A stretch of DNA of 64,000 nt from Candidatus Doudnabacteria bacterium RIFCSPHIGHO2_02_FULL_42_25 (GCA_001777665.1 MFEQ01000006.1:24309-88308); one strand, 5' to 3'. Positions 1 to 64,000 are shown, counted from the stretch's first letter. The notes: a model not told the origin generated them from the sequence alone. Translations and numbers: made by a program.

Positions 1-1380
1 CGAACCATCGGATAATATTTTAGATCGCAAATTTGCCTTCTGGTCTATTTCTAGATCAGTTTTAGTACCACCCAAATTCGAATTATTGATCGATAGATAA
101 TCATATTGGGTGGATAAAACCTTACCACTGAATCCTAGGTTCTCAATTATTTTCTGGGTTTCAGCTTCTTTGCTATAAACCATTATGTGTCTTTGGTCCA
201 AATTGTTTTGCATAATCTGCATAAAATTTAACCAAGTCTCGTTGGAAAATCCCGACAATCGATCTAACAAAATCGGTGCGAAATCAGCTAACATTTTCTT
301 TGGTTCATTTTCGACGACGTCATAATCTATAGAAGTTTTATACTGAACAATCTCTTGAAAATTTTCCGCGGTCAGTGTCACTCCATAGTCCTTCATTTCA
401 ATCGGACCGGTCAGTTCTAGTAAATTTTCAAATATTTTAGGTGTAAATGACATCACACCATCAGCTGTCTGCTCCCCTTTTTCATAAAAATCTAAAAGTT
501 TTCTGGCAGATGTCGGAAAATCTACGAACCAATTAGCATCCCGGATCCCCCAACGTTTGATGTCAGGTTGAAACGGACCAGGTGCTGCGACCAATTCATA
601 AATTTTTCCATCCAAATCGTAGATGCTATCAATCTTTAATTGCGCTATCGATCCATTTTCGGTTTTGAGTACTCCGTAAGTTCCGATAAAACCACCAGTG
701 GCGCGCTGCTCGTCGTAGTTCTGGAAAATCAAAAGATAAGTTTTGGCATTACCAAAAATATTCAAATACAGGCTCTCCAGCCCGATCAATTTATCTAAAA
801 CGCTACTTAGCTGACTGACCTGCTTTTTTGCTTGCGACAACGTATCTTCATAATCTAGTGGAATGCTGCCGACATCATCAAACGCAGTAGCAGATTTATC
901 CAGCAGATCTTTGGTTTCTTTAAACAACTGAATGTTCGAAATTAATTTTTGGTTTAAAAGAACAGTCTCTACTCCTTTGCTGCTAACCTTCAATTCATTC
1001 AGTAAATTCAAAGACTGGGTTAATTTCTCTCCGGCTTGAGCTAAATACTGCGCGCCTTCCAGTAAATGGTTCGCACTATTCGCTTCGGGGTGAACCCATG
1101 TCAAAGGTTTATATGCATCTAGTTTGTCTTGTGCGACTTGAACATTGTTTGAAGCGGATTCAAATAACTGTGCTGCTTCATCAAACTTTTCTTCGCTTAA
1201 ATTCCTGGTGGCATTATTCAATTCCTCGTAAGCCACAGTTGCGACTCCCAGAATTTCTCCGGAATCGGATTTTGCATTCGATAAATACAATCCACTTTGC
1301 AGAACGAAAACTAAACCTGCCGAAACCAAGGCAAAAAGCAGACCGCCAAAAATTTTCCCACGTTTTGAGAGCTTCGGCAT
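1..1380 (-). CDS. DUF4012-domain secreted/membrane-anchored protein, 5' part only; gene continues past window start. Alternative start at 1413.
   Basis: Reverse-strand translation from ATG at 1380-1378 gives MPKLSKRGKIFGGLLFALVSAGLVFVL (N-terminal TM anchor) followed by NYDEQRATGGFIGTYGVL, a motif typical of DUF4012. No stop before window edge, so not in the ORF track. Confidence 0.5.
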   Translation of the reverse strand, partial: MPKLSKRGKIFGGLLFALVSAGLVFVLQSGLYLSNAKSDSGEILGVATVAYEELNNATRNLSEEKFDEAAQLFESASNNVQVAQDKLDAYKPLTWVHPEANSANHLLEGAQYLAQAGEKLTQSLNLLNELKVSSKGVETVLLNQKLISNIQLFKETKDLLDKSATAFDDVGSIPLDYEDTLSQAKKQVSQLSSVLDKLIGLESLYLNIFGNAKTYLLIFQNYDEQRATGGFIGTYGVLKTENGSIAQLKIDSIYDLDGKIYELVAAPGPFQPDIKRWGIRDANWFVDFPTSARKLLDFYEKGEQTADGVMSFTPKIFENLLELTGPIEMKDYGVTLTAENFQEIVQYKTSIDYDVVENEPKKMLADFAPILLDRLSGFSNETWLNFMQIMQNNLDQRHIMVYSKEAETQKIIENLGFSGKVLSTQYDYLSINNSNLGGTKTDLEIDQKANLRSKILSDGS

Positions 1381-1409
1381 GATTATAAAATTGTGTTTGG
1401 AAAATTGTT

Positions 1410-2525
1410 TCATTTTTCAACTACTCGCTGACGGGAAATATTCAGCAGTATCCCGACCGCTGCCAGACTGATAGCTAATGATGTCGAACCATAAGAAATA
1501 AAAATTAATGGAATTCCTGTCAAAGGAATGAGGGCGGTAATCCCTCCAATATTAATCACAGCCTGAATTATAATCCAAGCAGTAATTCCACCAGCAACTA
1601 ATTGACCAAACGTATCGGGTGCGGCTTTGGCAATTCTAAATCCTCGGTAAGCAATAAATAAATACAGAAATAGAATTAAACAAACTCTGATAAATCCCAG
1701 CTCTTCGGCAATAACTGCAAAAATCGAGTCACCTATAGTTTCTGGTAAATAGCTGTGTTTTTGTAATGATTGCCCAAATCCCTTCCCCCACCAGCCACCA
1801 CTCCCAATAGCCAATAATGCTTGATTGATTTGATAGGAAATTCCTTTGGCATCAACCGATGGATCCAAAAATGCTAAAAAGCGGTGCATTCGGTAAGGCG
1901 CGGCTTTGACCAGCAGCCAAAAAACTAAAAGGCCTGCACCAGCGGTGGCTGCTATATATCGAAGTCTCACGCCAGCAATAAAAAACATGACTGCCGAGAT
2001 CAGGGCCAAAACTAACATTGATCCGATATCAGGCTCCATAATAATTAATCCCGCCACAATCCCAGCAACGGCCAAGGTCGGTAAAAATCCATAGTACAAA
2101 TCATGAACATGGTGTTGTCGTTTATCATACCAACTTGCTAAATATAAAATAATGGCCAATTTTACAAATTCGGCTGGCTGAAAAAGAAATGCACCAAAGT
2201 TGATCCATCGTTTAGCTCCACCGACTTCAAAGCCGATACCCGGAATTAAAACTGCAATCAACATTCCTATCCCGGCTAGCACAAACAGCGGTGCAAATTT
2301 TTGTAAATTATGATAATCAAATTTAGAAAAAAAATATAAAAATATTAATCCGGGAATCGCGCCAAATAATAATTGCCGAACAAAGTAATAATAATTATTC
2401 TCAAACCTTTGATATGAAAGTACGCTCGAAGCCGAAAAAAGCATGATTAAACCAAAGCCCAGCATTATTAACACAGACCAAAATAAATATTTATCGACTG
2501 ATTGTTCAAAAGTTTGCTTTTTCAT
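1410..2525 (-). CDS. ftsW: SEDS-family peptidoglycan glycosyltransferase FtsW/RodA
   Basis: 371 aa polytopic membrane protein with FtsW/RodA-like sequence, adjacent to murD and mraY. Confidence 0.75.
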   Translation of the reverse strand: MKKQTFEQSVDKYLFWSVLIMLGFGLIMLFSASSVLSYQRFENNYYYFVRQLLFGAIPGLIFLYFFSKFDYHNLQKFAPLFVLAGIGMLIAVLIPGIGFEVGGAKRWINFGAFLFQPAEFVKLAIILYLASWYDKRQHHVHDLYYGFLPTLAVAGIVAGLIIMEPDIGSMLVLALISAVMFFIAGVRLRYIAATAGAGLLVFWLLVKAAPYRMHRFLAFLDPSVDAKGISYQINQALLAIGSGGWWGKGFGQSLQKHSYLPETIGDSIFAVIAEELGFIRVCLILFLYLFIAYRGFRIAKAAPDTFGQLVAGGITAWIIIQAVINIGGITALIPLTGIPLIFISYGSTSLAISLAAVGILLNISRQRVVEK

Positions 2526-2668
2526 CCCAGTATATCAACTTCGATAATGGTTTTTGAGTTCGCTTTTGCGAACAAAACCAGTTTAAATATATTATTTTCA
2601 AAAATCATCGAGTTAAAGTTAATTAATCAAAAACCATTGGGCAAAAGCATCGAAGTTGTATTACTGGG
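2526..2668 (+). repeat. 143-bp structured intercistronic element, copy 1. Exactly fills the gap between murD stop and ftsW ATG.
   Basis: About 97% identical to 52363-52505. Terminal inverted repeats cccagtatatcaacttcgat / atcgaagttgtattactggg. Internal palindromes gttcgcttttgcgaac and aatggtttttga/tcaaaaaccatt. Confidence 0.8.
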
Positions 2669-3970
2669 TCATAAACCATTAACCATCTTGATAAACTGCT
2701 CTCCGCGATCCTTATAATCTTTAAACATGTCGAAACTTGATGCTCCGGGAGAAAGTAAGACCAAATCCCCAGACACAGCCACGTTCTCTATTTGATCGAA
2801 AATTTCTTTCATATTCACAGCTCCCGTCAACAACTTGCCTTGAAACCCTTCTAACTGCTTGGTAATTTTTGACGCTTCCTCACCAATCACAATCACTGCC
2901 TTCACACTTGGAGATGTTTTTATGACGTTAGCTAAAACTTTGTACTGAAGTCCTTTGCTAGCACCTCCGACAATCAATATTTCTGATTGCGTAAAAGTTT
3001 TAATCGCCGCGATAGTGGATTCTTCATTCGTGCTGATTGAATCATCGACATATGTAATTCCATTTTTCACTGCAACGACGTTTAACCGGTGAGGTAACGG
3101 TTGAAATTCTGCCACAGATTTTCTTATCGATTCATCCGCAATTTTAAAAATTTTGGCGACTTCAATTGCGGCTGCAATATTGTCCCAATTGTGACTTCCT
3201 AAAAGCTTAGTCTGGTAATTTGATGCCGAATTTGGATCTATGAAAACCTTTTGACCTAATCCCAGTTTTTGGAACCATTCGGGAAGACTTTTATGAATTA
3301 CCGCGTAATCATCCTGCTTTTGATGAGCTATAATGTTCGACTTCGCTCGGAGGTACTCTTCCAAATTTTTATGATGATTTAAATGATCCGGTGAAATCGA
3401 TAACACAACCGCAATGTGCGGGGATTGTTCTAAATCTTGTAACTGAAAACTAGATAATTCTAAGACCACCAAGTCATCGGATTGAATTTGTTCAAGAAAT
3501 TCAAAAGGATCTTGGCCGATATTCCCAGCAACCCAAACCCGCCCGCCACGCAAGACAGCCCCGCCTGCAACGCGAGCTTGCGAGCGGGCAGGTTGCTGGC
3601 GTTGCGGGCTGGCTTTTTTACTACCGGTGGATAGCATTTCTGCAATCAAAACTGTTGTAGTCCCTTTTCCTTTCGTTCCGGTCACACCAATGATTGGAGC
3701 TGGACAAAGCTCAAAAAAAAGTTTCGTCTGACTGGAAATTTCGACTCCAGCTTCTTTCGCTTTCTGTATTGATTTTGACAGATACGGCAGTCCGGGTGTG
3801 CGAAAAATTATGTCGAACTTTGTCAGTTGATCGATTAGCTCGGCTTCCGATTTCCAATCATGGACAATCGTAAAACTAAGTTCGTTTTTGTTAAAAAAAT
3901 CGGCTAATTTTTGATTGTTGGTACCATAGCCGATGATGCCAATTTTTTTTCCTGTTAACTTCGAAAACAT
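2669..3970 (-). CDS. murD: UDP-N-acetylmuramoylalanine--D-glutamate ligase
   Basis: Mur ligase P-loop GVTGTKGKGTT; 433 aa. Carries an in-frame GC-rich insertion (about 3529-3616) encoding SPQRQQPARSQARVAGGAVLRGGRVW. Confidence 0.8.
   Translation of the reverse strand: MFSKLTGKKIGIIGYGTNNQKLADFFNKNELSFTIVHDWKSEAELIDQLTKFDIIFRTPGLPYLSKSIQKAKEAGVEISSQTKLFFELCPAPIIGVTGTKGKGTTTVLIAEMLSTGSKKASPQRQQPARSQARVAGGAVLRGGRVWVAGNIGQDPFEFLEQIQSDDLVVLELSSFQLQDLEQSPHIAVVLSISPDHLNHHKNLEEYLRAKSNIIAHQKQDDYAVIHKSLPEWFQKLGLGQKVFIDPNSASNYQTKLLGSHNWDNIAAAIEVAKIFKIADESIRKSVAEFQPLPHRLNVVAVKNGITYVDDSISTNEESTIAAIKTFTQSEILIVGGASKGLQYKVLANVIKTSPSVKAVIVIGEEASKITKQLEGFQGKLLTGAVNMKEIFDQIENVAVSGDLVLLSPGASSFDMFKDYKDRGEQFIKMVNGL
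3529..3616. repeat. GC-rich palindromic module inserted in-frame in murD (RPE-like)
   Basis: Starts aacccgcccgccacgcaag and ends gcgttgcgggctgg. The same termini occur in the module at 33857-33897. Local GC far above flanking coding sequence. Confidence 0.6.
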
Positions 3971-5526
3971 TATCGTTTTATAACCATGCCATTAAGGCCA
4001 ACGACTTCTTGGTTTGTATAAGATAATTTTCCGTTGACAATAACTCCATCGATCCCGACTGAAACCAAACTGGCATTTTTATAATCAGCTTTATCAGTTA
4101 TGGTTTTGGGGTCGAAAATTACCACATCAGCGAGTTTATCTTTGGCTAATTGTCCTAAGTTGGGAAGTCCAAGAAGTTTTGCTGGCTCTGAAGTAATTTT
4201 CATAATCGCTTGTTCCCATTTGAGCAGCTTATTTTCTCGAATCATTCGTAAAAATCTGGGCATGGTCCCGAAACATCGTGGGTGAATCAAATGTGGATGT
4301 TCTGTCGAGTGCCCAGCGCCATCAGTCGCGATCATAGACAGGGGGGATGCGCAGAGTAATTCTACGTGCTCATTTGATAGATTATGATCAAAAACCATAA
4401 CTTGAGCTCCACCAGCCAACAAAACATTCAACGTCGCTTCTTCAGCGCTGACTGATTGATTATCTCCAATTTGCTTCAAACTTTTCCCCACAAAGTTTGG
4501 GGCAGACGAAGCCTCCGAAACAATAACCTTATCAAAGTCATATTCTTGGGCTTTCAGATAATCCCAAATTTTTCGTCTGGTCACTGGATCACCGATCATT
4601 TTTAGAATCTGGTCGCGGCCACCTTCGTAAGTCCATTTCGGTAAATACGTATAAAGCACTGACCATGAAGTGTCATACGGATAGACATCAAATGAAATGT
4701 TAATACCTTGATGGTAAGCAATTTCTAACTTGGTCATCAGGCGTTCAAACAATGGCCAATTTTTCTTACCGCGAACTTTTAAATGGGAAATTTTTATAGG
4801 CACAGAAGCGATCAAGGCCAAATCTATAACTTCATCGAGGCTTTCCAGAATATGGGAATCTTCGGACCGCAAATGAACACTTAAATATTTCTGTTTTGGA
4901 TTAAGAACGGTAGCCAGTGTCCTTAACTCTTGTTCTGAAGAATTAACTTCGTGCGCGTAAACCAATCCCATAGACATTCCAAACGCTCCTTGATCGAGAG
5001 CATTTGTTAAAATGTTCTTCATTATTTTGATTTCGTCATCAGAAACCGGCCGGGTCGAATCACCCAAAATTCCTCGCCTGATCGTAGAGTGGCCTACTAA
5101 AGTTCCGACATTGACTCCATGCGGCACATTGCCGAGGTATTGCAAAAATTCTGCCATGGTCATCCAGTCAACATTCACCCCACTCAAATTATGCCACTTT
5201 TGTATAGACTTAATAGATTCTTTTGAAAGCAGTGGCGCTAATGATGCTCCGCAATTCCCCATGACGATGGTCGTGATTCCTTGCGAAAGCAAACTAAACT
5301 GACTAGGCTGATCCAAAATAGTCCAGTAAGAATCTGAGTGGTTTTGGATATCGATAAATCCTGGACTAACGATTCGATCACTGGCATCGATGGTTTGTAA
5401 AGACTTGGCTTTAATTACCGACTCAATCGCCGTGATTTTGCCATCCTGGATTGCAATATCAGCTTTATTTGCTGGTTTCCCCATCCCATCAATTACAGTC
5501 CCATTTTTTATGAGAATGTCGAGCAT
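3970..5526 (-). CDS. Amidohydrolase-superfamily enzyme, N-acyl-D-amino-acid deacylase (D-aminoacylase)-like
   Basis: 518 aa. N-terminus MLDILIKNGTVIDGMG...IVSPGFIDIQNHSD is typical of D-aminoacylase/amidohydrolase 3 family. Confidence 0.5.
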   Translation of the reverse strand: MLDILIKNGTVIDGMGKPANKADIAIQDGKITAIESVIKAKSLQTIDASDRIVSPGFIDIQNHSDSYWTILDQPSQFSLLSQGITTIVMGNCGASLAPLLSKESIKSIQKWHNLSGVNVDWMTMAEFLQYLGNVPHGVNVGTLVGHSTIRRGILGDSTRPVSDDEIKIMKNILTNALDQGAFGMSMGLVYAHEVNSSEQELRTLATVLNPKQKYLSVHLRSEDSHILESLDEVIDLALIASVPIKISHLKVRGKKNWPLFERLMTKLEIAYHQGINISFDVYPYDTSWSVLYTYLPKWTYEGGRDQILKMIGDPVTRRKIWDYLKAQEYDFDKVIVSEASSAPNFVGKSLKQIGDNQSVSAEEATLNVLLAGGAQVMVFDHNLSNEHVELLCASPLSMIATDGAGHSTEHPHLIHPRCFGTMPRFLRMIRENKLLKWEQAIMKITSEPAKLLGLPNLGQLAKDKLADVVIFDPKTITDKADYKNASLVSVGIDGVIVNGKLSYTNQEVVGLNGMVIKR

Positions 5527-6572
5527 TATCGTCCTATCAAGTTAACTGCAACTCCTACGATTGCGAACACCACGGAGACTACCCAGAGTCGCATCGTGAC
5601 TTTTGTTTCTGGCCAGCCCTTAGCTTCGAAATGGTGATGTAGTGGTGAAGATAAAAATAATTTTCGACCTGTCGTGTGGCGCCACGTCCACTGCAAAAGA
5701 GTGGATATGGATTCCAAAACTAAAACAAATCCGATCAAAGGTAGAACAATGACGGAATTAGTCAAAAACGCAATTACTGCCAGTACTGTCCCGAGTGACA
5801 TCGAACCCGTATCACCCATAAAAAACCTGGCTGGGAAAATGTTAAACCACAGAAATGCTAACAAAGCGCCACCAATGACTCCAGCCAGTGCGGCTAACTC
5901 GAAACGTCCTTGTAAAAATGCGATCAATCCGTACGACAAAAAAGCGACAGCTAAGACTCCACCTGCCAATCCATCTAACCCGTCAGTTTGGTTAACTGAA
6001 AAACTCGTTGCAATCACGACAAAAATAAACAATGGCACAATCCAGGCACCAATCACTAAATCACCAACTCCTGGAATATGTAAAATATCGAATTGAAGTT
6101 TATAGTAAAACCAGTAAGCCCCGATGATGGCAATCAGCGTATAAAACAGTAATCGGTGACGCATTCGGAGTCCCCCGCCCTTCCCACCTCCCGCTCCTTT
6201 TATTCCCAAATAATCATCTAGGAGTCCCAGAACCGCAGCCGCACCTAATACTCCCAAAGGCAGTAAGGTTTGCTGCCTCGTCAAAAAATTCAGTTTGTGA
6301 AATAGTTCAAAACCTAAAACTCGATCCAAAAACCAAAAAATTGCAGCCAGAGCTAGCGTTGTAAACCAAATCAAAACACCGCCCATGGTTGGCGTGCCAT
6401 TTTTCTTCTCGTGAAGCTTGGTATAAAACGGAGTGTCGCCTTCGGCTCGAATTTTTTTCCCAAATTTGTGTTTGTAGACAAAATTAGTAAAAATTGGCGT
6501 CAAACTGATCGCCACCGCGAAGCTAATTGCAGCAAGTGAAAATATTTTTATTAAAGCGTCCGCCGATGTCAT
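5526..6572 (-). CDS. mraY: Phospho-N-acetylmuramoyl-pentapeptide transferase
   Basis: MraY motifs (DDYLGIKG..., MGDTGSMSLG); 348 aa. Confidence 0.85.
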   Translation of the reverse strand: MTSADALIKIFSLAAISFAVAISLTPIFTNFVYKHKFGKKIRAEGDTPFYTKLHEKKNGTPTMGGVLIWFTTLALAAIFWFLDRVLGFELFHKLNFLTRQQTLLPLGVLGAAAVLGLLDDYLGIKGAGGGKGGGLRMRHRLLFYTLIAIIGAYWFYYKLQFDILHIPGVGDLVIGAWIVPLFIFVVIATSFSVNQTDGLDGLAGGVLAVAFLSYGLIAFLQGRFELAALAGVIGGALLAFLWFNIFPARFFMGDTGSMSLGTVLAVIAFLTNSVIVLPLIGFVLVLESISTLLQWTWRHTTGRKLFLSSPLHHHFEAKGWPETKVTMRLWVVSVVFAIVGVAVNLIGR

Positions 6573-6573
6573 T

Positions 6574-6609
6574 TTATTTGGGTTTCTGAATTGAAATTAG
6601 GACCTTCAT
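6574..6609 (-). other. 11-codon uORF (MKVLISIQKPK) ending 1 nt before the mraY start codon; its ATG lies inside the arm of the hairpin element
   Basis: ATG at 6609-6607, TAA at 6576-6574, mraY ATG at 6572. Confidence 0.35.
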
Positions 6610-6721
6610 CCCGTTAGAAGTTGATGTCTTAAAAAGCATTGCAGCCTAAAAATATAAAAATATAAATTTTCAGAATACAATAACGATTTTTCTGTACTTC
6701 TAACGGGATTCATGGTCCTAA
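6597..6721. promoter_or_regulatory. Long inverted-repeat element in the mraY 5' leader (arms ttcatcccgttagaagt / acttctaacgggattcat, about 74-nt loop), copy 1 of 2
   Basis: Arms about 22 bp with one conserved internal mismatch. Same arm core at 48643-48753 upstream of greA. Confidence 0.6.
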
Positions 6722-6753
6722 TTATACCACAAATGCCTTGTTATTGCCAACCT

Positions 6754-7665
6754 TTACCAACGATAAACCGTAAACACCCAATCTAATAGCTTCCGCGAAT
6801 CGTCTTCTCTGTTTTCACTATTCAAAATAATCGTCAGAACATAAGTACCATCGCGATTATACAGCGTGATCAGATTACCTAATGCTTTGGAAGTAAATCC
6901 GGTTTTTAATCCTTCCACGTGTTCGTCATCCAGAAGTAACTGATTCGTCGATTTAAGCCGATGAATATATTTGTTATCAACTGAAGCCACTGCAGTTTCT
7001 TTTATCTTAACAACTTCCAAAAGTTCTTCATGCTTTATAAACTCTTGAACAATTTTCAGCAAATCCAAAGAATTAGAAAAATTTTCTTGTTCTGCCCACA
7101 AATCCCAACCAGCGGGATTTGAAAAATTGGTTGCCACCAAATTTAATTCCTTGGCTTTCGTATTCATCAATTCCGCGAATTTTTCTGGCGAGCCGCTGAC
7201 AAAAGAAGCCAATGCCAAGGCCGCATCGTTACCAGATGGAATCAGCATTCCTTTCAAAAGGTCCGAAACTCTGATCTTTTCGCCTTCGACTAATCCTACG
7301 GTATTGCCAATCCCCAATAAATCCTCTTTTCTCACAGTGACTACGGCGTTTAGATCAACTCGCTCCATCACCACAACTGCGGTTATTAATTTAGTCAGAC
7401 TCGCGATAGGTAATTTCTGGTCTAAATTTTTCGAATAAAGAACAGTCCCGGAATTTAGATCATAAGCTACCGCTGATTTAGCGGTTAGAGTGGGTGCACT
7501 TAATGTAAGCGCTATTTCAGGGGCTGCATGCTCTGGTTTAGCTGATGCGGTTTGCAGGGCTACCCCAGAAAGAGCAGGCTTATGGGTGGTGTCTCTGGCC
7601 GTATGCGGAAAAAAGATAAAGGCAATCCCTATTCCGAGAATGACATAAACAATCTTGTGGAGCAT
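6754..7665 (-). CDS. dacA: D-alanyl-D-alanine carboxypeptidase (peptidase S11, low-MW PBP)
   Basis: SxxK (SLTK), SxN (SGN) and KTG (KTGFT) motifs; N-terminal signal anchor. Confidence 0.75.
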   Translation of the reverse strand: MLHKIVYVILGIGIAFIFFPHTARDTTHKPALSGVALQTASAKPEHAAPEIALTLSAPTLTAKSAVAYDLNSGTVLYSKNLDQKLPIASLTKLITAVVVMERVDLNAVVTVRKEDLLGIGNTVGLVEGEKIRVSDLLKGMLIPSGNDAALALASFVSGSPEKFAELMNTKAKELNLVATNFSNPAGWDLWAEQENFSNSLDLLKIVQEFIKHEELLEVVKIKETAVASVDNKYIHRLKSTNQLLLDDEHVEGLKTGFTSKALGNLITLYNRDGTYVLTIILNSENREDDSRKLLDWVFTVYRW

Positions 7666-7742
7666 TTAAGGAAATTACTTGCCTTTATTTTAACATATTT
7701 AGTATAATAACCAAGCGCATTAACGGCGGAGGAAAGAAAAAT

Positions 7743-8066
7743 ATGGAATTAACACTCACAGACGCAAACTTTGAAGCAGAAGTTTTGAAATCAGACAAGC
7801 CCGTACTCGTAGATTTTTGGGCGGAATGGTGCGGTCCATGTAAAATGGTCTCCCCTGCAGTCACACAGCTGGCCGAAGAACTTAAAGACCACATGAAGGT
7901 GGGCAAATTAAACGTGGACGAAAATCCTCAAACCACGCAGAACTATCAAATATTCAGCATCCCGTCATTGAAGATTTATAAGGGTGGAAAAATTATCGGA
8001 GAAATGGTTGGTGCTGCCCCTAAATCAATGATCGAAAAAACTATTCGCGGAATACTCGGAATCTAA
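7743..8066 (+). CDS. trxA: Thioredoxin
   Basis: WCGPCK active site, 107 aa. Confidence 0.9.
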   Translation: MELTLTDANFEAEVLKSDKPVLVDFWAEWCGPCKMVSPAVTQLAEELKDHMKVGKLNVDENPQTTQNYQIFSIPSLKIYKGGKIIGEMVGAAPKSMIEKTIRGILGI

Positions 8067-8078
8067 ACATGAATACAA

Positions 8079-8108
8079 AAAAGCCCCCAATTGGGGGCTT
8101 TTTTAGTT
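8079..8108 (+). terminator. Intrinsic terminator after trxA
   Basis: aaaaaagcccccaattgggggctttttt hairpin plus T-run. Confidence 0.7.
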
Positions 8109-8118
8109 ATTAATTGTA

Positions 8119-8385
8119 TTACATTCTTCCCTTTAAGGGGCTACGGAACCCTCGGACAATCCAAAGCAGAATTACAGCACCGAGGATCGCGACCAAAAAA
8201 CTCGACAGATTAAATCCGGTGATATCAGGACCTCCAAATAACGTCACGACCCATCCTCCGAGCAATGCCCCTAGAATTCCCACGATGATATTTGAGCCAA
8301 TTCCCATTTCAGCATCAGTTTTCATGATGATGCTAGCAGCCCAACCAACTATAGCTCCGAACACGATCCATAAGATTATATTCAT
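8119..8385 (-). CDS. GlsB/YeaQ/YmgE-family small stress membrane protein (transglycosylase-associated protein family)
   Basis: MNIILWIVFGAIVGWAASIIM...GILGALLGGWV. Internal ATG at 8385 preferred over ORF-track start 8493: it is preceded by aaaggagaaat, and a bidirectional hairpin terminator lies at 8451-8484 upstream. Confidence 0.6.
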   Translation of the reverse strand: MNIILWIVFGAIVGWAASIIMKTDAEMGIGSNIIVGILGALLGGWVVTLFGGPDITGFNLSSFLVAILGAVILLWIVRGFRSPLKGRM

Positions 8386-8450
8386 ATATTTCTCCTTTCT
8401 TCCTAAAATTCTAGCAATAATCCACTTAATCTCAACTGGATGATCTGACA

Positions 8451-8484
8451 AAAAAACCGCCCTATTTGGAGCGGTTTTTTTGTT
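8451..8484. terminator. Bidirectional hairpin terminator (aaaaaaccgccctatttggagcggttttttt)
   Basis: GC stem flanked by A-run and T-run; terminates the convergent or upstream minus-strand gene. Confidence 0.55.
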
Positions 8485-8498
8485 AATTGACATGGGGC

Positions 8499-8996
8499 TT
8501 ATGTATGCCGATCGGCAATAGACGAAGCGCCATATGAATCGGGCTTGGTTTTTACAGCAAATCCATTTCCTTTAATCATCCCCACTATTTCATGTAACAT
8601 TTTTTTAGTTTCGCCGTTGGGACCAACATCGACGTGAATCGTCAAATTAAAATCTGAAATATTTTTTTCTTTCAAACGTTCAATTAACTGCTCGGCCAAT
8701 CTTAGTGAAAATAATGCTTCCTGAAATATTCGCTGGCGCAGCGTGTGGAGACTTGTTTCGTGGCGTTTGGACCAGAAATATATTCCACCACGACTTTTAC
8801 GATGCACGACTATAGCTGATACGAATTCAGCTTCGATACCAGTAGGCATAGAATCCGTGCCGATAATCAGTTCGTATTCCAAGCCCGGCTCATTTCCGAC
8901 ATATTCTAAAAGTTTTTCCAAAACTTGGTCAAAATCTAATTGACCATGAGTCGGGCTTCGAAAATCGTTAAAATGTAGGGAATTCATTTTATTCAT
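8499..8996 (-). CDS. DUF458/YkuK-like RNase H-fold protein
   Basis: 165 aa; IIGTDS...VVHRK...IHVDVG pattern resembles the YkuK family. Confidence 0.4.
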   Translation of the reverse strand: MNKMNSLHFNDFRSPTHGQLDFDQVLEKLLEYVGNEPGLEYELIIGTDSMPTGIEAEFVSAIVVHRKSRGGIYFWSKRHETSLHTLRQRIFQEALFSLRLAEQLIERLKEKNISDFNLTIHVDVGPNGETKKMLHEIVGMIKGNGFAVKTKPDSYGASSIADRHT

Positions 8997-8999
8997 CTG

Positions 9000-9707
9000 T
9001 TATATTTTGCCTGACAAATAGTTTTTTTGCAATCCCTTCGGGAATTTCTCGATGGCATAACGGAGTGCGGTTCGGGGCATCTTTTTGTAATACTTTCTTA
9101 AAAATTTTTCCTCCGCTCTTTGATCACGATTCCCAACTTCGCGCAACATCCACCCAACTGCTTTGTGAATTAAATCATGCTGATCATTTAACAATATTTT
9201 GGCAATTTTGAACGCTTCATCAAATTGCTTCTCATAAATAAACCGGTGCGTCGCAATCATTGCAATTCGACGATCCCACAAAAGTTTGGATTTAGCTAAT
9301 TTAGTCAATAAACCCTTTGGTCGCTGCAGCAAATATCCACCCACAATATAACCGGCAGAAGTGTCCACCAGATCCCAATTATTAACCCTGGTTGTATTCT
9401 TGATATAAAAATCAAAAATCCGTTTCCTCGCATTTTCACCCGCTTTATTAAATTGAGTAACCAGAATAATCAATGCAACCAAGCGATGCTCGTGAATTTT
9501 ACTATTCAATAAAACTTGCAGATCTTTCAAACTTAAATCTAGATATTTCTTCGCGATTACACGCTGGACTGGTACTCTTATTCCCAAAAATACGTCGCCA
9601 TGACCATAACTCCCTTTTTCAGTCTTAAAAAACCACATACTAGCCTTTGCTCGCCGTGGACTCCCCGCTTTGTTTAATTCATTTTTTAGCTTTTTTAATT
9701 TATTCAT
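9000..9707 (-). CDS. DNA alkylation repair enzyme (AlkD/AlkC-like HEAT-repeat glycosylase family)
   Basis: 235 aa. GWMLREVG, WDLVDTSA, HRFI motifs typical of PF08713. Confidence 0.55.
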   Translation of the reverse strand: MNKLKKLKNELNKAGSPRRAKASMWFFKTEKGSYGHGDVFLGIRVPVQRVIAKKYLDLSLKDLQVLLNSKIHEHRLVALIILVTQFNKAGENARKRIFDFYIKNTTRVNNWDLVDTSAGYIVGGYLLQRPKGLLTKLAKSKLLWDRRIAMIATHRFIYEKQFDEAFKIAKILLNDQHDLIHKAVGWMLREVGNRDQRAEEKFLRKYYKKMPRTALRYAIEKFPKGLQKNYLSGKI

Positions 9708-9751
9708 ACGGAGTAAAATACTCCAATACTCTATAGTATTGGAGTAAATTG

Positions 9752-11233
9752 CTAAACATATCCCGGAAAGAAATCACTTTTGATATGTCTCTTGGATACA
9801 CCCATTGATTTTAACAGCTTCTCGAATGCAACAACCATGCCTCGCGGCCCTGAGACATAAAAGGTCCGATCGGACCAAATAGGTAATTCTGCTTCTAATC
9901 GCTTACGGTCAAGTAATCCATCACGATCAGTGACGACATAGATAATTTTAATTCCAAGCTTATTTGCAGCCTCTGACAAAATATCTTTATATGCAATTTC
10001 GCTCTCTGTCTTCACTGAATAGAATAAGACAATATCTCTTTTTTCTTTTTTATCTATGAGGTACTTCACCATACTCCGAAACGGGGTAATACCTATTCCA
10101 CCTGCGATAAATACTAATTTTTTAGTTGTATCTTTGGGTAGTGTAAAATCTCCGGCCAATTGTCCAGCGAGGACGGTTTCACCTGCATTAAGTGACGTTA
10201 GGGTTTGCTTAAAAGTACTGGGTTTATCATAAAATTTAATTCCTAAATCGATATGATCCTCTGTCGGTGATGATGCAATGGTGAAATAACGCCGGTTTCC
10301 TCGCAAATCATCTTTTTTGGTTTTCAAAGTCCATTCTAAATACTGACCGGGTTGGAAATTAATTTTTCGATTTGGAGTAAATTCAAACCCAAATGTCGCT
10401 GGAGCGATTTCTTTTTTTTCTTTCAGCGTCATTTTATATCTTCCCTTGTCAGAAACTAAAAACGAGAAAATGTTTCCTAAGACTAGAGCTAACTCTGGAC
10501 TAGAATACAATGGGCCTATGATAAAATTGGTTCCAGCAATAAACCCAACTATGGCTCCATAAGTAATTCGAAGTTTTCTGTTCGGGGGTGTAGTCAGCGG
10601 TTCGGTTAACATCACAAATGCAAAGTACAGTGTCGAGGAATTGATTAAGGTGCTTTTTATTGCCGACCAAGAATTGGCACCATCGGGAAGAGAAAAAACT
10701 AAACGAATCAAATAGACTATCAAAAAAGATATAACTAAATCAAAATGCTGGAGTTTCCGAGCAATCAGCAATCCTCCGACTATGACAAACGGAACTAAAT
10801 AGATATTGCCGACCCACCAACTAGCACCTTGCTGGATAACTAATAGCGTGGCAATTACAGCAATCGCAGCTGGATTGAATATGTGCTTCCCACGAAAATT
10901 AATAATGTATTTCGCGGCTTGAGAAAAAACAGCGGCCAAAACTACGAACAGCAAATCAGCCCCTGGCGTAATAATCAGAGTCAAAATCGCTGCAGTGATA
11001 TATGCAGATTCATTATTCGTGGGTACTCGAAATATTTTCGAAAAAATCCAGTTTGTAACCAAACAAACGGCAAATAAAATTAGCGACGTTTGAATAATAT
11101 CTAAAGTATCATACGGCACCCAACCAAAAAATGAAAAAATAATCGCTAAGCTGATCAATATAAGCAAAAAGTACAGCATGGCTCTGTACATAGTAATCTT
11201 ATTCAAAAAGCTATCTATGTATGGAACGGTCAT
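9752..11233 (-). CDS. Membrane-bound oxidoreductase: polytopic N-terminal domain fused to FNR-like FAD/NAD(P)-binding domain
   Basis: C-terminal RYFTIASSP (RxYS FAD motif) and GGIGITPFRSM (NAD-binding). About 260-aa hydrophobic N-terminal half. Confidence 0.5.
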   Translation of the reverse strand: MTVPYIDSFLNKITMYRAMLYFLLILISLAIIFSFFGWVPYDTLDIIQTSLILFAVCLVTNWIFSKIFRVPTNNESAYITAAILTLIITPGADLLFVVLAAVFSQAAKYIINFRGKHIFNPAAIAVIATLLVIQQGASWWVGNIYLVPFVIVGGLLIARKLQHFDLVISFLIVYLIRLVFSLPDGANSWSAIKSTLINSSTLYFAFVMLTEPLTTPPNRKLRITYGAIVGFIAGTNFIIGPLYSSPELALVLGNIFSFLVSDKGRYKMTLKEKKEIAPATFGFEFTPNRKINFQPGQYLEWTLKTKKDDLRGNRRYFTIASSPTEDHIDLGIKFYDKPSTFKQTLTSLNAGETVLAGQLAGDFTLPKDTTKKLVFIAGGIGITPFRSMVKYLIDKKEKRDIVLFYSVKTESEIAYKDILSEAANKLGIKIIYVVTDRDGLLDRKRLEAELPIWSDRTFYVSGPRGMVVAFEKLLKSMGVSKRHIKSDFFPGYV

Positions 11234-11262
11234 AACTCATTATAACAAAAATTCCCTGCAAT

Positions 11263-11337
11263 TGGCTGGGGAGGAAGGATTCGAACCTTCGAATGCCGCC
11301 TCCAAAGGGCGGTGCCTTACCGCTTGGCGACTCCCCA
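11263..11337 (-). tRNA. tRNA-Gln (anticodon UUG)
   Basis: Hand-folded cloverleaf. 7-bp acceptor stem UGGGGAG/CUCCCCA, T-arm GAAGG-UUCGAAU-CCUUC, anticodon stem CCGCC/GGCGG with loop CUUUGGA, discriminator G, encoded CCA. Confidence 0.8.
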
Positions 11338-11393
11338 ACCAATCACAGAGAATTAATTTAGCCATGTAAATATAGCATTTTTTGGAGTTTTTT

Positions 11394-11888
11394 TCAACTC
11401 TTTTGATATACAAAAACACTTCCAATCTTAGTTGATTCCCAATTCGGAAAGTGAAAAATGTTCGAGACCACACGACTGCCGGGCGGAAGCTCGGTTTTTA
11501 ATTTTTGCTCAAGCTTGCCCATAATTTTAGTAATTCCAAAAAGCATAACGACGTTGTAATCCGAAAAGTCCTGAAACCAAAAGTTTTTCCAGTGCACGAA
11601 AGCTAGATTCTGTAATCCAGCTTTTTTTATTTTATATCTCGACCACCAAACCAGTAGTGGGTTGATTTCAAATCCATGAGATTCGATTCCTAGTTTAGCT
11701 GCGGCAATTAGTATGCGCCCATCCCCAGAACCGATGTCTGCTAATCTATCTCCAGTTTTCAGCTCGGCTGCCTGGATCATTTGATCCACTGTTTCTATAT
11801 TGGTCGGTACAAATGGAGCGCCTCGAATAACCCCTAAAAAATACGTCACAACAAGGACAACTATGATTATCAAAACCTCAATAAGCAT
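11394..11888 (-). CDS. Class I SAM-dependent methyltransferase (small, N-terminal TM helix)
   Basis: DRLADIGSGDGRILIAAAKLG (motif I) ... FEINPLL. Confidence 0.5.
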   Translation of the reverse strand: MLIEVLIIIVVLVVTYFLGVIRGAPFVPTNIETVDQMIQAAELKTGDRLADIGSGDGRILIAAAKLGIESHGFEINPLLVWWSRYKIKKAGLQNLAFVHWKNFWFQDFSDYNVVMLFGITKIMGKLEQKLKTELPPGSRVVSNIFHFPNWESTKIGSVFVYQKS

Positions 11889-11909
11889 AGGGTTATTATA
11901 GCTTAACTC

Positions 11910-11938
11910 TTGACAAAATAGCCAAAAAGGAGTACAGT
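11910..11938 (+). promoter_or_regulatory. Sigma70-like promoter of GC-rich island 1 (TTGACA-17-TACAGT)
   Basis: TTGACA at 11910-11915, 17-nt spacer, TACAGT at 11933-11938. Followed by AAGGAGG at 11950-11956. Confidence 0.55.
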
Positions 11939-11965
11939 AATTTGTTCTTAAGGAGGAATAGCGCG

Positions 11966-12169
11966 ATGACCAAGAACCATCGAGACGGCGAAAAGTTCGG
12001 GGGTAATCACACTACCCTTCTAGATTTGGCCGTGACGATGGTAGACATCGCGGCCAAGTACTCTGAAGTAAAAACTATTAGTCCGGGCATGCTTCAGGTA
12101 AACCCCAACAAATCCGGCGGATCCCAGCGTGTGAAATTCGCTTGGATGAAGGGGGGGGGCTTCTTATGA
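11966..12169 (+). CDS. GC-rich island 1, ORF1 (67 aa, MTKNHRDGEKFGGNHTTLLDL...), unknown function
   Basis: ATG 8 nt after AAGGAGG. GC-rich codon usage unlike the host. Stop overlaps the next ATG (ttATGA). Confidence 0.5.
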   Translation: MTKNHRDGEKFGGNHTTLLDLAVTMVDIAAKYSEVKTISPGMLQVNPNKSGGSQRVKFAWMKGGGFL

Positions 12170-12312
12170 CCGTTCGGCAAAACCGATCGGTCCAGGAAGT
12201 TCGAGTCTACACGTCGGACACTCAGACGACCATGGTCGCGCTAGCAAGAGCCGCTCGAGACCGAGATATTCCCATCGGGTTTCTGAAGAAGGATAAGACG
12301 CAAACCTACTAG
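12166..12312 (+). CDS. GC-rich island 1, ORF2 (48 aa, MTVRQNRSVQEVRVYTSDTQTTMVALARAARDRDIPIGFLKKDKTQTY), translationally coupled
   Basis: ATGA start/stop overlap with ORF1. Not in ORF track (<60 aa). Confidence 0.45.
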   Translation: MTVRQNRSVQEVRVYTSDTQTTMVALARAARDRDIPIGFLKKDKTQTY

Positions 12313-12329
12313 GCTTGGAGGATACGCAG

Positions 12330-12791
12330 ATGGCAGTCAACGCAATGGGAGCCTCGGCGGTTGCCGAGTTGCTGGGTGACCTGACAGATCGGACGAAGTA
12401 CACTGAGGGGGTCCTGAAAGGGATGCTCGGTGTCATCCGAAACGAAGAGCTGCATCACACGACGATCATCGGCAAGATCGGAATCGTGCCGCTGTCGCTT
12501 GAGCAGCTCAACAAGCTCAAGTACGTGGACGAGGCCAACCAGAAGACGGCATTCGGTTCTGACATCGCCACGGCCATCCGGGCTGAAATGACGCGACGGA
12601 CGAGCATCAAGATCGAATTCGAGTCCCTCTTCCGGACGCTCTACGCCGGCGCAGAGTACGGACCCGAGAAAGTGATGGACGCAATCCAGCGTTACGAGGA
12701 GGCCATGCGCTCGAGCTCGACCTCGTTCGCTCCTCCCCCGCCGGTTCCAACGACGGATAGCAACGACGGCTTCGCGGCACGGACGCACTAA
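12330..12791 (+). CDS. GC-rich island 1, ORF3 (153 aa, MAVNAMGASAVAELLGDL...APPPPVPTTDSNDGFAARTH), unknown function
   Basis: GGAGGA at 12317-12322 precedes ATG 12330. ORF track offers TTG 12315. Pro-rich C-terminal tail. Confidence 0.5.
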   Translation: MAVNAMGASAVAELLGDLTDRTKYTEGVLKGMLGVIRNEELHHTTIIGKIGIVPLSLEQLNKLKYVDEANQKTAFGSDIATAIRAEMTRRTSIKIEFESLFRTLYAGAEYGPEKVMDAIQRYEEAMRSSSTSFAPPPPVPTTDSNDGFAARTH

Positions 12792-12814
12792 TCACCCGCG
12801 TCGTCAGGACGCAC

Positions 12815-12856
12815 AAACGGCGAGCCCAACACTGGGCCCGCCGTTTTTCTTTTGTT
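12815..12856 (+). terminator. Intrinsic terminator of island 1
   Basis: aaacggcgagcccaacactgggcccgccgtttttctttt. Confidence 0.65.
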
Positions 12857-12877
12857 CTATTATCTGTGACACCTGTC

Positions 12878-12909
12878 TTACCTAGTTGCCCATATGGGCA
12901 ACTAGGTAA
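12878..12909. repeat. Perfect 32-bp palindrome ttACCTAGTTGCCCATATGGGCAACTAGGTaa (CATATG-core palindrome family, copy 1)
   Basis: Identical 28-bp core at 49787-49814 and 63554-63581. Variants at 43124-43157 and 62962-62989. Confidence 0.9.
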
Positions 12910-12925
12910 TCTCTTTTTTTACTTG

Positions 12926-12957
12926 CCTCTAATTTCAGCGATCGCTGAAATTAGAGG
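12926..12957. repeat. Perfect 32-bp palindrome cctctaatttcaGCGATCGCtgaaattagagg, immediately 3' of the dnaX stop
   Basis: Self-complementary. Same GCGATCGC core as the palindrome at 43164-43195 and the direct repeats at 56335/57514. Confidence 0.85.
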
Positions 12958-12959
12958 AA

Positions 12960-14444
12960 CTAGTTCTCTACTTCCCCGCCCATAATTTTGAGGGCGGACT
13001 CCACTAACTCATCTTTTTGCTCCACTTGAGCCTCACCTTTTTGTAACGTAGGTTTTACCATCAGTTTCAGTCCCGTCACTTCTTCGATTACTTGATCGAC
13101 AACGATTCGATTCTTACGCGCTTCGATCGCATCTTTATGAAATTTATATGGAAATATCACTACCAGTTCTTTTCCTTCTATAGAAATAGGCTGAGCTAGT
13201 TTTAAACTCGAGATAAGCGAGTGGTTATATTCTTTTAGTTTTTCCAGAATCTGCGGCCAGTGAGCTTGGACTTTGGCAAATAACTCCCCCTCGCCCTCTC
13301 TTACATTAAGAGGGGGTTCCTCTGCTGCTTCATCCCCCCTTAATATAAGGGGGGATTGAGGGGGGTTATTCTCCTCGGTCGCCTCTACTGCGGCTAATTC
13401 AAGTGGCAGACTCTGGATCGATGACCATTTGATTTCACCTTCAGCTTTCTGGAATATCTGAATGATCTGCATAATTCTTGGCAATTCCAAAGCTTGGGCT
13501 TGATCCTTCATCTTCTGTGAAATTTCTTCGGTATAACCAAAATCAGAAGTTGTCCCCACTTTCGTCAACAATATTTTTCGCAAATACTCTAAAAAATCTT
13601 TTTCAAATTGATATAAATCTTTGCCCCCATAAGTCAGATCTGAAATAAAACTCACCGCTTCTTGGGTTTGATTTTCTACGAGCAGATCTAGGAATTTACT
13701 CAAAGTCTTCACGCCTGTTAAACCGAGGACTGTTTCGACTAATTCTTCAGTAATCTCGCCTTCGGCGTAATTCATAACTTGATCGAGTAGTGATAGCCCA
13801 TCTCGAAAACTGCCATCCGCAGCAGTCGCGATTTCCATCAGGGCTCCTTCACTAACTTTGATCTGATTATCGGAAGCCACATATGCGAGATGCTTGCTTA
13901 AATCTGCAATGCCGACTTTTTTAAAATCAAATCGTTGCGTCCGCGAAATAATCGTGGCTGGAACTTTATGAATTTCGGTCGTGGCCAAAATAAATACGGC
14001 ATGACTCGGTGGTTCTTCCAAAGTCTTAAGTAATGCATTAAAAGCGCCTTTTGAAAGCATGTGCACTTCATCGACAATAATCACTTTATATGTGGCCTTA
14101 GTTGGGGCAAATTGCAAATGATCGATCAATTCTCGAATATTATCCACGCCAGTGTGCGACGCCGCATCTATTTCCAGCAAATCTAAACTGGTATTCTCTA
14201 GAAATGGTTTACAGATCTCGCATTCGTTGCAGGGTTCCGAGCCTGTTCTATTCTGACAATTAATAGCCCGCGCAAAAATCCGAGCTAGCGTCGTTTTCCC
14301 GACCCCTCTGGGTCCGGTGAATAAATAAGCGTGGCCCACGCGATTATTGGCGACCGCATTGGCGAGCGTGGTTTTGATGTGTTCCTGATTGACCACGGAA
14401 CCGAAATTCAGTGGCCGATATTTTCTATACAATACTAAGTTCAT
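12960..14444 (-). CDS. dnaX: DNA polymerase III subunit gamma/tau
   Basis: Walker A GPRGVGKTT, clamp-loader motifs. Contains an in-frame GC-rich insertion (about 13290-13375) encoding EENNPPQSPLILRGDEAAEEPPLNVREGEGE. Confidence 0.85.
   Translation of the reverse strand: MNLVLYRKYRPLNFGSVVNQEHIKTTLANAVANNRVGHAYLFTGPRGVGKTTLARIFARAINCQNRTGSEPCNECEICKPFLENTSLDLLEIDAASHTGVDNIRELIDHLQFAPTKATYKVIIVDEVHMLSKGAFNALLKTLEEPPSHAVFILATTEIHKVPATIISRTQRFDFKKVGIADLSKHLAYVASDNQIKVSEGALMEIATAADGSFRDGLSLLDQVMNYAEGEITEELVETVLGLTGVKTLSKFLDLLVENQTQEAVSFISDLTYGGKDLYQFEKDFLEYLRKILLTKVGTTSDFGYTEEISQKMKDQAQALELPRIMQIIQIFQKAEGEIKWSSIQSLPLELAAVEATEENNPPQSPLILRGDEAAEEPPLNVREGEGELFAKVQAHWPQILEKLKEYNHSLISSLKLAQPISIEGKELVVIFPYKFHKDAIEARKNRIVVDQVIEEVTGLKLMVKPTLQKGEAQVEQKDELVESALKIMGGEVEN
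13334..13374. repeat. Copy of the ccccttaatataagggg-ggttag-gaggggttat element embedded in-frame in dnaX
   Basis: ccccccttaatataaggggggattgaggggggttattctcc. Compare 60616-60669 and 21040-21085 (reverse orientation). Confidence 0.65.
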
Positions 14445-14582
14445 AAGATTTCTACGAAAGTACGAATTCTCGAATTACGAACTGTTCGTAGTTTCGTAAG
14501 TTCGTATTTCGTAGATAGTTTACCACAAATCAAAAAAGAACTAAATCAGTTCTTCTGTTTACTTCTTACTGTTTACTAATTA

Positions 14583-14930
14583 CTACTTTTTAAACACGAA
14601 TAATTTATACCCAGTGAAATTCCAGACCAGACTAACACCTGTGGCGATAACTTTGGCCCCGAATAGCCATGGTCGGGCCTCCACTCCAAACATTGGATCC
14701 ACAAACGTCGTGATCGCAACTACTACTCCAGTATTAATTGCGACTCCGATAATACTCACGAATAAAAACATGCTCGCTTTCCTACCTTCGTGAGCATGGC
14801 TATGATCATGGAAGGCCCAATTCTTGTTCAAAAAATAACTGTTCGTCGTCGCGATAGTGAACGAAACAACATTCAACGGAATCAAGTCAGCACCACCTGT
14901 GATGCCTGTGACTTTAGAAAGAATAAACAA
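14583..14930 (-). CDS. gtrA: GtrA-family membrane protein (bactoprenol-sugar translocase-like)
   Basis: Four hydrophobic segments, 115 aa from TTG. In-frame upstream extension encodes KRTVAQFSRFFVVGLINTGIDYIV, a typical GtrA N-terminus, but has no ATG/GTG/TTG, so the true start is probably near 15005 via a non-canonical codon or a frameshift. Confidence 0.5.
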   Translation of the reverse strand: MFILSKVTGITGGADLIPLNVVSFTIATTNSYFLNKNWAFHDHSHAHEGRKASMFLFVSIIGVAINTGVVVAITTFVDPMFGVEARPWLFGAKVIATGVSLVWNFTGYKLFVFKK

Positions 14931-15047
14931 AACGATGTAATCGATTCCAGTATTGATTAACCCAACAACAAAAAACCGTGAGAATTGCGCTACGGTTCTT
15001 TTAATTTCAGCTTTCGGTATTTGTGCCTCTGTACTTATTACTTTTTA

Positions 15048-15067
15048 CCTGCCTGCCGGCAGGCAGG
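15048..15067. repeat. Perfect 20-bp GC palindrome cctgcctgccggcaggcagg flanked by attactttttac direct repeats
   Basis: Self-complementary. Degenerate relative cctgcggttgagcaggcagg at about 48790-48809, likewise just 3' of a minus-strand gene. Confidence 0.6.
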
Positions 15068-15085
15068 CTTATTACTAATTACTTT

Positions 15086-15703
15086 TTACAGTTCCTCAAG
15101 CTCAGTCTCATCTGAGCTGTCATTTCTGGAGACACTGGCCATGTTAGCAGCGGCTTCACCGGCCTTGATGACGTTCTCGACAGCTCCCCAATTCGCATCT
15201 TTATCTTTCGGTAAAACTATAGTAACTTGGTCCCCTGGTTCAGCTTTAAAGTAAGTCAGGGATGCCAACAACACTTTAAATGGCTTACCTTCTGCCACGA
15301 CTTTGTATTCACCTTTTTCGTCCTGTACCAAATTGCCCAAAACTTTTCTTCGTTCCACTGGTCCTATTTGCTTATAGATAAACGAACCGTCTTCGGCAAT
15401 TGTCAATTTCAACACGTCGCCCTCGACTAATTTACTTTTCGAGGCATAGTTTGATGGCACTGGGTATTGCTTACTATCCGGACCGATCATGTTCTGGCCA
15501 TCGAAAACTCCTTCTATAATTTTGCCACCTTCGGAGACAGACAAAACTTGAGCTTTTTTCATTATATCTGCATTGCTAACAACGCCACCGCCCATCATTT
15601 CGCGGAGGAGTTGTCTGGCTGATTGGATGTTTTTTTCTGCCGATTCGATCATTTGCGCTATCAGCGCTATATTTGAAATGTTATCCATTGTTGTTGGTGT
15701 CAC
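15086..15703 (-). CDS. Hypothetical protein (205 aa), acidic C-terminal tail
   Basis: ORF only; no recognisable motif. Confidence 0.35.
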   Translation of the reverse strand: MTPTTMDNISNIALIAQMIESAEKNIQSARQLLREMMGGGVVSNADIMKKAQVLSVSEGGKIIEGVFDGQNMIGPDSKQYPVPSNYASKSKLVEGDVLKLTIAEDGSFIYKQIGPVERRKVLGNLVQDEKGEYKVVAEGKPFKVLLASLTYFKAEPGDQVTIVLPKDKDANWGAVENVIKAGEAAANMASVSRNDSSDETELEEL

Positions 15704-15739
15704 TGGCTAAAATCGCACGATTTTGCAATTTTAACCTAT

Positions 15740-15748
15740 TTATCCACA
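15740..15748 (+). promoter_or_regulatory. Consensus DnaA-box-like 9-mer TTATCCACA (single copy)
   Basis: Exact match to TTATCCACA in intergenic DNA. An isolated box, so function uncertain. Confidence 0.25.
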
Positions 15749-15806
15749 GTTTGTCAATTGTCTTTTGTTTCGGGGAAAGCTTTATTTAAAGCTAAATTAT
15801 TATAAC

Positions 15807-15941
15807 ATGGAAAAGGTTTTTTGTGCAAACCCTAATAGCACCATCACGGACGCTACAAGCGAAGCGCGGGCGATCCGGGATCCATGCAGTGGACCCCGGA
15901 TCTCGGTCCGGGGTGGCAGCTATTTTTTGCCTATTAAACTC
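15807..15941 (+). other. Short GC-rich structured transcript or 44-codon ORF (MEKVFCANPNSTITDATSEARAIRDPCSGPRISVRGGSYFLPIKL) ending in an intrinsic terminator
   Basis: Terminator accccggatctcggtccggggtggcagctattttttgcc. Contains the ggatcccggatcgccc...gtagcgtccgkgatgg element (reverse orientation) also found at 49865-49922. Overlapped on the other strand by a 58-codon ORF (16093..15920). Confidence 0.3.
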
Positions 15942-16071
15942 TGAACCCAAACAATAAACGCTCGGAGGCCTGCCACAAAGTCGCCATCGGGTGGATTTTC
16001 GAGTAATTCCACAGCTTTTTCTACATCTTTCTCTGGCTGTTCTACTCTACCCGCGACTCCCTGCTCGTCTT

Positions 16072-16512
16072 TTATGCGTGGTTCTTGTTCCATAATTTTG
16101 GATTAATTTCTACATACTCTTTAAACCCAGGAAATTTTTGACATAACGCTTCTTCGGTCACACCATCGACGATGGCTTCCTCTAAAATCTTAACCGCTAG
16201 ACCCATATCCGATGGCATGATACTTGCTACATACATACTGACTTTATTTTCCAAATCTTTACGCGCTGACATGTGTACGTGCATATGAACTATATCCACC
16301 AGCGCGTGTAATTCATCAAAGTCTCGATGCAGTTCTTTCACAAACTCCAAAAACTGACTTTCGGAATCGATAAGATTGATATTTTGAACAACTTTCTGCG
16401 CAATGTCAGCCGCACGCTGTAAATCTATCCGACGTGAACGAATTAATTCCGCCAAAAACAAGGCGACATGTTTTGCAAACTCATTCTTATTATTATCGTT
16501 GGCTGGTGGCAT
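16072..16512 (-). CDS. Hypothetical protein (146 aa)
   Basis: ORF; no motif recognised. Confidence 0.35.
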   Translation of the reverse strand: MPPANDNNKNEFAKHVALFLAELIRSRRIDLQRAADIAQKVVQNINLIDSESQFLEFVKELHRDFDELHALVDIVHMHVHMSARKDLENKVSMYVASIMPSDMGLAVKILEEAIVDGVTEEALCQKFPGFKEYVEINPKLWNKNHA

Positions 16513-16537
16513 AACGTTACAGACTATTATTTTTTAT

Positions 16538-16638
16538 TTTAACCATTTCGAGGGCCGGTCAATTGACCGGTTAGCGAGAAATCGATTTTCCGAGAGTGAC
16601 TCCTCTTAGGAGGGATCTCTCACTTCGTTCGAGATGGG
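16538..16638 (+). repeat. Structured repeat family ccatttcga...GGAGGGATCTCTCACTTCGTTCGAGATGG, copy A
   Basis: Shares aaccatttcga, an internal GC hairpin (ggccggtcaattgaccgg), gagaaatcg and a 29-nt 3' block with copies at 19844-19919 and 27001-27082. 5' ccatttcga pairs with 3' tcgagatgg (one G-U pair). Confidence 0.7.
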
Positions 16639-16658
16639 GTAGGAGAGCCCGCTTCAGG

Positions 16659-19193
16659 TTAGAGAGACCGTTCTACTGCGGCTGGGCCAGTCTCTGCAGG
16701 AGACCCCAATTGTGTCCGTTTGAGAATTTCATCATACACTTCAGATCGAGGTTTTCCGTATTTCAAACGCGACAAATTACGAATAACCTGGGCGGATTGC
16801 TTATCAGCTCCATCTGGTTTTGGATAAGTCTCCATATTAAATGGGCGGGAAGCTGTGCCATTGATCATCAATTTCACATAGGCATTAAATCGATCAATGT
16901 TGATAACATCAAACTGATTAAACACCGGTGCAAATTCTTTAGCCATAATTTCCGCATCTTCGACACCGATCCGGAAAGCAGTAATCGTGCCGGTATTGCC
17001 AAACACCGCGTCTTTCATGCGAGTATCCAGAGCGGAGGAACCTTCTTTTTCCTGGGCAAGTTGAGAAATAAACTGATGAGCCATGATCAAATTGAGCCTG
17101 TACTTACGAGCCTCTGATAGAATAGTCGCGAAGCTATCCGTCACAAAGTTTTGAAATTCATCGACATAGAGATAAAAGTCTCGTCGATTTTGTTCTGGAA
17201 TATCAGCTCTAGAAAGCGCGGCCATCTGGAGTTTCGAAACAATTATCAATCCCAGCAATTTGGCATTGACTTCTCCGGTTTTGCCTTTCGATAAATTGAT
17301 CAGCAAAATTTTACCTTCATCCATGACTTGCCGGAAATCAAATGCTGAATGCGGCTGGCCAATGATATTTCGCATCATTTCGTTTTCCACGAACCGACCG
17401 ACTTTAGAAATCAAATAACCCAGCATCTCTGATTTATGGAAATCAGAAGTTTTCGCCATTTCTTTTTCCCAAAAACTTCTCACTATCGGATCTTTGACTT
17501 TTGCGACTTTGTATTTCTGGAAATTCACATCAGTAAACATCCGTGGAATATCAGCAATTGTCCCCGGATATTGCTGATCTTCCATCAGAGTCAGCATGAC
17601 ATTGCGCATATTATGCTCAAACATCGGTCCGATAGTCTCTGGTGGGAAAAGTTTGTAGAAAATCGCAATCATTTCCTGAATCATGAAATCTTTTTGGGAT
17701 GGATCCTTGGCTTCGAGCATATTTAATCCGAGCGGACGATCCATATCAAACGGTTCAAACAAAATCACATCTTCAGCCCGTTCTTTCGGAATATATTGCA
17801 GTACATCTTCCACCAGATCACCGTGTGGGTCCACGATACAGATCCCTTCGCCATTTCGAATATCTTGGATGGCCATGTTTTTGAGTAATTCAGTTTTACC
17901 AGTACCAGTGCGCCCAATAATATACATGTGTCTCGTCCGATCCTCTCTCTGGATCCGAATTTTCGTATCTACGCCGCGATAGAGGTTGTGGCCGAGCAAC
18001 ACACCTTCAGCCGGGACATTGGTCGGGGCCGGTGCTTTTTTGGCTGCGACCCACTTGATATTCGGAGTTTCCAGATATGCTGTAGGCAGATGCCAGATAG
18101 ACGCCAATTCTTCGGTATTGAGAATCGCGGAAGTGTTTCGGAAAACTCGGAAAATATAATCAGAGATTACTTGTTGAGGTTTGCGTCGCAACACTTGAAA
18201 GCCATTGAACGGCGGCATAGAGTACTGCATAAATGAAGATAGAATATTTCGGAGGTTACTCTGGGCCATTTCTTGGCTGGGCGCAGAGCTGACCACGCGC
18301 AAATTAAATTTGTAACCAGGACGCGACGCTTTTTCTTCAAACTTTTTTATCATTTCCTGCTGCATCGGGGTCAGATGCAGCGGTTTGTTCATCCCTGAAC
18401 GATCCATGTACCCCATTTGTTGTTGCTGCGGTTTACCAGAATTCATAAATGAATTAAATGCTTCGCTGAAAAGTTTGAAAAATCCATTCATGCCTTTCAT
18501 TGCCATCGACGATGTAACCACATCAGGATTGCGACCTTGTTGAATTTCCAATGCATAATGCCGAGGTTTAGATTGCCAATGATCAGTGGAAGGACTGATC
18601 AGAAGCTGGATCGCAGCACCTTCGGTTTCTGTAAGTTTGGATAAACTGTTCGTCAGAGCATTCAAAGGATCAGTTTCCATGACTTTGTATGTCCGAACTG
18701 GAAAAGCGTAATCTTTCTGCAACGATAACTCCGCGGCAGTCACTACAGAATCTTTGCCGAAAATATTATAGGGTTTGATAACTTCAATATTCGCTTTTGA
18801 ATATTGAGCATGTAACTGTTTCTCGATTAAATCTTGCAAGTGCTTGGGCGTATTAATAAAAAATGAAATTTTCTTGGCATGGGCCGCGATTTCGACACTG
18901 ATATATTCATTGATCCCCAAAAAACTACTAACTCCGCGATCTTGGTGGGTCGTGATAGTCGTGAAGAACTGCTCGGCGATGGCTATCATTTCTTTTTCTT
19001 GCTTCTGTGGCTCTTTTTCCGGATCAGAATTTTCTTTTGGGATCGATACTTCGAGGAATACTGATTTCAAAACTCTTGGCGCCCAGGTTTTTTTCCGTAA
19101 GACATCGATAAAAACGTAATACAAAAGCAACCCACCCATTCCTAGGATGGCGATCAGTATCACCCAAAAAATTATCATTGCTGGACTAGACAT
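16659..19193 (-). CDS. VirD4/TraG/TraD-like type IV secretion coupling protein (T4CP) ATPase
   Basis: N-terminal TM helix. Walker A IIGRTGTGKT followed by ICIVDPHGDL (T4CP DPKG-like motif). Walker B LYVDEFQNF. 844 aa. Confidence 0.55.
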   Translation of the reverse strand: MSSPAMIIFWVILIAILGMGGLLLYYVFIDVLRKKTWAPRVLKSVFLEVSIPKENSDPEKEPQKQEKEMIAIAEQFFTTITTHQDRGVSSFLGINEYISVEIAAHAKKISFFINTPKHLQDLIEKQLHAQYSKANIEVIKPYNIFGKDSVVTAAELSLQKDYAFPVRTYKVMETDPLNALTNSLSKLTETEGAAIQLLISPSTDHWQSKPRHYALEIQQGRNPDVVTSSMAMKGMNGFFKLFSEAFNSFMNSGKPQQQQMGYMDRSGMNKPLHLTPMQQEMIKKFEEKASRPGYKFNLRVVSSAPSQEMAQSNLRNILSSFMQYSMPPFNGFQVLRRKPQQVISDYIFRVFRNTSAILNTEELASIWHLPTAYLETPNIKWVAAKKAPAPTNVPAEGVLLGHNLYRGVDTKIRIQREDRTRHMYIIGRTGTGKTELLKNMAIQDIRNGEGICIVDPHGDLVEDVLQYIPKERAEDVILFEPFDMDRPLGLNMLEAKDPSQKDFMIQEMIAIFYKLFPPETIGPMFEHNMRNVMLTLMEDQQYPGTIADIPRMFTDVNFQKYKVAKVKDPIVRSFWEKEMAKTSDFHKSEMLGYLISKVGRFVENEMMRNIIGQPHSAFDFRQVMDEGKILLINLSKGKTGEVNAKLLGLIIVSKLQMAALSRADIPEQNRRDFYLYVDEFQNFVTDSFATILSEARKYRLNLIMAHQFISQLAQEKEGSSALDTRMKDAVFGNTGTITAFRIGVEDAEIMAKEFAPVFNQFDVINIDRFNAYVKLMINGTASRPFNMETYPKPDGADKQSAQVIRNLSRLKYGKPRSEVYDEILKRTQLGSPAETGPAAVERSL

Positions 19194-19831
19194 CAGTTTG
19201 TAAACTTAAAAGTCGAAAGGATTTGATCAAAATCCAGTATTAAGTTCTCCTGATTATAAAAATGCGAATCAGACCCTAGTCTTAGGATATAAATTTTATT
19301 ATTGTTTGGTAAAAAAACATAAATAACTGCACCTCCTTCACCATCATATTTCTGTTTAAGGCCAATTTTATCATCTACTCTAAGCTCATTTTGCTGAAAG
19401 GAAAAACCGACTTCACTTTCATTGAGTATTTTGTCTATTTCATCTTTTGAATTATATTGTTCAGAACTTGTAAGCCATTGAGTTAGATTTAAATTCGACA
19501 AATTATTTTCTGTACTGATCTCTAATCCCGAAAACTCATCAATATCAAATATTATAGTTTTATCATCAGAGGAAATTATAAAATAACTTGGATATTTAAA
19601 CTCAAATCCATAATCTGTATTTGTATAAGTTTTCCAATCTGACGGAACGTCAGATTGCTCCGACCGAAGCGTCGGAGCTTCTTGACTGATCTCTGACTTT
19701 TTTATCTCCTGCCACCAGAAATATGAACCTGCGATTAATACTAAAAGCAAAACTCCAAGGACGGTATACAAAACCTTGTGGTTTAATACTGGATGGTTTG
19801 GTGGAATTGGGTTTTGGTTTTCTATTTGCAT
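19193..19831 (-). CDS. Membrane-anchored hypothetical protein, paralog 1 (shares ITQIAPTLRSEQSDVPSDWKTYTNT(E/D)YGFEFKYP module with next gene)
   Basis: N-terminal TM helix. About 90-nt stretch nearly identical to 20731-20810. Confidence 0.45.
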   Translation of the reverse strand: MQIENQNPIPPNHPVLNHKVLYTVLGVLLLVLIAGSYFWWQEIKKSEISQEAPTLRSEQSDVPSDWKTYTNTDYGFEFKYPSYFIISSDDKTIIFDIDEFSGLEISTENNLSNLNLTQWLTSSEQYNSKDEIDKILNESEVGFSFQQNELRVDDKIGLKQKYDGEGGAVIYVFLPNNNKIYILRLGSDSHFYNQENLILDFDQILSTFKFTN

Positions 19832-19843
19832 TGTTTATTATTT

Positions 19844-19919
19844 TAACCATTTCGACCCCGGACTTGATCCGGGGGAGAAATCGCTCTTGGGAGGGATCTC
19901 TCTCTTCGTTCGAGATGGG
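19844..19919 (+). repeat. ccatttcga...GGAGGGATCTCTCTCTTCGTTCGAGATGG element, copy B
   Basis: ttttaaccatttcga + hairpin ccccggacttgatccgggg + gagaaatcg + gggagggatctctctcttcgttcgagatggg. Confidence 0.7.
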
Positions 19920-19967
19920 AATCTACGTAGTTAACTACGTAATAAATTTTGTTTTTCTATTTGCACA

Positions 19968-21017
19968 TTAATTCGCGAATTTAAAAGTCGAAAGCAATTT
20001 ATTTGCATCAATTAATGCGCCCTCTCCACCATTATAAACATCTAAGTTAATCTCATTATCTTCTCCCCAACTTGATGGGTAATTCGTTAGTTGAATTGAA
20101 ATGGTCTCTATGAGCTGGTTCGGGCACTTAATCATTCGCGGGCATTCGTAGCGCTTTGCTGAAAATCCTGCAAATTTAGTTTCTTCGATAGGAACATTCG
20201 CTCCTATGTCGAAAACACTTTCTCTTCCAATATTTTCTGCGGCAATTTCAAATTCTACGTACACGGTACCATTTTCTTCGTTAGCCAAGTAAGCACTCGT
20301 TCTGTCGCCAACTGATCTTACCTGCCAATATTCATTGGGAAAAATAAATTCATACCCATATTTATAACTAATAAACTTTTTATAAAAACCTGTAGTAACT
20401 ATCGAGTACTCATTAATCTTAATAGTCGAAAGGACTGGCAGTATAATTTTAGGGTTACCAGAAAATGTCAAAACATTTTCACCAGATTTAATTTCATAAT
20501 TTCCTGTTTCATGTCCACCTTGACCTCCCGAATAATAAGTAAATTCATAACCGTTTATTGCCTCTTTGTTTACACTTTGTGGGTCAGCCGTATTTAAATA
20601 TGATTCCCAACTAAACCAAAGGTCTATATCTCCCTCGAACAGAGGATTTTCCATCTTTTGTTTAGTCTCGGCTGAAATAAAACCTACTGCGTGAGGATCA
20701 AGATAAATTTCCCAGTCATTGGGATATTTAAACTCAAATCCATATTCGGTATTCGTATAAGTTTTCCAATCTGACGGAACGTCAGATTGCTCCGACCGAA
20801 GCGTCGGAGCAATCTGAGTGATCGCTGCTTCCTTCTTTAACTCATACCACCAATCGACAGAGCCAATCACCACGACAAAAAGCAGGACCCCGATAGTGGT
20901 CCAGAGAACTTTCGTTGTAAATAGTTTTAGTATTTCGTCGAGTTTGTTTTTATTTTCCATTGTGTTTATTTCAATTTTATTCTCCCCCTCGAGGGGGAGA
21001 CAGAACCAAGAATTCAA
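19968..21017 (-). CDS. Membrane-anchored hypothetical protein, paralog 2 (349 aa from ORF-track TTG; an internal ATG near 20961 is an alternative start)
   Basis: Same signal-anchor + APTLRSEQSDVPSDWKTYTNTEYGFEFKYP module as paralog 1. 5' region contains palindrome tctccccctcgagggggaga. Confidence 0.45.
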   Translation of the reverse strand: MNSWFCLPLEGENKIEINTMENKNKLDEILKLFTTKVLWTTIGVLLFVVVIGSVDWWYELKKEAAITQIAPTLRSEQSDVPSDWKTYTNTEYGFEFKYPNDWEIYLDPHAVGFISAETKQKMENPLFEGDIDLWFSWESYLNTADPQSVNKEAINGYEFTYYSGGQGGHETGNYEIKSGENVLTFSGNPKIILPVLSTIKINEYSIVTTGFYKKFISYKYGYEFIFPNEYWQVRSVGDRTSAYLANEENGTVYVEFEIAAENIGRESVFDIGANVPIEETKFAGFSAKRYECPRMIKCPNQLIETISIQLTNYPSSWGEDNEINLDVYNGGEGALIDANKLLSTFKFAN

Positions 21018-21039
21018 CTGCAGTCTAAGGCTTAGGATA

Positions 21040-21085
21040 TAACCCCTCCTAACCTCCCCTTATATTAAGGGGAGGAACAACTGCA
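21040..21085 (-). repeat. gcagttgttcctccccttaatataaggggaggttaggaggggttat element (reverse orientation) in the 5' leader of paralog 2
   Basis: Reverse complement is about 95% identical over about 46 nt to 60616-60669. Confidence 0.75.
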
Positions 21086-21088
21086 AGT

Positions 21089-21514
21089 TTAGGCTGCCTT
21101 CGGAATTTCGCCTTTTCCTATTTCATCTATTCGGGCACGAGCCTCCATTGCTTGATTAGGAGTGAATTTACCAGTTGTTACTCCTTGCATCCAACTAGTT
21201 AAAACTACGTTTTTTTCATCCGAGGTTTTGGCTGCTTCAAGTTCGGCAATCATTTTATCTATTACATCCTCATCTGGGCTTTTCACCTTCTTGACTTGCT
21301 CGAATTTTGGCTCAACTTTCAAAGCATTACTATCTACATCATCTTTTAATCTTTGCATTTCTGCCTCTGTAGACCAACCGCGACTTACCCCAGCCCCCTC
21401 TTTTTCTTTGACATTAGCAAATTCAGCAGCGGTTTCTTGCTGCTTTTTCATAGCTTCTATAGCCTCTGGACTCAATTCAGAATCAGGGCGTTTAAATGGT
21501 AATTTTTCGGCCAT
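21089..21514 (-). CDS. Hypothetical charged protein (141 aa)
   Basis: ORF only. Confidence 0.35.
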   Translation of the reverse strand: MAEKLPFKRPDSELSPEAIEAMKKQQETAAEFANVKEKEGAGVSRGWSTEAEMQRLKDDVDSNALKVEPKFEQVKKVKSPDEDVIDKMIAELEAAKTSDEKNVVLTSWMQGVTTGKFTPNQAMEARARIDEIGKGEIPKAA

Positions 21515-21656
21515 AACGGAGAATTATATACTAATTTTTGGTTTCTGGCAACCCCATGATATTTGCTAAATTATAACATAATTGGTATGCTTTAAGCAAA
21601 GTTTTTCGTATTTTCGTAAGTTTTCGTACTTCGTAGACAGAAACAAAAGCTTCAAC

Positions 21657-22589
21657 ATGAGCCTGAAAATAATTCATACCAAAAATTTACGTTGGATCGA
21701 CATCGTCGGACCTGAAGACAGCGATCTCACCTATCTCAAAGAACACTTCAAATTTCACCCGCTTGATTTTGAAGATATCATCACGCCATCGATCCGGACA
21801 AAAATCGACGAATATCCGGCCTACCATTTCATCGTTTTGCTTTTTCCATACTATAGTAAAGAAAACAATGAAATCCGTTCAGTGGAGGTTGATTTTTTGA
21901 TCGGTCCGGATTATGTGATCACTATTCACAATGGCAAAATGAAAACTCTGAACAACCTGGTACACAACGCGCAGCAGTACGACCAGACCCGGAATGCGAT
22001 GATGATGCAAGGATCAGGATTTTTGCTGTTTACTATTTTGGAAGCATTGTTCAAAAGAAGCTCTCCGATTCTGGACCACATCAATCGAGAAGTCCTAAGT
22101 GCCGAGAAAAATGTGTTCCAACTTGACATCAAAACTTTGGAAAAATTATCTGAACTTAAAAAAAACATCATCATCTACCGCCGTATCGTAAAAATGCACC
22201 GTTATGTTTTAAACAAAATTCTGCACTCTTCAAATGACTATCTGAAATTCAAAGACCACAAAACTTATTTTCAGGATTTGATCGAATACGGAGAAAACAT
22301 TTGGAACGTGCTGTCTTCTGACAAAGAAAGTGTGGAGAGCTTCGAAGAAACCAACCAATCTCTAGGCACGCATCGTATCAATGATATTTTGCAAGTCTTA
22401 ACAGTCCTCTCTGTTGTTTTAGCAGCACTAAATTTGATTACAAATATTTTGGTATTTATGGAACGAACCAACATCGAAGAAAACTACGGTCTGTCGAACG
22501 ATTTATACTTAATCAGCTTCATCACTGGCTTCATGTTTGTTGTTACCATAACCATGCTTTATTACTTCCGTAAACGCCGCTGGTTGTAA
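21657..22589 (+). CDS. corA: CorA-family Mg2+/Co2+ transporter
   Basis: Two C-terminal TM helices; typical CorA N-terminal WIDI..P motif. Start moved to ATG 21657 (MSLKIIHT). Confidence 0.65.
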   Translation: MSLKIIHTKNLRWIDIVGPEDSDLTYLKEHFKFHPLDFEDIITPSIRTKIDEYPAYHFIVLLFPYYSKENNEIRSVEVDFLIGPDYVITIHNGKMKTLNNLVHNAQQYDQTRNAMMMQGSGFLLFTILEALFKRSSPILDHINREVLSAEKNVFQLDIKTLEKLSELKKNIIIYRRIVKMHRYVLNKILHSSNDYLKFKDHKTYFQDLIEYGENIWNVLSSDKESVESFEETNQSLGTHRINDILQVLTVLSVVLAALNLITNILVFMERTNIEENYGLSNDLYLISFITGFMFVVTITMLYYFRKRRWL

Positions 22590-22600
22590 AATTAGTTATT

Positions 22601-22628
22601 TGCTACCATACTTGGTAGTATGGTAGCA
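22601..22628. promoter_or_regulatory. Palindromic operator-like site TGCTACCATACT-tggt-AGTATGGTAGCA upstream of the TrpR-like gene
   Basis: Perfect 12-bp inverted arms, 4-bp spacer, about 29 nt upstream of ATG 22657. Second degenerate copy at 23186-23213 upstream of cysS. Confidence 0.5.
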
Positions 22629-22656
22629 TTTTGCTCAAGTATTAAAAGCTAAACAA

Positions 22657-23175
22657 ATGTCAAAGTTTCCACGAGTTTTAACTAAAAAAGAACAAGAAGA
22701 ACTCTTTATAGAATTTGCGCAAGCCCTCGCGAGTTTGCATTCGGCTGTAGAAATGGCAAATTTTATCAAAGATCTATTATCGGAACCAGAAACAATGATG
22801 TTGGCACGAAGATTGCAAATAGCAAAATTGCTCTATAAAGGTTTGAATTACCGAGAGATAAAAGAAGAGTTGAAGGTCAGTTTCGGCACAATTGCTAGAG
22901 TTCAGACTTGGATGCAAATATACGGGGAGGGCTATCGGACAGTTCTTGAACGAGTCAGCCGAAAAAAATATGACCCTACAAAAGATGTCTCTGACTGGAA
23001 AAAGGTTAAGCGCCGATATCCTTTATACTTTTGGCCGGAATTACTATTAGATGAGATAATAAAATCATCGAATAAAAAACAAAAGCAAAAACTTTTGGCT
23101 GTATTGGCAAAGCAAAAAGAAAAAACCGGTTTAAGTAAAGAGTTGGAACATATTCTCAAAAGCGCTCAACTCTAA
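22657..23175 (+). CDS. TrpR-like YerC/YecD-family HTH protein
   Basis: LSEPETMMLARRLQIAKLL..GLNYREIKEELKVSFGTIARV matches TrpR/YerC HTH. Confidence 0.5.
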   Translation: MSKFPRVLTKKEQEELFIEFAQALASLHSAVEMANFIKDLLSEPETMMLARRLQIAKLLYKGLNYREIKEELKVSFGTIARVQTWMQIYGEGYRTVLERVSRKKYDPTKDVSDWKKVKRRYPLYFWPELLLDEIIKSSNKKQKQKLLAVLAKQKEKTGLSKELEHILKSAQL

Positions 23176-23185
23176 TTTAGCAATT

Positions 23186-23213
23186 TGCTACCATACTTGG
23201 TAGTATGAGAGCA
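23186..23213. promoter_or_regulatory. Second (degenerate) copy of the TGCTACCATACT palindrome, upstream of cysS
   Basis: tgctaccatacttggtagtatgagagca; two mismatches in the right arm. Confidence 0.4.
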
Positions 23214-23269
23214 TTTAGCTAGTTCATCGAATTAATTAAAATTTATTTAAAATTTGTTATAATAGAGCA

Positions 23270-24664
23270 ATGTTGAAGCTATTTAATTCCCTAACACGAA
23301 AAATTGAAGAATTTAAGCCCATAACCGACAAAGCAGTCGGTCTTTATACTTGTGGTCCCACAGTTTATAACTATGCGCATGTAGGCAATCTTCGGACATA
23401 TCTGTTTGAAGACTTCTTGAGACGCGCTTTGGAATATAATGGTTACACAGTTAAACACGTAATGAATATTACTGACGTTGGACACTTAACCGGCGATCAA
23501 GACTTTGGGGAAGATAAGATGGAAAAAGAAGGTGGGTCAGTGGAGGAGATTCTAAACTTGGCAAAAAAATATACGGATGCCTTTCTGGCTGATCTCAAAA
23601 CGCTGAATATCTTGCAAGCTGAAACACTGGCTCCAGCAACTGAATATATCCCGCAACAAATTAAATTAATTGAAAAACTTTTTCAAAAAGAAATCGCTTA
23701 CGAGACTGAATTGGCTATTTATTTTGACGTTTCAAAATTTGAAAATTACGGACAACTCACTGGTCAAAAAATGGAAGATAAAAAAGTTGGGGCCAGATCA
23801 GATGTTGTAGTAGATAAAAATAAAAAACACCCTGCGGATTTTGCACTCTGGTTTAAACTAGCTGGGAAGTACAAAAATCATCTTTTACGATGGGATTCGC
23901 CGTGGGGGCAAGGCTTTCCTGGCTGGCATATAGAATGTTCTGCTATTTCTGAACATTTTTTGGGACAACCTTTTGATATTCATACTGGGGGCATCGACCA
24001 TCTTTTTCCACATCACACAAATGAGATAGCTCAAAGCGAAGGAGCTAACGATAAGCCCTTAGCTAATTATTGGCTCCATGGTGAGCACCTTTTGATCCGT
24101 GAAGGTAGAATGGGAAAATCTGAAGGTAATATCTTAACTTTGTCAGCTTTGGTAGACAAAGGCTTTAACCCTCTCGCCTATCGATATTTAGTTTTGACCT
24201 CTCATTATCGCAGTAAATTAAATTTTACTGAAGAAAGTCTGACTGGCGCCCAACATGCGTTAAATAATCTTTACCAAGAGATTTCTAATTACGACGAACC
24301 CAAAGTTGGTTGCGCCCAGTTTGAAGAAGATTTTTTAAATGCTGTTAATAATGATCTGGATACGCCGAAAGCCCTGGCAATTATGTGGGATCTTATCAAA
24401 ACTGACGAGTTCCCAACCTCGGCGAAAGCTCAAACCTTGTTTAAATTTGATGAGATTTTAGGTCTGAAAATGAAAGCAGTCTGGGAAGCAGCCAAAGTCA
24501 TACCCGATGTGGTCCACAAATTAATCGACGAGCGTGAAGTAGCGCGCAAATCAAAAGATTTCGTCCGCTCCGATGAATTACGCCGAGCCATCGAATCCAA
24601 TGGTTACATCGTCGAGGATACTCTCGATGGCTTTCGAGTCAAGAAAAAATTTGACAAAAATTGA
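23270..24664 (+). CDS. cysS: Cysteine--tRNA ligase
   Basis: Class I HIGH-type (HVGN) and KMSKS-type (RMGKS) motifs; CysS-like zinc ligands. Confidence 0.85.
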   Translation: MLKLFNSLTRKIEEFKPITDKAVGLYTCGPTVYNYAHVGNLRTYLFEDFLRRALEYNGYTVKHVMNITDVGHLTGDQDFGEDKMEKEGGSVEEILNLAKKYTDAFLADLKTLNILQAETLAPATEYIPQQIKLIEKLFQKEIAYETELAIYFDVSKFENYGQLTGQKMEDKKVGARSDVVVDKNKKHPADFALWFKLAGKYKNHLLRWDSPWGQGFPGWHIECSAISEHFLGQPFDIHTGGIDHLFPHHTNEIAQSEGANDKPLANYWLHGEHLLIREGRMGKSEGNILTLSALVDKGFNPLAYRYLVLTSHYRSKLNFTEESLTGAQHALNNLYQEISNYDEPKVGCAQFEEDFLNAVNNDLDTPKALAIMWDLIKTDEFPTSAKAQTLFKFDEILGLKMKAVWEAAKVIPDVVHKLIDEREVARKSKDFVRSDELRRAIESNGYIVEDTLDGFRVKKKFDKN

Positions 24665-24985
24665 GCTTGGGTGTATAATTATTTTAATAATTTGTATCAA
24701 CTAGGCGGCCCAGGGCCGTTTTTATGTTTTCATTTTCTTTTCTTCATCTTCTTTAAGTCGAAGGGGCGAGCACTTTGGCAAGAAAACTAGCTTTCGCAGG
24801 TCGCGTGGGGCGACCGAGAACGCAGGCTGCAAAAATTGGCTTTCCAATGCCGATTTTTGACAGCCGTTAGTTTTTTGCCAAAATGCGAGCAAAGCTTCGA
24901 CTTTATCCCCACTGTCCACAGTTTCCACAGGGTTGCTAAATATTTTTGTACAATCTAATAATTAGAGTACGTTTTAAAGTCAAGC

Positions 24986-26401
24986 ATGCCTAAAAAGTCA
25001 GCCGAAATCAAACCGACGGAAAATTACATCAATCGTATCCCGCCACAAAATAAAGAAGCCGAACAATCTGTTTTGGGCTCTTTATTGCTAGATCGTGATG
25101 CTGTGATCAAAATCGCGGATTTAATCACTGCTGATGATTTTTACGAAGATAAACACAAGGTAATCTATCTGGCGATCTTAGCGCTTTATGACGAACGGTC
25201 TTCCATCGATATTTTAACTGTATCAAACAAGCTCGATGAAGGTCACAGTTTAGATAAAATCGGAGGTATGAGTTACCTTACGACTCTGGTCAACTCTGTC
25301 CCTTCTAGCGCTCACATAGTGCACTATGCCAACATCATCCGTCGAAAAGGCACTCTCCGAAGACTGATCTCGGCTTCTACAGATATCGTGGGCCTGGGTT
25401 ACCAAGAAGATCTGGATCTCGAGTCGCTGCTTGATCAAGCTGAACAAAAATTATTTTCAGTATCCCAAAAATACCTCAAACAAAACTTCATCGCTTTATC
25501 AGAAATTCTGCATGAAACTTTTGATCGTATCGATGAACTACACAGGGAAAAAGGAAAATTACGCGGCGTGCCGACTGGGTTCACTGACCTCGATAATAAA
25601 TTGGGCGGCTTACAAAAATCCGATTTGGTGATTCTCGCCGCTCGTCCATCAATGGGTAAAACTTCATTGGCTCTCGACATCGTCCGCCAAGTCGCTATGA
25701 ATGAAAACAAAGCTGTGGCCATATTTTCTCTGGAAATGAGTAAAGATCAATTAGTGGACCGATTGTTGGCTGCTGAAGCTGATGTTGATCTTTGGAAAAT
25801 GCGCACTGGCAAACTCAATGATTTAGGTCCCGATAACGACTTTGAACGCATCGGGCACGCGCTCGGCAGACTGTCTGAAGCACCTATTTACATAGATGAC
25901 TCGGGAGCATTAAATATAATGGAGCTGCGCACCAAAGCTCGGAGACTACAAGCAGAACACGATCTCGATCTAATCGTGGTTGATTATCTGCAGTTAATGC
26001 AAGGCCGTAGCACAGAGAATCGTGTCCAAGAAGTATCTGAAATTTCCCGATCTCTGAAAATCCTGGCCAAAGAATTAAACGTACCGGTGCTTGCACTGTC
26101 CCAGTTATCTCGTGCAGTTGAACAGCGCGGCGGCGACAAAAAACCACAGCTCTCTGATTTACGCGAATCAGGATCGATCGAACAGGACGCTGATGTGGTA
26201 ATGTTTATTTACCGTGATGAAATGTACTCGGGCAAAGACTCGAAAAAGCCTCATATCGCTGAAATTTTGATCCGTAAGCACCGCAATGGACCGACTGGCG
26301 ACGTGGAATTGTTCTTCGATGCTGAAAAGACATCGTTTAAGAATCTGGCTAAATCCCCTCCTCCAATCGAGGAAGCTATGATGGAACAAATAATGGAATA
26401 G
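24986..26401 (+). CDS. dnaB: Replicative DNA helicase
   Basis: DnaB N-terminal domain plus RecA-like domain with Walker A ARPSMGKTS; 471 aa. Confidence 0.85.
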   Translation: MPKKSAEIKPTENYINRIPPQNKEAEQSVLGSLLLDRDAVIKIADLITADDFYEDKHKVIYLAILALYDERSSIDILTVSNKLDEGHSLDKIGGMSYLTTLVNSVPSSAHIVHYANIIRRKGTLRRLISASTDIVGLGYQEDLDLESLLDQAEQKLFSVSQKYLKQNFIALSEILHETFDRIDELHREKGKLRGVPTGFTDLDNKLGGLQKSDLVILAARPSMGKTSLALDIVRQVAMNENKAVAIFSLEMSKDQLVDRLLAAEADVDLWKMRTGKLNDLGPDNDFERIGHALGRLSEAPIYIDDSGALNIMELRTKARRLQAEHDLDLIVVDYLQLMQGRSTENRVQEVSEISRSLKILAKELNVPVLALSQLSRAVEQRGGDKKPQLSDLRESGSIEQDADVVMFIYRDEMYSGKDSKKPHIAEILIRKHRNGPTGDVELFFDAEKTSFKNLAKSPPPIEEAMMEQIME

Positions 26402-26508
26402 CGCTCGGAATAAAATTTTTATGCACCGGCCATAAAATTCTGCTGAATTTTTGGCCTACGCGCTCGGTCCGTCGACCTGCGCGAGTTGCTAAAAATTTAT
26501 TCCTCGCT
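26402..26508 (+). ncRNA. Candidate structured RNA (about 105 nt), copy 1 of a two-copy family with compensatory changes
   Basis: Conserved core accggccRtaaaattctgctgaattttYggcctacgcgctcggtccgtcgacctgcgcgagtt. Closing stems differ between copies but are each self-complementary. A/G and T/C substitutions maintain a base pair in the ggccRtaaaattc hairpin. Confidence 0.45.
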
Positions 26509-26518
26509 CAAGGTTTAA

Positions 26519-26986
26519 TTGAATATTAATAAAAAATTTATGACAATAATAAGCAAAAGTCGGGTGAGGGTGAAGCCATATATCTTTGGGTTCAGTAAGG
26601 ACGAAGAGCCTGTGCTTAAAGTTGGGTTGAATTTGGAATCAGTCGGGACCAAAACCACCCAGCTCGCCAGCCTAGTCTATACCTTAGTGAAATTTGAGCT
26701 TATCCGCCGCGATGCTTACAGCCGTTGGCGAAAATATTTGAATGAGGTTGGGTTGAGACTTCAGGGTTTAATTTCTTACATGAATGTCCTGTACGATGAC
26801 GATCAACTCATCTATTCGCTGAAATCATATTATTACAAATCTGTTACCCCAGATTATGATAAATTGGCACTGCTTCGCGAAGCCAATGAGCTTCTGGAAA
26901 CGCTTAAAGAAAAGGTTGAAAAAATGAAACTCTTGTCAGAATTTCAAGTCCAGTCTATTCGCAATATAGTCCCACCCCAGACTTGA
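26519..26986 (+). CDS. Hypothetical protein (155 aa)
   Basis: ORF only. Stop overlaps terminator hairpin ccaccccagacttgatctgggtggttttt. Confidence 0.35.
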   Translation: MNINKKFMTIISKSRVRVKPYIFGFSKDEEPVLKVGLNLESVGTKTTQLASLVYTLVKFELIRRDAYSRWRKYLNEVGLRLQGLISYMNVLYDDDQLIYSLKSYYYKSVTPDYDKLALLREANELLETLKEKVEKMKLLSEFQVQSIRNIVPPQT

Positions 26987-27000
26987 TCTGGGTGGTTTTT

Positions 27001-27082
27001 TACCACTTCGAACGATTAGTGAGAAGTCGCTCCTACAAGGGTTAGCGCTTGGAGGAGGGATCTCTCACTTCGTTCGAGATGG
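27001..27082 (+). repeat. ccacttcga...GGAGGAGGGATCTCTCACTTCGTTCGAGATGG element, copy C
   Basis: Shares 5' accaYttcga, gagaaRtcg and the 29-nt 3' block with copies A and B. Confidence 0.65.
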
Positions 27083-27139
27083 TAAAACGCTTTCGCTGGG
27101 ATGGTAAAAAAAGTCATGATTTAGTAGAATATGTAGGCT

Positions 27140-27763
27140 ATGTCCACTCTACCAAAATCGATTCATAATTTAATCAATGAATTTTCCAAACTTCCTGGGA
27201 TCGGACCCAAAAGCGCTTCCCGGCTGACTTTTTATTTACTCAAAAATCCGGAGATTGATTTACAAGGATTTTCTACTGCCATCGCCAATCTCAAAAAAGA
27301 TGTCATCTATTGTTCGACTTGCTTCAATATGGCCGAGACTAGTCCATGTAAAATTTGTTCTGATCCGAAAAGAGACCAGAAACTGATCTGTGTGGTAGAA
27401 GATGCTCTCGATGTCGTGGCCATGGATCAGATCGCTGATTTCAATGGTGTCTACCACGTCTTAGGTGGTGTTATCTCTCCGCTAAATGGAGTTAGTCCTG
27501 AAAATCTGAAAATCAAAGAACTGCTCAATCGATTAGAGCAGTTGGATCTAGGTGAAATCGTTCTGGCGACAAATCCTTCGCTTGAAGGCGAAGCGACAGC
27601 TATGTATATCACTAAACAAATCAAAATTCAAAATTCAAAATTCAAAAATATCAAAAATATCAAAATCACCCGAATCGCGAGAGGATTGCCCACTGGTGCT
27701 GATCTCGAGTATGCGGATGAGTATACTTTATCCAAAGCCTTGGAGGGCCGAAGGGAGTATTAA
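27140..27763 (+). CDS. recR: Recombination protein RecR
   Basis: C4 zinc finger CSTCFNMAETSPCKIC and Toprim domain. Contains an in-frame simple-sequence repeat (27622-27668). Confidence 0.85.
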   Translation: MSTLPKSIHNLINEFSKLPGIGPKSASRLTFYLLKNPEIDLQGFSTAIANLKKDVIYCSTCFNMAETSPCKICSDPKRDQKLICVVEDALDVVAMDQIADFNGVYHVLGGVISPLNGVSPENLKIKELLNRLEQLDLGEIVLATNPSLEGEATAMYITKQIKIQNSKFKNIKNIKITRIARGLPTGADLEYADEYTLSKALEGRREY

Positions 27764-27765
27764 TT

Positions 27766-27808
27766 AAAAAGGAGGCCACCGCGAGCATGCTCGCGGTGGC
27801 CTTTTTGC
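27766..27808. terminator. Bidirectional terminator (aaaaaggaggccaccgcgagcatgctcgcggtggccttttt)
   Basis: Perfect 14-bp GC stem flanked by A-run and T-run. Confidence 0.75.
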
Positions 27809-27864
27809 GTCAGTTAAACCTACCCGACATTGGTAGGTGCCCATTATAACCGACGCGGCGGGAC

Positions 27865-28077
27865 CTATCCGTGAATACGTCTCAGGAGCTGGTGCCGGCT
27901 CTCTGCAGTAGCGAGTTGGTTCGAAGCGAACCGACGCGCCTGTTGAACCAACTCCTTCATCGCAGGATCCTGGCTTTCCAGGATGACCTGGGGATCGAGC
28001 TTCCTTTCACGGATGTAAGTTTCAAACTGCTGCTGCTCGAACTCTTCGAGTGGCAGGATGTGGCGGGATTCAGGCAC
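27865..28077 (-). CDS. GC-rich small ORF (70 aa, MPESRHILPLEEFEQQQFETYIRERKLDPQ...), unknown; sits where rpmA would be expected downstream of rplU
   Basis: GTG start 7 nt after AAGGAGG on the minus strand. GC-rich island about 27860-28120. Confidence 0.4.
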   Translation of the reverse strand: MPESRHILPLEEFEQQQFETYIRERKLDPQVILESQDPAMKELVQQARRFASNQLATAESRHQLLRRIHG

Positions 28078-28159
28078 GGGGCTACCTCCTTGGGGAAGCG
28101 GTCGGCGAACTTAACAGCCAAAAGCAAATCACAAAAAGCTTGTGACCTAGTTTCGGATT

Positions 28160-28468
28160 TTAAGCGATGCTTTGGATTTCGACCACTGTTTGTTGCTGGC
28201 GGTGCCCAGTTTTTCTTCGGTACCGAGACTTCGCTCGATATTTAAACACCACTAATTTTTCACCTTTTTGTTGCTTCAAAACTTTGCCAGTAACCTTAGC
28301 TCCTGACAAATATGGTTTACCTAAATTAACGCTATCATCAGACGCGACTAAAAGAACCTTATCAAAGGTCACAGTGTCGCCTTCTTGGGCGGTGAGTTTT
28401 TCGATTATGAGTTTGTCCTTTGGGGAGACCAGATACTGCTTCCCGCCGGTTTCAATTACTGCTTGCAT
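28160..28468 (-). CDS. rplU: 50S ribosomal protein L21
   Basis: MQAVIETGGKQYLV... matches the L21 N-terminus. Start moved to the internal ATG at 28468. Confidence 0.8.
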   Translation of the reverse strand: MQAVIETGGKQYLVSPKDKLIIEKLTAQEGDTVTFDKVLLVASDDSVNLGKPYLSGAKVTGKVLKQQKGEKLVVFKYRAKSRYRRKTGHRQQQTVVEIQSIA

Positions 28469-28515
28469 GATTTTACGAATCTTATAACTAAGACAGTTTA
28501 GCAAAAAACTGCACG

Positions 28516-28926
28516 CTAGTCAACAATTGCCTGATCCCCGACTTTAATCCCATTTTTGGACGCCCAGCCAGCATTTACCTCTAATACGCTATCAACAGCG
28601 CTTTTGGGCGTATATATAGTCGTCTGGTCCCTAAACCCGACATTCGGAGTTATCTCTATGACCTTGCCATCTTTGATCCAGATAAAATCAAGCGGGAATT
28701 TCATGTCCTTCATCCAGAATCCATAAGCGTCTGGGGACTCGAAAATGAATAACATGCCACTATTTTCGCCTAGGCTTTCTCTACCAGATAGCCCCTGATT
28801 TCGTGCATCTGGAGTCTGTGCAATTTCAATCTCAACTCTTTCATTGCCTACACTCATAGTCGGAACTCGGTTGCAACTCACCGCCATAAAAACTAAAGAG
28901 ATAAAAACAATTGCTATCTTACTCAT
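28516..28926 (-). CDS. DUF192-domain secreted protein
   Basis: Lipoprotein-like signal (AVSC). GMLFIFESPDAYGFWMKDMKFPLDFIWI pattern of DUF192. Confidence 0.5.
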   Translation of the reverse strand: MSKIAIVFISLVFMAVSCNRVPTMSVGNERVEIEIAQTPDARNQGLSGRESLGENSGMLFIFESPDAYGFWMKDMKFPLDFIWIKDGKVIEITPNVGFRDQTTIYTPKSAVDSVLEVNAGWASKNGIKVGDQAIVD

Positions 28927-29968
28927 GGGTTCTTCCTTTGGCCCTTAATACTGAATACAAAGAAGCGATGATCGAGAGCATGACCAGAAATAATATAATC
29001 AAAGCGATAAATTTACCTCGGGATTGAAGAAATAATCCGACTCCCCCAAATATCCCAGCCAAGGCGTAGAGGAATAACACCGCTTGAGGCACAGAAAATC
29101 CAATTTCGGTTAGCCTGAAATGCAAATGTTTCCGATCCCCTGAAAACGGCGATTGTTTATTGGCTAGTCGCTGCACGATAACCCAAGCCATATCCAGAAG
29201 TGGAATACCCATAACCAATAATGTCGTGGCCATTTTTCCTCCGGAAATAATAGCGAGCACGGCCAGCATAAACCCGGCAAAAGTTGAGCCGCCTTCCCCC
29301 AAAAATATTTTCGCGGGATGAAAATTCAAAATCAAAAATCCCAAAAGGCTACCGGCAAAAGTAATAGCGAGAATAGCAGTTTGTGGTTGCATCACTTGCG
29401 GGGATAACGAAAGAGCAAAAATCGAGAGTGCTGCAATTGCGGAAATGCCAGTGACTAATCCATCCATCCCATCTAAAAGTTTGGTTGTATAGGTCATGGT
29501 CATGGTCCACAAAAAAACTATAACCCCAGAAAGTAATGGGCTAAGTTCGATGATCGCATTGGTCAACGGGTGATGAACACTGACCGCCTGGATTCCAGAA
29601 GTAATAATGGCCAAGCACGCCATAATCGGAAAAATAATCGAAAGCTTTGCCGGCAGTCGATAGCGATCATCGAGATAGCCTCCGATCATCAAAATCGCGC
29701 CCCCGATCCAAATTCCCATCAATGCTTCCAGCGGGATGTGGCCATTGAGTAGATATCCTCCGAAAATTCCGATCGCTAACGTCACTAAAAAGAAACTCGA
29801 AAAAATTGCAATTCCTCCGAGCTGTGGAACAGGGCCTTCATGAAAACGTCTTTCGGTATCCGGGACGTCCAGAATTTTTCTTCGAACAGCAATTCTCGAA
29901 ACTAGAAATGTCGCGATAAATGAAATTAGAAATGCCAGAGCAAAAGAAACAAAATAAATAGATCTCAC
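28919..29968 (-). CDS. Glycosyltransferase family 4 polyprenyl-phosphate HexNAc-1-phosphate transferase (WecA/TagO/MraY-like)
   Basis: DDRYRL, KLLDGMDGLVTG and NFHPAKIFLGEGGS motifs. 349 aa, polytopic. Confidence 0.65.
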   Translation of the reverse strand: MRSIYFVSFALAFLISFIATFLVSRIAVRRKILDVPDTERRFHEGPVPQLGGIAIFSSFFLVTLAIGIFGGYLLNGHIPLEALMGIWIGGAILMIGGYLDDRYRLPAKLSIIFPIMACLAIITSGIQAVSVHHPLTNAIIELSPLLSGVIVFLWTMTMTYTTKLLDGMDGLVTGISAIAALSIFALSLSPQVMQPQTAILAITFAGSLLGFLILNFHPAKIFLGEGGSTFAGFMLAVLAIISGGKMATTLLVMGIPLLDMAWVIVQRLANKQSPFSGDRKHLHFRLTEIGFSVPQAVLFLYALAGIFGGVGLFLQSRGKFIALIILFLVMLSIIASLYSVLRAKGRTHE

Positions 29969-31611
29969 AGAGTTTTATCCTTCCTAAATTTCGGGGTCAC
30001 CCAAAATTCCATATATTTGCCGAACATTAATCGGGTTTGAGCGTCTATGGCTGGAAATGATCCAAACACCGAAGACACAATTGGCGAAAAAATCCACTGC
30101 CAGATCATGGAAAATGATTTCCATTTACTGTACCCGGCTGGCCTTTTGGGTAACAAAACCAAACTCACGTAAACTGAAAAAATCAAAAAGAAAGTCGCAA
30201 TACTCATAATCGCTCTGGTCATGAGAGGTAAATTGAGTGCCAAAACTGTGGTCCCAAATCTGTCTCCGCCAAAAATCAAAGGCAACCACCCCAGCAACGC
30301 AATCATGATCGAAGCCGTCGCCCAAAAATAATATCCTTCGACCATCCGATAACCATAAAGTAATTTTTTCCAAAGGGGCATTTTTTTATTGCGCGCGAAC
30401 TGTGGGAAAACGATCGAAATTTGAATTGCACCCCAGGCCCAGCGTCGTTTCTGTTTGTACTGCGCGACCAAAGTTCCCCAGTATGATTGTCCTAAGACTG
30501 CATCCATCGAAACTACTGTAAACAATGGGTGGGTTCGATAGTCACCATTAAAATAATTGAAGCACTGCCAAAAAATATAGGAATCTTCTGGAATTAAATC
30601 TCGACGCCAAAACCCGACTTCGACTAAAGTTTTAAAACTCATGGAATGAGATGAAAAAGTTACCAATCGATCAGGCCTCGAAGCTTCAACCAGCTGCCAA
30701 AACGAAGATGAGATAGCGATTACGCGCGCAATTGCTGGAGTATCCCAAATATTATTATGGAACATGGGCATGGGCTGATAACTCGCTTGATGAGGTTTAT
30801 CAATGGTTAGGAAATCAAACGTTAAGTGAGCAAAATAATTCGTTGCGACAGAAGTATCACAATCAAAATTAGAAACAATAACATTCTCGTATGGAATCCC
30901 CCAGTTGATCAGGTCTTGTGCAATTTTTTCAGCTGCGAAAGCACAGTTCGCGCCTTTGCCCCGAGCTTCCCCTAGCAACCCATCTGGATGAACGACAATA
31001 GAAAATGAATGAAATTCTTTTGAGAACTTTTCTTTTAAAATTTGTGCTCTCTGCAACGCTTCAGTTCCGGCCCGTTCTTCCACAGCCAAAACAAAAATTA
31101 GTTTCTCATTGGGATAATCAGCGTTTGAGTAAGAACGAATGGCTGGTTCCAGAACATCCAGCCCTTCTTGATATAACGGGACAATTATTAAATGATAAAT
31201 TTTGGTCCAATCCAAATCTCGATTGTCATTTATAGCTTCGATTCTTGCTAGATGTTCTTTAAAAGTTCTTTTGGTAACTCTTTTATTCGCTTCGAGTACT
31301 TGTTGGTTTAAATATTTTTTAAAACCATCCGTGTCGATCAGGCGCTGACACCAATCCTTCCAATCAATTTTGTCGTGAACTTTCAAACGATAATAAGAAT
31401 GCATTAAATGGGTGGCCACATTACCACCTTTCAAAAACCAATACAAATCAAAAAGAATAATATAAACAGAAATCCACACTGGGTGGTAATATGACAAAAG
31501 AGGAGCACCAATCAAAGTGACCCAAGTTAAAAATCCCGGTAAAATTTCGAGCAACCTGATTCCAAAAGTCCGTTTATTCATTGACAAAAATGAGCACAAT
31601 CGTGGCAGCAA
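29965..31611 (-). CDS. Processive family-2 glycosyltransferase (cellulose/chitin-synthase-like)
   Basis: DxD-type SNFDCDT and QxxRW (QYKQKRRWAWG) motifs with flanking TM helices. Confidence 0.6.
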   Translation of the reverse strand: MLPRLCSFLSMNKRTFGIRLLEILPGFLTWVTLIGAPLLSYYHPVWISVYIILFDLYWFLKGGNVATHLMHSYYRLKVHDKIDWKDWCQRLIDTDGFKKYLNQQVLEANKRVTKRTFKEHLARIEAINDNRDLDWTKIYHLIIVPLYQEGLDVLEPAIRSYSNADYPNEKLIFVLAVEERAGTEALQRAQILKEKFSKEFHSFSIVVHPDGLLGEARGKGANCAFAAEKIAQDLINWGIPYENVIVSNFDCDTSVATNYFAHLTFDFLTIDKPHQASYQPMPMFHNNIWDTPAIARVIAISSSFWQLVEASRPDRLVTFSSHSMSFKTLVEVGFWRRDLIPEDSYIFWQCFNYFNGDYRTHPLFTVVSMDAVLGQSYWGTLVAQYKQKRRWAWGAIQISIVFPQFARNKKMPLWKKLLYGYRMVEGYYFWATASIMIALLGWLPLIFGGDRFGTTVLALNLPLMTRAIMSIATFFLIFSVYVSLVLLPKRPAGYSKWKSFSMIWQWIFSPIVSSVFGSFPAIDAQTRLMFGKYMEFWVTPKFRKDKTL

Positions 31612-31951
31612 AAAATACCAGCTGAACCGGAATGCTGCTGAAACTTATAAAATATGAGGCAAGTTTTTCCTTCCGATAAAATCGGATAGCCAAAATTAAA
31701 TTAACAAAAAGCAAAACCAGTGCTAACAGGGGGATCCAATATAGATACAAACTTCTCCCAATAAAGTCAGCGCCGAGTATGACATTGTAGTGCAGCAACA
31801 GTTGTTCTTCAGTCGGTTTGATCTTGATATAGAGGGTTATCCAATGTATAATATTGATTAAGAACGCGACTGAAATTCCCACTGAATTCATTCGGTCAGA
31901 AATAAACGGTTTTTTGGAGGCTAATGCCTCATGAAGTTTGGTCGAAAACAT
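31574..31951 (-). CDS. Small polytopic membrane protein (125 aa), hypothetical
   Basis: ORF with three hydrophobic segments. Confidence 0.3.
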   Translation of the reverse strand: MFSTKLHEALASKKPFISDRMNSVGISVAFLINIIHWITLYIKIKPTEEQLLLHYNVILGADFIGRSLYLYWIPLLALVLLFVNLILAIRFYRKEKLASYFISFSSIPVQLVFFAATIVLIFVNE

Positions 31952-33539
31952 CTATCAAATTATAATGAAAAAGTTCCTAAAAGACAACTGGATTCTGCTT
32001 TTAATTGCTGCCCTGGCTGTTTTTTTTCGATACTGGCAAATCACGAGTTTGCCGGGTGGATTATTCCCTGACGAAGCCGCCAACGGCTTAGATGTTAATA
32101 ATATTTTAAAGGGTGAAATTCAGCCCTTTTATGAACGGGGCAATGGTCGCGAAGCCTTGTTTTTTTACTTTTTGGCAGCGGTCGTAGAGTTTTTTGGTCG
32201 CGGGGCCTGGCAACATCATGTGATCTCCGCGGGATTTAGTGTCGCCACTGTGATTGCCACTTATTTTTTGGCCAAACGAATGTTTGGAAAAAATGTGGCT
32301 CTGCTCTCCTCTTTTTTCATGGCAGTATCGAGCTATGCTGTAATCGTGTCTCGAACCGCGTTTCGAGCCAACACTGTGCCCCTGATGGCAACTCTGACTC
32401 TTTTTTTCTTAGTCAAATTTTTTCAGGCCGAAGATAAAAAAACAAAGTATTGGTCAGCTGCTGCCTCCGGCTTATTTTTTGCTTTAGGGTTTTACACCTA
32501 CATTTCTTTCCGAATGATGGTCCCGCTCCTCGTCGGGTTTGGAGCCCTCCTGTTTTTAGCCAAACGAAGCAACTGGAAAGAAGTGTTCAGGGTTTATACA
32601 AAATACAAACTGGTGTTTGCTGGAGCATTCATCCTTGGGATTAGCTGGATCGCTAATTACTTTTATCAGCATCCAGGAAGTTTCGTTGGCAGAGCTGGCC
32701 ACGTTTCAATTTTCAACAAAGATTTAAACAACGGTAACATTCTTGGCACTTTCTTCGACGTTTTCATTAAAACTATGGTTGGGTTTTTCACTGAAGGTGA
32801 TCTGAATTGGCGACATAATGTCTCGGGACAACCGTTTCTCTCGCCGTACATCAGCCCATTTTTTGCTGTAGGCTTGATTTTGTTTACAATAGCGATGTTT
32901 GTTCTGCTGAAACAAGTTTGGGAACAAAAACTCAAAGCCGAAACTGTCTACATGGCCCTCTGCGGCACTTGGTTTTGGTTTATGTTAGCCCCTGAAGTGA
33001 CAACCGCAGAAGGCATTCCGCATGGACTGCGACTGATAGGGGTCATCCCAGTTGTGTTTATTATTTCAGCTTGGGGTATTTACTGGGTTTGGAAAAAACT
33101 TACCGTCAATCATCATGGCTGGCCGAAATATTATTTCGCAACCTTATTTTTATCAATTGTCGCAGTATTTAATTTTTATTTATACTTTGTCGTTGCTGCT
33201 GGGTCTCCCGAATACTATTATTCGTTCCGATCAGACTTAACCTCGGTTTCGGAATATTTGAATCAACGCAATCTCAAAGATCGAACTTATTTATCACTGG
33301 ATAAGTTTTCCGTGCAAACTGTTGATTATCTGACCACGGAAAAAAACCAGCCATTTATTCTAGTTGATCCCGCGCACACTTATGAAGTAAAATTAAAAAA
33401 AGGTGACCAGGTTGTCTTCACCATGAGCACGATCTACGATCGGATAAAATTTACAGAATTTCATCCAAACGCTCAATTAGTTGGTGAATACTTCAACCAA
33501 TTCAATGAGCTAATTATGTTGGTCTATGAGCAAAAGTAA
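31938..33539 (+). CDS. GT39/GT83 (ArnT/PMT-like) membrane glycosyltransferase
   Basis: N-terminal FRYWQITSLPGGLFPDEAANG..GREALFFYF pattern of ArnT-family enzymes; 533 aa polytopic. Confidence 0.6.
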   Translation: MVENIYQIIMKKFLKDNWILLLIAALAVFFRYWQITSLPGGLFPDEAANGLDVNNILKGEIQPFYERGNGREALFFYFLAAVVEFFGRGAWQHHVISAGFSVATVIATYFLAKRMFGKNVALLSSFFMAVSSYAVIVSRTAFRANTVPLMATLTLFFLVKFFQAEDKKTKYWSAAASGLFFALGFYTYISFRMMVPLLVGFGALLFLAKRSNWKEVFRVYTKYKLVFAGAFILGISWIANYFYQHPGSFVGRAGHVSIFNKDLNNGNILGTFFDVFIKTMVGFFTEGDLNWRHNVSGQPFLSPYISPFFAVGLILFTIAMFVLLKQVWEQKLKAETVYMALCGTWFWFMLAPEVTTAEGIPHGLRLIGVIPVVFIISAWGIYWVWKKLTVNHHGWPKYYFATLFLSIVAVFNFYLYFVVAAGSPEYYYSFRSDLTSVSEYLNQRNLKDRTYLSLDKFSVQTVDYLTTEKNQPFILVDPAHTYEVKLKKGDQVVFTMSTIYDRIKFTEFHPNAQLVGEYFNQFNELIMLVYEQK

Positions 33540-35067
33540 AGAAATAATTACTCGCGACAATTCTGGAATATTTAAACTCCTGGGTATTTTAATCCTCGGC
33601 GGTTTGCTTCGATTTTACAACAATACTGCTGTAGCACTCTGGCACGATGAAGCCTTTTCTGCTCTTTACATCAAGTACTCTTGGTCAGAAATGATGCATC
33701 GAATCGGCCTGGATGTGCACCCTCCCCTCTACTATTGGGTCTTGCGTTTGTGGAGCTATGTCTTCGGTGACGGACTACTTTCGTTACGGTTCTTGTCGAT
33801 ACTCTTTGGAGTCCTCACGATCTACGCTGGCTATCTGTTCGTTAAAAAGGCTTTTAACCCGCCCGCCCCGCAAGCGGGAGCGTTGCGGGCAGGTAATCCG
33901 AAGCTGGCTTTGATTGCCGCGTTCTTTCTGGCGATCAACCCTTTTCAAATTCAGTACTCACTGGAAGCGAGAATGTATACACTCGGAACTTTTCTGGTTT
34001 TGATAAGCACCTGGTTGCTACTGAAAGCATTAGAAGATAACAAGTACTCAACTTGGGCCTGGTATGGAGTAGCTACTGCAGCAGGACTACTCACCCATTA
34101 CTACATCGTGTTTTCAATCATGGCTCAAGGGCTTTATGTCCTCTATTTATTTATCCGAAATCGAAAAATCAACTACAAAGCGGTCGGGAGTTATATTTTG
34201 GCCGCTATCCTCTTTTTGCCGTGGCTACCGACATTCCTGATCCAAATCAAGCGCGTCACTTCAGCTTTTTGGATTCCAGAACCTGATCGATGGAGCGTAC
34301 CCAGTACAATTTTCAAAATGATTTTTGGAGGCCAGGGTAATGATCACTTAACTTTGATCGTTATTTTGATTGTCGCAATTTTTGTCATCTATTATTTTTT
34401 TAAAGAAACCAAGCCTCCAATTCGATGGTTAATTATTTCAGGTGTGGCTATCCCATTTCTCGCAGCCATCCTGTTATCTTTTAAGCAAGCTATCTACCTG
34501 GATCGATACTTTGTCTTTGCTTCACTCTTTTTCACTATCCTTATAGCGGCAGCTTTGTTTTATGTGCCTAAATATACCACTCGCAGAACGCTCACGATCG
34601 TCTTTGCACTGATCAGTCTTATTCTATTTTTCAAAAACTGGCAGGACCTTGGTGTGAAAAATTTAATTTTTAATCGACAGGTCAATTACAAACCGGGGAT
34701 GGCCGCGGCGGCGGAATTTATCAATGATGGTGCCCAATCAACTGATAAAATTTATGTCGGCTCCAGTTTTATCTACTTTACTTTCAAATATTATAACCAA
34801 ACCGAAATCAGGCCACTTCTCTATTCTTCAGGTTCACTTGAAACAATTCCACATTTTTCCGGCACTGCAATTCTCACCAATGATGATTTAATTCTGGATT
34901 TTAAACCAACAGAAAAAAACAGCAATGTCTGGTTGCTGTGGACAACAGGATTTAGCGGTTCCAAGCCAAACGTTCCAGGAAATTGGAGTATAGTCACCGA
35001 GAAGCAATGGACTGACACCCCCGGGTTTAAAGGTGAAATAATCGTTACCGAGTACCGGGTGGATTAA
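33526..35067 (+). CDS. Second GT39/ArnT-like membrane glycosyltransferase (paralog)
   Basis: LRFYNNTAVALWHDEAFSALYI...HPPLYYW. Contains in-frame GC module 33857-33897 (FNPPAPQAGALRAGNPK). Confidence 0.6.
   Translation: MSKSKEIITRDNSGIFKLLGILILGGLLRFYNNTAVALWHDEAFSALYIKYSWSEMMHRIGLDVHPPLYYWVLRLWSYVFGDGLLSLRFLSILFGVLTIYAGYLFVKKAFNPPAPQAGALRAGNPKLALIAAFFLAINPFQIQYSLEARMYTLGTFLVLISTWLLLKALEDNKYSTWAWYGVATAAGLLTHYYIVFSIMAQGLYVLYLFIRNRKINYKAVGSYILAAILFLPWLPTFLIQIKRVTSAFWIPEPDRWSVPSTIFKMIFGGQGNDHLTLIVILIVAIFVIYYFFKETKPPIRWLIISGVAIPFLAAILLSFKQAIYLDRYFVFASLFFTILIAAALFYVPKYTTRRTLTIVFALISLILFFKNWQDLGVKNLIFNRQVNYKPGMAAAAEFINDGAQSTDKIYVGSSFIYFTFKYYNQTEIRPLLYSSGSLETIPHFSGTAILTNDDLILDFKPTEKNSNVWLLWTTGFSGSKPNVPGNWSIVTEKQWTDTPGFKGEIIVTEYRVD
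33857..33897. repeat. GC-rich palindromic module in-frame in the GT39 gene (same family as the murD insert)
   Basis: aacccgcccgccccgcaagcgggagcgttgcgggcagg. Shares the 5' 19-mer and 3' gcgttgcgggc with 3529-3616. Confidence 0.6.
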
Positions 35068-35076
35068 CTCCTTGTT

Positions 35077-35757
35077 TTATTCAATGACCGTACCCTTGAA
35101 AGATCTGCCTGAAAGCAGGTTTTTTAAATTCGATAAGGGTTTACCATTCATCACTACAACTTTTAATTTCAGCTTCTCAGCCAGTTTCGAGGCGACAGGA
35201 TCAAATGGCAAGTTTAATCCTGGGTCCCATTTGTTTCCCACAATTTTGCGAAAATCTTTCCAGGAAATATTTTTTAAAGGTTTAGCCCCTTTGAATTTTT
35301 TCGGATTTTTGTCGTAAACATAATCGATATTGCTCAAATTAATCATAGCCTCGGCTCCATATTTTTTGGCCAAAAGTACAGCGACATAATCTGTTGACCA
35401 GCCTGGCCGAAAACCAGCTGATACAATTATCGGCTCGTTCGCATTTTCAATTTTGTTGGGGTTCTTGATAATTCTTTCATGTGCATGCTTTCGGAATATT
35501 GTTCGCAGCAAATGTCCATTGAGTCTGGTTGAATGTATTCCTAACCAATCTAAATCAACGGACTCCAGATCTCCTAATTTTTTTGCGGCTTCGGAATATC
35601 TTCTACTAGTTCTGCCGCCACCGGTTATTAAAATAAATTTCTTACCTTTTTTAATTTCCGATTCAATTAACTTTTTGAACTGTAACAAAAAATTAACATC
35701 AACTTCGTCAGGAACAATTAACGAACCACCCAAAGAAATAATATACCTATTACTCAT
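35077..35757 (-). CDS. pyrH: UMP kinase / amino-acid-kinase-family protein
   Basis: IISLGGS and ILITGGG nucleotide-binding motifs. Start placed at internal ATG (MSNRYIISLGGS) to avoid overlap with ftsQ. Confidence 0.55.
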   Translation of the reverse strand: MSNRYIISLGGSLIVPDEVDVNFLLQFKKLIESEIKKGKKFILITGGGRTSRRYSEAAKKLGDLESVDLDWLGIHSTRLNGHLLRTIFRKHAHERIIKNPNKIENANEPIIVSAGFRPGWSTDYVAVLLAKKYGAEAMINLSNIDYVYDKNPKKFKGAKPLKNISWKDFRKIVGNKWDPGLNLPFDPVASKLAEKLKLKVVVMNGKPLSNLKNLLSGRSFKGTVIE

Positions 35758-36679
35758 TTGTTGTACTCGCTCCCGCTTCAGTCGGAATCGGTTGTTGTTC
35801 ACAAGGACTCTGTTTGAAGCAATAATATGCCCATTTATTTAATCGCAAATCTATATACGCTAAATTCGGCAGTTCCGAGGCTCTAATCTGTTTCGATAGA
35901 ATAACAGACAAATCAGAGAGCTGTACAGCCACAGAACGGCCAGTATCAAAAAGTACTGCCCAGCCTGTGGTGGTAATAAATTGAACTTCGGTGCTGCTTT
36001 TGCCCGGAAATTTAATAGTATCAATCGGAGTTGTAATTTTACTATTCCAGGATTTATTCATGGTCATAATAAATGGAACCAACTTCTGATTTGGCAATCG
36101 ATCGCCACGAGCAAAGCTCTCGGTTAACTGATCATGCACGACTAAGAAACTTTTCGGATCTTGGACCTCTTCGACGATCACGCCTTCGTCATCAATCAAA
36201 AAATAATTTCCATTGGATTCGATGACAAATCCTGGGGTATGTTCGACGATCTCAATAGTAATTTTATTTGGCCACTTCCGGTCAGAGTTCGTAATTGATT
36301 TAATCGTCGGTATGCCTTTGGTTAGAAGTTTGTTAACTCTTCCCTCGCTCATCAATAAAAAATGATTCTTTTTAATAAAAAATAATCGAGAATTGGCATT
36401 GGCACTTAAGACTTCATCAATTTGTGCAGTAGAAACCTGAGTATTACCTCTCACGGTAACTTCTTTAATCAACAGTGCATCTGAAATAATCAAAAAATAA
36501 ATTAGCAAAAACAATGTAATTACACAAATTATGCGAATTATAGAAAACTTGGATTTACCTTCATTCTTTAAATAAACCCGCTTATAATTACCGGCGGCTT
36601 TGATTTTATTCCGAAATTCCATCGATCCAAATCGTTTTTTCGCCTCAACTTTTTTCCTGTGTCCTGAAAATATCCGCAT
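35750..36679 (-). CDS. ftsQ: FtsQ/DivIB-like cell division protein (TM + POTRA)
   Basis: Single TM then POTRA-like EVTVRGNTQVSTAQIDEVL. Located between ddl and pyrH. Confidence 0.55.
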   Translation of the reverse strand: MRIFSGHRKKVEAKKRFGSMEFRNKIKAAGNYKRVYLKNEGKSKFSIIRIICVITLFLLIYFLIISDALLIKEVTVRGNTQVSTAQIDEVLSANANSRLFFIKKNHFLLMSEGRVNKLLTKGIPTIKSITNSDRKWPNKITIEIVEHTPGFVIESNGNYFLIDDEGVIVEEVQDPKSFLVVHDQLTESFARGDRLPNQKLVPFIMTMNKSWNSKITTPIDTIKFPGKSSTEVQFITTTGWAVLFDTGRSVAVQLSDLSVILSKQIRASELPNLAYIDLRLNKWAYYCFKQSPCEQQPIPTEAGASTTNE

Positions 36680-37707
36680 TATTCTTTATCTAACGCCAAT
36701 TGGATTAATTTATCTAACAATTTGGAATACGAAATCCCGGCAGCTTTGGCTGATTTCGGAACTAGAGAATTTTCAGTCATTCCAGGAATCGTATTGATCT
36801 CCAAAAAATATATTTGGCCTTTCTGCGTGACAATAAAATCAGACCGAGTGACTCCTCGGCAACCGAGTAACTCATGGACTTCCATGGCAATTATCTGTAA
36901 ATTTTCTGCTAACTTTTTGGGGATTGGAGCAGGAACTATTTCGTCACTAAAGTTCGAATTATATTTGGCTCGAAAATCAAAAAATTCCGAACCACCTTTC
37001 GGCACAATTTCAATTACCGGTAACGCTTGCAGATGCTTATTCCCTAAGACCGGGACAGTTAACTCCCGTCCTTTGATGTACGGTTCTACAATAACTTCCA
37101 GATCATGCTTAAAAGCGTCTTCTAACCCTTTTTTTATTTGATCTTTTTTATCCGAAATTGTGATTCCGATAGATGAACCAATCCGATTGGGCTTGATAAC
37201 AATTTTTCCTTTGAGATTTTTAAGATACTTCTGAGGATTTTTTTTGTAATCTTGTTTGGAAACAACGATATGCGGTGCGACCAAAATTCCCTCTGAAGCA
37301 ACCATTCTTTTAGTTTTGGCTTTATCCATGGCTAAAGCAGAGGCCAGAACTCCAGAACCGGTATATTTTATCTTTAACGATTCTAAAACTCCTTGGATTG
37401 TCCCATCCTCTCCACCTGGTCCATGTAAGGCCAGAAAAGCTAAATCTATATTCGATTCAGAATTTTTATCTATCGGGACAATTGCTCGATTATTCGCAAC
37501 TTTTTTTGTGGAAACTGAATGCTCTAACTGTTTGATCGTTGGGCTGCTGATTAACCATCTGCCTGCTGCGGATATTTCTACTGGAATCAATTCATATTTA
37601 TTCTTATTCAAATTTTGTGCAACATTTTTACCTGACTCTAAAGACACTTCACGTTCCTGTGAAGTCCCACCAAAGATTACAGCAATTTTTAATTTTTTCT
37701 TTGCCAT
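36679..37707 (-). CDS. ddl: D-alanine--D-alanine ligase
   Basis: ATP-grasp Ddl signature (IAVIFGG.S.E.EVSL, GPGGEDG...). Confidence 0.85.
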   Translation of the reverse strand: MAKKKLKIAVIFGGTSQEREVSLESGKNVAQNLNKNKYELIPVEISAAGRWLISSPTIKQLEHSVSTKKVANNRAIVPIDKNSESNIDLAFLALHGPGGEDGTIQGVLESLKIKYTGSGVLASALAMDKAKTKRMVASEGILVAPHIVVSKQDYKKNPQKYLKNLKGKIVIKPNRIGSSIGITISDKKDQIKKGLEDAFKHDLEVIVEPYIKGRELTVPVLGNKHLQALPVIEIVPKGGSEFFDFRAKYNSNFSDEIVPAPIPKKLAENLQIIAMEVHELLGCRGVTRSDFIVTQKGQIYFLEINTIPGMTENSLVPKSAKAAGISYSKLLDKLIQLALDKE

Positions 37708-38831
37708 TATTTTATTGTTCTCGAAATTTCCGGATTAATTCTCGCTACCACTTCATAATTTATCGTCCCGATTTGTTTAGCGATTTCATCAGCAGATATC
37801 ACTTCTTTCGCTTGTGATCCAATCAAAACCACTTCGTCTCCAACCTTAACTTTCTTTACATCAGTCACATCTACCATGGTTAAATTCATACAGACCCGAC
37901 CCAAAATCTTACAGCGTTTACCACCGATTAACACATGTCCTATGTTTGAGAGTCCACGATCATAGCCTTCAGCATAGCCAATTGGTAGCACGGCTAGCGT
38001 AGTGGTTCGATGAGTTTGGTAAGATTTACCATAACCAATATACACCTTAGCACCAATCTTCTTCAGTTGAATTATTTTCGTTTTCCAGCTAAGAGCAGCT
38101 TTCAATTCGAAGTTAGGATAGCTTTTTAAAGTATGGCGTTTAGCCTGTTCTGATGGCCAAAGCCCATAGAGCCCTATCCCCAATCGAATCGCACTCCTGT
38201 GGCTAGTTTTGAACACTAGGGATGCTGCAGAGCAGGCAATGTGGCTGATTTTAGGCTCTAACCCGGCTCGATAAAGCTCGAACAGAATTTGGTCAAATAA
38301 GTTTATTTGCTCAGTAGTAAAATCAATGTCTTCTTCTGATGCTGCCAAGTGACTAAATACTCCCTCGACTTCTATGTTTGAAAACTTTCCGACCGCTAGA
38401 GCAAATTGGATAATTTGATTTTCTAGCACTCCAAGCCTGTGAGTGCCGATATCAACCTTGAGATGAATTTTGGCTTTCTTTTTTAGTTTTCGCGCGCTCT
38501 GGTCAATAACTTTCGCTTGTTTCAAATCGTAAACGATCAGTGAAATATTATGTTTGATAGCCTCACCGACTAAATCCAAATCATAGTAGCTCAAAACCAA
38601 AATTGGTTTTTTTATCCCCGCTTTGCGCAAAACCAAAGCTTCATCGAGATTCACAGTCGCAAACCAATCCGTTGTTTGCTCAATAGCTCGGGCAACTTCA
38701 ACAATGCCGTGGCCGTAGGCATTACTTTTAACCACAGACATGATTTGAGAACCTTTGGTAATGTTTTTAAATTGCCGCAAATTATGCAGCAAGTTTTGCT
38801 TGCTGATGACTACTTGAGAGGAGGATGACAT
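37707..38831 (-). CDS. alr: Alanine racemase
   Basis: PLP-binding VVKSNAYGHG motif; 374 aa. Confidence 0.8.
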   Translation of the reverse strand: MSSSSQVVISKQNLLHNLRQFKNITKGSQIMSVVKSNAYGHGIVEVARAIEQTTDWFATVNLDEALVLRKAGIKKPILVLSYYDLDLVGEAIKHNISLIVYDLKQAKVIDQSARKLKKKAKIHLKVDIGTHRLGVLENQIIQFALAVGKFSNIEVEGVFSHLAASEEDIDFTTEQINLFDQILFELYRAGLEPKISHIACSAASLVFKTSHRSAIRLGIGLYGLWPSEQAKRHTLKSYPNFELKAALSWKTKIIQLKKIGAKVYIGYGKSYQTHRTTTLAVLPIGYAEGYDRGLSNIGHVLIGGKRCKILGRVCMNLTMVDVTDVKKVKVGDEVVLIGSQAKEVISADEIAKQIGTINYEVVARINPEISRTIK

Positions 38832-40132
38832 TATTGCTTTTTGATTACATCAGAACCGATAAATGGAATCAGGACTTTTGGCACCCGGATTGAACCATCT
38901 TCCATTTGATTGTTTTCCATAATCGCAATCGGGATGCGAGACATAGCAATCCCGGTCGCATCATTGGTATGCGCATACTCGCTAGACCCGTCTGCTCGTT
39001 TGATTCGGATATTCAACCTTCTGGCTTGATAATCTGTCATGTAATCAGCGCTGTGCGTTTCTCGATATTTTTTTTGCCCAGGCAGCCATGTTTCGATATC
39101 AACCTGTCTGGCATTTGGTTTACCCATGTCGCCTGTGGAATTGATCACAACCTGGTAGGGTAATTCTAATTGTTGCATCAAATACTCCTGAACCGCTACC
39201 AAAAATTTGTGTTCTGCCAAAGAATTCGCTGCAGAGGTAAATGATTCCATTTCGACTTTATCGAATTGATGGACGCGGAGCATGCCTTTCGTATCTTTTC
39301 CGTATGACCCAGCCTCGCGTCGAAAACAAGTCGAAAATCCGACATAGCGCAGCGGGATGTCTTTTTCATTGATCGATTCGTCCATGTGCATGGCGACCAG
39401 TGTATGTTCAGCGCTGCCGATGAGATAAAGTTCGTCCTTCGCCATTTTGTATTTCTCATCTTCGTCCTGGGGGCTCAAGCGTCCAGTTCTAGTATAGACA
39501 TCGGGTTTGATCATGACTGGCGGCAAGACTGGGATAAATGGTTTCGGGCTGACCCCGACTGATCCTGCAATCTGTTGAATTATTTGGGGATCAGTTAAAG
39601 CTTTAAATGCAAACTGCATCAGCGCTGCATCCAGCATGGCTGCACCACCTTTTTTGAATCCAAATCTGGCTCCAGAAATTTTCACAGCCCGGGTCATGTC
39701 GATAATATCCAAAGCTTCACCGAGTTGCAGGTGATCTTTCGGCTCAAATTTAAATTCAGTGGGCTCGCCCCATTTTTTCAAAACTTGATTCTCTGTTTCA
39801 TCCGCTCCCACTGGCACATCAGGCAGCGGAATGTTTGGAATTTCCTGCATCGCAACCAACCACTGGGCTTCTATTTCTTTCAGTTCCGTTTCTTTCATGC
39901 CCAGCATCTCTTTTAGCTTTTTGCTTTCCTCGATCAGATCTTCTTTCTTTTCTTTCTGCAGGTCCGCGGTAATTTCATTTCGTCTGCTCCGAATAGCTTC
40001 GGATTCGATAATCAGTTTCCGGCGTTGATCATCCAAAGTTAAAGCATGGTCCAAATTTGCGTTGGAATTTTTGTTTTTTATAGCTGCCCTGACTTTATCT
40101 AGATTTTCTCTTATAAATTTGATATCAAGCAT
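38831..40132 (-). CDS. serS: Serine--tRNA ligase
   Basis: Coiled-coil N-terminus MLDIKFIRENLDKV and class II core. Confidence 0.85.
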   Translation of the reverse strand: MLDIKFIRENLDKVRAAIKNKNSNANLDHALTLDDQRRKLIIESEAIRSRRNEITADLQKEKKEDLIEESKKLKEMLGMKETELKEIEAQWLVAMQEIPNIPLPDVPVGADETENQVLKKWGEPTEFKFEPKDHLQLGEALDIIDMTRAVKISGARFGFKKGGAAMLDAALMQFAFKALTDPQIIQQIAGSVGVSPKPFIPVLPPVMIKPDVYTRTGRLSPQDEDEKYKMAKDELYLIGSAEHTLVAMHMDESINEKDIPLRYVGFSTCFRREAGSYGKDTKGMLRVHQFDKVEMESFTSAANSLAEHKFLVAVQEYLMQQLELPYQVVINSTGDMGKPNARQVDIETWLPGQKKYRETHSADYMTDYQARRLNIRIKRADGSSEYAHTNDATGIAMSRIPIAIMENNQMEDGSIRVPKVLIPFIGSDVIKKQ

Positions 40133-40730
40133 ATTCTTTCTTTATTTCCTTAAAAATATTTTTAATCTTCTCAAACGCATGGCGACGCACGTTCATGATG
40201 TCGTATTCGGAATCTTTCAATTCACACACAAATTTTCCATAGTTCGGAAGGTAGATCACAGAATCGTACGGATAACCTTCTGTTATTTTACTAGAGTGCT
40301 GCTCGCCTACTACTCCTTCCACAGTCGCATCCGAGGTAAAAATCCCAAATGGTGTGGCTAGGGCCAGCACAACCGTGAATCGACAACCTCGTTCTTCTTT
40401 CGGTACATCTTTCATTCTTTTGATAACTTCTGACACGATTTCATGGTCAGTCATTTCTCTACCGATCCATCTTTTACTTTTGATTCCTGGTTCCATATTC
40501 AGTGCGACAATTTCCATACCCCCGTCATCTACTAAAGACGGTAATCCCGATTTTTGAAAATAATATTTAGCTTTGGCTATAGCTTGTTCCTCGAAATTTC
40601 TGCCAACTTCTTCAGGTGATGGAATTTTTAAATCTTTCGATGTTACAACTTCAAAATCGAAATCTTTGAGAAATTCCCGATAAGTATCCAGTTTCGCACT
40701 ATTGCCAGTGCCTATTAATAGTTTATTCAT
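40125..40730 (-). CDS. rdgB: Non-canonical purine NTP pyrophosphatase (RdgB/HAM1)
   Basis: IGTGNSAKL N-terminal motif; 201 aa. Confidence 0.6.
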   Translation of the reverse strand: MNKLLIGTGNSAKLDTYREFLKDFDFEVVTSKDLKIPSPEEVGRNFEEQAIAKAKYYFQKSGLPSLVDDGGMEIVALNMEPGIKSKRWIGREMTDHEIVSEVIKRMKDVPKEERGCRFTVVLALATPFGIFTSDATVEGVVGEQHSSKITEGYPYDSVIYLPNYGKFVCELKDSEYDIMNVRRHAFEKIKNIFKEIKKEYA

Positions 40731-40739
40731 ACGATTATT

Positions 40740-41159
40740 TTAACTATCGAAATAATTTCTTCCGGTTTTATAAGATTCTACAGAAAGCTCACACATATAA
40801 AACATTGGGGTCGGCAATTTATCAATCTCGTACCAATTCCATTCTTCGCATTTGTCTGGCTCTAAAACTTTTGGCTCTCCACTTTTCCAATCAGCTATCA
40901 ACCCAATATGGCAATAGTGCTTATTGGCATATTTTTTTATATTCGCTAAAAATTGAAATCTAATATTTTCAATTTCAATTCCCGTTTCCTCTTTAACTTC
41001 TCTAATTGCACATCCTTCAAAGGATTCTGTATATTCCAAATGCCCACCTGGCCAAGCGTACTCACCTGATCCATGGGCGTTTTTTCTCTTACCCATCAAA
41101 ACCATTCGATCCTTAAAAATCATAACGCCAATTCCAACTTTTGGACGGTTTTCATCCAT
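40740..41159 (-). CDS. NUDIX hydrolase
   Basis: Nudix box GHLEYTESFEGCAIREVKEETGI. Confidence 0.7.
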   Translation of the reverse strand: MDENRPKVGIGVMIFKDRMVLMGKRKNAHGSGEYAWPGGHLEYTESFEGCAIREVKEETGIEIENIRFQFLANIKKYANKHYCHIGLIADWKSGEPKVLEPDKCEEWNWYEIDKLPTPMFYMCELSVESYKTGRNYFDS

Positions 41160-41160
41160 A

Positions 41161-42633
41161 TTATTGCTCTTTCATTGGTGGGAAAATTACGGTTTCCCGC
41201 ATTGGTTTATTCATAATTACTGAAAAAAATCTTTCGCTCATCCCAAACCCGACAGCCGGTGGCATGCCATACTCGAGAGCTTCGACATAATCAGCGTCCA
41301 ACATCTGGGCTTCCTTGTCTCCCGCTTCGCGTAATTTCATTTGCTCTTGGAATCTCTGCATTTGATATAGCGGATCGTTGACTTCGGAGAAGCCATTGCC
41401 CAATTCAGTTTTCGCCGCTAACACTTGAAAGCGCAAACTTTTCTTGGAATTTACAGGGTCAACTTTGGCCAATGGGGATAATTCAAACGGATGCCCGACT
41501 AAGAAACATGGTTGAACCAGCTTTTGGCGCACTGTTCGCTTATATATAGAATCAATCAATTTTCCTCTGCCCCAATTCTTATCATACGGAGCACCAAGTG
41601 CATCTGCTTTTTTTTGTAAATCCGCGATTGTAGCAGAATTCAAATCCAATCCAGTCTCTTTTTTAAACACCTCGAAGTAATCTAGTCTAGGCCATCCGCC
41701 AGCTGGCGGATTTCCCCAATCAATTTTTTGCTCCTCATATTCTGTCACGAGTCCGCCCGTAACGTTTTTAATCACTTCTTTAAACATTTCTTCGACTAAC
41801 TTCATCCCTTTTTCATGATCAGCAAATGCCCAATAGAATTCCATGTCATCGTATTCCTGCAAATGTTCCCGATCAATCCCTTCGTTCCGGAACAATCTAC
41901 CAATTTCAAAAACTTTTTCATAACCCCCGACCAGTAATCTTTTGAGTGGTAACTCCAAAGAGATCCGTAAATAAAAATCTCGATCAAGTGCATTATGATG
42001 GGTCATGAACGGTTCCGCATCTGCTCCTCCAGGTACGTTTTCCAAAACTGGTGTCCAGACTTCCAAAAAATCTTTTTTGATCATAAAGTTTCGGATAGTT
42101 TGCCAGAAAAGCGCTTTTTTCCGAAACATTTCTTTGGTTTCTGGATTCATGAGCAAATCCAAATATCGTTTGCGGAGACGAGTTTCAGTATCTTTCAATC
42201 CGAAATATTCTTGTGAAATCGGGCGGATCGATTTCGTGAGTAATTTGTAATCTAATGTCTGAAGAGTTTTTTCGCCGGTTTTTGACAGCTCCAAAAACCC
42301 AGTGACTTCGATAAAATCCCCTATATCAAAAAAGTTTCGGAAATCACCGAACATTTGCTCACCGAGAGTTTCGGAACGGAGCATGAATTGGATCGAGTCC
42401 GATGAATCTTCGAGATTGCCAAAAGTTAATTTGCCATGAGTGCGAATTGATCGAATTCTCCCGGTGATGGTGATCTCTTTTTTTGTACTCGAAAGTAAAT
42501 CGAACTGTTCCAATGCAGAACCTATCAAATGCGTGCGATGTGATTCGACTGGATAGGGATCAATCCCTGATTTTTTAAGTTGTTCTAATTTTTGTATCCG
42601 AACTTGTCGGAGCTCTTCGATCTTCTCAGTCAT
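41161..42633 (-). CDS. lysS: Lysine--tRNA ligase (class II)
   Basis: N-terminal OB-fold MTEKIEELRQVRIQKL and class II motifs. Contains an 18-mer atccgccagctggcggat (41694-41711) also found intergenically at 63774-63791. Confidence 0.85.
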   Translation of the reverse strand: MTEKIEELRQVRIQKLEQLKKSGIDPYPVESHRTHLIGSALEQFDLLSSTKKEITITGRIRSIRTHGKLTFGNLEDSSDSIQFMLRSETLGEQMFGDFRNFFDIGDFIEVTGFLELSKTGEKTLQTLDYKLLTKSIRPISQEYFGLKDTETRLRKRYLDLLMNPETKEMFRKKALFWQTIRNFMIKKDFLEVWTPVLENVPGGADAEPFMTHHNALDRDFYLRISLELPLKRLLVGGYEKVFEIGRLFRNEGIDREHLQEYDDMEFYWAFADHEKGMKLVEEMFKEVIKNVTGGLVTEYEEQKIDWGNPPAGGWPRLDYFEVFKKETGLDLNSATIADLQKKADALGAPYDKNWGRGKLIDSIYKRTVRQKLVQPCFLVGHPFELSPLAKVDPVNSKKSLRFQVLAAKTELGNGFSEVNDPLYQMQRFQEQMKLREAGDKEAQMLDADYVEALEYGMPPAVGFGMSERFFSVIMNKPMRETVIFPPMKEQ

Positions 42634-42707
42634 AATTTACGAAATTAGTAAATTCGTACCAATTAGTAATTAGTAAAGCTCAATAATTATACAATAAACC
42701 CCTAGTA

Positions 42708-42736
42708 TTGACAAATTGCCAAGAAGAATGTATTAT
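42708..42736 (+). promoter_or_regulatory. Sigma70-like promoter of GC island (TTGACA-17-TATTAT)
   Basis: TTGACA 42708-42713, TATTAT 42731-42736, GGAGG 42760-42764, ATG 42771. Confidence 0.55.
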
Positions 42737-42770
42737 ATTGTGTTCTACTGCTGAAAATTGGAGGATTTTC

Positions 42771-43031
42771 ATGAGACGAAAAGGAAAAAACCACATCTGT
42801 GAAGACCACAGTTCGTGGTTGAGTATGCGGAACACGGGGGTCTGTCACGTCGAGTTACGTGGATCCAGGGCCTACCTCAGCGTGGCCTACTACAACGGCA
42901 CGACGTGGCTGCCTAAATTGGTCAGAATCCACTTCTGCCCTTTCTGCGCTAAACCTCTGGGGAAGAGGAAGGTGCGCAAGCTCCGCAAGACAGGGACGAA
43001 GTCGCTTCACTCCCGCCCCCTCTCGAAGTAG
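42771..43031 (+). CDS. GC-rich small ORF (86 aa), putative zinc-ribbon protein (HICEDH...CPFC)
   Basis: ORF with SD. Cys/His pairs; basic C-terminal tail KRKVRKLRKTGTK. Confidence 0.45.
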   Translation: MRRKGKNHICEDHSSWLSMRNTGVCHVELRGSRAYLSVAYYNGTTWLPKLVRIHFCPFCAKPLGKRKVRKLRKTGTKSLHSRPLSK

Positions 43032-43050
43032 TATCCACTCTACTTCGCTG

Positions 43051-43092
43051 CCGAAATCGCGTTGGGCGCCAGCTCGACGCGATTTTTCTTTT
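43051..43092 (+). terminator. Intrinsic terminator of the 42771 island
   Basis: gaaatcgcg...cgcgatttttctttt. Confidence 0.6.
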
Positions 43093-43123
43093 AAGCTTCA
43101 CAATTTTAACTTGCCGCGGTCAT

Positions 43124-43157
43124 GTACCTATTTGCCCCATATGGGACAAATAGGTAC
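43124..43157. repeat. 34-bp near-perfect palindrome gtacctatttgccccATATGggacaaataggtac (variant of CATATG-core family)
   Basis: One mismatch. Same architecture: ACCTA..TTGCCC-CATATG-GGGCAA..TAGGT. Confidence 0.8.
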
Positions 43158-43163
43158 CCCTGC

Positions 43164-43195
43164 AACATAAAAGGTGCGATCGCACCTTTTATGTT
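43164..43195. repeat. Perfect 32-bp palindrome aacataaaaggtGCGATCGCaccttttatgtt
   Basis: Self-complementary. Paired with the preceding palindrome exactly as at 12878/12926. Confidence 0.85.
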
Positions 43196-43211
43196 CACTT
43201 CTTATTTTATT

Positions 43212-43463
43212 TCATTTTAGCTTATCATAAACGCCTTGATAGTTTACGTCAGTGGAACTATTAAGTTCGTTTTGGATCTCGATTTCATGTTCGCGCTCTG
43301 ATTTCGCGGCATCCTCTGCTTGCTTCACAGCATCATTCCCTGCTTCAATCTGGTTTTTGTCGCGACCAAAAAAACTTTTGCCACCGAAAACAATGAGTGC
43401 AATAATCGCGATGGCTATCAAAAGCCCTATTAGTCCAAAACCTTTTTCCTTTAGATTCCGCAT
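43212..43463 (-). CDS. Prepilin-type (type IV pilin/pseudopilin-like) small protein
   Basis: N-terminus MRNLKEKGFGLIGLLIAIAIIALIV resembles the class III signal/methylation motif (with Gly at +5). Confidence 0.45.
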   Translation of the reverse strand: MRNLKEKGFGLIGLLIAIAIIALIVFGGKSFFGRDKNQIEAGNDAVKQAEDAAKSEREHEIEIQNELNSSTDVNYQGVYDKLK

Positions 43464-44362
43464 AGTTTTTTAACTTCAAATATATCTTGTGATGTTGCTC
43501 TTTCGTTATCCCCGCTATTTAGTCTATACATTATAGCATCTGGATTCGAGTCGATGTGTTCTAGCCCCAGTGCATGGCCTAGTTCGTGAGCTAAAACCCT
43601 AACCAGTCGTTCTTTGGAATCAAATTCATAAATATCAATTTGTTTGTTGCGCCCGCTTTCGATATATACACCCTCTTCAAACTCCCCGCCGCGGGACTCG
43701 CCGATGTTATTATAGGTATCGACATTCAAATTCAAACTTGCTGCCATCCTATTTAGCACATCTACTACGGCATTAATGTCATTGACCAAACTATTCACAA
43801 TCGCTTGATCGCTATTTATTTTTGCAGCAAGTGCATTAAGCGCATCTCGTTCTTTATTAAGCTTGGTCACGACATTACTTGGAGCACCTCCTTGATCATT
43901 CCATTTTTTTACTTCATCTTCGTACGCTTTTTTTCTGACATTATAAGAAGCAATTTGGGATTCTAAATTTACTTTCAGAAAAGAATAATCTGATGTCATT
44001 TGATTATAGCGCTGTTTCAATAAATCATAAGAGCTTTGCGTATTGTCAATATTGTATCCTAAATCTCTTAATTTATCTGTGGCTTGCTGGCGATAATCGT
44101 AAATCAGATTTATTTTCAAACGGCCTTGGGCATTATAAGCAAATAAATCCTTATTGACTGACGATTCCCAAATATTTACGGCTTGGTCGATAACTTGCAA
44201 ATATTCTGTTTGTGACAATCCAAACCCAGAATCAATCGTACCGATACTATATTCAATCGGTTTACTACAGGGTTTTGTAAACAAACCGAAATAGGCCTGG
44301 CCATAATAAACCACGCCTCCGAGTACAGCGACTATAATTAAACTACCTATAACTTTTTTCAT
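43451..44362 (-). CDS. Membrane-anchored metzincin-like zinc metalloprotease
   Basis: HELGHALGLEH (HExxHxxGxxH). N-terminal TM helix. Confidence 0.55.
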   Translation of the reverse strand: MKKVIGSLIIVAVLGGVVYYGQAYFGLFTKPCSKPIEYSIGTIDSGFGLSQTEYLQVIDQAVNIWESSVNKDLFAYNAQGRLKINLIYDYRQQATDKLRDLGYNIDNTQSSYDLLKQRYNQMTSDYSFLKVNLESQIASYNVRKKAYEDEVKKWNDQGGAPSNVVTKLNKERDALNALAAKINSDQAIVNSLVNDINAVVDVLNRMAASLNLNVDTYNNIGESRGGEFEEGVYIESGRNKQIDIYEFDSKERLVRVLAHELGHALGLEHIDSNPDAIMYRLNSGDNERATSQDIFEVKKLCGI

Positions 44363-44886
44363 TTAAGTAATGGTGCGAACTTTGTTCGAAGCTTAGCAAT
44401 CTTTGGACTGATCACGAGCTGGCAATAAGGTTTATTTTGATTTTGATCATAATATCGTCGATGGTAACTTTCTGCTGGCCAAAATTTGTTTAAAGCCGAG
44501 ACTTCTGTGACAACAGGGTCATCGTATACTTCATCGTCTTCTAACTGTTTGATAAAAGCTAGAGCCACATTGCGTTGTGTTTCGTTGGTGTAAAAAACTG
44601 CTGAACGATACTGCGTCCCGACATCATTACCCTGTCTATTTAGAGTGGTTGGATCATGTGTAGCAAAGAAGACATTCAGCAAATCTTTATATTTAACGAT
44701 AGAATCATCAAAACGTATCTCGATCGCTTCCGCGTGTCCAGTATTACCCCCGGAAACCTCTTCGTATGTCGGATTGGCAGTAGCTCCTCCAGCATACCCG
44801 GATTCAACTGCTTCAACTCCTTTCAAACGACTAAAAATCGCTTCCGTGCACCAAAAACATCCACCTCCAAATACTGCTGTTTCCAT
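44359..44886 (-). CDS. msrA: Peptide methionine sulfoxide reductase A
   Basis: GGGCFWC active site. Confidence 0.85.
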   Translation of the reverse strand: METAVFGGGCFWCTEAIFSRLKGVEAVESGYAGGATANPTYEEVSGGNTGHAEAIEIRFDDSIVKYKDLLNVFFATHDPTTLNRQGNDVGTQYRSAVFYTNETQRNVALAFIKQLEDDEVYDDPVVTEVSALNKFWPAESYHRRYYDQNQNKPYCQLVISPKIAKLRTKFAPLLK

Positions 44887-45365
44887 TATCGTATAACCTC
44901 CACTAGAAAATATATAAACATACTTACCCCAACAATTAGCTTAAATGCTGAACCAATAACCAATCCAAACATGGATGCGATGGCAACTTTCAGAGCGTGA
45001 TCCGTGGTCGCCGCGTTCATCATCTCCCCTATAAACGCTCCTACAAAGGGCCCGAGCAAAATGCCGATTGGACCTAGGACAAAAATCCCAAGAATGCCGC
45101 CGATCAATGCGCCCATAACTCCTAATTTCGATGCTTTCCGGCCTTTGGCCGCAATCGCTGGGGCAATCACGTCCACTATAATTGTGAGGAGAATTAATAC
45201 CCCAAATACCACGATCCCCCAAACTGGAATCGATTTAGTAATTATAGCAAACAAAATCAGCGCCCCTAATGCCAAAGGCAGTCCTGGCAAGAACGGTAGG
45301 ACTGCCCCAAGAGTACCGAGTACAATTAAGAAACCACAAATTACTGCCCAAACTAATTCATTCAT
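44886..45365 (-). CDS. DUF456-family membrane protein
   Basis: Four TM helices, Gly-rich pattern typical of DUF456. Confidence 0.45.
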   Translation of the reverse strand: MNELVWAVICGFLIVLGTLGAVLPFLPGLPLALGALILFAIITKSIPVWGIVVFGVLILLTIIVDVIAPAIAAKGRKASKLGVMGALIGGILGIFVLGPIGILLGPFVGAFIGEMMNAATTDHALKVAIASMFGLVIGSAFKLIVGVSMFIYFLVEVIR

Positions 45366-46735
45366 TATCTAATCGATTTTTCCATGGGCATGATATCCAT
45401 GATTGGTTGCTGCGCATCCAAAACTTCTTTGATCAACGGCACGATAACGTTTTGGGTGTAATAATCAGTTGGTTGATTTGTGACTGGGAACACGAGACTA
45501 GGAACGTACAAATCTTTTGTTTGATTATTGATCGTTTGCCACATTCGGACGTACTCGATTTTGGGTGTACCCAATTCTACAGTAACTGTTTTCGCATCAG
45601 GTTCTATTACTTCGTTAGCGAGTGGCATATAAGAGCGGAATCCGCCATTTTCAGCAATTTTCATCAACCGTGCTGTATCTTTTTCAGTTGGATAAGCAGA
45701 TGCTTGAAATCGTTGGGAGGTTATCTCACCGACAGAAGTTACTTGTTTGGTTCGAGCATTGATAGAAACAAACATTCCAGTTTTATTTCCACCTTCGTCC
45801 ATGACTTCGTTGCCTTCAATTTTTATCGGATAGACCACCGAAACCGCGTCAGGAACATAGAGTGAATTTTTATCAGTAGCACGCTCATACATTATGCGCC
45901 AATAATTTTGAACAACTGGAGTGCCATAGTTTTCTTTAGAGATTCCATATTCGTTCAAAAATTGATCAGCGATAGCGATTGCTTCTTCATCGGAAGGCAC
46001 TTCCCCCATTGATGTTGGTTGAGAATAATCAAGCATCGGCCATCTCTCCCAATTTTGACTAATGTATAAGGTTCCCTGTTTTAGATCCATATCTATCGCG
46101 TATCCTTGGTCACGATTCTCGGAAGCCCGAAGATAATCGACAGTGGCACTCTGAAATTTGGAAATATTGAATAGTCCAATATCAAATCGTTCCAGGAATG
46201 AGGCTAAATCTGCGCCTGCCCCAAACCCTTTTTGTCGTTCATAAACATCCATTTGATCTGAATCCACAGTGATAGGTTCGCCGTTGTACACATATTTGAA
46301 ATAAGTAGGATACCAAATCGCTGGAGTTGCAACTCCTGTCCCACCACCGCCCATTCCCACAGCCGGTTCTGTACCGGGTGCCATCATTTTGGCATCAGCA
46401 GAAAGCGACATATTCTCAGCCCCTCCGCCGCCACCCTGGCCGCGTCCAACTGCATTCAAAGTATTGAGTTGACCGAAAGCATTGCTGCCGACTCGAATGA
46501 TTTCTTGTTTACCGCCAAGCAATTGCTGGGTAGTATTTTGGTTGTTAGGTTTGACCACTAACATAATGACCGCAACGACAGCTATCGCCGAAATCGGCAA
46601 AAGCATTTTTAAATTGAACCGATCCATAAATTTTCCTTTCGTGAGTAGAACGTATAAATTATTTTTGAAACGAGGATCAACTTGAGTATTTGGTTTTGCT
46701 TTTGATAGAAGATTTTCGATGTCATTGATACTCAT
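45365..46735 (-). CDS. Membrane-anchored protein with large extracytoplasmic domain; putative anti-sigma factor (by position downstream of the ECF sigma)
   Basis: Short cytoplasmic N-terminus, one TM (LLPISAIAVVAVIMLVV), 4-nt overlap with the sigma gene. Confidence 0.35.
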   Translation of the reverse strand: MSINDIENLLSKAKPNTQVDPRFKNNLYVLLTKGKFMDRFNLKMLLPISAIAVVAVIMLVVKPNNQNTTQQLLGGKQEIIRVGSNAFGQLNTLNAVGRGQGGGGGAENMSLSADAKMMAPGTEPAVGMGGGGTGVATPAIWYPTYFKYVYNGEPITVDSDQMDVYERQKGFGAGADLASFLERFDIGLFNISKFQSATVDYLRASENRDQGYAIDMDLKQGTLYISQNWERWPMLDYSQPTSMGEVPSDEEAIAIADQFLNEYGISKENYGTPVVQNYWRIMYERATDKNSLYVPDAVSVVYPIKIEGNEVMDEGGNKTGMFVSINARTKQVTSVGEITSQRFQASAYPTEKDTARLMKIAENGGFRSYMPLANEVIEPDAKTVTVELGTPKIEYVRMWQTINNQTKDLYVPSLVFPVTNQPTDYYTQNVIVPLIKEVLDAQQPIMDIMPMEKSIR

Positions 46736-56370: not shown

Positions 56371-56960
56371 ATTCTTTTTACAGCTTCAATGAACATTTTG
56401 TTAGTATCGTCAGATACAATTATGAGCCCTCGCACTATTCTTCTGTATGCAGGATCATCGGATTGGCCTCTTCCTCTCGTTATATGATCGAAGCCTCCTA
56501 CTGCAGTCACTAAAATCCAAGGATTGTGCTCTTCCACATCAGGTAATTCATGCCGGTGCTCATTGAAATCCCGACGGTATTCATCTAACCGTAACTGCAG
56601 TAATTTATCCCAATCGATCAAGAATTTCTCCTCAATCCCGAAAGATTTTAAAATTTCTTTGTATGCAGTGAGAATTCCATTTTTTACTTCTTTCAAATAC
56701 TCCCTAAAAAAATCTTCGTGAAAATTAATCAGTGTTTCAGTTTGAAAATAGACTAAACAGAGCGCCGTGACTACTAATTCATTAAAGATCCGATCTTGTT
56801 CAGTTTGGGATAACGAGTCAAAATTAATTTCGCTTCTAAAATCTATATTTCGAAATAAGTCAAAAGCTGACTTTATTGCCTTCATAGTAATGGCCACAGT
56901 ATCTTTTGCCGAATTTGGAGGACCGTAAACAAGTTTTCTGAACATAAAATAGAGTCTCAC
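56367..56960 (-). CDS. Hypothetical protein (197 aa) with possible HEPN-like Rx4H motif (RRDFNEH)
   Basis: ORF. The motif call is weak pattern-matching only. Confidence 0.3.
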   Translation of the reverse strand: MRLYFMFRKLVYGPPNSAKDTVAITMKAIKSAFDLFRNIDFRSEINFDSLSQTEQDRIFNELVVTALCLVYFQTETLINFHEDFFREYLKEVKNGILTAYKEILKSFGIEEKFLIDWDKLLQLRLDEYRRDFNEHRHELPDVEEHNPWILVTAVGGFDHITRGRGQSDDPAYRRIVRGLIIVSDDTNKMFIEAVKRI

Positions 56961-56965
56961 TACGC

Positions 56966-57514
56966 CTAATTGTGCGATCGTGTATTTTGCGTAGAATCAA
57001 ACAGCATTCTGCCTTCTAGGATATTAACATTTAATTCTACTTGTAATTCTTTTAATAGCTCTTTAAATTCTGGTAGTAGCTCCCAAGGTCCGATAAAAAC
57101 ACTCTTTTGCAACATCATAAAGCCGTTTTGAATTAAAAATCGTCTTAAAAATTGTCTGGCTTTTTTCTTTTCTTCGGGGATATCAAACATAACTAGAGTT
57201 GAAAATCCGTTATTCTTTGCCCTTCTCAACTTTCTTGAGTATATATATTTCAAACTCCTTGCCCGCCCTAAATTCGTTATCTGATAGTATGTTTTTCTTT
57301 CTTTTTTGATTTTTTTTACTAAGCCATCTCTGTCTAGTTCCCAAAAAGCTCTGGAAATTTTATAGCGATCATAATATTTAAGCCTTTTGATATATTGATA
57401 CTTGCCTTCAAAAGGATAAGGAATCAGCTCCCCCATATCGCGCAAAAACCAAAGCAATTCTCCAGTAATTGTCTTTAGACGCTTCTTGATTTTTCTTTTG
57501 GTAGTACGTTTCAT
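56966..57514 (-). CDS. wHTH + Cas2-like (VapD/Cas2 fold) protein, paralog A
   Basis: C-terminal half LVMFDIPEEKKKARQFLRRFLIQNGFMMLQKSVFIGPWE matches the Cas2 signature (V.YD.s....R..l...L...G.r.Q.SVF). Basic N-terminal domain. Paralog at 62995-63546. Confidence 0.4.
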   Translation of the reverse strand: MKRTTKRKIKKRLKTITGELLWFLRDMGELIPYPFEGKYQYIKRLKYYDRYKISRAFWELDRDGLVKKIKKERKTYYQITNLGRARSLKYIYSRKLRRAKNNGFSTLVMFDIPEEKKKARQFLRRFLIQNGFMMLQKSVFIGPWELLPEFKELLKELQVELNVNILEGRMLFDSTQNTRSHN

Positions 57515-57549
57515 ACGTATTTTACGCGATCGCGCATTTTACGTATTAT
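57514..57549 (+). repeat. 36-bp direct repeat (right copy) tacgtattttacGCGATCGCgcattttacgtattat
   Basis: See 56335-56370. Confidence 0.8.
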
Positions 57550-57556
57550 AGCAAAT

Positions 57557-58675
57557 TTAAAAAATATTGCTAAATAATCGCTTAAAGCCTTCGCTGTATC
57601 TCGTTACATCTTTCACTGTCACGAAAATCATTAACAAAATAAGCAAGGCAAAGCCAGCAGCATTGGCATACTGCTCGGCTTTGATGTTCAATTTCTTTCT
57701 TCGAATTTTTTCAATTGCTAGAAATAGAATCCGTCCACCATCCAGCGCTGGAAATGGCATGGCGTTTAAAATAGCCAGATTAATCGATAGCACTGCTGTG
57801 AATTGCAGTAAATAAATTATTCCAAGCTGTGTCACATCCCTGGTTAATACTGCTATACCCACTGGACCTGAAAGTGCGGCCCCGACATTTTGTCCTTGAA
57901 ACAAGCCCGCTATTAAAGCTCCGAATGCAGAAAGCGTTAGCCACAAAATATTAACTGTGGCTTCGAATCCTTTGATCGGGGCCATATACCAAGGATAAGA
58001 AACAAATCCTACACTACCTAGAGCAACTCCTAATGGCCCTTGGCCTTCCGGTGGATTTGCTCTCGGAATAATAGTTTTTTCGACAAAGTCATCGCCGTGC
58101 TTGATGGTATAAATCGTTGGCTGACCACCCTTTATTTGAGTTATTTCTCTCGCATGATCGATTGAGGCCACATCCTGTCCATCGATACGAGTAATAAAAT
58201 CTCCGACCTTAACTCCAGCTTGAGCAGCTGGGCTATCTGGAGCTACTTCCAGGATTCCCACCCGTACATCTCGCAGTTTTGCATATGATGGCAACTCTTC
58301 TCCGTCCGCTAAAACGGTTGGTAGTCCCAGTCCCATCCCGATTGAAATCAAAACCCAGGCAAAAATCACATTCATCGTCACCCCCGCTACAAGTACCGCG
58401 AATCGCTGCCAGCCAGTTTTATTCCCAAAGCTCTTCGGATCTTGAGTATCTGATCCATCTTCACCAACGATTTTGACAAAGCCCCCAAGAGGTATCGCAT
58501 TCACGCTATAAACCGTGTCACCTTTCTTGATTCCAAAAATTCGAGGTGGGAACCCAAATCCAAATTCATCCACTTTCATCCCCGCCCGTTTGGCCATGAC
58601 AAAGTGCCCTAGTTCGTGCACGAACACCAGGAGACCCAGAACTATAATAAAAACTATTATCGTAAGTAAAATCAT
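57557..58675 (-). CDS. rseP: RseP-like site-2 protease (M50 zinc metalloprotease with PDZ)
   Basis: HELGHF zinc motif in TM1, PDZ-like middle. Start placed at an internal ATG (MILLTIIVF). Confidence 0.65.
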   Translation of the reverse strand: MILLTIIVFIIVLGLLVFVHELGHFVMAKRAGMKVDEFGFGFPPRIFGIKKGDTVYSVNAIPLGGFVKIVGEDGSDTQDPKSFGNKTGWQRFAVLVAGVTMNVIFAWVLISIGMGLGLPTVLADGEELPSYAKLRDVRVGILEVAPDSPAAQAGVKVGDFITRIDGQDVASIDHAREITQIKGGQPTIYTIKHGDDFVEKTIIPRANPPEGQGPLGVALGSVGFVSYPWYMAPIKGFEATVNILWLTLSAFGALIAGLFQGQNVGAALSGPVGIAVLTRDVTQLGIIYLLQFTAVLSINLAILNAMPFPALDGGRILFLAIEKIRRKKLNIKAEQYANAAGFALLILLMIFVTVKDVTRYSEGFKRLFSNIF

Positions 58676-59007
58676 AAAACTATCATAGCAGAAATTAAAC
58701 CCAAAACTCCAATAAAGATTATCCAAAAGAAGGTTAAAATAATCCTCCAAGGATTAACTTTGGACCCTGAAATATCAGCTGCTTTCACCCTTTCCTTTAA
58801 AAAAATAAATGCTGTTATAAATAAAGATAAGAAAGATAAAACAACAGTAACAATAAAAATAGCGAAACTTATAAATTGAAGATTGCAATTATTATCTGGC
58901 GTTGTGAATAAAATATCACAGCTCGTATTGGCGGCAACAATTAAAGAAATAATGGCAATTGGTATACAAAAACTTAAGATACCGACCAAAATTTTCCTTG
59001 TTATCAT
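58672..59007 (-). CDS. Small membrane protein (111 aa), hypothetical
   Basis: Three hydrophobic segments. Confidence 0.3.
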   Translation of the reverse strand: MITRKILVGILSFCIPIAIISLIVAANTSCDILFTTPDNNCNLQFISFAIFIVTVVLSFLSLFITAFIFLKERVKAADISGSKVNPWRIILTFFWIIFIGVLGLISAMIVL

Positions 59008-59564
59008 ATCGTCATTACTTCTTTTTCTTTAGCTTCGGCGATTTGCTTGATCTGTTCATTAAACCCATCTATTACTTTCTGCATCTCATCCTTCCCTGCT
59101 CTCAAATCATCTTCGGAAATTTTCCCATCTTTTTCCATTTTCTGAATTTCTTTCCAAATTTCTTCTCTGACGTTGCGGATGGCTACTCGAGACTTCTCGG
59201 CCATCTGGGCGACTACTTTTACCAACTCTTTTCTTCGTTCTTCGGTCATCTGCGGAATAATTAGTCGAATATAGTTCCCATCGTTTACCGGATTGATGCC
59301 GAGGTTAGAAGCCTGGATGGCTTTCTCTATATCCTTCAAAGCATTTTTATCATAAGGCTGGATAGCGATTTGTCTCGGTTCAGGCACAGAAATTTGCGCA
59401 ATGGTTAGCAACTGTGTCGGTGCACCATAATAATCAACAGTAATATTTTCAACTAATCCACCATTGGCTCGGCCAGTACGCAGGGTGGCGAGTTCAGATT
59501 GGAGATGCTGAACAATTTTTTCAAACTCAACTTGTTTTTTATCTAATACTGGTAACATCGTCAT
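59004..59564 (-). CDS. frr: Ribosome recycling factor
   Basis: Typical RRF sequence (ITVDYYGAPT..., RLIIPQMTEERRKELVK). Confidence 0.85.
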   Translation of the reverse strand: MTMLPVLDKKQVEFEKIVQHLQSELATLRTGRANGGLVENITVDYYGAPTQLLTIAQISVPEPRQIAIQPYDKNALKDIEKAIQASNLGINPVNDGNYIRLIIPQMTEERRKELVKVVAQMAEKSRVAIRNVREEIWKEIQKMEKDGKISEDDLRAGKDEMQKVIDGFNEQIKQIAEAKEKEVMTI

Positions 59565-59565
59565 A

Positions 59566-60609
59566 CTACCTTAATCCTATATAAATAATATTTGAACTAC
59601 TGGGGTTAATTAGTATACTATCGATTATCGAAGATGTCGGCAAGACCTTCGTCTCCCAAGTTAACCCGCCATTTACTGATTTGTAAATTGTAGATGCCAC
59701 ACTAGCGTATACTGCATTGGAATTATTTGGCTCTACAGTGATGGAGGAAACACTAAGCGCACCATTACGTACTGGAAGGGATAAAAACGACCAATTCGAA
59801 GCAGAGTCCACGGTTCGATACAAACCTTCTTCAGTACCGAGATAGACGACTCCGGCTTGCTTCGGATCTATTGCCAAATCATTAAAGGCACTCACAGAAG
59901 GAAGTGCATTGTTGGAGCTAAACAAATTGTCTTCAGTAAGGACTGACGATACTTCAATCCAAGACAATCCGGCATCAGGACTTTTGTACAATCCAGCTTG
60001 CACGGCCAAAGCATACGCGATATTCGAGGAATCGAATTCGATATCGACTACGCGATTAGTTAAATCTTTTACTGTTTGCCAGGTCCGGCCCGCATCAGTG
60101 GAACGGATGATCTCACCATTATTTAAACCAGCCAAAATTGTCGAAGAATTATTGCGAGCGAGAGTAATCGATAAAACTGTGTTGCTATCTGACGGTTCAG
60201 AATAAATATCCACCCAGGACGTTCCGCCGTCCACGCTTTTGATAATTTTCCCACTTTTACCGACGATTCCCGAAGCATAAACCGTGCTCCCATTGGCTGG
60301 GTCCAGAACCAGGTCCCCTACAGAAATTCCAGATAAAATATACTTCCAAGATTTCGCCCCATCTTCAGATTTATACATCCCTGCTCCAGCCGCTGCATAA
60401 ACTATTTCGGAATTATTCGGATCAAAAGCCAAAGCTGTAATCGGTAAACTATTTATATCTCCTTTGGGCAACAAAGCATTGCTAGCCGAATATGTCTGGC
60501 CTCCGTCCTCGGATTTGAATACACCACGAGTCCCACCACCCAAATCAAAAACATTGCAGCTGGCTGCAGTCAGTGAAAGCCCTAAAATTAAGATGAAAAA
60601 TCTTTGCAT
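59566..60609 (-). CDS. Secreted lipoprotein with BNR/Asp-box (S-x-D-x-G-x-T-W) repeats, Ycf48-like beta-propeller
   Basis: Lipobox LTAASC. Repeated SxDGGxTW motifs. Confidence 0.55.
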   Translation of the reverse strand: MQRFFILILGLSLTAASCNVFDLGGGTRGVFKSEDGGQTYSASNALLPKGDINSLPITALAFDPNNSEIVYAAAGAGMYKSEDGAKSWKYILSGISVGDLVLDPANGSTVYASGIVGKSGKIIKSVDGGTSWVDIYSEPSDSNTVLSITLARNNSSTILAGLNNGEIIRSTDAGRTWQTVKDLTNRVVDIEFDSSNIAYALAVQAGLYKSPDAGLSWIEVSSVLTEDNLFSSNNALPSVSAFNDLAIDPKQAGVVYLGTEEGLYRTVDSASNWSFLSLPVRNGALSVSSITVEPNNSNAVYASVASTIYKSVNGGLTWETKVLPTSSIIDSILINPSSSNIIYIGLR

Positions 60610-60615
60610 ACTTTC

Positions 60616-60669
60616 GCAGTTGTTCCTCCCCTTAATATAAGGGGAGGTTAGGAGGGGTTATTCATAAGG
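60616..60669 (+). repeat. gcagttgttcctccccttaatataaggggaggttaggaggggttattc element in the 5' leader of the BNR-repeat gene
   Basis: See 21040-21085 and 13334-13374. Confidence 0.75.
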
Positions 60670-60683
60670 ATTAGGCTGCTGTT

Positions 60684-61451
60684 TCAAGTCTTAAGCATTA
60701 AATTAGTCAAAAGCAACTTCGAATTGACGTTCTGGTCCAAAAATTTTCGAGCCAACATTACTTGGCTAACTTTTTTCGCCAAAGCTTTAGAGGCTTGGGT
60801 CTGCAAATTCTGTTGTAATTGATTTAGCCATAAATCAAAAATCTTTTTTATTTCCTCTGTTTCAAAACCAGCCATATCATAAGCAGAAATCAACCGATCC
60901 ACTTTTGAATTACTCATAAAAATTTTATAGAGACGATCTGCTTCGAGAGTTTCATCAGTAACTTCGGGTATTCTTTCAATCGGGCCAAATGTAATTTTCT
61001 GACAACGAGACAAAATAGTCTTTGGCAACTTATTCGGATTGCTTGTGATCAAGAATAAAAAAGTATAACTTTTGGGTTCTTCGAGAACTTTCAAAAGCGC
61101 GTTCGCCGCTTCAGTGGTCATCTGGTCAGCATGATCGATCAGTGCCACTTTGTGTTTGGCTTGGTAAGGCTTCAGTGACAATTTGTACGCCAACTCTCGA
61201 ATTTGTTCAATTTTTATTCCTTCAGCGCCATTTATCTCTAATAGATCTGGATGGAAATAGTCGGGCGAAAGTTTGGGTAGATCGCTGAATGAAGATGCCT
61301 CGATTAACTCCAGGGCTAATTTTTTCGCGACAGTTTTTTTCCCTACACCTTCAGGTCCAGCAAACACATAAGCATGAGCTAGTTTGCCATTCCGTAGAGC
61401 TTTTTCCAGTAATTCTAATTGTCTTTTGTGTCCTGAAATTGATTCAAACAT
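60684..61451 (-). CDS. holB: DNA polymerase III delta-prime subunit
   Basis: AAA+ clamp-loader fold with degenerate Walker A GPEGVGKKT. Confidence 0.6.
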   Translation of the reverse strand: MFESISGHKRQLELLEKALRNGKLAHAYVFAGPEGVGKKTVAKKLALELIEASSFSDLPKLSPDYFHPDLLEINGAEGIKIEQIRELAYKLSLKPYQAKHKVALIDHADQMTTEAANALLKVLEEPKSYTFLFLITSNPNKLPKTILSRCQKITFGPIERIPEVTDETLEADRLYKIFMSNSKVDRLISAYDMAGFETEEIKKIFDLWLNQLQQNLQTQASKALAKKVSQVMLARKFLDQNVNSKLLLTNLMLKT

Positions 61452-61479
61452 GGATTAATTATACCATTTCACCCCAGTA

Positions 61480-61509
61480 TTGACAAAAACACCCAAAAAA
61501 CAGTATACT
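61480..61509 (+). promoter_or_regulatory. Sigma70-like promoter (TTGACA-18-TATACT) of GC island; followed by SD + 6-codon uORF (MQPLRS, 61545-61565) and an 11-bp-stem hairpin (61580-61631)
   Basis: TTGACA 61480-61485, TATACT 61504-61509, AAGGAGG 61533-61539, inverted repeat gcagaagagtg/cactcttctgc. Confidence 0.5.
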
Positions 61510-61650
61510 TATACGTTGCACATTTCGTGCACAAGGAGGATAAGATGCAACCTTTACGTAGTTAGATTTTGAACTCACTGCAGAAGAGTGCTTATAACTT
61601 CAGATAATCCTGTCTGATCCACTCTTCTGCTAACAGCAGAGGAGAGGGTC

Positions 61651-62265
61651 ATGATCAGGAACATCGCAGACGCGTCAGAACAGTACCACAACGCCGTCAA
61701 CGCCTGCCGCGAGGTCTTCGCGGCGGCCGAGCGCGAATTCGTAGAGCCGAAGGGCGTGAAAGCCCACATCGAGGAAGCGCGGCGGCTCTACGCGGAACTG
61801 GGTGACGAGGCGTCAGCCGTGAAAGAGGTGGACAATGCAAGGCAGTGGCTGATCGGGATCGCCGGGAAGTTCTTGCGCGGTGCGGTCGAGTTCTTCGGCG
61901 ACCGCATCTACGAGCTCTCCTACATGTCGCTCGACCGCGACATCGTCGAGAACATGCAGGCTAGGTTGCGCGAGTACGAGGAAGCAGTGCGCGTCGGCGA
62001 AGCCAGCAGCTTCGAGGTACGACTCACCGCATACAAAAAACTCGCGACCGTGGTCAACGGCGCGCGCACGGAGCAGCAGCGGCGCATCGAGCACCGCGAG
62101 AAGCTGGCGCAGGAACGCGCTGAACGGGAGCAACACGAACGTCGGCGGCGTCGGGAGGAAGAAGCCGAGGCCGATCGCGTTCGAGCGAAGCAGCAACAGG
62201 AGGCTGCTGAGGCTGCGGCGCGCGAGGAACGCGCGAAGCAGTTCGACGAGCTCTTCGGAGCTTAG
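61651..62265 (+). CDS. GC-rich island ORF (204 aa) with highly charged C-terminal helix (ERAEREQHERRRRREEEAEADRVRAKQQQEAAE)
   Basis: ATG 6 nt after GAGAGGG. GC-rich. Confidence 0.5.
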   Translation: MIRNIADASEQYHNAVNACREVFAAAEREFVEPKGVKAHIEEARRLYAELGDEASAVKEVDNARQWLIGIAGKFLRGAVEFFGDRIYELSYMSLDRDIVENMQARLREYEEAVRVGEASSFEVRLTAYKKLATVVNGARTEQQRRIEHREKLAQERAEREQHERRRRREEEAEADRVRAKQQQEAAEAAAREERAKQFDELFGA

Positions 62266-62267
62266 GG

Positions 62268-62308
62268 GGTCCCTAGGGGTGTGGCACACAGGTGCCCGCC
62301 CCTTTTTC
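62268..62308 (+). terminator. Intrinsic terminator
   Basis: GC hairpin ...ggcacacaggtgcccgcccctttttc. Confidence 0.55.
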
Positions 62309-62323
62309 ATTTCCAGGTTAGGG

Positions 62324-62352
62324 TTGACAGTGGCCTCAAAATCTTATATACT
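62324..62352 (+). promoter_or_regulatory. Sigma70-like promoter (TTGACA-17-TATACT) with about 170-nt structured leader
   Basis: TTGACA 62324-62329, TATACT 62347-62352. Leader hairpins gcggcaacttcgccgc and ccgctcgcgg. AGGAGG 62514-62519. Confidence 0.5.
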
Positions 62353-62525
62353 GTTAAGCTTTAAACGGAGAAAGTTTCGTTAGCCCTGTCTGCTAAGCGA
62401 AACGGGAAAAGCAACTCAAAAAGAGCGAACGCAAGATCATATCAAACAAGTAACTCTAATTGAATGCAGCTTCGCGGCAACTTCGCCGCAAGTTTACCCG
62501 TCCGCTCGCGGACAGGAGGTCAACC

Positions 62526-62888
62526 ATGCCTGACCCACAGGACATGGACCCCACGGTCGCTCAGTTCGCTGAGGACCTGAAGTACACCCAGTGCCACGCT
62601 GAGGTTCACTACCTCAGTGTGGATGGGACGCCCCGGATGCTACGGTTCCACCCGTGGACATCCGTACTTGTCGAAGTCTCTGAGGACTGCCTAAAGGTGG
62701 TCGAGAGATTCGATAAGCGCCCCGGGGAAACCTGGAGCGAGAAGACGACGGTGATCGAGCTGAATAAGCTCTTGATCGCCAAACTCTTCGACTGCGAGGG
62801 ATGTGAACGATGCGACGACAAAGGGTCGGGCGCATTGTGGACATTCTTGCAGGGGCAACGTTCTAGGAGTACTTGGGGGTACTGTTAG
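62526..62888 (+). CDS. GC-rich island ORF (120 aa, MPDPQDMDPTVAQFAEDL...CEGCERCDD), unknown; C-terminal Cys cluster
   Basis: ATG 6 nt after AGGAGG. ORF track gives upstream ATG 62460, which lacks an SD. Confidence 0.5.
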   Translation: MPDPQDMDPTVAQFAEDLKYTQCHAEVHYLSVDGTPRMLRFHPWTSVLVEVSEDCLKVVERFDKRPGETWSEKTTVIELNKLLIAKLFDCEGCERCDDKGSGALWTFLQGQRSRSTWGYC

Positions 62889-62896
62889 AATAAACA

Positions 62897-62932
62897 CCCG
62901 GGCGACACGCAGTGTCCCCGGGTTTTTCTTTT
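62897..62932 (+). terminator. Intrinsic terminator (cccgggcgacacgcagtgtccccggg + T-run)
   Basis: Near-perfect stem with 1-nt bulge, then tttttctttt. Confidence 0.7.
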
Positions 62933-62961
62933 CCCCAATTCCTTACACATACCAACCTTTT

Positions 62962-62989
62962 TACCTAGTTGGCCATATGGGCATTTAGG
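62962..62989. repeat. Degenerate copy of the CATATG-core palindrome (acctagttgGccatatgggcaTTtaggt)
   Basis: Three substitutions relative to the perfect copies. Lies between the GC island and the Cas2-like gene. Confidence 0.7.
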
Positions 62990-62994
62990 TAAAG

Positions 62995-63546
62995 TCAGCC
63001 AAGTTTAAATCTTTTTATTAAATCGGCTTTTATATCTATTTCTTCAGCAGTTATTAATCGTACAAAAGGCCTTATCTCATAGATCTCTTTTAAAAAATCA
63101 ACTTCATCCTCACAAGGATAAGGACATGCCCAAAGACTTTTCTGGACGAGCTCAAAACCAATCTCCCCCAACTTCCTAGTAAACTCTTTTCGGTTATTAT
63201 TAAATTCGACTGGTATATCGTACGTTACTAATCGCCATTTTCTATCCCATTTTTTCTGTGGTTTAATTTTCATATCGTCAATTTTAAATTTCAACCATTT
63301 CTCCTTCCCTTTTTTCGTTAATTTAATAACGGTTTTATCTCCTTCCTGACCTATACTGACCATCCTTGAATTTTCTAAACCCTTAAAAGATCGATCTATT
63401 TGAGTCTTGCTATATTTCTTATATAAATCATACTGACGAAAAATTTCTGCCATACCTGGTGCCACTATGACCACTGCTAAAATCCCGACCTTGGACAGGA
63501 CGTATAAAATATCTTTAGCAATTTCCGAGCGTTTAGCCATACACAA
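62995..63546 (-). CDS. wHTH + Cas2-like protein, paralog B; bracketed by CATATG-core palindromes
   Basis: WRLVTYDIPVEFNNNRKEFTRKLGEIGFELVQKSLWACP matches the same signature as 56966-57514. Confidence 0.4.
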   Translation of the reverse strand: MCMAKRSEIAKDILYVLSKVGILAVVIVAPGMAEIFRQYDLYKKYSKTQIDRSFKGLENSRMVSIGQEGDKTVIKLTKKGKEKWLKFKIDDMKIKPQKKWDRKWRLVTYDIPVEFNNNRKEFTRKLGEIGFELVQKSLWACPYPCEDEVDFLKEIYEIRPFVRLITAEEIDIKADLIKRFKLG

Positions 63547-63553
63547 ATTCTAT

Positions 63554-63581
63554 ACCTAGTTGCCCATATGGGCAACTAGGT
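63554..63581. repeat. Perfect 28-bp palindrome ACCTAGTTGCCCATATGGGCAACTAGGT (copy 3), 8 nt upstream of the Cas2-like gene start
   Basis: Identical to copies 1 and 2. Confidence 0.9.
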
Positions 63582-63627
63582 TACGGGTGTACCCAGTTGT
63601 TCACTTATTAAAAAGACTTGTTCTTAA

Positions 63628-63700
63628 ACAAAAAACAGTGGATTTTTTTAATCGATCCTGCAACTACTTTGCGAAGTGTCGATTACAATCCACTGTTTTT
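63628..63700. repeat. Inverted repeat aaaaaacagtggat / atccactgtttttt with about 45-nt spacer in ORF-free terminal region
   Basis: 14-bp arms. Followed by hairpin atccgccagctggcggat (63774-63791). Confidence 0.45.
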
Positions 63701-64000
63701 TATCTCTTGAGATTTTCTAAACGTTTAATAGGCTTAACCTCAAGTAGTCTACAAAGAGTAAATATTCGCGTCAATCCGCCAGCTGGCGGATCAAAAAAAC
63801 AGTGTAACTAAAAGGGTTTTCTTTCGATGTGTGCAGAACTTGTGTGTAACACGTGAGTAATCTGTGATGAAGCAAACTCCGACGCTCCGGTCCGGAGTTG
63901 CTACCGCAACAAAAAAACCACCGTTAGGAGGTTTTTTTGATAAAGACCGGTGTGCTGCGATGAAACTTGGATTGCACTTACGAACTCCCCAAGCCTAGGA

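Follow-up and report, generated by a model that had tools for sequence, protein, structure and literature searches.

A small gene of an uncultivated groundwater bacterium (Candidatus Doudnabacteria, Rifle aquifer) is best read as encoding an autorepressor of the PaaX type that lacks the sensor domain, with a putative operator over its own promoter and another, conserved site at the 3' end, the whole set within a wider association between such sites and GC-rich gene cassettes. This reading, which draws on sequence comparison and a predicted structure, builds on three observations: the protein has the winged-helix and Cas2-like domains of PaaX and stops there, copies of one 28-nt palindrome flank its gene on both sides, and the same two-flank layout recurs around the other family genes that we inspected. 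Throughout the text 'the window' denotes the whole 64-kb stretch of DNA that was analysed (GC content ~41%), and the gene under study is called gene 1.

A PaaX-like protein that ends before the effector domain

The window encodes two members of the protein family:

62995..63540, minus strand: gene 1, PaaX_M protein of 181 aa, winged helix plus Cas2-like domain
56966..57514, minus strand: paralog 2, 182 aa, PaaX_M (E 4.4e-17) and Cas2 PF09827 (E 7.8e-9)

The open reading frame 62995-63546 is a mechanical call that opens on a TTG at 63546; because the homologues all begin MAK(R/K)SEI..., we place the true start at the ATG at 63540, and the stop codon occupies 62995-62997. The sole Pfam match of gene 1 is PaaX_M (PF20803, 'PaaX protein central Cas2-like domain', E 8.6e-19), at 67.9 bits over a cut-off of 24. 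It scores below the cut-offs of the NCBIfam PaaX equivalog TIGR02277 (34.9 vs 264.55 bits, with only residues 60-164 aligned) and of the NCBIfam Cas2 model TIGR01573 (18.5 vs 24.5 bits). No PaaX_C effector-binding domain was found in the protein by Pfam, the chain ending at residue 181 directly after the Cas2-like domain.

An AlphaFold (AF2) model built on 53 family sequences (mean pLDDT 85) predicts, in the N-terminal half, a recognition helix (residues 45-57) followed by a beta-hairpin wing (61-74) and a linker helix, and, in the C-terminal half, a ferredoxin-like domain with the order beta-alpha-beta-beta-alpha-beta. The best full-length Foldseek match in the PDB was PaaX of E. coli W (8a39, E 3.9e-5, 189 aligned columns), followed by the PaaX-like Rv0674, by Cas2 structures (matching the C-terminal half) and by small winged-helix proteins (matching the N-terminal half). 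Taken together, the PaaX_M match, the modelled fold and the match to 8a39 identify the protein as PaaX minus the C-terminal effector domain. They also bear out the 'wHTH-Cas2-like' label of the first-pass annotation, and its description of the gene as paralogous holds too, given that paralog 2 shares 31% identity with gene 1 (and passes the Pfam Cas2 threshold for PF09827, with 36 vs 23.8 bits). Cas2 motifs are kept in the C-terminal domain (LV.YDIP...R...L...GF..LQKS.W), and the family retains in this domain the Cas2 YDI aspartate together with a near-invariant CEDE motif. A strongly hydrophobic N-terminal stretch, modelled at low confidence, is present in 43 of the 53 family members; it could be a membrane anchor, which would complicate the picture of a simple soluble repressor.

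A profile search of 1.84 billion representatives recovered 1,242 family clusters (at 50% identity) with E <= 1e-30 and 4,083 with E <= 1e-10, and the matches named so far all belong to the Patescibacteria/CPR. A scan of viral contigs returned one truncated relative, which was uninformative, and in a full-text literature search no publication connected PaaX-like proteins with either Cas2 or CPR bacteria. There are no paa catabolic genes near gene 1, whose neighbours are mreB, holB and genes for cell-wall synthesis and translation. Base composition gives no sign of a foreign origin of the PaaX-like regulator genes, as they track the GC content of the genome (they lie only 2-11 GC points below their loci).

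Palindrome copies on both flanks of gene 1

Two copies of the palindrome (symmetry 11-6-11 around CATATG) bracket the gene, at a distance of about 590 bp from each other:

63554..63581, no strand assigned: perfect 28-nt palindrome ACCTAGTTGCCCATATGGGCAACTAGGT, ending 13 nt upstream of the ATG; proposed primary operator
62963..62990, no strand assigned: degenerate copy ACCTAGTTGGCCATATGGGCATTTAGGT, 25/28 (3 mismatches vs the perfect copy); proposed auxiliary operator

The bracketing on both sides by a CATATG-core palindrome had already been noticed in the first-pass annotation and is borne out in the sequence, with two adjustments: the coordinates of the perfect copy stand but its placement 8 nt before the start does not (the true ATG puts it at 13 nt), and the degenerate copy exists but lies one base to the right of 62962-62989, hence 4 nt rather than 5 nt past the stop codon. 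This degenerate copy, which follows the terminator of a convergent GC-rich cassette by 35 nt, keeps the outer arms ACCTA/TAGGT and the core CCATATGG. At a tolerance of <=3 mismatches the 28-mer has four matches in the window as compared with 0.00 expected (100 dinucleotide shuffles), by which chance is excluded as the source of the copies. The perfect copy could fold into a hairpin of -12.7 kcal/mol (z -7.3), a potential that the 3' copy has lost (-4.7 kcal/mol, z -1.55).

Exact scans of genome and metagenome contigs for the 20-nt palindrome core returned only four unrelated loci (e.g., a contig end, a coding region, a 50-nt terminator palindrome), and Rfam gave no match for the conserved non-coding units adjoining the palindrome. 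Five contigs (L001-L004, L020) match the window at 99.9-100% identity and thus offer no strain-level variation to exploit. In two related genomes (L017 and L018) holB, a 204-aa cassette, a small conserved non-coding unit and mreB follow each other in the same order, with no gene or palindrome between the cassette terminator and that unit. The site-gene-site block therefore comes and goes as a whole, which fits an insertable module and equally an ordinary accessory gene with its own regulatory DNA. That the two genomes miss the entire block is an observation that counts against the operator reading.

The two-flank layout is a family trait

Ten family loci were read on both flanks (gene 1, the in-window paralog and L009-L016), and in 10/10 an element is shared between the two sides of the gene. 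The nine besides gene 1 comprise homologues with 35-60% identity, several of them non-syntenic, plus the paralog. The elements range from 20 to 36 nt across the homologous loci and have unrelated sequences:

L009 (P0007, 60% identity, syntenic orthologue): upstream ACCTATTTGATCCGTACGGAACTCATAGGT, 21 nt before the start; downstream its first 20 nt again, overlapping the stop
L010 (P0009, 57%, different context): upstream ACCTATTTGAACAATTGTTCAAATAGGT; downstream ACATATTTGAACAATTGTTCAAATATGT, over the stop
L011 (P0033, 53%): upstream ACCCATTTGTGCCATGGCACAAATAGGT; downstream ACCTAAATGTGCCATGGCACATTTAGGT
L012 (P0039, 49%): upstream AT-rich arms around TTGCGATCGCAA; downstream the same element type
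L013-L016 (P0022, P0040, P0045 and P0080; 53% down to 35%, P0080 from Nomurabacteria): own element each, on both sides

The link that the first-pass annotation had drawn between the palindrome family and this protein family is hence supported, and more strongly than the window by itself could show, with all ten genes bracketed; the nine further loci were searched for homologues lacking flanking palindromes, and none lacked them.

Paralog 2 shares its bracket with a neighbouring gene:

57515..57549, no strand assigned: paralog 2 element ATAATACGTAAAATGCGCGATCGCGTAAAATACGT (as read on the gene strand), abutting the ATG, its 5' end overlapping the TATAAT -10 hexamer
56367-56960: 197-aa ORF of unknown function that follows paralog 2
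56336..56370, no strand assigned: second paralog 2 element, 34/35 identical, same orientation

Paralog 2 and the 197-aa ORF are enclosed by two copies of ATAATACGTAAAATGCGCGATCGC(G/A)TAAAATACGT, an element that differs from that of gene 1 and that the first-pass annotation had missed. The copy at 56336-56370 shares bases with the stop of the 197-aa ORF; the terminator of a GC-rich cassette (55800-56327) precedes it by ~8 nt. The whole paralog 2 block is absent from L009, L017 and L018.

As a control, we recorded the longest exact word common to the two flanks of each gene (150 nt on the upstream side, 110 nt on the downstream side). Its length was 11-25 nt for the ten family genes; among the 136 other ORFs in the same loci it was <=10 nt for 131 and 11-12 nt for three, leaving two outliers (25 and 32 nt). 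Both outliers are regulators of the Trp-repressor family:

22657-23175 of the window: Trp-repressor-type gene, TTGCTACCATACTTGGTAGTATGGTAGCA at 22600 and a 27/29 copy at 23185
13524-13934 of L011 (control ORF 13443-13934): Trp-repressor-type gene, 32-nt element identical on both sides

The occurrence of the same layout in two unrelated families of small DNA-binding proteins points to the wiring of regulators, not to the transposition mechanism of one family.

In 10/10 loci the start of the 3' copy falls between -10 and +50 nt relative to the end of the stop codon, and the downstream neighbour is convergent in half of them (5/10) and co-directional in the other half (5/10). Such a constant position with respect to the stop codon ties the copy to the end of its own gene and not to the next promoter. 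The copy does include or abut promoter elements of the next gene in L011 (the Trp-repressor-like gene) and perhaps in L012. A general role of the 3' site as promoter-operator for whatever gene comes next was considered and discarded, since it fails where the neighbour is convergent and in most PaaX_M loci there is no such overlap.

Promoter overlap and site/recognition-helix co-variation

A consensus scan returned a single acceptable promoter candidate upstream of gene 1:

63547..63575, minus strand: predicted promoter TTGCCC-N17-TAGAAT (-35 at 63575-63570, -10 at 63552-63547), 9/12 consensus matches

The palindrome at 63554-63581 spans the -35 hexamer and nearly all of the spacer of this predicted promoter. 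The -10 hexamer stops 6 nt short of the ATG, so that a leaderless mRNA is probable; elsewhere in the genome, too, there are genes with TGnTATAAT at six or seven bases upstream of the ATG. Among the ten family loci, the best promoter candidate (as predicted) overlaps the upstream element in eight.

The site sequence co-varies with the motif of the recognition helix. Sites with ACCTA...TAGGT arms go with Q(I/V)xRS in this helix (four proteins), sites that share GCATATGCTAGAA go with QI(Q/S)SAV (two proteins), and in the remaining family loci both the site and the helix differ. Over ten protein-site pairs, a small sample that is confounded with phylogeny, we regard this agreement as supportive rather than conclusive. 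The element sequence varies from genome to genome and also between the two in-window paralogs, and such paralog-specific elements are presumably how paralogous regulators avoid cross-talk. In the gene-flanking copies it is often one half-site and the core that are conserved, with the second half diverging (L009, L014, L015), so that symmetry and hairpin potential are often lost, a pattern that fits the recognition of duplex DNA rather than of a hairpin.

The possibility, raised by the first-pass annotation, that the palindrome serves as an autoregulatory operator is thus supported from three sides: the overlap with the promoter, the co-variation of site and recognition helix, and the precedent of PaaX autorepression (PMC9493321). 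It is better supported than the recombination-site reading. On balance we lean, by a modest degree, towards gene 1 encoding a PaaX-type autorepressor without effector domain and with two operators, one on its promoter and the other, a conserved one, at the 3' end.

The mechanism that we envisage is that of a cut-down PaaX-type repressor, in which a winged-helix DNA-binding domain is paired with a Cas2-like dimerisation domain and the C-terminal effector-binding domain is missing. A dimer of the protein would bind the 28-bp palindrome and, when seated on 63554-63581, would cover the -35 hexamer and the spacer of its own leaderless promoter, shutting off its own transcription; this would amount to negative autoregulation by promoter occlusion, as carried out by PaaX at Px. 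The weaker copy past the stop codon would be an auxiliary operator belonging to gene 1. As guesses, it might form a loop with the promoter copy, or might, when bound, act as a roadblock that stops, at the boundary, transcription from the strong promoter of the convergent cassette as well as read-through from gene 1 itself. Binding by this protein would further be expected at 12880 and 49787, where the sites are identical, and perhaps at the 43126 variant.

GC-rich cassettes and solitary sites

Beyond what the first-pass annotation had described, the window holds two further perfect copies of the palindrome and a 30-nt variant, all of which, similarly to the 3' copy of gene 1, follow short GC-rich transcription units:

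61480..62927, plus strand: GC-rich cassette array converging on gene 1 (204-aa ORF and 120-aa ORF, each with its own TTGACA promoter and terminator)
61651-62265, plus strand: 204-aa ORF (c4a), GC3 0.80
62526-62888, plus strand: 120-aa ORF, GC3 0.73
12880..12907, no strand assigned: solitary perfect palindrome between GC-rich cassette 11910-12853, whose terminator is 26 nt away, and the convergent dnaX
43126..43155, no strand assigned: 30-nt variant ACCTATTTGCCCCATATGGGACAAATAGGT, 32 nt after the terminator of GC-rich cassette 42708-43093
49787..49814, no strand assigned: solitary perfect palindrome, 12 nt after the terminator of cassette 49228-49774 and before a convergent penicillin-binding-protein gene

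The sites at 12880 and 49787 equal the promoter copy at 28/28 positions, and the variant differs from the 28-mer by symmetric changes in both halves. Three dispersed copies that are identical (28/28) and perfectly symmetric exceed what selection on operators usually maintains and look like the outcome of copying; this counts against the operator reading.

The two element families amount to seven sites in the window, two of them on regulator promoters and five elsewhere. The five non-promoter sites (12880, 43126, 49787, 62963 and 56336) are all found 8-35 nt past the intrinsic terminators of short plus-strand units, and the probability that all five would fall by chance into the six cassette 3' regions is ~1e-5 (39 intergenic regions). 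Every cassette unit is self-contained, with a TTGACA promoter, a Shine-Dalgarno sequence and a terminator, and converges on a housekeeping or regulator gene. The cassette ORFs have GC3 values of 0.55-0.80 (vs a window median of 0.39), and every ATG-start ORF in the window with GC3 >= 0.52 is located within such a unit. One cassette (27865-28077) has no full site. Across the family, a convergent GC-rich cassette adjoins the 3' site in 4/10 loci (gene 1, paralog 2, L009 and L013), and in L010 a divergent one adjoins the upstream site.

Only eight relatives of the 204-aa ORF were found, on similar CPR (Doudnabacteria-like) contigs in every case; in 4/4 genomes examined the ORF adjoins holB (55-64% amino acid identity), and its GC3 stays at 0.74-0.80 next to housekeeping genes with values of 0.36-0.66. 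The few relatives, the holB synteny and the stable GC3 indicate that no known high-GC donor has recently supplied the cassettes. Another cassette ORF (c1b) is an orphan with one 99%-identical match, and annotation of the cassette proteins by Pfam and PHROGs yielded only DUF2103, in one ORF.

No usable -10 hexamer was found on either strand at the solitary sites, which, considering also their position between convergent gene ends, means that they are not ordinary operators. For lack of an acceptable -10 hexamer we also dropped the idea of a solitary-site promoter that drives antisense RNA into the cassettes. The position of the cassette sites between convergent terminators fits the roadblock idea, with a boundary or capture role as a further possibility.

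Alternative explanations

The first-pass annotation had offered, next to an operator, recombination sites that delimit a mobile unit. Spelled out, the palindromes would be the terminal repeats of an insertable module (IS-like or RAYT/REP-like) on whose ends the protein acts, and the solitary 28-mers would be its dispersed copies or footprints. We consider this unlikely, in spite of the site-gene-site block having gone from between the same neighbours in two genomes (and the paralog 2 block in three), of dispersed copies that are identical, exactly 28 nt long, extragenic, free of flanking homology and located where the 3' ends of convergent genes meet, and of a protein that has kept the Cas2 YDI aspartate and CEDE motif. 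The element is also genome-specific and travels with its gene, as REPs reportedly do with the RAYT gene. What speaks against mobility is the lack of recombinase domains (HUH, DDE, serine or tyrosine type) in the protein and throughout the 64 kb, where the ORFs of >=90 aa gave no integrase, transposase, HUH or Cas1 domain and where there is no CRISPR repeat array either. In addition, no direct repeats flank the site-gene-site block, i.e. there is no target-site duplication, no second copy of the gene was found, and the empty loci retain no solo site. Moreover, all 24 contigs with the exact protein share one context and the 60%-identity orthologue is syntenic, paralogs in one genome use different elements, the gene-flanking copies lose their hairpin potential, the palindrome reaches only five copies in 64 kb, and Trp-repressor-type genes have the same layout. 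The mobile-unit proposal is accordingly unsupported. The same empty loci weigh on a Xer/dif-type interpretation, which the 28-nt length and the 11-6-11 symmetry around CATATG call to mind and in which the gene would be a dif module: no site is left in them, and a single Xer system could not serve elements of 20-36 nt that are unrelated in sequence and of two kinds in one genome. This interpretation fails, and we grant it almost no credence.

The location of the five non-promoter sites behind the terminators of GC3-rich cassettes (at 8-35 nt, with the chance probability given above) would also be expected if the palindromes were attC-like boundary or attachment sites of a gene-cassette system for which the protein is an accessory DNA-binding factor. 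The conserved outer arms and variable centre of the sites, a cassette content that varies between related genomes behind a conserved promoter, and the GC-rich cassettes found next to family sites (convergent ones at the 3' site of 4/10 loci, a divergent one in a fifth locus) agree with such a system. Yet the window encodes no integrase, the cassettes have their own promoters and terminators and are dispersed singly, and in the arrays observed the site is only at the end and never between cassettes; furthermore, two genomes have the c4a cassette but no site at all, a full site is lacking at cassette 27865-28077 of the window, and c4a, inherited in synteny at about 60% identity, is not freshly captured. 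We therefore rate an attC-like role as rather improbable. Lower still in our estimation, and very improbable, stands the view that the palindromes act as RNA hairpins (terminators or 3' stabilisers of cassette and regulator transcripts) with nothing specific to the protein. It is in keeping with the fold of the perfect copy (-12.7 kcal/mol, z -7.3) and with the location of all copies at the 3' ends of transcription units, but no T-run follows the copies on either strand, a canonical terminator already lies upstream at each cassette, the copy past the regulator's stop has lost its hairpin (z -1.55), and the presence of an own element on both flanks of each paralog would be left unaccounted for. 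The upstream copy, in addition, precedes a leaderless start and is hence not transcribed with gene 1.

Comparison with known systems

PaaX combines a winged helix with a dimerisation motif in the middle domain and a C-terminal extension, binds the widely spaced inverted repeats TGATTC(N27)GAATCA and represses its own promoter Px through steric hindrance of RNA polymerase (PMC9493321). The protein described here resembles PaaX of E. coli and Pseudomonas (PDB 8a39, 3l09) in the N-terminal winged helix, the Cas2-like middle domain that comes after it and an inverted-repeat site (to which binding is known for PaaX). It departs from PaaX in the absence of the phenylacetyl-CoA effector domain (181 aa vs 279 positions in the TIGR02277 model and 305 residues in the 8a39 chain), in a candidate site that is a contiguous 28-bp palindrome instead of 6-mers 27 bp apart, and in having no paa genes nearby; the second site past the stop codon is a trait of the CPR family. 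With Cas2 it shares the fold and the motifs of the C-terminal domain (paralog 2 even passes the Pfam Cas2 model), whereas here this domain is fused to a DNA-binding domain and the window has neither cas1 nor a CRISPR array.

Similarly to REP/RAYT systems, a single-copy gene is flanked by two copies of a genome-specific palindrome that is also dispersed in extragenic 3' regions. Unlike in these systems, gene 1 has no match to an HUH/Y1 transposase (PF01797), its only matches being to PaaX_M and Cas2-like models; besides, the copy number within the window is low (5 in 64 kb), the flanking hairpins are not kept and each paralog has its own element. The pairing of a strong promoter operator with a weaker one a few hundred bp downstream (here about 590 bp) is, putatively, what the locus has in common with the auxiliary operators of lac (O2), gal (OI) and deo. 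The second site differs from these in lying just past the regulator's stop codon in every family member examined, and looping is in our case a proposal. The small accessory ORFs of deviant composition, with a 3' imperfect palindrome whose outer arms are conserved, recall integron attC cassettes, and as self-contained promoter-gene-terminator units they recall phage 'morons'; they differ from both in that there is no integrase, no array beside an attI and no phage context, and at least one cassette is inherited in synteny.

Implications for the family

A further interpretation, which we regard as a doubtful though not negligible one, is that short winged-helix/Cas2-like CPR proteins and their private palindromes constitute a self-recognition system that marks the protein's own gene and the 3' boundary of GC-rich cassettes, the protein being the factor that handles the cassettes. 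If this were true, the protein might insulate housekeeping genes from the cassettes or aid in cassette capture and exchange, and, were the hydrophobic N-terminus a membrane anchor, it might tether or select the marked DNA.

Returning to the autorepressor reading, the PaaX_M family of CPR bacteria is large and undescribed in the literature that we searched, and CPR bacteria have few recognisable regulators. A rule by which the site of a regulator is read from the two flanks of its gene would make hundreds of regulator-site pairs assignable by computation alone. The link between such sites and persistently GC-rich cassettes bears, in turn, on how streamlined genomes hold and control their accessory genes.

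Regulator genes bracketed by palindromes

The two-flank layout is not unique to the PaaX_M (winged-helix and Cas2-like) family, as Trp-repressor-family (PF01371) genes are likewise flanked on both sides by copies of their own palindrome; the following two were the sole strong outliers among 136 control ORFs.

Window 22657-23175: Trp-repressor-family gene, palindrome copies at 22600-22628 and 23185-23213
Contig L011 13524-13934: Trp-repressor-family gene, palindrome copies at 13401-13432 and 13937-13968

Within the PaaX_M family, 43 of 53 members carry a 19-residue N-terminal stretch with a Kyte-Doolittle mean of at least 1.6 (median 2.34). In the 181-aa protein, the proposed autorepressor, this hydrophobic stretch occupies residues about 11-30 (window about 63451-63510) and is modelled with pLDDT <50; either a membrane anchor or a buried core would be compatible with it. 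Paralog 2 (the second PaaX_M protein of the window) lacks it.

Additional palindromes in the window and in related genomes

Further palindromes were found in the window and in L017 and L018, loci of related genomes from which the module is absent at holB.

Window 12924-12959: long perfect palindrome, core GCGATCGC, without T-run
Window 43164-43195: long perfect palindrome, core GCGATCGC, without T-run
Window 9719-9746: near-perfect 28-nt palindrome TACTCCAATACTCTATAGTATTGGAGTA, directly past the stop of a 493-aa gene (9752-11233)
Window 27817-27841: short inverted repeat ACCTACC-N7-GGTAGGT, between the stop and terminator of the GC-rich cassette 27865-28077 (-)
L017 2159-2184 and L018 about 1120-1145: palindrome GCCACCTTTGTCCGCACAAAGGTGGC or a close relative

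Each GCGATCGC-core palindrome lies 8-16 nt past a family-1 site (the palindrome type surrounding the 181-aa gene), at the end of a convergent host gene, and that at 43164-43195 is similar to the left half of the paralog 2 element; both may serve as sites for paralogs whose genes lie outside the window. The GCCACCTTTGTCCGCACAAAGGTGGC-type palindromes separate a GC-rich cassette from the convergent rseP, have no T-run, and possess arms similar to the ACCTAnTTG family. ACCTA/TAGGT arms are present too in the inverted repeat at 27817-27841, beside the only GC-rich cassette without a full site.

GC-rich cassettes and their leaders

The cassettes are self-contained promoter-ORF-terminator units:

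Window 11910-12853
Window 27865-28077 (-)
Window 42708-43093
Window 49228-49774
Window 55800-56327
Window 61480-62927

Nearly all their ORFs are orphans. One is a DUF2103 ORF, broken by a nine-G run (12151-12159) into two frames that overlap, 11966-12169 and 12166-12312; the G tract may be prone to slippage or may reflect a sequencing error. In five of the six cassettes (all except 27865-28077) the ORFs have a GC3 of 0.55-0.80, against a genome median of 0.39. The 204-aa cassette ORF (61651-62265) keeps its synteny across four genomes, and its GC3 stays at 0.74-0.80 in these, independent of that of the host. The near-identical contig L020 ends within the DUF2103 cassette (window 12310), shortly downstream of the nine-G run.

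A conserved hairpin, TGCACAnnTTnGTGCA, is common to cassette leaders and lies immediately 5' of the ribosome-binding site; a separate hairpin element of ~110 nt (GCTCGGCAC.TTTGTAAAATTACCGGC...TAATTTTACAAAGTGCCTCGC) adjoins a cassette promoter in both of the genomes in which it was found.

Window 61515-61560, L009 11480-11530 and L009 12330-12380: cassette leaders with hairpin TGCACAnnTTnGTGCA
Window 55689-55796 (= L001 17745-17852) and L009 12413-12532: ~110-nt hairpin element

The leader of the 204-aa cassette additionally holds a mini-ORF of six codons, encoding MQPLRS* in the window and MQLSRV* in L009, which together with the hairpin may form a leader-based control element. The ~110-nt element, 86% identical between the two genomes at differing loci, looks like a miniature mobile element.

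Non-coding units and possible leaderless transcripts

Two non-coding units, each running from promoter to terminator, sit between mreB and the palindrome.

Window 63630-63774 (-): shorter unit
Window 63908-64000 (-), extending into L001 9355-9633: longer unit

They are 79-80% identical to L009, compared with 64-71% for the adjacent coding sequence; the shorter has counterparts in L017 and L018, the longer in L018. An Rfam search with both units returned no match, and they are probably small RNAs of unassigned type.

Housekeeping genes divergent from the cassettes carry an extended -10 (TGnTATAAT):

Window 11886-11905, 49203-49220 and 61452-61486: extended -10 regions of housekeeping genes

Since this motif ends 6-7 nt before the ATG, its placement suggests that leaderless mRNAs are widespread in this genome.
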